The notes: generated by a model from the letters alone, not told the origin. A DNA stretch of 62,803 bases, filler included, from Globobulimina sp. (GCA_003354225.1; 17 parts of 17 records of this genome joined end to end with filler, not necessarily neighbours in it), one strand, 5' to 3'; numbered from the whole stretch's first letter, positions 1 through 62,803 are shown. Made by a program: numbers and translations.

Positions 1-535
1 AAACTAATAATTATTACATGATACATTCTTATTATCCAATTCCCGAGCCAACTGTGGTAAAACGTTCGCAAACAAATATATTTTAGCAAGACATGTCGAC
101 TTACAGTGAAATTTGTTTAATTGTTTTTTAGAGAGAGAGATTGAAGCCATTTGTAATCTGTTTAAAAATACTCTTTCTGCGAGTTGTTTGATATCGTTTT
201 CGCTTTTTTGCCGACGGATTTTGCGTTGGTTTAAAGTCTTTCTTTTGAGTTTTGGCGGTGGTCCATCAAACACAAAAACTGGTTTGATATTGTAAAATAA
301 TAATTTGCATATTCTAATAAATGACAATTTTCTATCATTTCACCATTTGGTGTGCGCATTGCTTTTCTTTTGTTTTATTATATACTCAATGCATGTCTTC
401 ATATTTGGGAATTACATACATAAATTGTACCAGCCATAATGAAGCATCGACTGCTAATTTTCTTGTTGCCAATGAATCGATTGTTATTTTTGTGCCGCTT
501 GGTTGCAGCAAACACCACAAATTTTCTACACCCAT
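1..535 (-). CDS. ERCC5: XPG/RAD2-family structure-specific endonuclease, 5' part (intron about 368-419; apparent frameshift about 315-325; 3' truncated)
   Basis: Manual translation from ATG 535 gives MGVENLWCLLQPSG...KLAVDASLWLVQF|intron|KAMRTPNGEMIENCH. A different frame continues FIRICKLLFYNIKPVFVFDGPPPKLKRKTL. Together these form the XPG N-domain. Confidence 0.85.
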
Positions 536-626
536 TGTTCACTCAGTTCAACTAAACGAAGAGTTTTCATACTGAGAGTCACAAAAGTCATTCGAATAAA
601 TAAAAAAAAAATAAAATGAATAATAG

Positions 627-2540
627 TTACAAATGCATGTTTTCCAAAATTTCACGAAATTCAGTGTCTGCTCGTTGAATTAATTTAGAAATTTGGTACA
701 ATTTTAAATCAAACTGGTTATATCTGAGCAGTAACTCCCTCTCTTCATTGGTTATTGAATCACATATTTCCTTCGGAGAAGTTCTTGTTGGAACACTGAC
801 AGTGGTTCTTGTTGAAAGCCAGTGTATTTTCTTTTTTTCATAACTCATAAACGGATGATAATAAACGAAATTATTATTTATTCTCCAATTCATATATTTA
901 CTGTCTTTTTTATCATTATTCATATAATATTCATGATAATCATCGACCATATCATTAAGTGCTATGTCCCATATTTTATGATCTCTGTTGTCATTGAGAT
1001 CCGCAGATTCATTCATTGAATGAGTTGAAAATGGTAAAACATAATCAATTTTTAGTATCAATTCCACTGCATTTAGAAAATGTTGATCATTAATATTATT
1101 TCTGTCAATATAATTTGGAATGGATGAAATTCCATGCTTTAAATACGCAGTATCATTATAACCAAGCCACGATGTGTAAATATTTGATGTTCCCTTAGTT
1201 CGTATCCATTGAACATTAATATGATGATTCGAGCCAGAAACAGCTAAAATAAATTCAGATTCATTTAAATATTGAATAGAATCAACATTATCGTGGATGG
1301 GAAATAAATGAATATTTTCTTTGTTCCTGAAACAAAACGGTACATCAAATTGCCACAATTTATACTTTGATAACGTTGATGTCTCAGCACTCATTTGCTT
1401 AACATCTTGATCTGAATATATATGTTGCTGTTTATCCGTAGTCTGCGAATTAATTAATGCTTTATACAAACCAATGTACTCATTTCCATCCAATATCAAT
1501 CTATATTCCACTCCATTTATCATAATACCTTGTGTATAACAATAGTTTTTCCACCATCCCCAAAATGTTTTCGCCGCATTTAAATTTTTGGATTCGTATT
1601 TTTTTTTCTTTTTGTTTTCTTTTTTTGCAATCGACATTGATGACAATGTTCTTAAAAAACTTACCCTGCCAAAAGCAAATTGATTGTTAAACTGTGATAT
1701 TTGAGAACATATTCTTTCAAAAGGTTCACGGAATGATAACAAATAAATAAATTTGCGGCAAAGAGATGGCTTTGCATGATTCATATCGTTTTTTTTGTTG
1801 TTGCCGGTATTTGTAAATAAATGATCATCGCTATAAGTCATCATTGGGCTTTCCCTTTCAATGTGTGATGGGAATGTTGCATATTGATATTGTTCACGAC
1901 ATGGTTCATTTACAGAGGTTTGAAGAAACCCAGCGTACTTTGGTTTGGCTTCAGATTCAGATCTAGATGAAAATAAACGCTCTGTGTGTTTCAATGTTGC
2001 TGCTATTGTCTTCCCCGCTGCTTTGCTGACATGAATATGAAACCAAGCATATTTTTCATTTCTTCTCATCTTCAGATGATTGTGATGCATGTTAATAAAT
2101 GTTTGAATAAGCTTATGATAAACAGTAGAATGATTTGAGATGATCATAATCTGCCTTCTCAACGATAGCATGGAGTGGTATGGATAATTATGTTCGAGTG
2201 CATTCAGCGTAAAATATGTATTTATAGATAATGATTTCACCGCTTCCACGGAGGTAACGCAATCCGTCATGGGATTGGCGCCAATGATAAAACATTTAAA
2301 CAGATGGTTCCATCTTGAAATCACACTTTCAATGCTCATGCTGGCTCTTCTATTTGTTGTATTCAGGTAATCTGCAAATTCTTTATTATTTTCTGGAACA
2401 TTATTCATATTCATATTCATGTTCATGAGCATCATATCATTTGCTGTAAATAGATGATTTGTTTGTAAGAATATAATAATATAGCTTGCGCAAAAATAAA
2501 GCAGTATCGCACAGGTTTTTTTTCTATGTTTAGAGAACAT
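627..2540 (-). CDS. Type II membrane sulfotransferase-like protein (Sulfotransfer_2 type)
   Basis: N-terminal TM anchor; 5'-PSB-like FHIHVSKAAGKT; 3'-PB-like LSFREPFERICS; C-terminal YNQFDLKLY typical of Golgi sulfotransferases. Confidence 0.7.
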   Translation of the reverse strand: MFSKHRKKTCAILLYFCASYIIIFLQTNHLFTANDMMLMNMNMNMNNVPENNKEFADYLNTTNRRASMSIESVISRWNHLFKCFIIGANPMTDCVTSVEAVKSLSINTYFTLNALEHNYPYHSMLSLRRQIMIISNHSTVYHKLIQTFINMHHNHLKMRRNEKYAWFHIHVSKAAGKTIAATLKHTERLFSSRSESEAKPKYAGFLQTSVNEPCREQYQYATFPSHIERESPMMTYSDDHLFTNTGNNKKNDMNHAKPSLCRKFIYLLSFREPFERICSQISQFNNQFAFGRVSFLRTLSSMSIAKKENKKKKKYESKNLNAAKTFWGWWKNYCYTQGIMINGVEYRLILDGNEYIGLYKALINSQTTDKQQHIYSDQDVKQMSAETSTLSKYKLWQFDVPFCFRNKENIHLFPIHDNVDSIQYLNESEFILAVSGSNHHINVQWIRTKGTSNIYTSWLGYNDTAYLKHGISSIPNYIDRNNINDQHFLNAVELILKIDYVLPFSTHSMNESADLNDNRDHKIWDIALNDMVDDYHEYYMNNDKKDSKYMNWRINNNFVYYHPFMSYEKKKIHWLSTRTTVSVPTRTSPKEICDSITNEERELLLRYNQFDLKLYQISKLIQRADTEFREILENMHL

Positions 2541-2658
2541 TATGTTTCGAGAATAAGAGGGGCAGACTCTAACAAGTAGTCAGTAATAAACTGTCGCTTA
2601 CATTGTTACAAAATGTAAGTTATCCTTACACTTATTCTTTTAGGCATTGCAATTAAAA

Positions 2659-3520
2659 TTAAATATTATTGACCGTTGCCGGAATGGAATATCGATTGTA
2701 TTTCGGTGGCAATGGCGGAGGTTTATTGAGGTACAATTTCAATCTAAACGCACCATTCCCATTCAAATAATAATTTCTATATTTATAATCTTTAACAAAT
2801 CCTAACTTTTCATACAGTTTCAATGCGCCAAAATTATCAATTTCAGTTTCTAACATTACAGAATTTGCACCCAAATCAATCATTTTTTGTATTGATAATG
2901 AAACCAATTTGGTGCCCAAACCTTTCCTCCTTTGCGATTTATCCACCACCAACATGGCAATATATCCGCTGTTATCCTTCAACTTTAACTGTGCCACAAT
3001 CAAACCAACGCATCTATTCCCAGCCGATTTATCCATTGCTAAGTAGCTCAGATACGGCCATTTGTTCACAAAGTATCGATATGTAAACACAGAATATGGC
3101 TCACTCAAATTTGCCGAACATAAATCTTGGATCAGTTTCATTTGTTTCTCACCTGCAAATTATAGAAAAAACAATAATAAATAATTAATAAAAGCAATAA
3201 TATAATTATATTGAACCTGAATAAGTGACATAAATAAAATCATCATCTTCCACTTGTTGCTGTTTTTTTAATTCTTCCTTTTCTTGTTTAGATACTTTTG
3301 GTTTCTCATACTCTTTAAAATGAAAACCAAGTGGAGTATAACCACCATATCCATGATCTCCATGTCCATGATGTGAATGGTCGTGACCACAATTTGAGTG
3401 ATCATGGGAATGTGAATGCGAATGTGAGTGGGATCCATGGTCGTGGCTGCAATTTGAATGCGAATGTGAATGACTGCAATTTGAATGGTCATGGCCATGA
3501 TGACTGTGTTGCATTGACAT
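2659..3520 (-). CDS. NAA30: N-alpha-acetyltransferase 30 (NatC catalytic subunit, MAK3) with His-rich N-terminal extension; intron 3153-3216
   Basis: LSEPYSVFTYRYF, GYIAMLVV..QRRKGLG, LETEIDN..ALKLYEKLGF, YYLNGNGAFRLKL. The GT..AG intron joins the His-rich exon in frame (TYSG-EKQMKL). Confidence 0.9.
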
Positions 3521-3603
3521 TAATTGTTTCAAAATAAAATATATTAAAAAGACTAACTGGACTTTGGTAAAAAAAAACATCTTTGAGTGGCATGGCTTCC
3601 ACA

Positions 3604-3703
3604 NNNNNNNNNNNNNNNNNNNNNNNNNNNNNNNNNNNNNNNNNNNNTTAATTAATTAANNNNNNNNNNNNNNNNNNNNNNNNNNNNNNNNNNNNNNNNN
3701 NNN
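3604..3703. other. Artificial contig spacer (first of 16): N44-TTAATTAATTAA-N44
   Basis: Identical 100-nt spacers start at 3604, 7307, 11010, 14712, 18414, 22116, 25818, 29519, 33220, 36920, 40620, 44320, 48019, 51717, 55413 and 59109. The 12-mer has stops in all six frames, and the intervening contig lengths fall from 3603 to 3595 nt. Confidence 0.98.
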
Positions 3704-6700
3704 TTTATTTTGATTGCGATTTTTATATAATTCATCATCGGATAGATTCCCATCATCAAATTCTAAATCTTGTGATATTTGTAGAGAGGGCATATTTGCA
3801 TGCATCCCTAACATATTATTGTCAGAGTCAAGTGATTTATGATGATTATGTTTATCGTTATGCCATTCTCGTGATTTCTCATTAAATTCTTCTCCATAAT
3901 CAATAATTTCACCATTAATATTTAACGAGAGATAATATTGTTGTCTGTTGGCTAAACGTTGTTGATTTCCCTTTTTATCATTTTCACATAAAATTAATGA
4001 ATGAATGACATGCGATTCAATATATTCTCTGTTAAAACATAAATATAACAATTGTCGGCACATTATTGATCTATAAATAAACATTAAATTACAACAAAAT
4101 ATATTTAAAATAATCTGCTCATTATATTTACCAAAAAATAGCCATATTGCCGCAATAATTAATGATATTACAGGTTGCCATATTAATAAACCAATTAACA
4201 CGCCAATCATTGAAAATATTATCCATCGAATATCTTCTGATATTGAACTCTTACTAATTGCGGTTGAATCTTTTGCGATGAATAGCTCTGGGTTGGATAC
4301 ACTGTCATTATTTACCAAACTCTCCAATCTATTCTGTATCCGGTCATCTATTGTTACAAATTGACAGTCGTCGTCGTCATCATATAATGTTTGCGTCCAA
4401 TTTATATCACTCCATTCGACAACAATATCATTGCCATTGTCGTCTTGTAATAATCTTCTTGATCCTAATGATGTTGATGTGATATCATCAAATTTTATAT
4501 TGACGGTCGACTGTGTTGAATCGAAGCTCAATCCGTAATATATACATAAAAGCGAAAAAAGACAAAAATAAATGGCAATTATAGCCAGACAAAATGTGAT
4601 ACATTTGTGCGGAAATGGATATTCTGTAAATAATAATCTCCTTCGTGTTAATTCAATTTCTCTTAATTGCGAGGCAATCTCTTCCATTTTCTCCATCTTT
4701 TCTTTATTTTCTTGGTTTTCAATTCTCGCTTCTTTCTCCTCGTCATACGATTCATACTCATTGTCTCCAATCACACTCACCACCACTTTGGCTTTGTCTT
4801 TTCTTTGTTGTTCATTCGTTGCTACCTTAATCACAACTTGTTCCTCCATCAATTCTTTCATTGCATTTTCTCTTTCTTGCCGCAAATTTGCCAACTTATT
4901 ATTATTATTTTCAACCGAATCTCTTTGGTGTTGGTGTTGTATTTGCGCCATAATCTTTGCTTGCATCTGATACGCATCGTCATCGTCATTCTCATCAATG
5001 GATTGCGATTTAATTACATTCCTATTCTGCTGCATAGTGTCTTGTCCATTTAATAGTTGTTTCTCTTGCAATTCTTTCTCTTTCTTTTGTTTCTTTTCTC
5101 TTCTTTTTTGTTGTTTTGCTTTTTTTCTGGCAGCACTTTGCGCCGCGGGACCAAAACTTTGAATCTCTGAAGCTCTGCGTTGTGATAAACTGGCAGGCAC
5201 AGCTAATGGTTGATTATTTTTTTTCATTTCAATAATTTTCTGTCGCGCTTTTTCCATTGCTTTGGCCATGTCAATGTTGGATTTATCAATTAAGGCAGCG
5301 GCAATCTCAAATTGTAAATCTTTTTCTTCTTCGCTCACAGGGCGCCAATGCACCCATATATCGATTACTTCTGCTTCTACCTCCATTGCCTTTTCATCCT
5401 CGGGTCCACCTGGGGTTACATCATCGGGTCCACCCGGCGTTATACCTAATAATATATCCTTTTCATCATCGTCGTCATTGTCTTCATCCTCCTCCGCATC
5501 CTCCTCCTCATCACCACCACCAATGACTTGTTTATTAATAGCAATATTATGTTCGGTCTGATTATACATTGGTTTTGGTGCATTCATACTCGATTGCGGT
5601 GGATACATCATCTCATTCAATATATCATCTTCCACCGTTTGTAGATTCCCCGCTGCATTGCCCATATTGGCACCAAATGAACTCGCGCCATGCAAATGAA
5701 CCAAATCATCCAACTCATTGGTATTCATATCGGACCATCGTTTGGCTGGTTGCGACGCATCAATTTCCACCGTATCGTTGTTATATGTATTATTATATCC
5801 ATCCCCATCGTCATCTATTGCATCCAAATCGAGATATTGTTGTTTAGCCTGTCCACTAAAAAAAAATTTACTTCGTATTTCTTGGGCCTCATCAAATATA
5901 GCTTTGGCCATATTTAATATCGTTTGTGTTTCCCATAAAGGTGTTTTCTCCTTCACGCGAGCGATAATACCCGGCATAGATTCATCTTTCCACTCCACAC
6001 TATACGGCCGGATTAAAGCAAGCCAAGCAAAGAAAAAGTATGCTGGAATACAGGCAAATAATGAATATATAAAAGCCATTGCAACATCACTGCAATACTT
6101 GGCATCATTGATATATTTATAATCGGTTTCATTAACACACCATGCCACTGCCCAATGAGACTGATTGTTTGTGCCATAAAAATAGGATGCCAACCAAAAC
6201 ATTGTTAGGCAATAAATCATAAATATGGTTAAGCGCATCACCGATGCCACATTTGTGTAGGGATTGCTCCATTGTATGGATAATAATAAGTGATAGTCTC
6301 TGATTGTGATCACAAATACAGATAATACTTTTTTTACAGTGGTTAAAGTGGGCGAATATAATATATCTAAGACTTGTTTTAATGAGGATTTCTCGAATAA
6401 TGTGTCTCGCGAGGATCGAAATACAATGTCCGGTCTTGCTAACAACGGTATATGTAAGTTTTCATCATGGTCGGCAATCCAATAAAACCCTAAGCCGTAT
6501 ATAAATATTAAAAATATCATTACAATTAATGCCGTTGGATGAATCGCTAAATTGTTACCTGTAAAACCACGAATGTCTGTTTCTGTGCTAAAGCCCATAC
6601 CAATACCATACACATCACTGTCTAATATAAATAAGCTTCCTTCAATGGTCTTACATGCACAACGTACCATATCTTGATCATAGGTGGAAACTTGACAATT

Positions 6701-7285
6701 TTCGTCATCCCAATTAAATTCATTGTCTGTACTAGCATATATATCTACGGATACACATTGAGGTGTGATATAATCTTGATTTATACTCAAAGTGGCAGTA
6801 AATGCATTATCAGCATATGTATTAAATGAGATTGAACTGCAAACATCAGCATCCTCCGCAGATAATTGTATTGGAGTCAACTGATATCTATCCGAGGAAT
6901 TGAGATCAAACACACTCAACATATTCATATGCGGAGTGGCAGCAGTAATTGAGGCCGACGCATTAATTGATATCATAATACATGATAGGTACGATTCATC
7001 CGACACATTTTCTGATTCATCCCAATCTGATGGCCACTGTATATCCATCAACAAATCATGACATTGACTCAATTTATTCCTGGCAACCTTTGTAATTGCT
7101 AAGGAAAAATCTTGCAACGCAAATTTAACGTATTGCGATGGAATTGAATCATACAATGCATTATAACCAATTCTGTTTGCTAATTTTAATAATGAATACA
7201 GAGTTGAAATATGATCAGTTGTTGCCTCAAAATCTATCATTTTAGCAATTAATATTTGTAATATGTGTAATGCTTTGGTTGTCAT
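3704..7285 (-). CDS. GPS/GAIN-motif polycystin-1-like multi-pass membrane protein (partial at both ends)
   Basis: GPS-like WDDENCQV...VRCAC just before the first TM; several TM helices; long acidic/coiled-coil cytoplasmic loop; about 1200 aa open frame. Confidence 0.55.
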
Positions 7286-7478
7286 ATCATACTCAATGTT
7301 ATCATTNNNNNNNNNNNNNNNNNNNNNNNNNNNNNNNNNNNNNNNNNNNNTTAATTAATTAANNNNNNNNNNNNNNNNNNNNNNNNNNNNNNNNNNNNNN
7401 NNNNNNAAATTGGGAAACAATTAATTTTAATTAAGCCAGCAAACCACAATTAAAATATAAATATAAAAATATGTTAAA

Positions 7479-10469
7479 TTACACACAAAATTGATTTTGT
7501 TTTCTAAAATATACAATAAACATTGGATATACGCGATAATGAAACTGTTTATGAATCACAAATACTGATTTATTCCATTCATCATCAACTAAACTGTCAT
7601 ATATTTTGCCACTTTCTTTTTTTGGCCAATTATTTATTCCATAACAATGATCCCCAATGATACTCTCACCGCAAATAACTAAACATTCACATATTTTGTA
7701 AATGCCATTCTCATCGCAATTATTCCCATTTTTAATTACATTCTTTCGGAAATAAATACCTTCTCCATGGCCAAATTTATTATTCTCGACAAATGCATCA
7801 TTTTTAAATCCACGCTTTCCGATAAATTTTATTATTTTTTCATTTGAATTGCTTATTTCATAAAATAAATGCATTTCATTCAAATTTCCCGCACTCATAT
7901 TAATAAATTCTTGTTTTTCCTTCAAATATTTATCAAATAACATTTGATTTTGTATCCCTTCAATTTTAATAATTTCATATTTTGCACTATCCACACACTC
8001 AAAAAATCTATTTTTTATCTCTCCCACTTTTTCATTTGTACCCATTGCAATCAGTTTAGGTTTACAATAATTTGCTTTTGTGCAAAATGCATGATTCCAA
8101 TATGCGGGGTACTTATTCTTATTATATGCATTCGATGATTCGTCGCCAATTCGCCGTACATTCATTGCACTGTCATTCCTTATATTTATTTGTACTGCTT
8201 TGGTCTGTGACAATTTGCTAATTTTATAGCATTGCTCATTTGCAAAATGTTTATAATAATATGATCGATTAATTTTTAAATGTTCAATTTGTCGACTTAT
8301 TGCAGCATCATATTCGTTCCAATTATTATTATTATTATTATCCATCCATTGCCACATATAATTAACCCGTACGTTGGAATTCTTTTCTGTGTCAACTTTT
8401 AATTGTTTTTCTTCATTTTGCACATTGGTGTTACAAATAAACATTTCGTGTTCAACATTTATTTCCTTTCTCGTTTGTCGAACATGTCGTTTTTCAAATG
8501 TTTCACTGTCAATCTCCACTGCAAAATTTCTAGTTTCCTTCGTGATTTTATATGTTTTATCATTTAGTACATACTCATAACATTCCCTCAGTTGTAATGT
8601 TTCAATCACATTGCTCATCTCCGGCGAATATGTTATCCATCGATTATTATCATCCTTCCATTGCCAATTAATGATATATTTTCTATTTGATTTCTCTTTA
8701 AAATTATATTTTTTCTTTTTATTTGTAACTGCGATCGCTTTCAACTGTTTTCTTTTCATAATAATATCTTTTCTTTGCAGTACTTTTTTATTTGAAACTG
8801 ACATTGTTTTCAATTGTTTTTTTTTAGTAATAATATCATTTTTTTGTATCCGCACTTTTTCTCTTCCATTTATTTTAATTCTCCGTATTTCTCGCTTTGA
8901 TTCATTATTAATATTAACGTGAATGCCCGTCTTTTTACTAATTTTTGCGATGAATGAGTTCATGGTATATTCATACATTCCGTTAATGGCCAACCGTTCG
9001 ATCGCATGATTTGTTTTATTATCATACGATATCCATTTATTTCTACTGTTTTTCCATTGCCATTGCCACTGCACATCAGCTCTTGTTTCTTTTTCTTTGT
9101 CTCTGGTTTTGCCGCTTTTCCTTTCCGTTTTTACTAATATTTTATTGATACATTTATAATCTCTTTTATTGTAAATATAACAGCGAACAATCTGTGTCGA
9201 ATATGCATATTTTGTTAATTCATCAATTTTGTGTTGAATATATTCAATAAATGAAAACGGTAATTTCAAGCCAATTTGGTGATAAATCATTTGTTTATTA
9301 AACTTAAAAAAAGTATCCTTCAACGCTGGCAACTGTATAATAACATCCTCGCCATTCTTCAAACACGCTTTCAATTCTTTAAATTGTTTATTTATTAATG
9401 TTTTATAACCGAACAAGGTCGGAATCTGTGCAAAATATGTACTGATTGCAAATATTATTCGTTTATCAATATTATTGGCTCTCAACTGCAACATATCACT
9501 GTCCCCATCACCAAATAAAAACTTTGGTACTTTCCCCATATTGGACTGATAATAATTTGTAACATCCATCAGTTGTTTATGTGTAACACCATCGGTTTGA
9601 AATATTAGTAATCCTCTCTGTGACGGTAGTTGTGAGTGAGATGGTGGCTCACCAATAAGATTTGTGTCGATATCACCTTTTGAATCCATATCTTGTTCCA
9701 ATTTACAAATATATGATTCCAACGGTTGCTTTTCTTTGCTTTGGGACAATGTTTTCATTTTGTTCTACAGCATATAAATATATTTGTTTTTGTGCAATGT
9801 CGACATACAATTATCTGCAGTACATACCTTCATTTCTTTTGAATGATTATATTTTATTTCTGTCAGCTCATTTTTTAGCTGTTTAACATGCGAAAGTAAC
9901 TCATCTTTTTCTTTGTTATGTTGATGCTGCACAGTTTTCAGTTCATTCGCGTACCAAATTGATATGTTTTTAATGTCTTTTTCAGTGTAAATCGGCCGGG
10001 GACTCGTGCTCCACCCATTTTGTTTGGTTTTCTTATTCTTTGATGACGAGTTATTGTTAATATGTTTGTTGGGAGTTATAACGCCATTATTATGCATGTG
10101 GTTGGCTTTGTGATCTGTTTTGGTGCTTTGTGTGTTGTTGTTGTTGTTGTTGAGGATGATCATGCAATGTTTAATTTGTTTGATCCAAGCATTCATATTT
10201 TGTGTTGAGGAAGCAACGAATATCCTATTTGCTTTCCCATTGTTTGCGACCAATTCAAACTGATAATGTCGACCTTTTTCAATTGAAATTTTAACGTCAC
10301 CAAACATGGATAAATCTAAGGTCTCGCTTGGATCCAGCAATGCGTTGTCTTTGTAACAATCCATATATCCTTTGTTTAATATGATCCATCGCTTGCGTAA
10401 TTGTTTAAAATATAACGATTCCTTCAGTAAATACCCTTCTTTTGCAATGGTGTACCCTTCTTTGTTCAT
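7479..10469 (-). CDS. PH domain + coiled coil + macro-like segment + 3xWWE + degenerate PARP catalytic domain; intron 9765-9827
   Basis: PH: KEGYLLKES..LRKRWIIL...MNAWIKQI. Phase-0 intron AAG|GTATGT...CTGTAG|AAC joins the two ORFs. Three WWE repeats (WQWKNSRNKWISYD, WQWKDDNNRWITYS, WQWMD..WNEYD). PARP-like IQN..LFDKY, LFYEIS, GEGIYF, YDSLVD, VYPMFIVYF. Confidence 0.8.
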
Positions 10470-10609
10470 CTTCTTTTCGAATGAAACCGTGCTGAGCATC
10501 AGTTCAAGTAACAATGGTGAACTGCAAAAAAAATGCTGTCAAAAAAGATTTTGACTTATCAGAAGAGTCAATAATATAATGGCGTAACAAAAGAACGTGG
10601 ATCTTATTC

Positions 10610-11009
10610 TTATTTATTGCAATTGTGCTGTTGCAGTATTCTTTGTATTTCAAATAACTTTTTCCCAAATAACGAATATTTTCTCCAAGACAGATATTGT
10701 AAGATAGACAATGACAATAAAAACCATAGCATCAATTTAAAACAACCAAGTTTAATATTTAACTCATCCATTTCTTGATTGTTATATCCATACTTATCCA
10801 AAACATAAGTTCCGAGAACAGGGCCCAGCGAATTGAATGGTTTTGCACACAATGCGTGTAACCCCCAATACATTGACACCATGGATGCTGATGATGGCAA
10901 ATTATTTTTTATCCGCAATGCCTTTTGTTCATCGCATAAATTCGGCACTATAATCATAAAAAAAGAAAGAAAAATGGCAATGCAAATCTTATTTAAGAAA
11001 ATATAAATT
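10610..11009 (-). CDS. MFS transporter C-terminal fragment (MFSD13A/TMEM180-like)
   Basis: SMYWGLHALCAKPFNSLGPVLG and a terminal TM followed by WRKYSLFG resemble the TMEM180 family C-terminus. Confidence 0.55.
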
Positions 11010-11109
11010 NNNNNNNNNNNNNNNNNNNNNNNNNNNNNNNNNNNNNNNNNNNNTTAATTAATTAANNNNNNNNNNNNNNNNNNNNNNNNNNNNNNNNNNN
11101 NNNNNNNNN

Positions 11110-12584
11110 TATAATTTATTCTTTCTGAAAGCAGGCACATTTATGGTCATTGCGGGGGAATTCCATTTTGGTTCGGCTCCCGGGAGAGTTACTTCTTCCT
11201 CAAAGGATGCGCAAATAATTCCCTTTTTGCTGAAATCTAATGAATCTTTGATATGGTACATTTTTTGTTTATTTACCGGCACTGTTTCTCGTTGGAATTG
11301 CGATTGTTTGATGCTAATATTTACAGTTATTAATTCTTTACATGGTTTCTTTCGATTTGGTTGTATATATTCCTCTGTTTTCTTATTGTTTGTATTCATG
11401 ATACTGCGAATGTGCGGCACCGCTGTATACACATATTTCATTTGAGGAAAATACAGAGGGAATATATAGAATTTATATAGAATTAAATTTAAAGGGAAGT
11501 TTATAGAATAGTTTTTATTAAAATTTATTACAAGTTTATATAGGATATTTTTATATCCATATTGATATGGTATTATGTTGTATATTTTATCTATTTCAGT
11601 TTCTATCACATTTTTATATAGGTAGCCTTTACCTTCGTTTGTAGACTTTACTGTGAAATATATAAATTGGAAAAAGTAAGGTGTCAGCAACCAATGATGG
11701 ATGTTGAAAGGGGAAGAAGATTTCTTAGTGTTTTGAAAAAAGAGTTGTTCGTAACTTAGTGTGGAGTTTGTGGATAGTTTTGTCACTTTTTTGTATGCTT
11801 TATTTGTATTTAAGGTGTCGGAGTTGTGCTTGCCTGATTTTGTTAGATTTGGATAATCCAATCCGATTTTATGTTGCAACATAAAAACAGATTGTAAACA
11901 ATTATTAACATTTGTGTTTGTGGTGTTGAGAAACACCTGGTAATTAGTTATTTTTTCATTTTTGTTCATTAGTTTTACTATCGACTGACAAGGAATGGCA
12001 TCAGTTTGCAAATAGCAAAACATGAATTCCATTTTTATCATGAGTATCGATAGTACAATAACAATTAAATAAGTGTTTAAATTAATAAAAATTAAAATAA
12101 AAATGTAAAATTTAATATATGGACCATAAGCAGAACATATATGTGGTAGAGTTGTTGCAGTTGCATGTAATGGAGTTGTTGTAATTGATTTTGTTGGATT
12201 GCGAAACAGCGGAAAGCAAAACAGAATTTCTATTGTATGCATCCGTGTTGATGTCACAACATAAAAACAGATTGATTGCGATTCAGCGTAATGTATTTTA
12301 TGGCATGGAGTTGGTACAGTTTGTAATGTGGTTTCTTGAGTATAGGTTGGAATAGTTGTTGTATGAGGTGGCGTTGACAGTGATTGGAATCGATAGGTTC
12401 TAAAGTTGTAGGATTTGAATTGATTTAGCGTGAATTTGATGAACTTCCATACTGCGGAATTACGGGAATTTGGACCTGCGAAATTGCGGATTTTTAGGAT
12501 CATTTCATTGAGAATAATTTTGATAAATTTTATGTTCATTGGGCTTTGTGCAATATTTGGATACGATTGATTTGGTACAGTCAC
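11110..12584 (-). CDS. Long strand-biased ORF; its end weakly resembles the start of an APE endonuclease (possible non-LTR retroelement)
   Basis: About 490 codons open; strong A/C bias on the minus strand; ELITVNI...KMYHIKDSL...IICASFEE resembles the tNv...K...l...Dii.lqE pattern; cut by the contig end. Confidence 0.25.
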
Positions 12585-12910
12585 AGTGTGTGACAGACTT
12601 GGAGTTGTTGCGGATGGTCGCGGCGTCTTATGTGTTACATTAAATATTTGTGATGGTGGTGCATATAATTTGTCACCATATGATTCTTTGTTTAGTGAAT
12701 TGATTGAATTATTCGGATATAATAATATGATATAAATAATGACTAAGATTAGAGATAATAAATAGTTGAGCGATCTCTACAAGTTTGACTGGCAAGGTGC
12801 CATTGTCATAGTAATTGATTTCTTAGTGTTTTGAAGATATTTTGAACAAGCAATCTGTGCAAGGCTAACTCCGGTAAAGTGAACTTAGTAACAGTATGCA
12901 AATAATTCCA

Positions 12911-14517
12911 ATGGCAACTACGACCTCATTGTCGCAAGATGATAGCAACAGCAATAGCTTGGTATCTATTCAATACGTTCATAATTTGTGTTAATAAACT
13001 ATAAGAGTTATGGTGGACAGTTAGAACCATCGGGAAATCCACAGCCTCAGCGATTAACGTATGTAAATGTGAGCGATTACGATGAGGCAATTAAATTGAA
13101 TGAAGATATTTTTCACGTATTTATATTGCATTTACTAAAGATTTCCAATTGCAAAAGCAATGAGAAAACTATTATATTGGGTACTTCAGCACTCATCGTA
13201 TTCTGTATCCAGTCAATATGCTTATTTGCATTGTCATATTCATATTTTCATGAGTTTGCAGAGCAAGAAGAAGATACAGATACACATAATCCGCTCTCTT
13301 ATGGAGCTAATGCTACAAGTACTGGTCGTCAAGTCATTGGAGATATCATTGTTGATACAGCACGTAATCAGCCAGTTCAATATTTGAGCGTTATAGCCGC
13401 AGTATTCATTATTTCATGTTATTTGTTGCAAATAATACAAACATTTATATCTACACTATCTATGTTTGTCTGTTGTGACGCTATAAACAATTCCTCTTAT
13501 TATTTACTGTCACACTGCGTAATTTCTATGAATTTAGGACTAATATTTAACATTTGGATTTTTTGCACATGCATTATGTGGTTTGGTTTTGATACAATGG
13601 CAACTTCTGATTTGATAGTCATACCATTTGTTGTCATATTAATTCTAGAAATTGACAAGTGGGCATTCCGATGGTTTTTCCCAACGTTCATTGCAGATGC
13701 AATAGATTCAGGATATATTATTGTTAAATACATTGAATATTCCGAGAGTGTGATTGAATTTAGTTTATGTGCAGTGGCAATGTGCATTTCTTGGGTTGTC
13801 TCAATGGATTTCTTCTACGATATGTGTTGGGCTGACGATGGGTTCAAATTCTTACTTATCTCATACATAATCACTATGATAGTGTCTGTTATCTGTCCAG
13901 TTATGGTCAACTATCCACACATATTTGGTGATGCATTGTTTGCTTTGTCATTTTTACCGGCGACATTGGTTAAGTTTATCTCTTTATTTCCTGCTGCGAT
14001 TTAGTTGCATGGCTTGTATGTACAACAATAGATTTTGTCTGCAGTCTTTTCATGGATTATTTTAAACGAATTGGATGAGGTGGATTACACAGGAAATGCA
14101 TGGAAAACTGTGATAGCAGGATCTGTTTAGTATTTTTATTTGATATTTATTGAATACATAATGCAGAATATACTAAAGATTATAGAGTTGGTGGCATTGG
14201 TATTGTGCGTAATGAGTGTTATACTAAAAGATAAAATACGTTATTGGGCACAGACAATCTACCTCATTGTGCCATTGATTTCAATGAGTGGAGCAATCAC
14301 AATCACATGGAGTGGAGATACAAAATTAAGATTCCAATATGATGATGAACTGTACGGATGGTTTCTAATTTGTGTTGCATTCAACATATGTCCAATTACC
14401 GCCGCAGTGTATATTACAAATCATGTGACGGACCATCCACGAATGAAGTTAATTGCACTGTGTTTGTTGCTATTGGCATTATTTGTTGCATACAACATAC
14501 TGTATATGCAATATTGA
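12911..14517 (+). CDS. Multi-exon, multi-pass membrane protein of unknown function
   Basis: ATG 12911; short GT-AG introns near 12962-13005, 13969-14031 and about 14126-14167; many hydrophobic helices. Confidence 0.55.
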
Positions 14518-14587
14518 ATTGGCAGTCTAGGAAATACTTTTAGAATATCTCATATTTGAAACACATCATGTTTTCCACGTGTTTGCA

Positions 14588-14711
14588 CAGTAGTAGAAGA
14601 AGTACAACAAGTTGTAGTGGTAGCAGTAGGAGTAGAAGTTGCGGTAGTAATAGTAGCAGTAGTAGAAGTAGAACTAGTAGTAGTAGCAGCAGTAGTAGGA
14701 GTAGAAGTTGT
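14588..14711. repeat. Degenerate (AGT/AGC/AGA)n trinucleotide microsatellite at contig end
   Basis: Direct reading: agtagtagaagaagt...agtagtagtagcagcagtagtagg. Confidence 0.85.
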
Positions 14712-15196
14712 NNNNNNNNNNNNNNNNNNNNNNNNNNNNNNNNNNNNNNNNNNNNTTAATTAATTAANNNNNNNNNNNNNNNNNNNNNNNNNNNNNNNNN
14801 NNNNNNNNNNNCCTAGGTCGACTTCGAATACTAGGTTGAAACCACTCTAGCTAACCCAAAAACCTTGCCAATCACAAAAGAAGTGTTTGGAAGTTTAAGC
14901 CTAAAAAGTCAAATGCTTATTTTTAATGATAAATTAAGACATATCTTTTTTAATTGTCTTTTTTTTTTTATGATAAATTAACACATATCCTACAAGACGT
15001 TAACGGCAGTCATTATTCAATCGGACCGAACTGGAATATCGGATCGGAGTTCATTCAAAATCAGTATACTTAGTCGATCACTTTTATTCGAGTGGATGGG
15101 AATCGTAATTAATTCCTAAAAATCAAAAAACTGAAAACAAAAACAAAATAATAATAATAGTTAAAAAAAAGTAATAAAATTGAACATCTAAATTAA

Positions 15197-15312
15197 TTCA
15201 AACAAAAAAATATTTTTTTTTTATTTTGTTGGATTATATTTTGACCCATATTGAGATTGAGCATTATTCAAAACAATCCAAAAAAATAAAAAATAAAATA
15301 ATTTTGTTTGAA
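15197..15312. repeat. Imperfect inverted repeat with arms of about 45 bp (MITE-like hairpin)
   Basis: Termini TTCAAACAAAA / TTTTGTTTGAA; inner ttttattttgttggatt pairs with aatccaaaaaaataaaa. Confidence 0.45.
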
Positions 15313-15385
15313 GAAATTTCATTATTTATGACAATTTATCTAATTTAGTATATATAATACATAATAATAATTTAATATGTTACTC

Positions 15386-18197
15386 TCATCGTAATCCATT
15401 TGTGATTACCCTTTCACCATTAACCTCATTTTTAATTTCATCAAAAGAGAGTGTTTCAATATAATCTAAATTTACATCCTCATCATTTCCAATCTTTCTT
15501 TGAATAATTTCATTTTCACATTGATCATTATTGCCTGTTTCAAAAACATCAATAACTCTAAATTTAACTTTGTTATTTCTCTTTTTTTTCACCCACCAAA
15601 TACAACAAATAACCATTACAGAAACCATTAATATAACAATACCAACACATACTAAAATCACTAAATTAATCTCAGATTTGGCTGAATCAACATCCTCCGA
15701 AATTATTTGCTTTGTGCTTGTATATTCTTCACCTTTGTCATTAATAAAAACATTTTTAACCACATGAACCATGGACTGAACGTCTCCAAAATCAGGAACT
15801 TTATGATTTTCATCAATGTCTAATAATCGTCTGCTTCCATCAATTAATGAGATTTGAATTTGGCAATGGATATACAATGAATCTCTCGCAGCCCACGAAG
15901 GGGTTAAAAAACTGTACCTTACGATATTTGTTGCATTGTCAGAATCAATTGGTTGCGCATCAAAATTTAATTGCGATATTCCATTCGACATTACATTTTG
16001 TGTACTTCCGGAATCCACTATGACACTGTCAAAACATCCCGAGAATAATGGGTTACTTTGATCGATTTCAACTTGATTTGCATACATTGGATTAACAGTA
16101 CATATCCATATATTTATCAACGACGCTTCAAATATCGAATATGAGTTATTTGGAATATTAATAATAACCTCACCATAAATAATATCAATTCCACTTAGAA
16201 ATTGATCATTGTTACTGGTTAAGTCATGAAATTGATTATCATTATAAAACAACATAGAACCATCAAAATTTATTTGTCCAACTTTAGTGTTGTTACATTG
16301 AAATGGATCGGTATATGATAAAATAAATTCTAATTCGACAGTATCATTATACGCAGTCATATAATCATCGCATTCTTCTGTTGCATTCACTTCGATGTTA
16401 CAAATTGCAGAGAAATGTAAATGGAATAAACCAGAAAATAATAGCGGACAATCAACACTTGGCATATATGCTTCTGTATATTAAATATATTAAAATTAAA
16501 TATAATGACACGAATAAAATATAATTATTTATTTAAAAACATACCCCAATATTGTGTACATATCGAATCCCGTTCAAATATACATTGTTCCTCATTGACA
16601 TCTCGGATTTGCCATTGATATTTCGGTGATGTGATGATTAATGGAGCTGTTAATTGCATATAATGTGCAATTTGTGTCGATATTCTAATCATATACGAGC
16701 CATATGTACTGTGTGCAAAATCAAATAATCGGTATGCCTGATAAATGGTAATTAAAAATCGGTATACCAGATTCGTGGAATCAATGACATCCACATATCG
16801 AGATACTTTAATTGCAAATGATTTTTGCAACACAGGTTGGACATAATAGACATTGAGTTCCTCATTATTCGACTTTGGGGAAACCAAATCAATATAAAAT
16901 CGCCCAGATAATGTAATAAAGTCCGAATCAATGCCTACATCCATCAATTTAGCATCTTCATTGTCCACACATTGGGTTAACTCAATCCAATCAAAATTTG
17001 CTACATATTTAACGAATGCACACTCAGTCCATGGATTCCCTGCGTCCATTGTCAATGCCCATTTGTTTCCTATTTATAATTAGATAAAGAACATATTTTA
17101 TGTAGTTTGAAAAAAAAAATATTAATAGATTTGAGTTTTAGTTTGTATCTAGGGAATGTTACGTAATTTGTTAGGGAGTATACAATGTTAAATGTTAACC
17201 TGATGGCGGATATGCTAAATAATCGGTTGTGCCGTAATGATGCAATTGATATGGTTTGGTGCTGTATGACCAATATTCAGCAAATGTTTTATTCACAAAG
17301 GACTCTGGTAATCTATTCGCACAATTTCTTGCCTCATTAATTCGGTCATTAAATGCATCAAAAGGTGCGAAATCTAATACATATGTACTCCCCAAACCAT
17401 ACACAGATTTTGCACTTGAAAAGCCAATGTATTGCAAAGTTGCTTCAAATGTAACAGATAAATCTGATGGATTTATGTTAATATTATACGAAAACGCAGG
17501 CTGTTGTGTAGTTGACGTGTCATCCCAATCGTGATGGTAAATATATCCTCGTTCTTCACAATCGTCGCCATATGCGGTTGGACTAAATGTTGGTGCTGCT
17601 GATGGTGCCGCAGTTGGTGCCGTAGTAACTGTATATTTATATAAAAGATAGAATATCAAACCAATATCGTATATGTATTGAATATAATATAGATCGAGTA
17701 CTAAACGTGGATTACAAATTGCATAATATTTACCAAGACAATTCAAGGTGTAATAATATCCGCTAGAACTAGTGTGAAATGCAACACATGCATCTGTAGT
17801 AATACTTGGCTGACTAGTGTACCACATGTAATATGTTGATGAATGCTCTCCCACCCAATACCAACAGCCATCGCAGCTATCTTGTGTTGTTAACCCTATC
17901 CAACAATAAGTGTTCCCAGTGGAACATAATTGATCAACTAAGGCTCTATCCGCAGAATCTTGAATTGTGGCTAATGAACTCCCATAATCTTCACATGCTT
18001 GTTTAGCTTCAGACCACGTATATGTGGTTGCGGATAATTTTGTGTAATAAGGCATTGATGATAAAACTATATTGGATTTATATTCATATGTATGTATTAT
18101 TATTATTATTGTATTATTAAAGGACAAATGAAAATATATCTTAACTGGCTGTGATGAACGCCATATATATAATTAAGAGTACACGCCAGAACTCCAT
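15386..18197 (-). CDS. Type I membrane protein with N-terminal C-type lectin domain (multi-exon)
   Basis: Signal peptide MEFWRVLLIIYMAFITA is spliced to the CTL domain (TWSEAKQAC..LATI..CWIGL..QPS..CV..C..AICN). Then a TAAPSAAPT linker, a large Cys-containing ectodomain, RRLL motif, TM and KKKR stop-transfer. Confidence 0.75.
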
Positions 18198-18513
18198 TAT
18201 TATATTTGAGCTTTGGGAAGGAATTCTTTTGGTTTTTTATTTTACAATTAAACTGATTTAATTTCAAGACGAAGGGTAAAGGATGCTGCAAACTGAAGCA
18301 AACACAGAGTTACTTAGAGGAAAAAAACAGCTTAAATAATCGTTAAATTCTTATTTGGGTAAATATTTGCCCCAAACTGAACGAGAGAAAAAGTTATGTT
18401 CCATTGTGACAGCNNNNNNNNNNNNNNNNNNNNNNNNNNNNNNNNNNNNNNNNNNNNTTAATTAATTAANNNNNNNNNNNNNNNNNNNNNNNNNNNNNNN
18501 NNNNNNNNNNNNN

Positions 18514-19094
18514 AAGAGTTGCGGTTTGCAGCACAGAAAGTGTTTGGAATTCGCAACAAACACATTGGAATAATAAATGATGGAGAAAACCTAAGAGATG
18601 ATATAAAAGAATATTGGAACAGTGATATTATCATAAAATATGTGAATGAGTACATTGAACGGAATAAGATTGACATTATAGTTACATTTGATGAATATGG
18701 AATATCCGGACATCCAAATCATATCTCAATTTATAATGCACTGCAAAAGGCAATAAATCAACAATTACTATCACTGAATTCAGACACAAATATCATTGAT
18801 GTGTATTCGTTGAAATCCACCTCCATTGTCAGGAAATACTGTGCCTGGTTTGAAGCAATGTTATGGCTCATTATATTTGTGCCGCTAAATCTAAATATCA
18901 ATCAATCGGATTTTGTGATATTATCCGCACCAAACAAATGTTGGGAGGCTATGACACATCATTCCTCACAATTTGTATGGTTTAGAAAGTTATCGGTTGT
19001 GTTTTCAAGGTACGGATGGATCAATCAATTCCATCAAATACTTCCGCAAAATATACAAACTCAAAAGAGCAATGAAAATAAAAAACGTAGATAA
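18514..19094 (+). CDS. PIGL: N-acetylglucosaminyl-PI de-N-acetylase (PIG-L), 3' part
   Basis: IIVTFDEYGISGHPNH and AMTHHSSQFVWFRKLSVVFSRY are PIG-L/GPI12 motifs. Confidence 0.9.
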
Positions 19095-19113
19095 TCCAAA
19101 CTTCAGTCAAACA

Positions 19114-20409
19114 ATGTCTTTGCTCTTTTTAATTCTGCAGCTGCTCACTAAATATTTCAAACTAAGCAACACAGCCTGTTTTGGGCAAAGCTCCGTAAAA
19201 ATTCCTCACCAATCTAATAGCACTCAAATATTGTTGATTATGGACGACAAGAAATTGCAATATATTGATGCATATAGTCTGGATGCATGGACATTGGATC
19301 TGCATCTTGTAAACGATACATATTCACCTAAATGGAAGCAATTCAATATCACAAATATTAACAACATCTCTATTTATGACAACTCCATTGTCCGCTCGCA
19401 ACATTATACAACTACCAATCACATGACATACATATTACATCCTGCGTCAGAATCATTGTTTTTATACAACTCTACATCTCACAAATTGCACAAAGCCTCG
19501 AATGAATCATGGATTTTATATCCTCATCTCTCTGCATTTTGTGTCACCAATAATAAGACCCATTTGTTTGTGATGGGTGGAATGTCCGTCAATTCATCGT
19601 CAGCTAAATTGTATGTACTTATATCTGAATATGTTGCTCTTACAAATTAATTCAAAAACGTTTTTCAAAGTCATTCAACATTATCAATATTCAACACACA
19701 AACTACACAATGGTCAGTCGGGAAGAATATGAGCAGCACTCGACTTGGCCATGGATGCAACTATGATGGCAATGATTATATCTATGTTTATGGCGGATGG
19801 AGTGACATATTTGACTACGCACATTTTATTGACAGATATAGTATTCGGCAGAATAAATGGGAACAGTTTATGGATTATAGCAATGTGATCGGAACAGATG
19901 TATACAGCGGCTTTTCTCGACAATGCATTTCCACCACAAACTACCCATTGCACTCAAGCACATGTGTCGAATATGCAAATGTTAAACATAATGGATTTAA
20001 TGGCGAGATATCTGTTGTAAATCATCAAGAAAAATTAGCCATGAATACAATCTATAAAATGAATAATTTCTTAGGAATGGTGTTGTTGGATGTTGGTCGC
20101 TTTGCAAATAACTATAGTTTGTTATTATTATTTGGAGGCGATCCGCAACAGAATGCAATGTACAGTTTAATTGATAGAAAAGATGGAGGAATGGATTGCT
20201 ATTTTGCAGCACAGGAAGCTCCATCAAAAGAGGTAGCGGATAATTCAAAATATGCTCTTGTTGCAGTGGCCATATTTTTATTCATTGGATTCTTTTTAGT
20301 GCTAAGTTTCAAGTCTTTGTATCAAAAGAAAGCATTTCAGAAAGTAGAAACAAGTGATTCTGATCAAGAAAATACAAACTTCTGTATATGCTGTTGTTGT
20401 GTGTTATAA
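19114..20409 (+). CDS. Kelch/beta-propeller type I membrane protein (intron about 19613-19670)
   Basis: Signal peptide; Kelch-like LFVMGG, HGCNY..IYVYGG..DRYSIRQNKW, LLLFGG; C-terminal TM and Cys-rich tail CICCCCVL. Confidence 0.7.
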
Positions 20410-21005
20410 TTTGAGACAGTAAATAAACAACGAAAAAAAAAGAAGATATGTGTACATAAGATTTGATAAGAAAGCACATATTGATGGTGTTATAAATGAA
20501 TGCGATGTTATTGGTGATGAATGTGTAAATCCAACAATGTCTTTAGATTATGACCTGAAAGTGAATATTTAGTGATAAAAGGCGAGCGGATGTCAGTGTT
20601 TGGTCACACATTCATTCCACAATCAATAATGCTTATTGTTATTAATCTATATGCCACCGCATATCTTCTTGTTTTAATGGACATTCCACAAAATGATATT
20701 TAAGCGTTAACAATTTTGACATTGTTCATTTATGGGAAAGATTGATCTGCAAATGATTTGTGTATACGATGATTATACGTGTTTCAAATTATTCGCAGTA
20801 TGCATTAAAAAATATAAAAAACGACCATGTGATAACCTCTCCATAGGTTTAATTTTAAAGATACATATAAGAAAACACTACAAATGTTATTGATATATCG
20901 AACGTTTCTCAAATTAAATTTGAAAGTGTCATGTTTTAATAACACACACACCGTAAAAAAAAGTAGCGAGAAGGAATAAAAGATAGAAGAATATATAAGT
21001 AAAAA

Positions 21006-22115
21006 TTATATAAAATCACTTTGAGCTATTCGTAATTTTGGAAGGTTATTATTTCCTGTACTCGTTACAGGATCACTCTGATTCGTACTATTAATTAAAA
21101 CTGATTTTAATTGCGACACATTGTTTTTTGTAATATTGGATGCTTTTGTATTTGTAATCAATGGATTGCTAACAGCATAAACACGAGACCCTAAATCCAA
21201 TGGCGTAGCTCCTACACCATGGCCAATATTAATATTAATAGGATTTGATGCATTGTTGGTTAGTCCGATATTAATATTATAAGTTGGTTGTATACCATTT
21301 GTTGTTAAGTACGTTCCGGATCCAATGGTCACTGTATTTTCTGTAGGTTTTTGTTGCTGAGTTCTATGATTAGATTGTAACTCCATTTTAGATCTGGACT
21401 GACCAATGGATGGTAGCCACCATTTTTGACACAAACTATGTGCTTTAAAACATATCTTATCATAAACTGATGTATTAAATGAAAATAATAATGAAATGCA
21501 AAATGTTGTAACAGTAATATCAATGACTAATGTTTCCGGATAATTGAACTGCGGCAACACTCGAAATATTAATGTTGAGACAGTAAATACAATCGATGAT
21601 GTAATAGCAATTGGCACTAAAATACCATTTTTAATTGCAATGTAAAGCAATTCCATGTCAATCATTGCTTGTGTTGGTGGCTCATTTTTTGTTGTTTCTG
21701 ATACGGATGAACTGTTTGATGAAGACCAGATGATTAAAGTTCTAATTTTGGACACAAATAACACAACCAATGCAACTGAGAGTAAGATATAGCTTAAAAT
21801 CCATGTTGCGCCCAATAATGATATTAATGCCGCACTGCCTTAGCCAGAGATAATTGCATTGAGTGAGAATATTGCCAAGCCGCTGACTAATGAAAATATC
21901 CACGAATACATTAACGATCTGCTGGTACAGTTTGAAATTTGTAATGTTGAATGTTGAAATATAAAACGAATGCGATATATGAATGTCAATAACATTGATT
22001 CTTGGCCGAATATATAACACGCGGTTCCCAGTGAACGTAAACCAAACGATCCATTCTCGGATATCAATAAAGTGATGGAATAACAAAATAAACTCAATCC
22101 AGCGATGAAAAAAAA
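21006..22115 (-). CDS. Multi-pass (GPCR-like) membrane protein with in-frame TAA at 21840-21842; 5' truncated
   Basis: ORFs 21840..22097 and 21006..21815 are in the same frame, separated by one TAA (IISG*GSAALISLLG); serial TM helices and a long Asn/Thr-rich tail. Confidence 0.55.
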
Positions 22116-22269
22116 NNNNNNNNNNNNNNNNNNNNNNNNNNNNNNNNNNNNNNNNNNNNTTAATTAATTAANNNNNNNNNNNNNNNNNNNNNNNNNNNNN
22201 NNNNNNNNNNNNNNNAGAATCTGAAAAACCATATGTAGGCTCTGTATCTCCACTTCTATTGTAATACGA

Positions 22270-22560
22270 CATGTCCAATTCGGTTAATTGTTTACCCTGA
22301 TCGTCCTGGGCAACCCAACCACTACGGGTGGTCACATCGTAGCTGACGTCTACAAAGTCGATGTTTGCGAGAAAAGCAACACGTTCACTACCCGCATGGA
22401 AGGCTAACCCACCTTTAAAACCGGTGTTGCCAGACAGGTCGACTTGGCCATTACCCGTGTTATTCGTTAGGGGATCCCATTTCGCATCCGATAAACCTAC
22501 TATGCCAATATGGGGACCTATGCGTAGGCGTCCGTCTGCGATCTTGAAAAGAGCGCCTGC
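22270..22560 (-). CDS. Bacterial-like fragment, probably an outer-membrane beta-barrel protein (chimeric join)
   Basis: About 50% GC against the AT-rich host. The minus frame is open: AGALFKIADGRLRIGPHIGIVGLSDAKW...GFKGGLAFHAG..FLANIDFVDVSYDV, with alternating amphipathic beta strands. Not listed in the ORF track. Confidence 0.45.
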
Positions 22561-23071
22561 ATCTGTTGCTCTTGTGAGTGGTTATATGAGATCAGCATTT
22601 ATTCATCATCTACCAAAAGATATTTATGGTTTATGTTTATCATACTATTCAATTATACAACATTATACAAACGAATGTGCAGAATATATCCATATGCGAT
22701 ATTCCGATGCGATTAGAAGCAAAAATGTTTTTGAATTTGAATTTCCTCCATTTGGTTTAAAAATACTTGAATTGGAAGTTAGCGCAATAGCATCTGATCA
22801 AAATTGGGGAAATACAGGATGGGATTATTTCAATTTAACCATCAAAAAATTAAATAATGATAAAAAAAGTTTTCCTTTGTTTTCCATTAATCATGATAAA
22901 CATCCCGGATTTTATAGATATTCAATGAAATACACTCATCATAAAGATTCGCACAAATTGGGTTTGGTTGAAGGTGGCGACAAATTAATTGTAGCGTGTC
23001 ATTGTGCTCATTGGCGAGGATGGGAATTAAAAGTAAAAAATGTTCAAATCAAAGTGATTTATGAAGAGTGA
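22560..23071 (+). CDS. Hypothetical protist protein (5' end replaced by the bacterial fragment)
   Basis: ALVSGYMR...LPKDIYGLCLSYY, a motif type common in foraminiferan proteins, followed by a beta-rich domain (ASDQNWG..W; HWRGWEL). Confidence 0.55.
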
Positions 23072-23632
23072 CCATCTAAACCAAAATGAATCTTTCCATA
23101 AATAGAAACATCTTTCCACAAAATGAATGTTTATGGAAACATACTAAATAGAAGACGATAATAACAATGTTTGTCGGTTACCGCAGATGGATCTCTTAAC
23201 GATACTGTATATTCCAAAAGATAACCCTCCACCCCCTGGTCGATAAGTTGTATACATTTGATTCAATTATCTGAGAAACGCTTTGCTATAGATTTGTCTT
23301 GGGTTTGTTCTGTGTTTGTTATAACTTTGTCTTGGGTTTGCAAATCCAACTTCGTAGTTTCACAGTTGTCCCAACATGCACACCGTCAGATTTGAAAGAA
23401 AGAGTGGCATCTGACGGTTTGCTTCTGACGCTGAACCATAAAAATTCACAAGTTTGTACCGCCAAACGATCTGACAAACCAAAAAATGTATAGCGATTTT
23501 CAAAAAATACATTACATATAAATTGAATTACATCGAAACGAGTGGAGATATTCTTTAATGCTTTTTATTATTCGACTGGTTAATTGTAAGTAATTTGAGT
23601 GGTTAATTAAAAATTAAATATTTTATGCAATC

Positions 23633-25111
23633 TCAATGGGATAAGAGATAATCGATGATATGTTGGACATTCATTTTTCGTTTGTTAATAGTCATTGAAG
23701 TCAAAGTCAAATTTGTCACTGAATTTTGTATAAAATGATGATTTTGTGGATACCATATCTCGCCATTTATCATCTCATTCAAATCATTCCATGGCCCCCA
23801 CATCGGCAATATCACATTATTCGTATTTGCTTGGCCTGCTTCTTCACAAAACGTCGACATGGAACATATCAACACCGGCGCATGCACCATACGATAAAAA
23901 TCAACATTCAATGGATTATTCCCATTAATTGTAATATTTGCTGGAGATACCAAACTTTGCAACGCCTCCACGTATTTATAAACAACCTGACGACATCCAT
24001 TCAGATTTTTCCTTTCCAGATTTTGTTCCCCCAATAAAACATCCGCTCGCAATGAATTTTCACCCAACTGAGAGACAAAGAATATTCGAGTGTCACTCTC
24101 AAATGGCATATCCAACTCATTTTGAATCAGATCAAAAGCAATTTTAAAATATGATATTGTCATGAATCCATATTCCGAACCTCCAGCACTCAGAATATCC
24201 CCGCATCGGAAATGAATAACAATGTCTTTGTTAGAGTTGAACACTGCATCCGGCAAAGTATTTTTGTTATGTTCCACAGGGTCGAAATATAAATCCAATG
24301 CATGACTGGTCTCAGTGATCAATATGTTCATAAAAATACGGTTATAATAAAATAAGCGATACAATGATTTGTATAGATATTTTTTAGGTCCATCTTTGTC
24401 AATTTGTATGATGCTTTGTGTGATCCAGAGATATATTCTGTTCCTGTCTATATTGCTCAGTTTATATTCAACTGTATCATAAATTGATGTGTTGGCATGT
24501 TTTGGCAGATAAAAGCTCCAATATTTTTTAGCTGTGTTGTTATTGAAATATTTGTCAAACATTTCAGTGATGGTAGCCTCGTCTTGCCAGCATCTGCGAT
24601 CTGCGTCATTTTGGACCATTTGAAAATTGTATCCCAGCCAAAATGCAATAGATCTGGCTGCCCAATATTGTGCTAAAAAGTTGCCAATTCCTGCTTTGTT
24701 TATACCGGAACAATGGATAATTTGCGGATTGTTGTAGTTATGATCAAAATAAATGTAATTAAAACGCAATTTATAGTTAAATGACATAAAATCAATGTAT
24801 GGAGTGAGGAATTTATTCGTTGATTTTTCCGATTTAAATATCTTGCTTTGGTAATATGGAGCGTCTAGAAATGATAATGCATTTTGAGTGTACTTTGCAT
24901 TGTCGACATGTGTTTCTTTATAGATACTTTGTTCTATAACGATAGTATTATTAGATGGGTCTTTTTGACATGGATCAATTTCTTTTATGTTAATATGTTC
25001 AATGAAAGGGATATTGGCAAAGGGGTGAAAGTACAATTCAATTTGGATATGAATAATTAAAAATACAATTAATATTAATATCACAATAAAATATTTCCAG
25101 TAGGCTTCCAT
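23633..25111 (-). CDS. GT11-like (alpha-1,2-fucosyltransferase-like) type II membrane glycosyltransferase
   Basis: N-terminal TM; GIGNFLAQY (cf. GLGNQMFQY); VIHFRCGD (cf. HVRRGD); DFYRMVHAPVLICSMSTF. Confidence 0.65.
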   Translation of the reverse strand: MEAYWKYFIVILILIVFLIIHIQIELYFHPFANIPFIEHINIKEIDPCQKDPSNNTIVIEQSIYKETHVDNAKYTQNALSFLDAPYYQSKIFKSEKSTNKFLTPYIDFMSFNYKLRFNYIYFDHNYNNPQIIHCSGINKAGIGNFLAQYWAARSIAFWLGYNFQMVQNDADRRCWQDEATITEMFDKYFNNNTAKKYWSFYLPKHANTSIYDTVEYKLSNIDRNRIYLWITQSIIQIDKDGPKKYLYKSLYRLFYYNRIFMNILITETSHALDLYFDPVEHNKNTLPDAVFNSNKDIVIHFRCGDILSAGGSEYGFMTISYFKIAFDLIQNELDMPFESDTRIFFVSQLGENSLRADVLLGEQNLERKNLNGCRQVVYKYVEALQSLVSPANITINGNNPLNVDFYRMVHAPVLICSMSTFCEEAGQANTNNVILPMWGPWNDLNEMINGEIWYPQNHHFIQNSVTNLTLTSMTINKRKMNVQHIIDYLLSH

Positions 25112-25298
25112 ATTCTGAGCAAATGATACTATGAAAAAAAACGCTTTAGTTTTTACTTACTTTAAGAGCAAAATGCGAACGATGAAAGAGCAGAGACTAT
25201 TTCGTTGTAACTTTAAAACAAAGGCTTCCCATTAATTATAAAATAAATGAACACAAAATTGCACACTATATACGTGTAATAAAAGAAAACATAAGTAA

Positions 25299-25817
25299 TT
25301 ATATTTTATAATCATTAATATTCATAACTAGGTCAGTTGCACTCATATTATGTATAGAATCCAATGTATGGTATGTATATTTCTTTCGATTTAAATCCTT
25401 CAACATTGGTGTCAGCATTGTATGATATTGTTCATTATTTGACATTTGCTGAGTGCTTGTACTGCTCATATTATCTGACTCATGCGACATACATTCAATC
25501 TTCTCATCTCTCCACTTATTCATGGTGACAGTCAACAAACTGATTACAACCAATAATACCGTCGCAGTCATCAATAATATAATTGATTCTGTCTCAAACG
25601 TAATCGTATAATATTCCAAACTCAGCGGTCCTATAATGATGCTCTGTGATATGAATACAAAAATGCAATTCAACATTGACACAATGCCGGAAGCGCGCGG
25701 CTGTTGTAAGGCCGGTGTAACTTCGACGTGCAATATCATCAAACCAATGACAGTGCCTTCATGTCCAATAAAATAGAAAATCATCACCAATGCCATCACT
25801 GTCTCATGTTTTAATAA
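25299..25817 (-). CDS. MFS-type transporter, C-terminal fragment
   Basis: TM helices with EVTPALQQPRASGIVSM, typical of the MFS TM10-11 loop. Confidence 0.5.
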   Translation of the reverse strand, partial: LLKHETVMALVMIFYFIGHEGTVIGLMILHVEVTPALQQPRASGIVSMLNCIFVFISQSIIIGPLSLEYYTITFETESIILLMTATVLLVVISLLTVTMNKWRDEKIECMSHESDNMSSTSTQQMSNNEQYHTMLTPMLKDLNRKKYTYHTLDSIHNMSATDLVMNINDYKI

Positions 25818-25917
25818 NNNNNNNNNNNNNNNNNNNNNNNNNNNNNNNNNNNNNNNNNNNNTTAATTAATTAANNNNNNNNNNNNNNNNNNNNNNNNNNN
25901 NNNNNNNNNNNNNNNNN

Positions 25918-26243
25918 ATGACACCATCCCAACAGTTTGCATTGCGGCCACCACCAACATTTTAAACAGAAAAAAACAATATCGCATGCCTGCTCCGCGT
26001 TCATTTCGATGATAATATTTCATAAATGCTGCAACTTGATATACGTCTAATTCTTCGTTGTCCTCTGCATTTTCTTTAAATTTAGCACAGATGTTTCTTT
26101 ATATATATATATGTATATTCGTATATATGATATAGATTGTTGCACCCAAATGTTTATATAACATACTTAAATTTATCTTTTAGTATCAATGGTTCTGAAA
26201 CATCGATAATAACTCCTCCTTTTGGTGCTTGGAAGGTATCCAT
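25918..26243 (-). CDS. 5' part of a membrane protein of unknown function (intron about 26099-26166)
   Basis: Manual translation MDTFQAPKGGVIIDVSEPLILKDKFK|NICAKFKENAEDNEELDVYQVAAFMKYY...FFLFKMLVVAAMQTVGMVS; not in the ORF track. Confidence 0.5.
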
Positions 26244-26294
26244 ATATACGGTTTTTGCTAAGTAAAACTTTGATATCATCGGACCTACGCGACC

Positions 26295-29200
26295 ATGATT
26301 AAGTGGTATTCGTTGTTACTGCTGTTATGTTGGTGGAGCCATTTTTGTCATAGCCAAACATGTTTGGGCGAATTTGAACTATGTTCCAAAGGAGATTGTG
26401 TAATGTGTTCGAACAATTGTGGTGTATGCGAAGAGGGACAGTATCTTTGTCCGATATCAAAGCAATGTGTGAACTCTGCTGCAGATTATGGTATGTTTTG
26501 CCTATGCCAATAAAGTATATCATGCCATACATGATACGTTATATAGTAAACTGTCCAGGAATAAAAGGCACACATCTTGATTGGACATTATCTGTCGAGC
26601 AACGTGTAGCATTTTTAAATGCAAATCTAAGCATCAATGAAAAATATCCTCAGTTAACCAACGATGCGCCACAAATTGAACGGTTAGGAATTCCATCCTA
26701 TCAATGGCTTAACGATGACGAACATGGAGTACGCAACTCCCATTCTACCATGTTCCCAGACGGCACGACAGATATAATATATGTTTGCATTTAATTTGTC
26801 GTAAAACCCATCAAAATCAAATATGGTTTATATAATTAATAATATTACAGGTTGTGGTTTAGGAGCAAGTTCAATAATATACATTTCTTTGAGTAATATA
26901 ATCACAAAATATACCTGAATATAGCTTGGAGTAAACATGACTTGCACAGTGTCGGCAACATTGTTGGAAATGAAGCACGATCCTTGCATAATTCCTTGGT
27001 GCATTCAGGTAACAGAGGTCATGGGCAAAATGGAGCTACGGTGACATTGTATGCACCGAATATGAATTTGGTCCGTGACCCCAGATGGTATGAATGGGAT
27101 ACGTTTTCATTTTAATTTATACGATATGTCAAAACAATTAATTTATTAAAGGGGACGGAGTCAAGAAGTCTACAGTGAAGATCCGCGATTAACTGGTCAT
27201 TTAACGTATGAATTTGTAACAGGTTTACAATTTGGTGGCGAACAAGAAAATAAATATTTGCTAACTGCTGCATGTTAAGCATATATATTGTATTGTGTAC
27301 AGTGGTTATATATACATAACAAGAAATGAATAAAATATTAAGGTTGCAAACATTATGCTGCGTATGATATAGAAAACGTACCTCAACTGAGGTTTACGTT
27401 TAATGCAATTGTTGATGCTGTGAATTGGGCAGAAACGTATTCCCCTGCTTTCCGGGAATGTGTTGGTATGTTTTTCCGTTCTTGTGAGTTGTGAGACTTG
27501 TGACTAACATATGTGATGTTTGTGCTGTTTATAATTAATAGTTCGAGCGCAAGGCCAACATGTAATGTGTGCTTATAATTCAATTAATGGAATTCCGAGT
27601 TGTGGCAATAATTATACATTGAACAAAGTATTGAGGGATGATTGGAATTTCAAAGGATTTGTGGTGTCGGACTATGACGCAATGGCACAAATTTATACCG
27701 CCCACGGATATGCACAAAACTATGAAGAAGCAGTGTCCATTGCAATCAAAGCAGGCTGCGGTATGTTGTATATATAAAAAATAAGAATCAAAATGCGACA
27801 AATTGCAAAACGTTAACCCAGATCAAGAAGGTACTGATGCATGGCCATTAGCAATTGATCAAATTCCGAACGCGATTAAGGACGGATTGTTGACAGAAAG
27901 TGATGTTAGTACAGCAATTGGAAGATTGTGGAGAGTAAGAATTAAATTAGGTTTATTTGATCCGCCTACAATGGTAAATTATAATAAATTAGAGAATGAC
28001 TCATCTGTTGAAGGTGCGCAACATTTGAATGCATCGCGTAGAATTGCTGCACATTCAATGACTTTATACAAAAATGACAACAATGCATTGCCAGTGGATC
28101 GCCGTGAAGTAAATGGCATTGCTGTAATTGGCCCGCAATCCATTGCTCCGAGATTATTGTTAGGAAATTATGCAACATATCCAGATAAAGGAGTGATTAC
28201 AATATTGCAAGGACTGCGAGAAGGATTAGGCGAAAACACTACAGCACAGTGCACATATTTGGAGAATACTGATTATGATCAACCAGGGCGGTCCGGAACA
28301 ACTGTATATTCTGCACAAGAATGTTGTTCTTTGTGCTTTGAAGATGATGCATGTAATTATTGGACATATTATTGGAGGACTTGCTATTTAAAACAAACTG
28401 GTGATGGAAAGAAAACAAGCAACGGCAGGATATCTGGACAGTGTACCAACAATCCAATTACATCAAAAATCAGAAATGCCAATGGATGTGAAACTATTCG
28501 ATGTCTATCAACTGCCGGTTTTGTTGATGCATTGGATTTAATTAATAAAATGAAAGAAGCTCAACAGTTGTCGGCCATATTAGTGGTATTAGGCTTAGAT
28601 CAGACATTCGAATCAGAGCAACATGATCGAACTACGATTGAGTTGCCCGGACAACAGAATACTTTGGTTACTGCAATTTATAATAATATGACCAAGAATG
28701 ATGATAATATTGCATTGATTTGCTTGTTAATCCACGGTGGCACATTGGCATTAGGTTCGGCGGTGACTGAATGTGATGCGATTTTAGATGGATGGTATCC
28801 TGGCTCCCAAGGTGGATATGGCATTGCTGATATTATGTATGGTGCAGTAAGTGTTGCAGGGAGAGCTGGGGTCACATCTTATTTATCCACGGCAGAATTG
28901 CCCAAACAGAATGGTGACATGAATGAGTACAATGGTGATGGGGTATCATATAGATATTATAAGAAAAGGCCATTGTGGCCGTTTGGGTATTTTTTTTATT
29001 TGTTTGTATACACAAAAATAAGATAAGATAACTTAACAATGTTTTTGTACAAAAGGTATGGTTTAAGTTATACAACATTTTCATATTCAAATTTGAGATT
29101 AAATGTTACTAAATCTACAAACAATAATTATGAATATGAGGTGGATGACGGATGTGAGGTAATTGGAGTGACGGTGCGTGTGAGCAATGATGGAGCGAGA

Positions 29201-29431
29201 GATGGCGATGAAGTGATTCAAGTCTATGTCAAACAGCCTGTAGCAACTGTACAAGCCCCAAATGTGCGTTTGGGTGATTTCGAGAGAGTATCCATTAAAT
29301 CTGGAGAGTCTGTGGATGTGCAGTTGGTATTGACCGCAAGATATCATTCTGTGGTTTATAACGCATCTTCGGCGAGTTGGTATGAGCCAGATATTCAAAT
29401 CATAGGTCGAAAATTTTATATTATGTTTTAG
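26295..29431 (+). CDS. Secreted GH3 beta-xylosidase/glucosidase with Cys-rich N-terminus, inserted PAN/apple module and Fn3-like domain (many introns)
   Basis: RLGIPSYQWLND..HGV, APNMNLVRDPRW, EVYSEDP, CKHYAAYD, MCAYNSINGIPSC, FKGFVVSDYDA (nucleophile Asp), ESEQHDR, WYPGSQGG, PLWPFG|YGLSYTTF, DGDEVIQVY. Confidence 0.92.
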
Positions 29432-29618
29432 AGTTACGGTTATTTTGCCTAAATGTGGAGTTAGGAAACAATGATGGAATAGTTTCGACCTATGTAATGT
29501 GCAAATTCAGTGCAAAATNNNNNNNNNNNNNNNNNNNNNNNNNNNNNNNNNNNNNNNNNNNNTTAATTAATTAANNNNNNNNNNNNNNNNNNNNNNNNNN
29601 NNNNNNNNNNNNNNNNNN

Positions 29619-32600
29619 GTATTTGCATGAATATCATCTTCAAATTCATCCTCTAAAAAAATCCACGAAAATTCAACGTCGACTTTGGCTATATTTTTCA
29701 CCGTAATTTGTTTTATACATTTTGTTTGATTTAAAATACAGCCAAAATTAATCTGTGTCGACGCAAATTGTAAGTTTGGAAACCAACATTCAGCATACAA
29801 CGGAATTTTATCTCTCTGTGGATGATCCCTATAAATTATCGACAATCTTGCTTTCGGTCTATAACACAAACGATCTGTTTTCATGCCAGGGTCAAACAGC
29901 ACATTTAATACAGTTTCTTCATTTGGATTTAATGTAAATTCTAATCGATCCACACTAAATGGCATGGCACATTTTATCATAAATACCAAAGGCAATAACG
30001 ATACATTTCGCAATTTTAATTGTTTTGTTAATGGCTTAATTAATACATTTTCTTCATATAAATATTCAAAGTAAACTTTTTTATTTGAAAATTCAAGTAA
30101 TGGCTTTAAAAAATTGCACGTAATTTCTGGCTTAAAAACGTTTGTGGCTTTTCTTGCTTTTCCAATTAAAACACCACATTGCCAAATTTCTTTAATTACT
30201 CCTTCTTCACAACTTTTGGCAGTCACTTTAAAATCAACGGCTGTGTTGGGTTGTAATGTAATTCTATTTGGTGTTATTTTGAATATACTCGGTATGGAAC
30301 CTTCTTCCTCGTCGTCATCATCCAATAAATTTGATTTATATTTATTCATTGTTGATCCACCCATAATTGTTGCATTTGAAGCAATCGATGCAAATGATTT
30401 CCCTCCAAAACTCATCTCGCTCTCGTTATCATTGTTTAATGTATTCACGTTTTCATTTTGTTCACGTTCATTTTCATGGTCTGGCACTTCAATTATTTCT
30501 TCTTTTCGTTTCACGAAAGTCCATAATATTGTTTGTGCTCTGTATTAAATTTACAAAAACTTACTTACTAAAAAAACAAATAGGAAAAGAATAATGGCAC
30601 TTAACCTTCTGCCTCGATTTTCAATCCTAAATGATTTGCTACATTTATTATTTGTAAATTTATTTTGAAAATCAATTGTTTTCATCTCAATGCTTGGAAC
30701 TAATGTTGTACCAATTCCACGCGCTAACAATGACACCATAATATCATCCCCTTCTGATACAGCTATGATTAAATCATCATTTATTTTTATGGTGTCATTT
30801 AAAAATACATTTATTGAAATTGGCAATATCTCATTTGGTTTAATTACTGCATCATCGATGTTAATGGTATATGAGGAATTTGTTTTGCTTATTGCCGCAT
30901 GAATACATGCCTCGATTGGACAAATATTTTCTATCAATAATATCTTTGAATGTTGTTTTAACGCTGAAATACTCCCAAAATTAATTTCAGTCAAAATATC
31001 TTCTTCCTCAGTACTCTCAATGTTATCTCGTGGAGTTTGTTGTTGTTTTAATGTTAATTTTAATTTGGGACCAATTCCAATAAAATGAAATTTAATTTGT
31101 AACGGAGCCGATGTACTGCCAACTACTGTTATATATGTAGAGATATTTGATTCCGCCAATTTTTCAGCATAAAAATAATATTTTAATGATTTCTGCTCTT
31201 TTGCATTTAAGACTGCCATCGGTTCATCAAATTCAATAATTGCAATTTGTTTTGTTTTCTCATTTTGCGGAATAAATTGATAAATTACAGGTAATTCATT
31301 ATCATTGCGTATCGTTACCGAACCTGAATATTCATATTTTAAATAACATTCTTTTAAATCAATCTCTGTTTCTTCAATTTGGATCTGCGGCACAATGCAA
31401 TTTGCAATAATTGGCAATGATAAATACTTATGTCCAACGTTATGAATATCAATCATAATCATATAATTTTTATATTTCTGCACTGTCACAGATTTAAATA
31501 ATATTTGGAAACTTATGGAAGAATGGGGATATATACAACCATTAAAGTTATATCCATCAAACTCTCCATCGTTTTTATTATTCTTTTCATCCTCAATCTC
31601 ATCATATTTTTGAATACTAAATTCGCGCTTAACTTCATCCAAAGCAATATATGCTTTAAACTTAACAGGAATATCAGAGTCATTGTGCAAACAAACAATT
31701 TGCGTATTTTGAAAGCCATAACTCACTGTACCAAACTCTAATTTTTCAACATCAAACTCTAAATTGGGTGCAATAACACAACCTTTTAATTTCAATGATA
31801 ATGGGTCAGTGCCTTGAAAATGACAAGAAATTGGCAATGTAAAATGGCCAAATGTATAGCCACTTAAAGTGATCGTAATTTCTAACACCTGGCCCACTTC
31901 TAATGTACCAGACGACGGCGAAATATTTACATCCAACTAAATAGAATTCGAATATACAACAAAATAAATTATTCCGATGTATACAACAACGAAAAATGCA
32001 GAACTAACTTGATTTTGTTTAACAATTTTTTGATTTAATTTTATATTAAAGACACCCGCAATATCACCAATATTATGGAGTGAGACACAATATTTATGGA
32101 CAGCGCTTAGAAATATTTCACCGATATCCAATGAATCAAAAGAAAACATGGCTTTTGGTCCAATCCCTGTACCTGACAGTTGTATTGGTATTGGATCTTC
32201 TCTTCCTGCACAATGAATTTCTAATACATCTTGATATATTTTGGATTCTTTTGGTAAAAAAGTCACTACAAATTCGATAAAACCATTTGGAAATATTTCA
32301 CCTTCATCTGGTTCAATTTTCCAGTTTATTTTATTGCTGCAATTAATATGAAAAGTAAATGGAATTTCGGATCGATTATATAACCGAAATAATGACTGCG
32401 ATGATAAATTAATATATGCTGCACATGGATTAATTATTTCGTTTGATAGTTCTAATTTTATATTTTCTGCAGTTGCAAATATTTCAATCCTTTCTTTTCC
32501 ATCGTCATGTTGTAACATTATAATTTCATGATAGTTACCAATAGTATTTGCATTAAATTTGATACAAATATTTGTGAAATCGTTTGGTTGTAGTAATCCT

Positions 32601-33175
32601 TCAGTCGGTGACAATGATAAAATATTTTGATTCTCATCATTTTGTTGGGGATAAAGTTGCCATTTTGTTGCTATATCACCAACATTTCTTAATAAAATTA
32701 TCTTATCGTTATCAAAATTAACAGGAACATTACCATAATTTATTGTATTTGTATATTGTAATTTGATGGGATGTCCTTTGACTCTGATTGGAATCATAAA
32801 TTTTTCTCTTTCTGTTTCTACGATTAAATCACATTCATATTCTTTTTTTTCTTCAGGACAAAAGGTAATAATATATTCAACACTCATTCCAGACGCAACT
32901 CTCGATGATGTTTGTCTTGATTTTTGTGTTTGTTGTATGGAACGTTTTGATTGTTTTATAAAAAAATGCATTGGCTCAGGATGCAATACTCTTAGTCTAC
33001 GCGGAACAGAATCGCGATTCCGAAATTTTATCGAATATTCATAGGTTCCAAAAGCATCGTACTCTTCAATTAAGATTTCATTTGGAAAGGATTCAAACAA
33101 TGCTTCGGATAGAGACACATCACATTTACTGGTTCCATTTTGTGTGATATCAAATAATTCCAATATTTGTGACAT
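29619..33175 (-). CDS. HYDIN: Hydin (central-pair protein), 5' part with tandem ASH/Ig-like domains; introns near 31937-31995 and 30530-30575
   Basis: RNRDSVPRRLRV, SRVASGMSVEYIITFCPEEKKEYECDLIVETEREKF, LSGTGIGPKAMFSFDSLDIG, LEFGTVSYGF, HPQRDKIPLYAECWFPNL, INFGCILN. Confidence 0.88.
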
Positions 33176-33319
33176 AGTATAGTATATTATAACAGAGCAT
33201 GAGTGTAAAAAAAAACTTTNNNNNNNNNNNNNNNNNNNNNNNNNNNNNNNNNNNNNNNNNNNNTTAATTAATTAANNNNNNNNNNNNNNNNNNNNNNNNN
33301 NNNNNNNNNNNNNNNNNNN

Positions 33320-34062
33320 TTAGTCATATGACTTACCTCATCACCCGCATCATTATCTACTACTAAACATTTAAATTCATCATAAGTGGTATCTGAACTG
33401 GATATTTCTTCTGTTCCTGCTACATCAATTGTAACACCAGCACCTGTAAATTCTGGTTCTACATCTGAATAATCAGTATATGTTATTGAAGCCGTATCAA
33501 GTTGCGTAGGTGTCCCTGTGTCCATTCTAAACAGGGTGATTGCCGTTGGTGTAAGCCTATACATGTAACCATTACCCGCCGATATATCAACACTATCAAT
33601 ATAATAAGTATCACAAATAGTTGGTTTGTATTTAAATGCAAAAGGTTCAAGTATTGAAACGGCTGTTACTTCTCTTATTGAAATGTTATCAATAACAATA
33701 CCACCATCGTTATCAACAGAATCTTCCTGCCATACTAAATATTTTTCACTTGCTGTTTGTGTCCACAGGAAAGTACATGCTTTGAATTCCGTCTCTGTGT
33801 TAACGACACGAACAAAATGTGTAGTACCCGATGTGGTGACTGCTGACAATGATACTTTCCATCTGCCTCCAGTTCCAACATGTCTAACTCTGAATGTTTT
33901 TATGTATGTTTTTCCATTCGTCAAGCTAACAGGAGCTAAAGTTAAGTCTTTCCAAACTCTTGCAATAATTGTTGGGGTACCGTTACTATCGGCCCTTATT
34001 GCATAATTTCCCGCATATACAATAGCTGATTGACTTTCAAAAACATTTCCTGGAAGGTCCAA
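33320..34062 (-). CDS. Prokaryotic/phage-like beta-sandwich (carbohydrate-binding-like) protein fragment
   Basis: Intronless; Thr/Asp/Val-rich; SLTNGKTY...IVIDNISIREV is typical of CBM/galactose-binding-like folds in phage virion proteins; abuts a truncated eukaryotic PP2C. Confidence 0.4.
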
Positions 34063-34064
34063 GT

Positions 34065-34625
34065 TTGCACCTAAAAACCCTATTGTTGTTTTTGCTTCAT
34101 TTCCATGATAATACAGAACATAAATGTCGTGTATTTTGGTGTGGGGACTCTAGGGCATATTTCATTGGATCACAATCGAATTGCATTGACAGATTGACAG
34201 TGGATCATAACTGTGGCAATGAAGTGGAAGTGCAGCGCGTTAAAGAGGAAGGTGGCAAAATCTTGAATGGCAGAGTTGATGGAAAGTTATTTCTGACTCG
34301 AACCTTCGGAGCAAAGGCTGTGAAGTATTCGGCGTCCGGTGTTCATTGCAGCTGCGAATACAAAACATTCACAGCTCAGCCTGGGGACTCAATGTTGATT
34401 GCATGCGATGGATTGACTGAGAGATGGTCGGATCAGATACTCTTTCAAAAGTTCAATTTTTTTCTCAATAATGTTGCTGATAAAACGGATACAGCCAAGT
34501 TGATGGGTGGTTTGGTGGATGATGCCATTTGCGAGGGATCCACTGATAATATATCGGTTATGTTGGTTCAATTTAAGGGTGGAAAGGTAGAGGATGTAGA
34601 AAATAAGAAATATCATAGCGTATAA
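34065..34625 (+). CDS. PP2C (PPM) protein phosphatase, C-terminal part
   Basis: WCGDSRA, LTVDHN...EVQRVKEEGG, RVDGKLFLTRTFG, LIACDGL, GSTDNISVMLV. Confidence 0.9.
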   Translation: MHLKTLLLFLLHFHDNTEHKCRVFWCGDSRAYFIGSQSNCIDRLTVDHNCGNEVEVQRVKEEGGKILNGRVDGKLFLTRTFGAKAVKYSASGVHCSCEYKTFTAQPGDSMLIACDGLTERWSDQILFQKFNFFLNNVADKTDTAKLMGGLVDDAICEGSTDNISVMLVQFKGGKVEDVENKKYHSV

Positions 34626-35169
34626 AAAATTTGTAGAATATTGTTGTTCATATATTTATTTTATTCAATTAGCGTATACAGCGTATACAAAAGTGTTTTT
34701 TTTGAAAATTTAAACATGACATTTCGTTTCGTTTCGAATATTCCAATTAAAGTCAGACCACCAAACATTTCTGTCGGATTAATCCTGTCAACTCAAACAG
34801 AAAGATTTCTTAGTATTTTGAAGAAGAATATGTTTATTTAAGCTATTTTTAATCTTAACAAAGAACCAATCACAGCGCGCTCTCAAATGCACAGCACGCT
34901 CTCTAATATGACTTGTTTGTTTGTATTCAGACTCAAATCTACAGAAAAGCTTCGCTTGCTAATCAAAACAAAAAAACACAAAATCAACACTGACGCTCAC
35001 GCCGCTCACTATCTTTTGTATGCTGACAATTAAAGCGAATTTTACAATATCGAATTATCGATAATATTTTTAATTAAATAAATTAACGGATATTTTTAAA
35101 TAAATACTGATTGACAATGAATTTCCGTCATTGTCAAAACAGTAAAATACTCACTCACACACATCGTAG

Positions 35170-35834
35170 TTATTTATTATGACAAGACTTTAAAAGAGTC
35201 TTTTTGTCTTTACTTTGCTCTGATAATATCTCATATTTTTCGCAACCAAACATTTCTTTAGTTAATGTATTCAAATTAATATCCGACACTAATCCATTAA
35301 CAATCAAATCTTCCAATACATAATAAGCCTCTTGTGGTTCAAATATGATATCATACTCACATACATTTACATATTTCCTTTCCAGCAGCTCAACAAATAA
35401 ATGTATTAAATCCATTGTAGCTGTACATGTATAGTGTTACGTTACACTTAATTGTGATCTGCAAATCAATTGGAAAACAAATTAAAAAATAGAAATATAC
35501 CAAGTAGATTTTCACCTTCATCGATTACCATTAGAAAGTGTAAAGAAGCATACGTTCTATGCACCACATACGATCCATTTAGCACATTAAAAAATGATTT
35601 CAATGATTTTTTATCTTTTGTAAATGGTCTAGTAATGGTATGTTGAGTTGAAATGTTCCGTAATTGATTTACGTCCACAAAGTTACATTTCGTCTTTGAA
35701 TGCATTCGGTGCAGAATAAGATCACCCAGTACTTTAACCAGATGCTTTCTGCATTCCGTCGGAACAGCATCGCCATAGAAACGAAACAATCTCATTTTCC
35801 CAGATAAATTTATTATGAATACAGCTTTAATCAT
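35170..35834 (-). CDS. Adaptor complex small (sigma) subunit, AP-3 sigma-like, divergent (intron about 35423-35500)
   Basis: MIKAVFIINLSGKMRLFRFY, VHRTYASLHF..ENLL, MDLIHLFVELL..NVCEYDIIF. Confidence 0.8.
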
Positions 35835-35898
35835 GTTGACGATGCTGAAATGAATGTAACTGAAGCAGTAGAAAACGGTGAAAACAAATACACAATAA

Positions 35899-36919
35899 TC
35901 ATTTCTGATATTCATAAACAAAATCATTTGTCCTCTGTGTTTTCAATGTAACAAGTTCTTCAGCAGCAGTTGGATGAATAGCAACAACACTGTCGAAATC
36001 TTTTTTAGTTGCACCCATTTTCATAGCCACCCCAAAGCCCTGTAACATTTCATCCGCCCCTTCGCCAATAATATGTAAACCAACCACTTTCTCTTCCTTT
36101 CCCACACAAATCAACTTCATATGAGTTCTTATTTTTTCCTCTTCGGTCATAACACCATACATTAAATTCCGAAAATGCGCTTCATAGATAGCCATAGGTC
36201 CATCCAATTGCCCATTCTCTATCAATTCCTGTGTCTCCCTCTCCGACAAACCGCAAGTTCCAACTGGCGGATGAGTGAATATTACAGTTGGTATATTGGT
36301 ATAATCCATTTTTGAATCATCCCCTTTCCCTCCAAACAATCTATCTGCCCATAACCGGCCTGCTCGAAGAGCAACAGGCGTCAAAGCTGCCTTGTCATTG
36401 ATATCGCCAATGGCATATACTCCCATTTCATCCGTCTCCTCATACTCATCGGATAAAATAAAATGCCTCCTGTCCTGTTTCACGTTGGTTTTATCCAAAC
36501 CCAAATCCTCAGCCAATGGTCCTCTGCCAATGGCATATAGCACATAGTCATAATCAGCATGTACTGCTCCTTCCCGTGTCACCATTGAAAGTTTATCCTT
36601 TTCCTGTTTAATCTCTATAATATTCGTGTTATAAACCACATCGACACCAGAATGTAGCAATGCATTATGCACTCCATTTTGAATCAATACGTCAAATTTC
36701 CGCAATGGATGTTCGCCGCGAATAAATAACGATACATCAGAGCCTAAACCCTGCAAAACCTGCGCTAATTCCACCGCAATGTATCCCGCACCAACAATTG
36801 CTGTTTTCTTTGGAATATAGTCCATTTCATTGAAGAAATCATCAGAAGTGGCGATATATTCTTCGCCGGCAATGTCTGGAATGTATGAAAAGCCACCAAC
36901 AGCAATCAAGATAGTTGGA
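35899..36919 (-). CDS. GSR: Glutathione reductase, 3' two-thirds
   Basis: TSDDFF, VGAGYIAVELA, YAIGD...LTPVALRAGR, YTNIPTVIFTHPP, EMLQGFGVAMKMGATKKDFDSVVAIHPTAAEELVT. Confidence 0.95.
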
Positions 36920-37280
36920 NNNNNNNNNNNNNNNNNNNNNNNNNNNNNNNNNNNNNNNNNNNNTTAATTAATTAANNNNNNNNNNNNNNNNNNNNNNNNN
37001 NNNNNNNNNNNNNNNNNNNTGTGATGAATTAATAATTTGTAAAACTAAATAGTTGTTTGTTGTGTTTTCTTCTCGTTTTTTAGTTTGTGTGTCTTTTTTT
37101 GTTTGCTATTTTTTTGGACGTATTTTGGTCCTATTTTTTGCATGAACATTTTTTAACATTATGTATATATATCTGTGAAAACATATTCGTTATTTATTTT
37201 TGTTCTTCAGTGGCACAAATCCGCGCAATACTTTCAATTAAACAAAGAAACAACACAGAATACACACGTAAGAATTTTGT

Positions 37281-38549
37281 TTAATATTTACTTAAGACAT
37301 TCTCAATACCTTTCCAATATTTGGCGTGTTCATTTAATGCTTTTTTTATTGTTTCTTGACAGCCATTCTTTATGGAAGAATCATTATCATTTAAATGCTT
37401 TTTATAGACACTTTTCCATTCATTAAATGTTTGCTGTTTCGCTTTGCCATCAATAGCGGATAGGAATTCTTTTTCAAATTCAAACACATTATAATTATGT
37501 TTTTGTTGTTTTGCTCCTGTTAACAATGCATAATTCACACAGCAAATGGCGCGCGGCATTGTGGATAAATTGTAGCCGCCTTCCAACACAATGGCAACAT
37601 TCGAACATTCATTTAACAGCAACCGAGTCAACAAGCCATAGCATGGCGGAGTTATTCGCATTCCGCCCAATGGATCGCCAATACACGCATCAAAACCCGC
37701 AGATACCACAATAACATCTGGCACAAATTCACCACAAATTGGTAATAAAATATCTCTCCAAATTAATAAATATTCATCATCGCCATAACCATGGCCTCGG
37801 TGCACATTTAACGGCACATTGACGTTAAAACCATTGCCAGATTCCAATATTTTGCCAGTATTTGGATAAAAGCGGCCTCCGTCATGCCGATGCACACTAA
37901 AATATAATACATTTTTCTTGTCATAAAACATATTTTGAGTGCCATTTCCGTGATGAACGTCCCAATCCACAATTAACACTTTTTGACATAAATCCTTTTC
38001 CAAGGCAGCATTCACTGCAACAACGACATTATTAAACAGACAGAATCCCATTGCTTTATTATGTTCGCAGTGATGTCCCGGTGGCCGCACCAAAGCAAAT
38101 CCGTTGTCGTATTTATTGGACAATATGCCTTCAACCAAATCAATGGAGGCCGCAGCTGCTAATAATGCCGCATGCTTTGAATGTTGGTTATAAAATGTGT
38201 CTGCATCATACCATCCACATTCCTCTGATGGATTTGTCACTGTTTCAATATGAGATTGGTGATGAGTCAAAGCTAATTCTTTGAGGGTTGCTTCTCGAGG
38301 TTTAATGACGTTTAATTTGTTTATTATGCCGTAATCTGTCAACATTTCAAAAGATTTTGAGCATCTTTCTGGACATTCAACATGAGATTCATTGTCTGGT
38401 GGTCTGTGTTTTAAACAATCCTCAGCATAAAACAAGACACTTTTTTGCAATTTCAAGCGACCTAAATCTGAAATTAAAGCGCCAATATCATCATCATCTT
38501 CTTTTTTGTCTTCATTATCATTTACAGAATGAGTCATTTGAGTGCCCAT
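37281..38549 (-). CDS. Class II histone deacetylase (HDAC6/10-like, single domain)
   Basis: HVECPER, RPPGHH, AMGFCLFNNV, DWDVHHGNGTQ, VSAGFDACIGDPLG, LEGGYNL; catalytic residues intact. Confidence 0.93.
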   Translation of the reverse strand: MGTQMTHSVNDNEDKKEDDDDIGALISDLGRLKLQKSVLFYAEDCLKHRPPDNESHVECPERCSKSFEMLTDYGIINKLNVIKPREATLKELALTHHQSHIETVTNPSEECGWYDADTFYNQHSKHAALLAAAASIDLVEGILSNKYDNGFALVRPPGHHCEHNKAMGFCLFNNVVVAVNAALEKDLCQKVLIVDWDVHHGNGTQNMFYDKKNVLYFSVHRHDGGRFYPNTGKILESGNGFNVNVPLNVHRGHGYGDDEYLLIWRDILLPICGEFVPDVIVVSAGFDACIGDPLGGMRITPPCYGLLTRLLLNECSNVAIVLEGGYNLSTMPRAICCVNYALLTGAKQQKHNYNVFEFEKEFLSAIDGKAKQQTFNEWKSVYKKHLNDNDSSIKNGCQETIKKALNEHAKYWKGIENVLSKY

Positions 38550-38734
38550 GAAATGTAGGCTTTGGGTTTTCTGTCAAAGTTTTTCATAAATTCAAATTGT
38601 ACATAGAAATAAAATAATAATAAAATTATAAATTGCAATCACTACGGATTGTACAACAAAATTACAAATGTGTATATGTATAAAATAATAAACCATAACA
38701 ACTTTTTGTTGATATGTTGAATAAAAAACAAAGT

Positions 38735-39880
38735 TTATTCTGCTGACAAATCCGATACTACGTTATATTTCTTCCGCTTTTCTTTTCTAAAATTACAATA
38801 ACACCAAATTATATTTACCAATATCACCACAGTAACCACCACATTCATGCCAATGCCATTCCATTTGAATGCAAACCAACCATCTCTTACAACATCAACA
38901 TACAAATCACTCCTTTTCTCACCAACAACACAAATCTTATTATTATTACATCTGAATCCATCACAACACCAATCATCGTGTTTGCAATGGTCCCGTCCGT
39001 GCGCACATAGGGCAGTGTATGTGGTCATCATTCCCGCCTCAATATGGTCGTGAACATGGCAGTGATATAACCATATTCCGGGCTCATCAATGTGCATAGT
39101 CACAGTAGAGGTAGTACCTGGTATTAAGCTCACCGTATCCGTGTTCTCTCCGACTGTGTCCACTGCAATATTGCCATGCCAATGTGGTGAATGCGGTCCG
39201 TCTCCTTCGTTGCCGAACGATGCCGTGTACCATCTCACATTTTCACCCGAAGCACAAATTAAATCATCCAAATTACCAAACAAATATCCATTGATAGCAT
39301 GCATTAAATTTGATTCTGCAAAATCGTCATAATCAGCATCTTCAGAATCAGAAGGGACTTCGCTCTGTGTTTTATTCAAATATTTCTTCAAATTCTTGTC
39401 AATTAATCTCGATTCATTTTCATCATACAACACCATAAAAGTCGTAAATTCGCGCTCAATATCTCGTGGCATCAAATTAGTCGAATTCGTTTCCATTCCT
39501 TTCTTGGTTATGATAATAGCTCCAAATAAACCGCTGGAAATATCTTTGGGTTCATCGATATGAGAGTGATACATCCACATTTTGGAGGAAGCGCCTTTAT
39601 CAACATTGGTATTTCGAGAATGTAAGAAATAAATCCATTGCCCATTCGGTGCGATGTTGTCACCTTCAAACGAGTTGTCGTCATACGGTGCCCCTTCGGA
39701 GGTTTTGTCATATTGAAGACCGTGCGTATGGATTGAGGTTGAGATCGAACACAAATTCTTGTAAACAATTTTAATTTTTTCATCTGTCAATGCGCGAATA
39801 TTTGGACCCAAAGCGCCTAAATGTGCGTCTCTCGAAGAACGCGGCTTTTGTGTCGAGAAACAGTTATCTGTATATTCACG
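38735..39880 (-). CDS. Ceruloplasmin-like multicopper oxidase (two cupredoxin domains visible) + Cys-knot-like module + C-terminal TM; 5' lost at chimeric junction
   Basis: Domain A: LGALGPNIRA, SIHTHG, YHSHIDEPKDISSGLFG. Domain B: ESNLMHAING..FGNL, HSPHWHG, HCHVHDHIEAGM. Then CAHGRDHCKHDDWCCDGFRCNNNKIC and a TM. Confidence 0.85.
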   Translation of the reverse strand, partial: REYTDNCFSTQKPRSSRDAHLGALGPNIRALTDEKIKIVYKNLCSISTSIHTHGLQYDKTSEGAPYDDNSFEGDNIAPNGQWIYFLHSRNTNVDKGASSKMWMYHSHIDEPKDISSGLFGAIIITKKGMETNSTNLMPRDIEREFTTFMVLYDENESRLIDKNLKKYLNKTQSEVPSDSEDADYDDFAESNLMHAINGYLFGNLDDLICASGENVRWYTASFGNEGDGPHSPHWHGNIAVDTVGENTDTVSLIPGTTSTVTMHIDEPGIWLYHCHVHDHIEAGMMTTYTALCAHGRDHCKHDDWCCDGFRCNNNKICVVGEKRSDLYVDVVRDGWFAFKWNGIGMNVVVTVVILVNIIWCYCNFRKEKRKKYNVVSDLSAE

Positions 39881-40619
39881 GTGTTGCTTACAGTCTTTAC
39901 CAATCCTGGAAATGCGGTAGCAGAGCAAGGCATAGCCTCCTTGAAGCTGGAGATCGCGCTATCGCCCAAAGAAATAACCTGGTTACAGGATCACCCGCAA
40001 ATCAAAATTGCAGGTCCGCGCTATTTTCCGCCGTTTCATTATTTTGAAAAAGACGGTGCGCTGAAGGGCATGTCCGCTGATTACATTCGGATTATCCTGA
40101 AGTCGCTTGGTGTGGAAGCCGATATCCAGGCAGACCTGCCCTGGCCGGAAGTTCTGAAAAGAACCCAAAATCGGGAAATTGATCTGATCTCCTGTTCTGC
40201 TGTCACAACTGATCGAAAAGCCTATCTCAGTTTTTCACAACCTTACCTATCCTTTCCGCTGGTGATAATCAGCAAAAAGGATGCTTCCTTTATTGGAGGG
40301 CTTGAGGACCTACATGGAAAAAATGTTGCGGTAATAAAGAGAGTTTCAACATATGAGTGGCTGAAACGAGATAAAATAAAAATTGTACCCCATTTTGTAA
40401 ATACGCCACTTGAAAAACTTGAAGCTGTTTCTTTCGGGCATGTTGATGCCGGCATAGAAAATCTGGCTGCTGCCAGTTATCTCATTCAAAAAAGTGGCCT
40501 GTCAAATGTGAAGATTGCAGCACCGACGACATACGGCAACTATAATTTGCATATAGCAGTTCGCAAAGACTGGCCGCAGCTTTTAAGCATTATCAACAAA
40601 GCCCTGGATGCCATGCCAC
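39870..40619 (+). CDS. Bacterial periplasmic-binding (BvgS-like PBP2) sensor domain of a histidine kinase or transporter; fragment
   Basis: Higher GC; signal peptide; LSPKEITWLQDHPQI..FPPF..GMSADY..W.EVL...EIDL..R...L.FSQPY..GLEDLHGK.VAV..AVRKDWPQLLSIINKALD. Confidence 0.85.
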
Positions 40620-40823
40620 NNNNNNNNNNNNNNNNNNNNNNNNNNNNNNNNNNNNNNNNNNNNTTAATTAATTAANNNNNNNNNNNNNNNNNNNNNNNNN
40701 NNNNNNNNNNNNNNNNNNNATGATTTTTAATTATTTTTCATAGTCATACATAATTCATTATCTCGGACGAGATCCCCTTTATTTCATAAATCATATCTGA
40801 ATATATGATTCTGCGTCTTATAG

Positions 40824-43800
40824 GAGTTAACCCTGTACATTGACAATAAGGTAAAATCGACAATTACCGCCGGTGGCTTTGATGCAGGAAATACGAAACA
40901 ATTTTATTCTTCATCGATAAAATTAAAGTTACCGATAGAAACAACGGAGTTTAGCATAACCACTGGAGAGTCGCACCCCAAAAAGACTTATATCCGAGTT
41001 TGGTGCTTAAAATGTGTGCCAAAAGATTTATTAATCATTGGTAGAGACTCTCGAAAGTATTTAGGTTTAGGGACTTACGCAAAGAATGACATTAAGAAAT
41101 GTCTCTATTACCATGCCAGGAAACAATTATTTAATATCATTCCTGAGGACGAAGACGTGGATGGATATTTAGATAAAATCGAATATCGTCACAAAGGCGA
41201 TCCCGGCATATATAAAATCGCCGAAAATAATGAAGTTAGGACATTAAAAACGAGATTCGCGATGAAGTCCGACGTATTACGAGCGGTCAATGAAGCAGAT
41301 ATTAGCGTATCTTGTATGGATTTATTCGAATTAACAGAGTATGAAAATGAATTAAAATATGCAGAATCATGTCCAAGTAAATTTGTATTAGGTTTGAAGA
41401 ACGGTGATTTTATAAACAATCAACCGTCGCTAGAAAGTTTTATTCATATTATTGATGATTTGAATATTGTCAAAATCGACAAAGTTGACGAGATTAACAA
41501 AATTATGCATTTGAATCAAAGTGTAAACACAGCGGTGTTTGAACTAACTTCGCGGGAATTACCAGATGGAACAAAAGTATCTTATCCTGCAGTATTAGAC
41601 GACACTGAGTATGATTTGAATATGTTTAAAAAGGATGAAGTTAGAAAGCATATGATGAGAATAACAAAGAAAGCGAACGTATTCGCTCGAGTTACTGCCG
41701 TAAAGCCATTAGTTGTGCACATTAAAGATAAGAAAAAATGTCGATTGGGCAAGAACTATAATTTGCAGTTAGCCGACGACACCATTTTGAAAAAAGAAGT
41801 GGCCGCATGGACTGATAAAGGGATTATGGAATGGCAAGATCAAGCAAATCCAGATCATATTGTTGAGAATACATCGTCAGCATTTGTGGTACATCGATAT
41901 TTAGGTAAGGATGAAGCAAATAATTTGATAGTCGCATCGCGAGCGGTATGTGATTTAAAAGCATTGAATGACAACACATATCCCTATATTTATGACAATT
42001 TGACGATCGACGAATTACACGATGCCACCGCCGATGCAATGCTATCCAACCAAACCGATATTAAAAAGTGGTTCTACCACAATAAATTAGCACAAGCGAG
42101 TCGACGATATTGCGCTATTCGGGTAAAAGGTGGTGTATTGTTACCAAATGTGGTATTAATGGGGCTTAAAAATGCTCCGATATATTGCCATAAAATCGCA
42201 TCGGACTTATTCTATGGAATTGCATATGCGATACAGGATGATTTGCATCAAGGCATTGTAGCCAGAACTATGGATTTAGCAAAGCAAGAAGCATTGGTAC
42301 AGTATGAAAGATTAATTGATCGCGCCTTGGAATGCAATATAAAGTTACATGCAAAGAAAACGAAGATCGGATTTACGAATTATATCCGAGTAAATAAGCA
42401 AATTACGTCCAGCGGCGCTCAAGTAATGAAGAAGCATACTACGAACGCATTAGAAATGGACTATGATACTTTGAAAACAAAGACCGATTTCCAAGTATTT
42501 GAAGGGATGGCACAATATGTTGCATCGCACGTTCATAATTTGGCGGAGGATTTGTATTTTTTAAGAGAGGAAATGATAAAACCTGCAGCTTTGCCACCAG
42601 ATACAGAGAATGGAAAGAAATTATCTATAAAGCAAAAGAATTTAAGAACGAGATTAGTAAAATCCGATGAAAGCAAGAAAATATTTCATAGGATTCAAGA
42701 TAAAATCAAAAATGCGCTGTTATTGCATCATCCGGATATGAAAATAAGTTCAAAACATCGTTTCTTATTAGAAGTCGATACCTCGTTAATTACAACCGGA
42801 GCATTGGTATATCAACAAAGAACAACCGAGCCTCCATTCGATTTATCAGAGGATAAGAAAGTAAGAGAAACGCAATTAAAAACAAAGTACGATTTAATAG
42901 CATTATATTCGAAGCAATTAACTGAACAGCAACAGCGTTATGGTGCGACGAGAAGAGAATTGCTCGGATTACGCGAAGCATTGAAGAAATTCAAGAAATA
43001 TTTAGGTATCAAAGCATTTGACGTTATCGGTGATTGTGAACCATGTGATAGTCCGAACAAGATGTTGTTGCGTTGGAGAGAAGAATGCGGATTATTTACA
43101 TTTGAGTTTCGACATCGCGAGGGAAAGCTGATGAAAATGTCTGATTATTTATCGCGACTCAGCAAAGTCACAGATGCCCCCTCAATAAATATGGTGCCTG
43201 AAAAGCAAGAATTAGCTGAATTGGATACATTTGGAAACACTCTGATAAATTCAATTGAAACCAATCAGAAAATATTTCAAATTGGAAATATTAATCATAG
43301 ATTAGATATTTGTAAGCCAGTTTTGAGCAACTGCTTACCCGCTAAGCTGCGAACGATTGCAAATATTCATCGAATTTATATTAATGACAAGAACGAAGAT
43401 TGGGCGCAAATCAATGTAATCCAAGCCATTCATATTGGTGTTATGAAATTCGCTGCGAAATATCCTGACTCCCCGTTACTACCATTCCCGTTTATTAATA
43501 AAATCAATAAACGGACACATGAATTATACCCGGTAATGACCAGAGCGATGCGGAAAGCGGAGGAGAAACGTTCGCAGGAAGTTAGAAATGAGACAAAAAT
43601 CGAAAGAAATCGGATTTTGGACAGTTACACAGATAAGAATCTGATAAATATGGATACAGCAAATTATGACGGCCGAGATAAATTATTTGAAAACGAAATT
43701 ATTCAAAGTATGGTCAAGGAAAACAAGCATTATTTGTTGAAACCTTTGAAGAATAATATATTTTTGACATCAGATAAGTCGCCGTATGATTTGATAAAAG

Positions 43801-44319
43801 CCGAACAATATCGGATATATAAATCAATCATTTTGAAATTATTGGATGAGTCATATAAATTAAGTCCAGCAACGTTCTTTGATAAGCATTATATGGACTT
43901 ATTAAAGAAGAATAAATTGGCAGTGCGATCGGATGGATTATTATTATACGAAAATCGTGTGGTGATTCCACCAAATTTACGCGTACCAATTATGCAGTAC
44001 TGTCATGTAGAAGGCGTAAACCACAGAGGCACGACAGCCACAGTAAATTATATAAATCGCTATTTTTATTGGCCGCACAGCCAGGAAGATGCATGTATTT
44101 ATATTAAAAGATGTTTTTGCAAATTAGTAGACAAGAAAAAGAAGGATAAATACAATAAAGACAAAGGTCCGCTATCGCCATACCATGTGGCTGGACCCAA
44201 TCAATTTGTATTTATGGATCTATACGGTCCAACGCATGATGGTGGAATGATTATGGTTATGTTTGATATATGGGACGGAATGTTGAGATTAACCAAAGTA
44301 AAACCTCGTTCATTTGAGA
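40824..44319 (+). mobile_element. pol: Ty3/Gypsy-type LTR retrotransposon pol (protease C-half, RT, RNase H, integrase start); truncated by contig ends
   Basis: Frame open from 40824. Protease LIIGRD; RT RAVCDLKALN, TDIKKWF, MGLKNAP, AIQDD; RNase H VDTS..RELL..GD..RW..SDYLSR; integrase Zn finger H..H...YFYWP...CFC then FMDLYGP. PR-RT-RH-IN order is Gypsy. Confidence 0.92.
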
Positions 44320-44419
44320 NNNNNNNNNNNNNNNNNNNNNNNNNNNNNNNNNNNNNNNNNNNNTTAATTAATTAANNNNNNNNNNNNNNNNNNNNNNNNN
44401 NNNNNNNNNNNNNNNNNNN

Positions 44420-44678
44420 ATTAAGTGATACTTCTGATAAAAATAAAATGCTGATTTCCACTGTTGACGCATTCCAAGGAAAAGAAAAGGATTTAATTAT
44501 TTTATCAATGACAAATAATGTTACAGATCCGACACCATTCAATCGTGACTTAAAGCGAATTAATGTCGCATTGACAAGATGCAAGAAAGGTATAATTATG
44601 GTGTGCTCATTCCAAACCAAAAACATTTATAAACAATCAATATGGAAAAAATGGTTTGATCAGTTCCATAACACATAA
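44420..44678 (+). CDS. SF1 (Upf1/DNA2-like, AAA_12) helicase C-terminal fragment
   Basis: ISTVDAFQGKEKDLIILS and RINVALTRCK (motifs V/VI). Confidence 0.85.
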
Positions 44679-44894
44679 CATCAATGTACAATATAACATG
44701 TGTGGTGTGTGTTGTTTTCTTGTTTGTGTGTATCGGGAACCATGTATGTATGTATCAATCAATCAGTAATTGAGATTACAGGGCTGTACTTTATTTAAAA
44801 ATGCGATGGAAATGCCAAAAACAACAAAAACTGTTTTTTTTTCAAAGATGTGACTTTGAGAAATCTAAAAAATTGATAATCGCAGAGAACTCAC

Positions 44895-45800
44895 TCATAA
44901 GATAGCACAATATTTGCATTGTGTTGTTTCTGTTTTCAACTTCTTAGTTGATATTTTTTTATTTGCCACATTTGTTGCTTTGTATGGTATCCTGGATTCA
45001 AAGTCAATATCATTCTTTGTTGAATTTCCATCATGATAAAACTTTTCAAATTGTTCCAATTGATGAAGGAATCCTGCATTTGGTTGAATTTTGAACCTAC
45101 AGCTTTTGACATAATAATATGCTTCACCCAGCCTCAAAAAATTATTGTTATTTGCATTGTATTTCAATTCCTCAGCAATGAATTTCAATTTGTTTTTTTC
45201 AATCTGATTAAACCGTACTTTCCTTGCAATTAAATATGCGATAACAATGGATGAAGAACGACTGATACCTGCGGCACAATGCACCTTTTAAATTTTAAAT
45301 ACGTTTTATTGTTAATATTGATATTTATATATAGCTAAATTTAACCAGTATTTTTGGAGGTTTCCAATCCAAATTAGCATCCATTTCAGCTATAACTTTT
45401 TGGTTTTTATGATAATAAAATGGATTACATTCATCAATGAAACAACATGCTGCTTCAAAGTACGCGTATAAATTTGAAGCAGTTGCATCTTGTATTGGAA
45501 TCCGAGCATATTTTATGTGTTGAAATATATGGAAACAAGATATATTCTGTGTTGCATTCAAAACATGAGTAATTTCCAATTTATTTAACATGACCAAATT
45601 CATTGCACTCTGTTAAACACAAAATGCATATCATATGATATAAATCAATGGGAAAATATATAAGATACCTGACAATTCCCTAAGTATAACCAGTCGTTGA
45701 TAATTATTGTGGGAGGAACAGAGATTGTGATGGGAATAGCTGTGATTTGATCTTTATTGTATTCATCAGGATTCACAATAATGTCACTAATCTCAGACAT
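44895..45800 (-). CDS. Dual-specificity protein phosphatase with CaaX tail (3 exons)
   Basis: ATG 45800; PTIIINDWLYLGN|..ITHVLNAT..IPIQD..YFEAACCFID..KILV|HCAAGISRSSSIVIAYL..IQPNAGFLHQL; ends CAIL. Confidence 0.9.
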
Positions 45801-45842
45801 GAATTAATTACAACAAAACTTTCACCAAAAAACTGTTATCAA

Positions 45843-46709
45843 ATGTATTTGAAGGAGTTATCAGTTTCAACAGTAATAGCTGTATTTGAGGTAGTATCCT
45901 TACTGTATATATTCTATCGAGATGAATATTTAGATTATTATTTTGGATTATTTTTTATTCCCTTTATGGTGCAACAATTATGTCAGTGCTTAATACTTGC
46001 ATTAGATGTAAATACAGAGAGGAATGATTGTGGTGTCTTAAATGAAGTGTATTCAAACGTAATCTTAATATTTATGCAAACCATCCCATTATTTGTATGT
46101 TTCACTGCATTAAAAACTAATATGCTGACTTCTCGTATTAATTTTTGGAAAGTTTTATTTTTGATACAATTGGTTTTCTATATTGTTTTCACAATAATTA
46201 CGTTTGTGGGTGATTATGATTGTGCCTTTATCGGCGAATATGGACATTTAAGTTTTGAGTTTGTATTTTGTTCACAATATTTGGAGTTATTATTTGCTAA
46301 TAAAAATGTGGCAGAAATAATAACATTCTGTTATTATTTTACACCGTTTATTTTAACTTTTGTTTTATATCAACCATTATGGATTTTGTTTGTTCCATAT
46401 TCATATTTATTTATAATGTTTATTGTTTTGAGGATAATATTAGAATATGAAGCATATTCAGTTTGGTGTTTGTCATCAGTTATGGTGTGTATTTGGATTA
46501 TTTTGTATGTTCCAGTCACAAAATATTTGATAAAAAAGAAATATTTTCAAGCGATTGGGGAATATAATAACAGTAAAATTACAAAAATATTTTTTAATAA
46601 ATCATATTCCCAGTTAGTTGCATTTGAAATGGTTAATGATGTTCATATAATATCGGATGATGATTATACTGGAAATGAACAAGAAACGCATAATTTGGTT
46701 CAAACATGA
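45843..46709 (+). CDS. Multi-pass membrane protein of unknown function
   Basis: About 7 TM helices; QQLCQ, GHLSF and EAYSVWC motifs reminiscent of the DUF5765-type family. Confidence 0.55.
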   Translation: MYLKELSVSTVIAVFEVVSLLYIFYRDEYLDYYFGLFFIPFMVQQLCQCLILALDVNTERNDCGVLNEVYSNVILIFMQTIPLFVCFTALKTNMLTSRINFWKVLFLIQLVFYIVFTIITFVGDYDCAFIGEYGHLSFEFVFCSQYLELLFANKNVAEIITFCYYFTPFILTFVLYQPLWILFVPYSYLFIMFIVLRIILEYEAYSVWCLSSVMVCIWIILYVPVTKYLIKKKYFQAIGEYNNSKITKIFFNKSYSQLVAFEMVNDVHIISDDDYTGNEQETHNLVQT

Positions 46710-47005
46710 TTTTTACACTTTTAGTGTAAATATATAGCATAATACAATGTAAATATGAGTGCTATCACCATCTGCTTTTAATGTTACATACATCAATGTT
46801 TTTGCTTATTGAATAAAGTATGTAACATCACAAAAGATATACAAATAAGGAAATAACAAAAGAAACATAGAAAAAGAAAATTTTGATAAATTAATTATCA
46901 AAATAAAAAACATAAAACCAGCAAATGATAAAAAACAAACAATTCAAAAATAAAAAGCATCACACAAACATATACTGTATATTGTCATTATTGTATTTAA
47001 ATAAT

Positions 47006-48018
47006 TTATGAATTTTTATTGATATTAAATTTTAAATTTATATTTTTGTCATTCATATCACACAAAGGACAAATAACATTGTTCGCCAACCAAATCCGAA
47101 TGCAATTCTTATGGAAAATATGTCTACATTTTAACCTGGCCAACACATCACCTTTTTTGAATGAATCATAACAAATTATACATAAATCTGCTGTCGACGG
47201 GTCTTCTTTTAACCTATCAAAATAATGAAATGTGAGCACTATTGCTTTAGCAAAGAATGGCATGGCAAAAAGATGATTTTTCTTCTTACTCTCATTCACA
47301 GTCTCATCACTTGAATTTTTTATCTCCGCATTTTTATCGTCTCTATCAACACGGTCCTCACTATCAATCTTTTTATCCTCGAGATTAATGTCATGCATTT
47401 CATCCATACCTTTATGATTGGTCTGCACATATTTATACTTATGTTTACTACATGATTTAGTAAACTTTCTCGCTGGAATCACAATACCAGCAATCTCAAT
47501 ATTAAACGCTTATGGTGATCAAGTGTGTGAAATGTTTGTGTGGACATGGCCAAGCTTAAGCTAATCCTCACTGAAAAACAGTACTTAAGCTTGAAAATCA
47601 TGCACACTTTCAAACATGCCACACATTGTTGACATACCAGATGGTGATGGTGATTCTGACAGTGATCTGCTTGTTTCCTTCTCATCCTCTCCATGCATGA
47701 ATCCAGCAACATATTCCATTAATTGTTCACTTTCTAGATCCGATGTTGATTTACGCAAAGATGGCATTGGTGTGATTAACTGATCAGTATCTGTTGTTTT
47801 TATAATTAATTCAGAGCTCTGCATATCAGTATCATCCATATCCGATATTTTTTCATTTTCCTCATCGTAATCTTCCAATTCGCCCTCTGTTCCATAACGA
47901 AAGATGGAGCCTATCACAGTGAGTGACATCGCCGACGCGTTTCTCGATTGTGAATCGACACTCAATTTACGCGCATTTTTTTTTAACATTTTACATTTTG
48001 AGTTGTTATGTTGACGTC
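47006..48018 (-). CDS. RING-H2 zinc-finger E3 ligase (multi-exon, probably 5' truncated)
   Basis: CIICYDSFKKGDVLARLKCRHIFHKNCIRIWLANNVICPLC; upstream acidic ORF 47585-47989. Confidence 0.8.
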
Positions 48019-48505
48019 NNNNNNNNNNNNNNNNNNNNNNNNNNNNNNNNNNNNNNNNNNNNTTAATTAATTAANNNNNNNNNNNNNNNNNNNNNNNNNN
48101 NNNNNNNNNNNNNNNNNNAAGTTTATTTTATTTTTTCTTCATTTTTGTATATTCGGTTGAATGTGGTTTGGAGTTTAGTCATATTTGTGTATGCGTTGGG
48201 AACTGGTTTTTTTTGTTGTTTTAAATATGGACGAAAATGGGATTTGATTTAATTCGGCTCAGATTTGACTTAAGTTTTCCCCACAATTATTGATTTGACG
48301 GTATTGAATTGATTTCAGCGCATCAAATCTAGTGTTGAGTTTTCAAGATTTATAAAAAAAAGTTCACTTACTAGTAGCTTGCTGAAATTAAGAATAATTT
48401 TCGATGTGGCACAGCGCAAAATATATATAAACGTTCATCAAAGTGATCAAACAAAAAGAATATATTATAATTATATATAATTTGAATAAAAATGTACAGC
48501 TAATC

Positions 48506-49487
48506 TCAGAAATAATATTCTTCGGAATGAGCTCTTGATTTTGCTTTCTTATTTGATTTGGCTTTCGTTTTTTTTTTCTTTTTCACATTAATACAGCCAG
48601 AAATATTTGATTTTGATTTCGATCTCACTTTTGATTTAGATTTGGTTTTATTAACACGTTTAACTTTTCTTTTCTTTGCTGTTTTATTTTTAACCGCAAC
48701 CTTCTTCTTTCCTTTTTTTTTCTTTTTACTTTTCTTGTTTTTATTTGTTTTCGCAACAAAACAGCCGCCAAATTCCATTTGATTGGAATTAGATTCAGAG
48801 ATAAGACTATTATTTGATATATTCATCCATATTCATCATTGCCGGCCTAGCGTCGTGCGGTATATTTAATGTATTCATCATTGCCAATAAACTCTCATTT
48901 ATATGTATATCACGCATAGCACTCAAATCTTGTAACTCATCTGGTTTTTTATTCATTTTTATGTGCTTTTTATTGCAATTATTTTCTGCGATATATTGCA
49001 ACCGATTCGATCGCACAAAGATTGAGTTTGTATGATCAGCATCAAAATATATATTCATTTCATTTGGTTTCAAACAATGCACACAATCATCATTATGGAT
49101 ATTACGTTTTTTAATATTGTTTTCCAATTTAACTCCGTACCAATAATTTCTGCTAAAATGTGTCGTGCCGATATATTTTATTTCACCTTTGCCAATATTT
49201 AATACTTTAACTCGTTGGTTATATGAAAATGAAGTGTTTGAGATGGTGTGTTTTTTAATTATTTCGGCGATATTGTCTTTTTCTACAAATATTCCGTGTT
49301 TTTTAATTATTTCGGCGATACGTGTTTTTCTACAAGTATTGTCGTCCATCATGTTTACCATTTTTTTCTTTTAAATGAATGCCAAAAAATAATGTGTTTT
49401 TTTCAAGTCGGCATGTCCAATAAATCGAATCCTACCAACACGTGAATCTGTTAAACGCACAACATCACCAAATGCTGGAGAAGACAT
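48506..49487 (-). pseudogene. Frameshifted tandem CAP-Gly protein with formin-GBD-like segment and Lys-rich tail
   Basis: GDVVRLTDSRVGRIRFIG, then in another frame FFGIHLKEKNGKHDGRQY; second CAP-Gly GEIKYIGTTHFSRNYWYGVKL; LLAMMNTLNIPHDARPAMM; several frame breaks and a duplication of about 24 bp (about 49248 and 49297). Confidence 0.6.
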
Positions 49488-49734
49488 AAAAAAATCATTC
49501 ACTGAAATAAAAACCTCAGCGATATATCCCGGCCAGTGCGATAAGTTGTATACATTATGCAATTATACTTTTCATACATAAAACCATTTCCAATCAGATT
49601 TTAGAATGTATACATTCATGGAAATATATGGAAATGGTTCAGATGCATGACGGTTTTTTATACATTCTAAAATTAGAATTTATCTAAAATTAGCGTCTAA
49701 ATTTAAAAAAAAGACAGAAAGAAAAATTAAAAAA

Positions 49735-50795
49735 ATGTCAAGAGGAGATATTTGGAAAATATTTGGTAAGAGAATTTATTGTATCAATGTATGAAGCAGA
49801 TATGAAGCAGATTTATTGTATCAATGTATGTGCGTGAAAGAGAGGACAGATATGAAGCAGCAAAACAGACATTTGCTTCTGTTGGCTTAGCCTCCAAAGT
49901 ACAGTTTTTGCGAGTAAAAAAATCAGAACATGGAGGAAAATATGGTTGTTTTATGGCTCATTTGTCGATTATGAAAAAAAGTTTATTAAATAATGATGAT
50001 TTTGTTCTTATCTTTGAAGATGATGTAACATTTAATAATGGCTGGCAACAAATTATTATCGATTGTACCAAATTTATTGAAGTTCAACAATCAAAAGATC
50101 CAAATACAAAGTGGGATGCATTATTTTTGGGATCTCACATATTTTATCCATTATTTAAACACAAACAAATATCATCCATTTGGCAGGTCAAATGTTTCGC
50201 CACTCATTCTTATGTAGTTTCGAAACAAGGAATGCAAAAATTTCTCTCTTTTGTGGATAAGAATGGAATGGAGAATCCCAATTATTGGATTGGTAAACCA
50301 ACCCATGATCTGATAACTAATTATATGTGGTCGGCAGTGTATGCACACTGTGATAATACTGTGATTGCACAAGATCTGTCTTTAGGTTCTGACAATGTAT
50401 GGACGGCTTTACTGCCAACCACAAAGGATGGCAGTCTAACTGTTGAAGGAGAGTGGGTTCAAAATTATGGGATCAGAGGATTGATGCTTTTGGAAAATTA
50501 TCTTTGCAGAGCAAGCATGAATATACCATTTAAATTTCGTCCATTGTCACAACCGTCACTTTTTCCGTGTTATTTTCAAGAACCATTTCCAATCTTATTT
50601 GAAAATGAGAAAGAATCTGAAATTGTTGTAAAAGGTGGTATGTTTGTGGCAATATTGAGATATTTATTGTTTATTCTTGTTTTTATTCAGCAAATAATAT
50701 GGAATCCACCACAAAAGAGTCAATCCAGATGGAAAGTGTTAAAACAGTTTATTATTCTGGTAAAGAAATCATTTAAATCGGATACTGACGGATAG
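49735..50795 (+). CDS. GT25-family glycosyltransferase; 5' end disrupted by a local duplication
   Basis: RIYCINV..ERED RY, GKYGCFMAH, VLIFEDDV, WDALFLG, ATHSYVVSKQG. Confidence 0.8.
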
Positions 50796-51231
50796 TGTTT
50801 TCTGATTTAAACTTAGTAAACTTACTCCACATTTTAATAATATTAAATATTTGCGATTTGAGCCTTTTGCATTCGTAGCAAAAGATTCCGTTTGATTATT
50901 TTGTCAGTTAAACTAGCTCCTTGAGAACACCATCTTTCAAATAAATTTTGAATTACCATTATTTTGAATTACCTATATTGTTTTTACCTTTATCAGTCAC
51001 TAGAAACGGTTTGCTTATACCTTGCCCCACTAAAAATCTGACGCTGAAGTCCGGATGCTCTTATGTTTCAAAAAAGCAGAGTTTTCAAATGTTGGTTGGT
51101 CATGATAAGGAAAAAAAAAGTCATTACTCATCAAAAAAAATCTTGACAAAAAAATGAAAGAAAAAATATGAATGACAAAAAAAAAAATGAATGAATGACA
51201 AAAAAAAAATGTATGACAAAAAAAATGAATG

Positions 51232-51716
51232 ATATTTCTATAATTATCGGATTTATATTGTCTGAAAACGTTTCTATAATTCTCGGATTTTTATTAGCCA
51301 GAAAACGTTTCTCTAATTCTCGGATTTATAATGCCCGAAAACGTTTCTATAATTCTCGGATTTATAATGCCCCGAAATCGTTTCTATAGTTCTCGGATTT
51401 TTATTGCCCGGAAACGTTTCTATAATTCTCGGATTTATAATGCTCCGAAAACGTTTCTATAATTCTCGGATTTATAATGCATAACTCCTAGAGAAATCCT
51501 TAAGTAAATTCCGTGTGCCAAATTTCGTATGTCAAAACTTAATATTCTCGGAAAGCGTTTCTATAATTCTCGGAAAACGTTTCTATAATTTTCGGAAAGC
51601 GTTTCTATAATTCTCGGAAAACGTTTCTATAATTCTCGGAAAACGTTTCTATAATTCTCGGAAAGCGTTTCTATAATTCTCGGAAAACGTTTCTATAATT
51701 CTCGGAAAGCGTTTCT
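51232..51716. repeat. Minisatellite: about 36-bp units (AAACGTTTCTATAATTCTCGGATTTATAATGCCCGA) then about 8 copies of a 22-bp unit (TTCTCGGAAARCGTTTCTATAA)
   Basis: Direct reading; the array runs into the contig end. Confidence 0.92.
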
Positions 51717-51910
51717 NNNNNNNNNNNNNNNNNNNNNNNNNNNNNNNNNNNNNNNNNNNNTTAATTAATTAANNNNNNNNNNNNNNNNNNNNNNNNNNNN
51801 NNNNNNNNNNNNNNNNTTATTTCAGAAATTCCTGTTTTTTGTATGTAATCAAAAAAACTTAAAATATAATAAAAGCAATTCCAAAAAAGTTTCAAGCTCG
51901 TTACACAAAA

Positions 51911-52615
51911 ATGTGTGGTGCAGGATTTGAGAACGATTTATATCAAACAATTCAGCATTTATCATGGAAAAACAGTCTGTATTCAACTGTGCCGTTCATT
52001 AAAATGGGATTATATGCGAATGTGGCAATGTTTGAACATGACATCGACAGTAATGAGGACACGATGGTCGTGGTTGCAACTGCTGATATAAAGAAATATG
52101 AAATATTGAGTCGGCCGTTGCATTTTATGGCAAACATGTTATTGACCACAAACAGCCAATTTGATGCATTTGATATCTCTCAGTGGAGGGAAATAACAAA
52201 ATATCATTTGGCTGATAGAGAGAAAAGGATATTGGATTTGTACTGGGATAGTTTCGTGTTTGTTTATGATGAATTCGAAAAGATTCGATATGACGATGTC
52301 AGAGCTAATTTGTCAGCGCTTTTAGCATCGTCAGAATACAATGAAGTGTTATCTCAAATGTATGAAGGCTCGTTTGGACAGGAAATGGTAATCCCGTTAA
52401 TAGCAATGGGCGAAACAATAAATAGTTTGAGAGAGAAATATGGTGCATTCAGAATCTTGTTGGATTTTTTTATGAATTGGGAATTAAAGAAGGAAAGACA
52501 TGCTCGAGATGAAATACTGAGAGATCTGTTGGAAGAGAGTGGACTGAGTGGTGCTAACACTGTTATTCAAAGTATAGATGGATCAAGAAAACGAAAAAGA
52601 ATCATTTCAAATTGA
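51911..52615 (+). CDS. Hypothetical protein
   Basis: 234-codon ORF with protein-like composition; no family recognised. Confidence 0.45.
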   Translation: MCGAGFENDLYQTIQHLSWKNSLYSTVPFIKMGLYANVAMFEHDIDSNEDTMVVVATADIKKYEILSRPLHFMANMLLTTNSQFDAFDISQWREITKYHLADREKRILDLYWDSFVFVYDEFEKIRYDDVRANLSALLASSEYNEVLSQMYEGSFGQEMVIPLIAMGETINSLREKYGAFRILLDFFMNWELKKERHARDEILRDLLEESGLSGANTVIQSIDGSRKRKRIISN

Positions 52616-52649
52616 TGACACTGCGTTGACTTTTCCTTTCCCGCAGCAT

Positions 52650-53528
52650 TTAGTACCAAACTCTATATTTTGAGGGATTTACTGTATAAATTGCTGGATA
52701 ATATGTTTGATTTGGTTCAATATCATATTTTTCAATCAGTTTATTGTTTACATAGAATTTTACAGTCCATTGATTGCAATCGCATTTGACTTTGTTATAT
52801 GCCTTGCTTCGAAAGCAGTACATTTCCATAAAGTATTGATGGCCGACAGTAAGAGTCCATATTGCATGACAAGCAGTAATGCTTAAATTCTCTTTTTCAC
52901 ATTGTTTTATATCCGTTATTATTCCAATGGAATCATTGTATGAGGACCAATCAGTTGGATATACTTTTAATTTAAATATATTAATTCCCAAATTATAACC
53001 ATCTGAACAGCCAAACATTATCGGCGCCCAATATGGTGAAAATCCTTTGTATTTACCCGACGATCTAAATTGTTGTGTACTCTTTCTATGGACCAATAAG
53101 CCATGATTTTGTATGGTATTTTTATATTTCAGAGGACAACAATCAAACAAAGGAATCATTTTGCCAACATATTGCATAATTAACTCATTTATTGCTTTAT
53201 AAATAAACGTTTTCGAATTTAATATTCTTTGTTTTATATAATATTCAACAATCTGTCCATTTGTAAATGATAATAAATTCGATTGCATTTTATTATCATT
53301 TTCATCAATTTTTTGTCGTTTTTCAGCCTTTAACATTTTATTTAAAATTTTCTTAACTTTGTCTGTTTGGCTTAATCCTCTATATTTAATACCAAATGAT
53401 ATGCATTGTTGCATTAGTTTAGTTTTATCCAAATGCATTAGTTTCTTTTGTGTTGCTTTTTCATCAATACATCCATTCACAAGAACAGCTGTTTTATTCC
53501 TTTTTGATTTCTTAGTAGTTTGCGACAT
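52650..53528 (-). CDS. Hypothetical protein with SPRY/B30.2-like C-terminal domain
   Basis: GYNLGINIFKLK, DSIGII, DCNQWTVKFYVN, IEPNQTYYPAI resemble protist SPRY-like domains. Confidence 0.5.
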   Translation of the reverse strand: MSQTTKKSKRNKTAVLVNGCIDEKATQKKLMHLDKTKLMQQCISFGIKYRGLSQTDKVKKILNKMLKAEKRQKIDENDNKMQSNLLSFTNGQIVEYYIKQRILNSKTFIYKAINELIMQYVGKMIPLFDCCPLKYKNTIQNHGLLVHRKSTQQFRSSGKYKGFSPYWAPIMFGCSDGYNLGINIFKLKVYPTDWSSYNDSIGIITDIKQCEKENLSITACHAIWTLTVGHQYFMEMYCFRSKAYNKVKCDCNQWTVKFYVNNKLIEKYDIEPNQTYYPAIYTVNPSKYRVWY

Positions 53529-53618
53529 TATGCTCTGCTTTTTTTTTTCATATAAATATAAAAGATAAGAATCAACAAAAAAAGAAACGGAAAAACAAAT
53601 TAAAGTGAAACAAATTAA

Positions 53619-54389
53619 TTAGTTTGACAATGCGTCACAAACAGAAATAACATTATTGCAAAAATCTGCATTTACATATTTCCTCCACCCAAATGAGACA
53701 ATAATACAATCCTTGAGGTACCACGATGCCTTTTTATTCCATTTGTAGAATTTGCAAGAATTTAAAAAAATATTTAACAAATATCCACATAAAATAACAC
53801 ATTCATTTTCCGCGCAACATTGCAAGATAAAAATTATTCGTCGCAGATACTTATTCTGTTTAAAATTGTCGTATGTCGCTAAGCATATTCCTTTGTTGAC
53901 TCTCACACTTTGGCCTAAGAACAATATAATAATATCCGTGAATTCCTGCGCAACACTTTTGAATAGAAAAGATTTCGACGGATAGTTTCTTTCATTTTCA
54001 TCCTCTTCATCAAAAACCTCATAATATGTTTTTTCAATGTTATCAATGTACTGCGCGTACAACACTTCAATTTCTTGTGATTTTGAGAAACGAACAGCAC
54101 ATTTCCTGTCGATCCAATTGCAATACCGATCATTATCTAAATGCACTTCCAAGACTGCAGTGGATAATAGTTTGGTGTAATATAAATGCTCATTGTTATT
54201 CATTGCATATTTAAAGGAGAGGTTCCATTGAGAACATATTCGACAAATACGATGCAAATCCATCAAATCATTGCAAATATACAAACTCACTTCAGCTAAT
54301 AAATCAGATGGGAAATATTTCCATCCCGCTGCATGCAAATTCGGCGCAAAGTTATAATTATTAATAATATTCTGTGTTGCCAGTGTCAT
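53619..54389 (-). CDS. Hypothetical protein with F-box-like N-terminal motif
   Basis: FPSDLLAEVSLYI..DLHRICRICSQWN. Confidence 0.5.
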   Translation of the reverse strand: MTLATQNIINNYNFAPNLHAAGWKYFPSDLLAEVSLYICNDLMDLHRICRICSQWNLSFKYAMNNNEHLYYTKLLSTAVLEVHLDNDRYCNWIDRKCAVRFSKSQEIEVLYAQYIDNIEKTYYEVFDEEDENERNYPSKSFLFKSVAQEFTDIIILFLGQSVRVNKGICLATYDNFKQNKYLRRIIFILQCCAENECVILCGYLLNIFLNSCKFYKWNKKASWYLKDCIIVSFGWRKYVNADFCNNVISVCDALSN

Positions 54390-54421
54390 TTTAACTGAGA
54401 GTAAAGTTTTCTGTCATTTAG

Positions 54422-55412
54422 TTATAGTAATTTGCAGTTATTTGTTTTCAGCATTTTCTGTAACAACTCATCATTCCACCAATTTTCAAAGCATTTCCCA
54501 TCAAAACTTCTAAACGTATTTTCAACCTCTTTGCAGCATTCCATTGTTGATTTAGGACCAATTATATTGGAAAACGTTTGGATGACATCAATGTATCTAT
54601 TCTGTTGAAACCATACTGATTCTAAAACGAATCTAATATCACAAATTAATTTTATTTTATTATTTTGTGGATGTATCAATATTGAATAACAGCTCAAATA
54701 CCGATAATTTCCGAACATTTCATGTGTCTTTTTCTTTGTAATCCTATTTACGACATAACACAACCGAAATAATTTATTTTTCAATGATAATTCTTTCAAT
54801 GTCGCAAATGCTTTGATCATATTTTCAATGTTTGAAAATATTACACAGCAACGAATTATATCCATATAATTCATTTTAGTTGTTTCATTTTCTAAAGTCT
54901 CCATCATCACACTGCAGATATTTGTATTATTAAAAATAAAAAAAACGCAAAAACAAAGAAAGATACACTGAGCTGATATGGCGTAATTGAGGATGGTCCA
55001 AATTGATAATAAAACTGTTTAAGATTTGATTCAATAAAAGAATCCAAAATTGGTTTAATTTTACCACTAATTTTCAGTAAAAAATCTGAATATATTTCTT
55101 CCACGTTTTTGCTTGATTTAATTTCCAGAGATAACGGATTTAGCCAGTATTCATTACATTGTTTAATATAAATATCATACTCAAAGACATTATTTGTAAT
55201 AAATAAGCATTTTCCCAACACGTCAACATCATTTTGTCGCATTACTAATCTTCCCGTATTTATTTTGAATATGTTTTCAATCATTTTATTTTCTATAATT
55301 TCATCATAAATCGTATTATACTCAGATTCAATGCGTTTTAATTCAAATTTAAAACATTTCATAACGTTACCAATCAAAAACTGTTTGTCACATTCATGCA
55401 ATGAATCCATCC
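54422..55412 (-). CDS. Degenerate RelA/SpoT-like (NTase-fold) domain protein; two ORFs probably one gene
   Basis: FGP, DIIRCCVIF, YVVNRI, GNYRYL, LICDIRF follow the spacing of D..R / KN / GYR / E.Q; the splice junction was not resolved. Confidence 0.4.
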
Positions 55413-55512
55413 NNNNNNNNNNNNNNNNNNNNNNNNNNNNNNNNNNNNNNNNNNNNTTAATTAATTAANNNNNNNNNNNNNNNNNNNNNNNNNNNNNNNN
55501 NNNNNNNNNNNN

Positions 55513-55850
55513 AAAGAGGCGCCCCCACGCAAAAACTTTATTTTTAGAAACACGTTCACAGGCACGATTTTATTGACTTCTGATAAAATACTATTACAAA
55601 CAACACCATGATACACCGCACCTGTTATTGCGAATTTCTTTTGAAAATACAATTTTGGAACTTCAAAAGTATCATAATACGACGCAGCCTTTATATCGTA
55701 AGACAAGCCTAAACCACCTAAGCTATAAACATATTGTCTTTTAATTGCTTTATCTTTCGGTATTTTTCTTCCTGAAATATCACATCTAACACATTTCACA
55801 TTTCCTCTGTTATGCCGATTTTTGCCACCGTTGCGTCTTTTTTTTGGCAT
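55513..55850 (-). CDS. RPS26: 40S ribosomal protein eS26, divergent (3' truncated or intron)
   Basis: MPKKRRNGGKNRHNRG.V..VRC, PKDKAIKR, DIKAAS, VPKLY. Confidence 0.9.
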
Positions 55851-55904
55851 TATTTGGAATATAACTCAAGTTTTTTCTGTCAAGTGAGCTCTCTAAAAAA
55901 AAGC

Positions 55905-57306
55905 ATGTCCTTTTCAGATGAAGGAAAAGAAAACGATGGAATTGCAGTCATTGCAGCCGGCCATGACTTTAAAAAAAGACTCATCTTTATCCGTCATGGC
56001 AATTCCATATGGAACAAGATGAAAGCTGGAGGTACAAAATCTAAAATATCAGCGCTAGGCCAAGGCGTCTTAGAATTCGCCAAAACCAGTTATTATGACA
56101 CAGCATCGCATAAAACATCAACTGTAATGGACGCGCCCTTATCAGATATTGGCATCACACAATGCAAGGATTTGTATACTTTCTTGCCAACAAAATGCAA
56201 CCAATTACAAAAAGATTTGCTCTCTGCAACGAATTATCTCAACGCGTATAAAAAATGTAATCAATACATAACGCAATCATCGTCTTTAATAAATAACATA
56301 TTATTACCAATCAATAACAATCGCAATGAAAACAATGATGAGTCGCAAGCAGATTTATATGCGATACAAGATTTATTAAATAAAAGCAAACTGGAAATCG
56401 CAAATTCCATTTCAGAGTTCAATGATAATAAAGTCATGGCTGATGTCGCCGAATTGGAGAGGTTGTTGTCCATAATTTGTGTGCTGACCACGTCAAGCAA
56501 TGACAGCATAATATGTTTGCAGTAATTTGCGCCGAGCCATATCAACCTCAATCATTGCGCTGTGGCATAGATTCGAAGCGAATAAGAACGAGAACTTGTA
56601 TATGTTGCACTGTCTACAAGAACTTGGTTGTGATTCTATAGTTCACTGCGTATATTTGTACATGATTATGTTTTGTGTGTTAGGTTATGGCGTTGATTGT
56701 ATTTCACATAATGACACTGGGAAAGTTGCCAAAGAGTCGCATTTGAATAACTTTGTCAAAGGGTTTAACAATTTGGTGACAACGGGGTCGTTACAACAAC
56801 AATCCGACACAGCGCAGAGCGATGAAATAGAAAAGATTCCTTTGTCGCAATTTGAGGAAGAATGCGCCGAATTGAACATGTTAAATCATAGGAAATCGTA
56901 TATAAATTCGCAGAAAATGCGGCTATTTTATGCAAAACGACTAAAAACAATGGATGTTAATACGAAATTAGCACAAATGTCTGCATCGAGGTTGAAAATA
57001 AAAAATAAACAAGAAAATAGGAAAGAATCTGATAAAAAAATTGAGTTGTTTATGGATTGGGTATTTAATGATAAACAAAATGAAAATATTCACACTTTCG
57101 TAGTGATTGGACACAGTAATTGGATGAAAGCTTTTTTTAATAAATATTTAGATGGAGTTTATCATGATTTTAAACGGAGTAAAATTAAAAATTGTGGTGT
57201 TGTTTCATTGGATATTTATCGGAATTACCGTTTTAAAAAAAATAAAGTTAATCAATATACGATTATGGCCGAAACTATTACCTCCATTTACGAGGGCAGT
57301 TTGTGA
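55905..57306 (+). CDS. Histidine phosphatase (PGAM-like) superfamily protein; 1-nt frameshift near 56515 and intron about 56627-56683
   Basis: LIFIRHGNSIWN, DAPLSDIGITQC, (C)SNLRRAIST in the shifted frame, VVIGHSNW. Confidence 0.8.
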
Positions 57307-57402
57307 CGTTTTATACATGCTTTATTCTAATTATTGCTCAACGTATTTGTATTTTGCTTGTGTAAGTCACTAAGTTCACTAAGTCGCCATAATAGTCCCT
57401 TG

Positions 57403-57621
57403 ATGTCAGGACTTGTTCCAGACGGTTATGAATGTTGCACAAGGATGGGATTTTATTGTTGGAACCCTTCATCCAGCGCCTTCTGGTGGGGATGTTTAGG
57501 ATATGCAATATTCGGCGCTGTTGCTGCTCTAATTTGTTTCTTTGCGTTCGGCTCTAGAAATAGACCGTATGTTATATGCATATCACCACACAATGATATC
57601 AGTCATACACCAACATATTAG
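57403..57621 (+). CDS. Small Cys-containing membrane protein, probable first exon
   Basis: MSGLVPDGYECCTRMGFYCW followed by a TM helix; likely intron after about 57567. Confidence 0.3.
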   Translation: MSGLVPDGYECCTRMGFYCWNPSSSAFWWGCLGYAIFGAVAALICFFAFGSRNRPYVICISPHNDISHTPTY

Positions 57622-58134
57622 GGTCGCTGTCCATTCTGCCATCATAGGAACTGTTTGTTTATGGATTATGTATGTTGTTACATTGAAAAGTAACCGCAAA
57701 AACGCAGTTTAATATGAAACTAATACCGCTGTATAAATAGGTGGGCAATGACATGGTTGTCACAATGGCATCCCTTGGCTTATCCACAATATACGCCAGA
57801 AGAGGATGAATCGGGCAATGCGTTCAATGGATCATATATTGATTGTTGTTAAGTATTATTTAATATCAATTTTATATGGAAATCCACGTTAATTATCATA
57901 CAGTAAACACAAGCACCGTAGATACTATTTATTGGTTAGGAGACGGTTCAACATCGTCATAATCGACAGTAACAATCATGTACACGCACAATATTGTTAT
58001 CAGTTGTCAATTATCAATGCCTTTTAATTATTATACATGCAAATTTGATGGCAAATTATCATTGTTAACATCCTTGCACTTAAGCTTGGCATTTAACATT
58101 TTAACAAGTTTTTTTTTTTTAAATGTCATTTTCA

Positions 58135-58966
58135 TCACAACTTGGCAAGATATTGAATGTCTTTCTCAGCATAAATGGCAGGTGCTTCCACATTATTGGA
58201 CTCAATCTCATTTGCTTCCGCATCATAAATCATCGCCTTTGCCACCTGTTGTACAGGCGTACCGGCTACAATATAACCAAATAGTTTTTCAGGTAATCTG
58301 CGTCTATCTCCACGATTTAACAAACCCGGCCTAAAAATAGAAGTTCGCTCAAATCCTAAATTAATAATTTCGTTTTCAACCTGACCTTTACTCTTCATAT
58401 ACAACAATGGATGGAATATTTTCCAATCGTTTGCCCAAACATTTGCATTTGCGCCGCCTGCTGTCAATAAACTGAAATGTGCGATTCCTGCTTTTTTAGA
58501 TGCCATGGCAGAATCTCGTACCATTCCGATATCAACCTATAAATGTTTCTGATCAGAACTATAAATTACACAAAAACGAAATTAGAAACAAAACTTTACG
58601 CCAATTCTCTGCGGTTTTAGCAATATCTCGCGTGGTCCCCAAGGTACAAAATGTCACATCATGATTGTCAAATAATTTTATATTGTCATCGATGAGCAAC
58701 TGTTCCATGTCAACAATATGTTGATTTAATTTCGATTTTTGTTGTTTTGTTAATTTCATTGTTGAGATATCCAATAATCTCCGATGAATTATAGTCACTT
58801 TACCCCATTCATTGGATTGCAATAATTGTTCTACCAATGTGGTTCCAGTGGCGCCTGTTGCACCAATTACGACCGCACTACGATGCATGTTTCCAAATAA
58901 AATGTGTTGTCTGAGTGGATTGGTAATGCCTGGCTTCTGATTGTAGTAATAAGCAAATCCAACCAC
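58135..58966 (-). CDS. HTATIP2: TIP30/HTATIP2-like NAD(P)-binding oxidoreductase (intron about 58537-58598)
   Basis: AVVIGATGATG, FCTLGTTR, HFSLLTAGGAN, LYMKSKGQVE..LGFERTSIFRPGLL. Confidence 0.85.
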
Positions 58967-59208
58967 TATACCAACACTTAAAAGTGTACAAAGGTTAAAT
59001 AAATAAGAAGAAATTTCAAGTTCAAAGCGACGGTATGAAACTGAACTGTTTTTTGCATTGCAAGTAGCAGAATTGACTAAACGATATATTCCAAAAGATA
59101 ACCCCCCCNNNNNNNNNNNNNNNNNNNNNNNNNNNNNNNNNNNNNNNNNNNNTTAATTAATTAANNNNNNNNNNNNNNNNNNNNNNNNNNNNNNNNNNNN
59201 NNNNNNNN

Positions 59209-60771
59209 AAAATAGCAAAACGAGATCCTCCCAAACCGAAAGCGCCAGTAAAACATAAGAAATCTAAGAAGAAAAAGAGCAAAAAAAAACATAAATCCAA
59301 GAAACATAAAGTCAAACACAAAAAGAAAAAAGCATTCCGATTAAAGACCAAACCAAAACCATCCACATTAAAAAAGCCATCTACGTTACGTACAAAGCCT
59401 GCGGTAAAACCTGTGGCTAAACCGGTCGTTCAACTTGTGGTTAAACCCATGATTAAACCACAAAACAACGTCATTAAACCAACGAAAATATCCCACACAA
59501 AAACCGCACCAAGAATAATGGAACAAAATACCTCGCCAATGCCAACAATATCAGCCCCCACACCCTCACCCTCCCCACCTGCCATTTTATTGAATAAAAT
59601 GCAAGATCAAGAAATGAGTGATACCGAATCAATAAACTCAGCGATGTTGGATGCATCGCCCTTTCTTAAGCCGCAGCCGCATGTCTCATTTATGGATCAC
59701 GTGCCGTCGCCACCTCCCTTTTCGTTTGATGACAATTGTTCTGTCAACACGTCCACTACGACCCTTAGTACATTGACCACAATGTCTATGGCTTTCAATG
59801 GACGCAATCCCGCTGCATTGTGTAAGCCAAAAATTGTCAAACACAATAATCCATTTAATAAGGATGACTTTAAGGATACAGAGGCGAACGATATGGAAGA
59901 AAATAAACCCTTTACACTTTTTAAAATACCCAAAATAGCAAAAAAAAGCACACCAGCGGTGGTTAATGAGTCTCTTAAAATCACTGCAGACTCTGATGAC
60001 GACGATGATGATTTAGTTAAAAAACAAATACAAGACGCACATAAAAGGGAAATAGCAGAGCGAGTACGTCGACAAAAAGAGCTCCAGCTCAAGAAAGAAA
60101 AGGAGAAACAAGAGAAAGCAAAACAAGATCAGCTACGAAAACAAAAAGAAAAAATCAAACAACAGCAACAATTACTTGTACAGCAAAAACAAAAACAAAT
60201 GGAGAAAATTAAAAAAACCAAACCAAACACCAAAAATAAACGATTTACACTCAAATTGAAACGCACCTCATCCCACAGCACAGTCAGCAAAGGAGCACCG
60301 TTGAAAGCAGTCTCGTCCATTCTTGTTGTGCCCACTGCAACGGCCCAAATCAAAGTTGTCCGACCGGTTATACCTCGTGGACCTAATTTTGGCGATCATC
60401 TATTAAAAGCCAAACGTGCATTGACTGTCTATCGCGAATTTAAACGCTCGGCCACGGGCAAATTATTTGAAAATGAAAATGTTTTGAATGGCAGATTTGG
60501 TATTCATTTATCGGAATTACTTAAACATAACACATACAGCAATCGATTAATACCATATGCCATCGACAAACAACAATTTATTAATTTGCCGCTCGATTTG
60601 CAAACATTTTGTCATAAATTGTTTGATTTCTGCGCCTTATCCAATAATAATAACAGCAATATGCTGAGCATTAAGGTAGTACCGGAACTAAGCAGCACTA
60701 TGAATATTAACTGTACGAACTTCAAACTTCTCATGAATGTATATCATATCAATGTGTTTGTGTGTGGTTAA
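59209..60771 (+). CDS. Low-complexity Lys/Pro-rich coiled-coil protein (5' truncated)
   Basis: Long open frame from the contig start; no domain recognised. Confidence 0.5.
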   Translation, partial: KIAKRDPPKPKAPVKHKKSKKKKSKKKHKSKKHKVKHKKKKAFRLKTKPKPSTLKKPSTLRTKPAVKPVAKPVVQLVVKPMIKPQNNVIKPTKISHTKTAPRIMEQNTSPMPTISAPTPSPSPPAILLNKMQDQEMSDTESINSAMLDASPFLKPQPHVSFMDHVPSPPPFSFDDNCSVNTSTTTLSTLTTMSMAFNGRNPAALCKPKIVKHNNPFNKDDFKDTEANDMEENKPFTLFKIPKIAKKSTPAVVNESLKITADSDDDDDDLVKKQIQDAHKREIAERVRRQKELQLKKEKEKQEKAKQDQLRKQKEKIKQQQQLLVQQKQKQMEKIKKTKPNTKNKRFTLKLKRTSSHSTVSKGAPLKAVSSILVVPTATAQIKVVRPVIPRGPNFGDHLLKAKRALTVYREFKRSATGKLFENENVLNGRFGIHLSELLKHNTYSNRLIPYAIDKQQFINLPLDLQTFCHKLFDFCALSNNNNSNMLSIKVVPELSSTMNINCTNFKLLMNVYHINVFVCG

Positions 60772-61211
60772 TATGAATTAATTCTGTGTGCTATATCTCT
60801 TGGTACAGGTCCATTTTTTTGATGGCTTTTTACGTGTTTTCGCAAAATGAGTATGTACTCATTGTCGGTTCTATTCATGGATTTGTGCAATTTATGAAGA
60901 ATTAAACCATATTTTCTTCTCAACAAATCATTGGTGTTACATACTACGGCAAAATACGCAAATAATAATACCATATATTCGTGTTGCAATGCGTTATACC
61001 ATTCATGTGTTTGTATGTCCGTAGCACTAAATGTTAGATTTTTACATAAAATACATTCATATTATTCAAACATATTCAATGGCTTGTTATGAGAATTATT
61101 AATGTATCCTCTATTGTTTGGCACCATGTAACAATTAGAAGATCAAAATAGTTCTTTTATGGTTGCCATTGACTGATTTTAGAACTGTACTTACAAAAGT
61201 TTTTGAAATGT

Positions 61212-61432
61212 TTAATGTAAAGGTCTGTCATCGCTGTAAACACCATCTGGCGCTGGAAATTTTCTCCTTACCTCCGATACATAGTCATCCGGTATAGACG
61301 TTCTTTGCCTAAATCCTAAATAATCCGCATAAACGTCATAACAATAATAACGTCTACTTTCCATTGGTTCATTTCGTAACCTTGCTGCTCTTTTTTGTAT
61401 TCTCAATCTAGTTACCGGTGATATATATGTCT
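61212..61432 (-). CDS. KolX / P2X7-ballast-like C-terminal mini-domain
   Basis: RRYYCYDVYADYLGFRQRTSIPDDYVSEVRRKFPAPDGVYS matches the recalled R..AY...LG..R..IP.C.V..IR..FP...G.Y consensus of KolX/ballast. Confidence 0.65.
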
Positions 61433-61459
61433 CTATATATCAATCAACAAAACAAGAAT

Positions 61460-62803
61460 TTATAGATCACCGTGCCCAATTGCATACCCTTTGGATTTAT
61501 ACAAAGTTTTTTTATATTTTTTGGTCAGTTTTTTATCACATTGTTTTCTTCTTTTTTTTAAATCGGACCGTCGACGTTTAAATTCAAATGTTGATGTATC
61601 ATTACGTCTTTTTTGTTTTTTAATATCTAACATTGAAAAATAATCCAATATTATCTGAGGAATATGCAATAATATATTCAAATCTTCAAATATTGCTTCT
61701 AAAACTTTATGACCATGATTTGCTATCGATGCAGTTAAATATGTATAAAAAGAATATGATTCTTCCCGTAAAAAAAAAGTCGATTTTGCTCTCAACGCAG
61801 TTGCAGATTTTGCCATAGATTCCACTCGATTTGTTGTACCACCCAATGTAACTTTCTTCAAATAATCAGTTTCATAAAATCGGATTGATTCTTTTTTTAA
61901 GAATTGACAAAATTGTTTACTTAATTCTGGATATAATAATTCTGTTTGTTTTAAACATTCACGCCATGTACAAAATTCACTTTTATGCTTGGATCCAGTC
62001 ACAATATGATGATCAAACACAGACATTAAATGTTTTTTCTTAGTGTCTAAATCATGAAAACCTTTATTTATATCATTCCATACAACGCATAAATATCTGA
62101 CAATATAATCTTTTGATATACCTTTTGGTAATCTTTTCACATTATATTCTTTTTTATATTTTTTTATCGCAGCAATAATGCATTTACCATAAGTGGTAGA
62201 ACCGTGATTTACACAAACATCTCTATCTAAATCAGATTTACATTTTATTAAATGAGGATATTCCAATTGATTCAATGAATTAGATATTATATCTATCTTA
62301 GTTTGAATGGCCAAATCAGTAATTCTGGTATGACCATCTGCCATAAGTCTAACTGGATCAAATCTGGCTTGTTTATTACACATAATATCCCATATACATT
62401 TTTTGCAACCTTCGGGATCCATTTCACCGGATGACTGTTTAAAGTCACCTTGCCCAATAATTGACCTTGTATTTGTTGGTGTGTCACGAAAATGATCACA
62501 AACAGATATTATATATCCAGTTAACACCTCACTGCACCATGTTGTGCCCTGCAAAGAGTTTCGGCCAATTGGTTTTGTCCAACATGTATCCAGTTCAATT
62601 AATATTTTATACGGATCATCTGCTGTGGTACCATGAAACAAATCATTTTCAATGTAATATTTATGAATCAATGGAATAACTACACTTTGTTGTAATTTTC
62701 GCCAAACTATTATAACTGATGGATATAATATATTTATCCTTAATTTTGTATATGTTTTATCATCCACAGGTTTGAAACCATGCGCTCTCTCCAATTTAGA
62801 ATA
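61460..62803 (-). mobile_element. Kolobok/Mutator-like DDE transposase (5' truncated)
   Basis: LDTCWTK..NSLQG..TG, SSGEMDPEG, MADG, CxxH (DVCVNH), TTNRVES, basic C-terminal tail; adjacent KolX-like ORF. Confidence 0.8.

Follow-up and report, generated by a model that had tools for sequence, protein, structure and literature searches.

A young, polymorphic Kolobok transposon of Globobulimina sp. and a small downstream frame suggestive of the C-terminal segment of KolX

The window analyzed here is a 62,803-nt stretch of DNA from Globobulimina sp. (GCA_003354225.1), in which 17 parts of the genome are joined end to end with filler. It has a G+C content of 31%, is gene-dense with short introns, and contains 1408 N representing scaffold gaps, e.g. 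near 59157-59366 and after 51716. Among its genes are a CFAP65-like gene, a WWE-domain gene, an HDAC6-like gene (E 3e-131 to HDAC6 chains), a glutathione-reductase-like gene, a glycoside hydrolase family 3 (GH3) gene and a Ty3/gypsy-like element. This gene content gave no support of its own to the protist lineage inferred in the first-pass annotation. The GH3 gene, identified by its C-terminal domain, occupies 27785-29026 on the plus strand amid otherwise animal-like genes. A long plus-strand ORF at 40824-44375 contains RT-RNase H and integrase zinc-binding domains and represents the pol region of a Ty3/gypsy-like retrotransposon. At 51235-51738 two tandem arrays abut each other; their repeat units, 36/37 nt and 22 nt long, have TTCTCGGAAAACGTTTCTATAA-like cores in common, and the arrays terminate at a run of N. 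Scans of the whole window against Rfam and for tRNAs produced no match.

The far end of the window is occupied by a cut-and-paste DNA transposon that carries, on the minus strand, a long transposase ORF closed by a TAA stop at 61462-61460 and, behind it, a much smaller open frame (Table 1). The first-pass annotation of this DNA had described a DDE transposase with D, D, CxxH and E motifs ending at 61460, and each of these motifs was located in the minus-strand ORF. A His/Cys finger was found in addition between CxxH and the catalytic E; the cysteine at its third position is kept in all 14 aligned sequences that cover the site, and D156, N325 and E328 were invariant or nearly so in two alignments with relatives.

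Table 1 Positions of features in and around the transposon, numbered from the first nucleotide of the window
Feature	Position	Strand	Remarks
Transposon, part within the window	60675..62803	minus	at least 2129 nt; other end beyond window
TTAA target site	60671..60674	.	adjoins element end; contig breakpoints; boundary string occurs once in window
DDE transposase ORF	61460..62803	minus	447 codons + stop; N-terminus cut by window end
LDTCW	62593-62579	minus	transposase motif
MADGH	62344-62330	minus	transposase motif
CVNH (CxxH)	62215-62204	minus	transposase motif
His/Cys finger, H-x6/7-H-x4-C-x4-C	61955..62014	minus	residues 265-283; between CxxH and catalytic E
NRVES	61831-61817	minus	transposase motif, with catalytic E
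Candidate intron, 80 nt	61487-61408	minus	donor GTATGC, acceptor AACTAG; a little longer than local introns and with a less strong acceptor; would join ..YKSKG to LRIQK..
Candidate intron, 55 nt	61487-61433	minus	donor GTATGC, acceptor ATATAG; size and acceptor closest to local introns; runs into a stop after 8 codons
Candidate intron, 38 nt	61470-61433	minus	GTGATC / ATATAG; far below local range, poor donor; fuses frames
Small frame	61212..61439	minus	75 codons + stop; open 61439-61215, stop 61214-61212
YYCY	61338..61349	minus	proposed equivalents of ballast Y550 and Y/F553
IPDDYVSEVRRKFPAPDGVYSD	61230..61295	minus	third ballast motif; 7 of 12 positions, exact spacing
Second open frame	60771..61061	minus	97 codons; element 3' region; same reading frame as small frame

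Relatives of the transposase were collected with HMMER from 1.84 billion representative sequences. At E-value thresholds of 0.001, 1e-10 and 1e-30, 31, 18 and 8 relatives were obtained, respectively, the best having an E-value of 2.9e-47; all came from short contigs. The window transposase itself matched no Pfam family. A Pfam scan that covered 19 of the 31 relatives detected PF20700, named 'Mutator-like transposase', above the curated cutoff in four and at E ≤ 0.1 in six, and the same family was present in 24 of the 30 hits for the transposase in a language-model atlas; a literature search for PF20700 returned no paper. An AlphaFold2 model, built with a 16-sequence alignment, reached a pLDDT of 80.4. 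Its top fold matches in the PDB were the ISCth4, Hermes and P-element transposases, with a single row at E ≤ 0.001 and low TM scores (0.2-0.4). A profile of the transposase family compared with PDB sequences gave chance-level rows only. The predicted structure is that of a DDE enzyme of the RNase-H type into which a helical domain is inserted.

Contigs from three public sequencing runs of one sample were compared with positions 60400-62803; one of the runs yielded no matching contig. Three contigs track the host flank to 60674 or 60675 and then diverge, which identifies an empty site; the first shows no difference from the window, the second a single one, and the third 39 over 274 nt. Another contig agrees with the window at every position of 60671-61157 and has 26 other letters before 60671, which marks it as a second copy with another flank, also adjoining TTAA. 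Contigs of the element overall were 99-100% identical to the window. Because the contig breakpoints fall at 60671 and 60675, the element ends at 60675, beside the TTAA. The plus strand reads ..CTGAGCA TTAA GGTAGTACC.. across this boundary, so that the terminus is 5'-GGTAGTACC going inward on the plus strand, or ..GGTACTACC-3' on the strand of the transposase. Of the other copies and TTAA duplications whose recovery had been proposed earlier, a second copy with a different flank and a TTAA at one end were recovered; the other end lies outside the window.

The insertion interrupts a host ORF (59413-60771, plus strand) in its 3' part. The ORF reads on into the element (..MLSIK, then VVPEL..), and the empty allele continues differently after ..MLSIK. 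The insertion is polymorphic or heterozygous, with the empty site present in the same sample, and the data solidly identify a young, polymorphic Kolobok element. As a polymorphic insertion located in a host ORF, the transposon has probably retained its activity in this genome and could be used experimentally. The contig with 39 differences covers 60401-60674 and has the same empty-site continuation as the others; it represents a diverged second copy of the host gene, an allele of it or its version in a related strain.

Assignment to a superfamily was based on the transposase and the one visible terminus. Kolobok elements are described as generating TTAA target duplications and as having 5'-RR..YY-3' termini (PMC9587614, Kojima and Bao 2022). 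According to the available portion of that paper, almost all Kolobok transposases, unlike those of MuDR, P and hAT, have a zinc finger located after C/DxxH and before the last E, and the third-position cysteine of the finger is very conserved. At the present locus, the DDE triad and CxxH are provided by LDTCW, MADGH, CVNH and NRVES, and the His/Cys finger follows CxxH and precedes the catalytic E. The visible terminus is GG inward (CC-3' on the transposase strand), and TTAA adjoins the sole boundary inside the window, the other end being beyond it. Because DDE and CxxH motifs, finger, TTAA at the boundary and 5'-GG terminus occur together, the element is well supported as a Kolobok-superfamily DNA transposon, within the limits of a single visible end, in agreement with the Kolobok-type designation first given to its transposase.

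A membership in the MULEs (MuDR superfamily) instead of Kolobok would account for the PF20700 matches of the relatives and for the best fold match, ISCth4, which is an IS256-family transposase. IS256 elements are the bacterial kin of MULEs, and target duplications of MULEs are ~8-11 bp. We consider this assignment highly improbable, however. The 'Mutator-like' name comes from the Pfam matches of the relatives, while the window protein matches no Pfam family; TTAA stands at the boundary and is present in the empty site; the terminus is GG; and a finger between CxxH and E is reported to be absent from MuDR in the accessible text of PMC9587614. PiggyBac was also evaluated and rejected: it has the TTAA target in common with Kolobok, but its transposase is of a DDD type of its own and its termini are described there as other than RR/YY, whereas the terminus here is GG, the transposase has CxxH, and its fold matched ISCth4, Hermes and the P element.

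The small frame encodes ..MESRRYYCYDVYADYLGFRQRTSIPDDYVSEVRRKFPAPDGVYSDDRPLH. It had been noted initially as a same-strand frame about 50 nt downstream of the transposase, lacking an ATG near its start. The frame does follow the transposase on the same strand, but it opens 21 nt past the transposase stop, the RRYYCY string lies ~105 nt past the stop, and, contrary to the claim about the start codon, an ATG in frame is present at 61364-61362, separated from RRYYCY by a distance of two codons. An open frame of at least 75 codons on one strand arose in 12% of 20,000 random sequences of equal composition. The codon-usage score of the small frame, 0.090 per codon, is practically that of the mean of coding windows (0.089), with the transposase at 0.106; short non-genic ORFs had a mean score of -0.109, and ~5% of 113 such ORFs scored as high as the small frame. 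The length of the frame alone is therefore not beyond chance, while its codon usage and its motif match, described below, exceed chance.

The second open frame in the 3' region of the element is longer, with a chance probability of 0.022 for at least 97 codons, and has an intermediate codon score (-0.011). It gave no meaningful match, its best rows being a zf-C2H2-like Pfam family (E 0.59) and a PDB row (E 2.1). A consensus GTAAGT donor is also present on the minus strand at 61188-61193, just past the small-frame stop codon; it is followed by AG sites and could belong to an intron in the 3' untranslated region.

The first-pass annotation had further proposed that either of two GT..AG introns, of 80 nt and 38 nt, would fuse the small frame to the transposase; both are present in the sequence and keep the frame. 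For comparison, introns elsewhere in the window were inferred by joining adjacent long ORFs, with one junction read directly; eight junctions were retained, and those with no candidate, or with only long or ambiguous candidates, were excluded. The resulting lengths were 58, 58, 60, 63, 64, 66, 71 and 72 nt, and three of the eight introns have a GTATGT donor. The 38-nt candidate is shorter than all eight, and the 80-nt candidate exceeds their range. The donor of the 80-nt candidate directly follows a conserved YK..G, where the tails of the relatives become unlike each other. Most relatives' ORFs stop 4-15 variable residues past this motif, as does that of the window transposase, whose last 14 residues (past residue 434) are predicted to be disordered. 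A disordered tail and variable ends after YK..G would be expected both if the protein naturally ended here and if an intron began here. If the small frame is joined to the transposase, the candidate intron at 61487-61408 would be the only option that resembles local introns.

The small frame had originally been likened to KolX and to the C-terminal ballast of P2X7. The third motif of the ballast is given as (L/I/V)PSC(C/S)x3IRx2(F/Y)Px5Y(S/T)G (PMC7016195, Rump et al. 2020), and the consulted part of the same source describes Y550, Y/F553 and F/Y581-P582 as strikingly conserved in the ballast/ZCD. The domain has seven or eight zinc-binding cysteines in three clusters (PxWCxCx2C; LCCRx3GxC..; ..PSC(C/S)..) and GDP contacts at R546, H547, R574, R578 and K583; most of these contacts are, according to that paper, also missing from invertebrate ZCDs. 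In the window peptide, IPDDYVSEVRRKFPAPDGVYSD matches the third motif at seven of 12 positions with exact spacing. The mismatches comprise the S, C and C/S positions, where D, D and Y replace the three Cys/Ser residues, a V for I, and the absent final G. Equivalents of F581 and P582 are present, and YYCY would supply those of Y550 and Y/F553, one residue nearer the motif than in P2X7. Helices predicted at peptide residues 23-38 and 50-57 overlie both motif regions, as they are reported to do in the ballast (PMC7016195, as far as its text was available).

A six-frame scan of the whole window found a score of seven of 12 at three of 125,476 positions. When 20,000 random sequences of 785 nt were generated to match the 3' region of the element in composition, 0.82% of them contained a match this good in any frame. 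A Y-x-x-[YF] at the right distance upstream occurs at 1.25% of positions and is absent at the other two places that score seven of 12. The joint chance of motif match and upstream Y..Y would be ~1e-4 if the two are independent, for a motif test that was chosen after the peptide had been seen.

Other residues of the domain have diverged further. Of the seven positions listed as highly conserved in Metazoa in the retrieved part of PMC7016195, the peptide keeps Y550, Y/F553 and P570 and has lost A549, W559, I/V568 and C572. At the five GDP-contact positions, in the numbering of that paper, it reads E, S, V, R and A, so that R578 alone is kept. None of the six frames of 60675-62803 contains cysteine cluster 1 or 2, also when the patterns were relaxed. 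Judged by its residues, the peptide is not a ballast domain proper, since it has no zinc site and one GDP-contact position.

Database searches with the peptide were negative throughout. It matched no Pfam family and no PDB sequence at E ≤ 10, although Pfam includes a P2X7 C-terminal family and the PDB sequences include P2X7 entries. A word-based search of 5.8 billion proteins, over the longer and near length ranges, gave no match, and the best hit in the language-model atlas was DUF559 at 0.86, below the meaningful level. The single-sequence model of the peptide was poor (pLDDT 61.3). In the fold comparison with the P2X7 ballast suggested at the outset, Foldseek returned 38 rows, none at E ≤ 0.001 and none of them a P2X7 chain, with a model too weak to decide for or against the ballast fold. 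Among 33 relatives the motif was found in none, the best score being five of 12. DNA of related elements was found in none of the metagenome, prokaryote genome or viral contigs, and a literature search for Kolobok with bdelloid returned nothing on this question. The filters of HMMER discard matches with a per-sequence probability above ~1e-5; because of these filters a weak true relation would be hidden, and the negative results do not exclude one. The initial likening to KolX and the ballast is partly supported by the third motif, with its exact spacing and upstream Y..Y, but finds no counterpart in profile, sequence or fold searches or in the cysteine clusters, and the label of a reduced KolX without its Cys-rich zinc part is apt as a description of resemblance but not as a statement of family membership.

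We propose the following explanation for the locus. A young, low-copy Kolobok transposon is inserted at TTAA in the 3' part of the host ORF, with the empty site also present in the same sample. KolX is the ballast-type accessory protein of such elements, and the last ~45 residues of the small frame would most likely be a cysteine-free relative of its C-terminal two-helix segment. The frame could be expressed through the 80-nt splice to the transposase, or translation could start at the ATG that it contains at 61364, and we would guess that its product is a basic helical tail modulating the transposase rather than a nucleotide sensor. The data show the element boundary, the family features of the transposase, the open frame, its codon usage and the motif match; homology of the frame to KolX, its expression and any function are inferred. 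We assign this explanation as a whole, a Kolobok element with a coding-like relative of the KolX tail, a probability of about 0.5; that the frame probably encodes a protein, and one probably akin to the C-terminal KolX segment, is, taken by itself, likewise an evenly balanced proposition.

The main challenge to a coding role is that the small frame could be non-coding subterminal transposon sequence with a coincidental likeness to the ballast motif. Every database and fold search of the peptide was blank, 12% of random sequences contain a frame of this length, a score of seven of 12 is reached at two further places in the window, and the ORFs of the relatives end at about the same point as that of the window; a codon usage at the coding mean and above ~95% of short non-genic ORFs, a motif chance of 0.0082 that falls to ~1e-4 with the upstream Y..Y if independent, and an element type known to carry KolX nevertheless make coincidence a somewhat unlikely account. 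Decay offers a different account of the same residues, in which the frame is a remnant of a once complete KolX gene without present function. This would explain why no more than the last third of the domain is recognizable and why cysteine clusters 1 and 2 occur in no frame of 60675-62803. The motif-3 cysteines have been replaced, yet the non-cysteine positions and the spacing are kept, and the frame is still open with coding-like codon usage, which is more like divergence under selection than decay; as the copies are near-identical, decay within the family cannot be judged. We regard a functionless remnant as quite improbable.

Alternatively, splicing might add the peptide to the C-terminus of the transposase as a KolX module with a guanine-nucleotide-sensing role. 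The reading frame is preserved across the 80-nt GT..AG intron, whose GTATGC donor resembles the GTATGT found in three of the eight local introns and stands right after the conserved YK..G, and the transposase tail past residue 434 is predicted to be disordered. Yet both fusing introns fall outside the local 58-72 nt, at 80 nt above it and at 38 nt far below it, the AACTAG acceptor is less T-rich than local acceptors, and a competing 55-nt intron, which has the best local-like features, bypasses the small frame. With one of five GDP contacts (the R578 equivalent) and no zinc site, a fused and nucleotide-sensing module seems improbable to us, and the role of a nucleotide-sensing regulator, as first suggested for the peptide, is weakened by the loss of four of the five published contact positions. 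It is equally improbable that, in this Kolobok lineage, the transposase has gained a spliced C-terminal exon from what is left of KolX, a minimal two-helix piece without cysteines.

Should the spliced-exon version nonetheless be true, the element would be a living case of the capture of a KolX segment by a gene as its terminal exon, which is how the P2X7 tail has been proposed to have arisen, and it would imply that a KolX segment can work without the zinc site. If the small frame is a true, expressed relative of KolX in the sense of our preferred explanation, it would delimit the smallest conserved core of the module, without zinc cysteines. Such a module, attached to or beside the transposase, could help to explain the role of KolX in transposition. 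Overall, the locus contains an ordinary young transposon whose accessory frame is suggestive but unproven, and which would be a modest variant of a described system.

Kolobok elements have already been described in the literature, as has the connection of KolX with the ballast of P2X7. Compared with the ballast/ZCD as presented in the available text of PMC7016195, the window peptide is alike in the spacing of motif 3, in seven of its 12 positions, in the equivalents of F/Y581-P582 and R578, and in the equivalents of Y550 and Y/F553 upstream. It differs in having neither cluster 1 nor cluster 2, in the replacement of the cluster 3 cysteines by D, D and Y, in the loss of four of five GDP contacts, in motif parts that lie one residue closer together, and in giving no profile or fold match. 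The Kol0 lineage of Kolobok encodes a transposase plus KolX (PMC9587614, in the part consulted). The present element resembles it in a CxxH DDE transposase with a zinc-finger-like motif before the catalytic E, in the TTAA insertion site and purine-purine terminus, and in an additional same-strand frame resembling KolX. Unlike in Kol0 as described there, this extra frame has only 50-75 codons, covers the last KolX motif only and is without any zinc-binding cysteine, and it follows the transposase immediately, a position in which it might act as a spliced exon.
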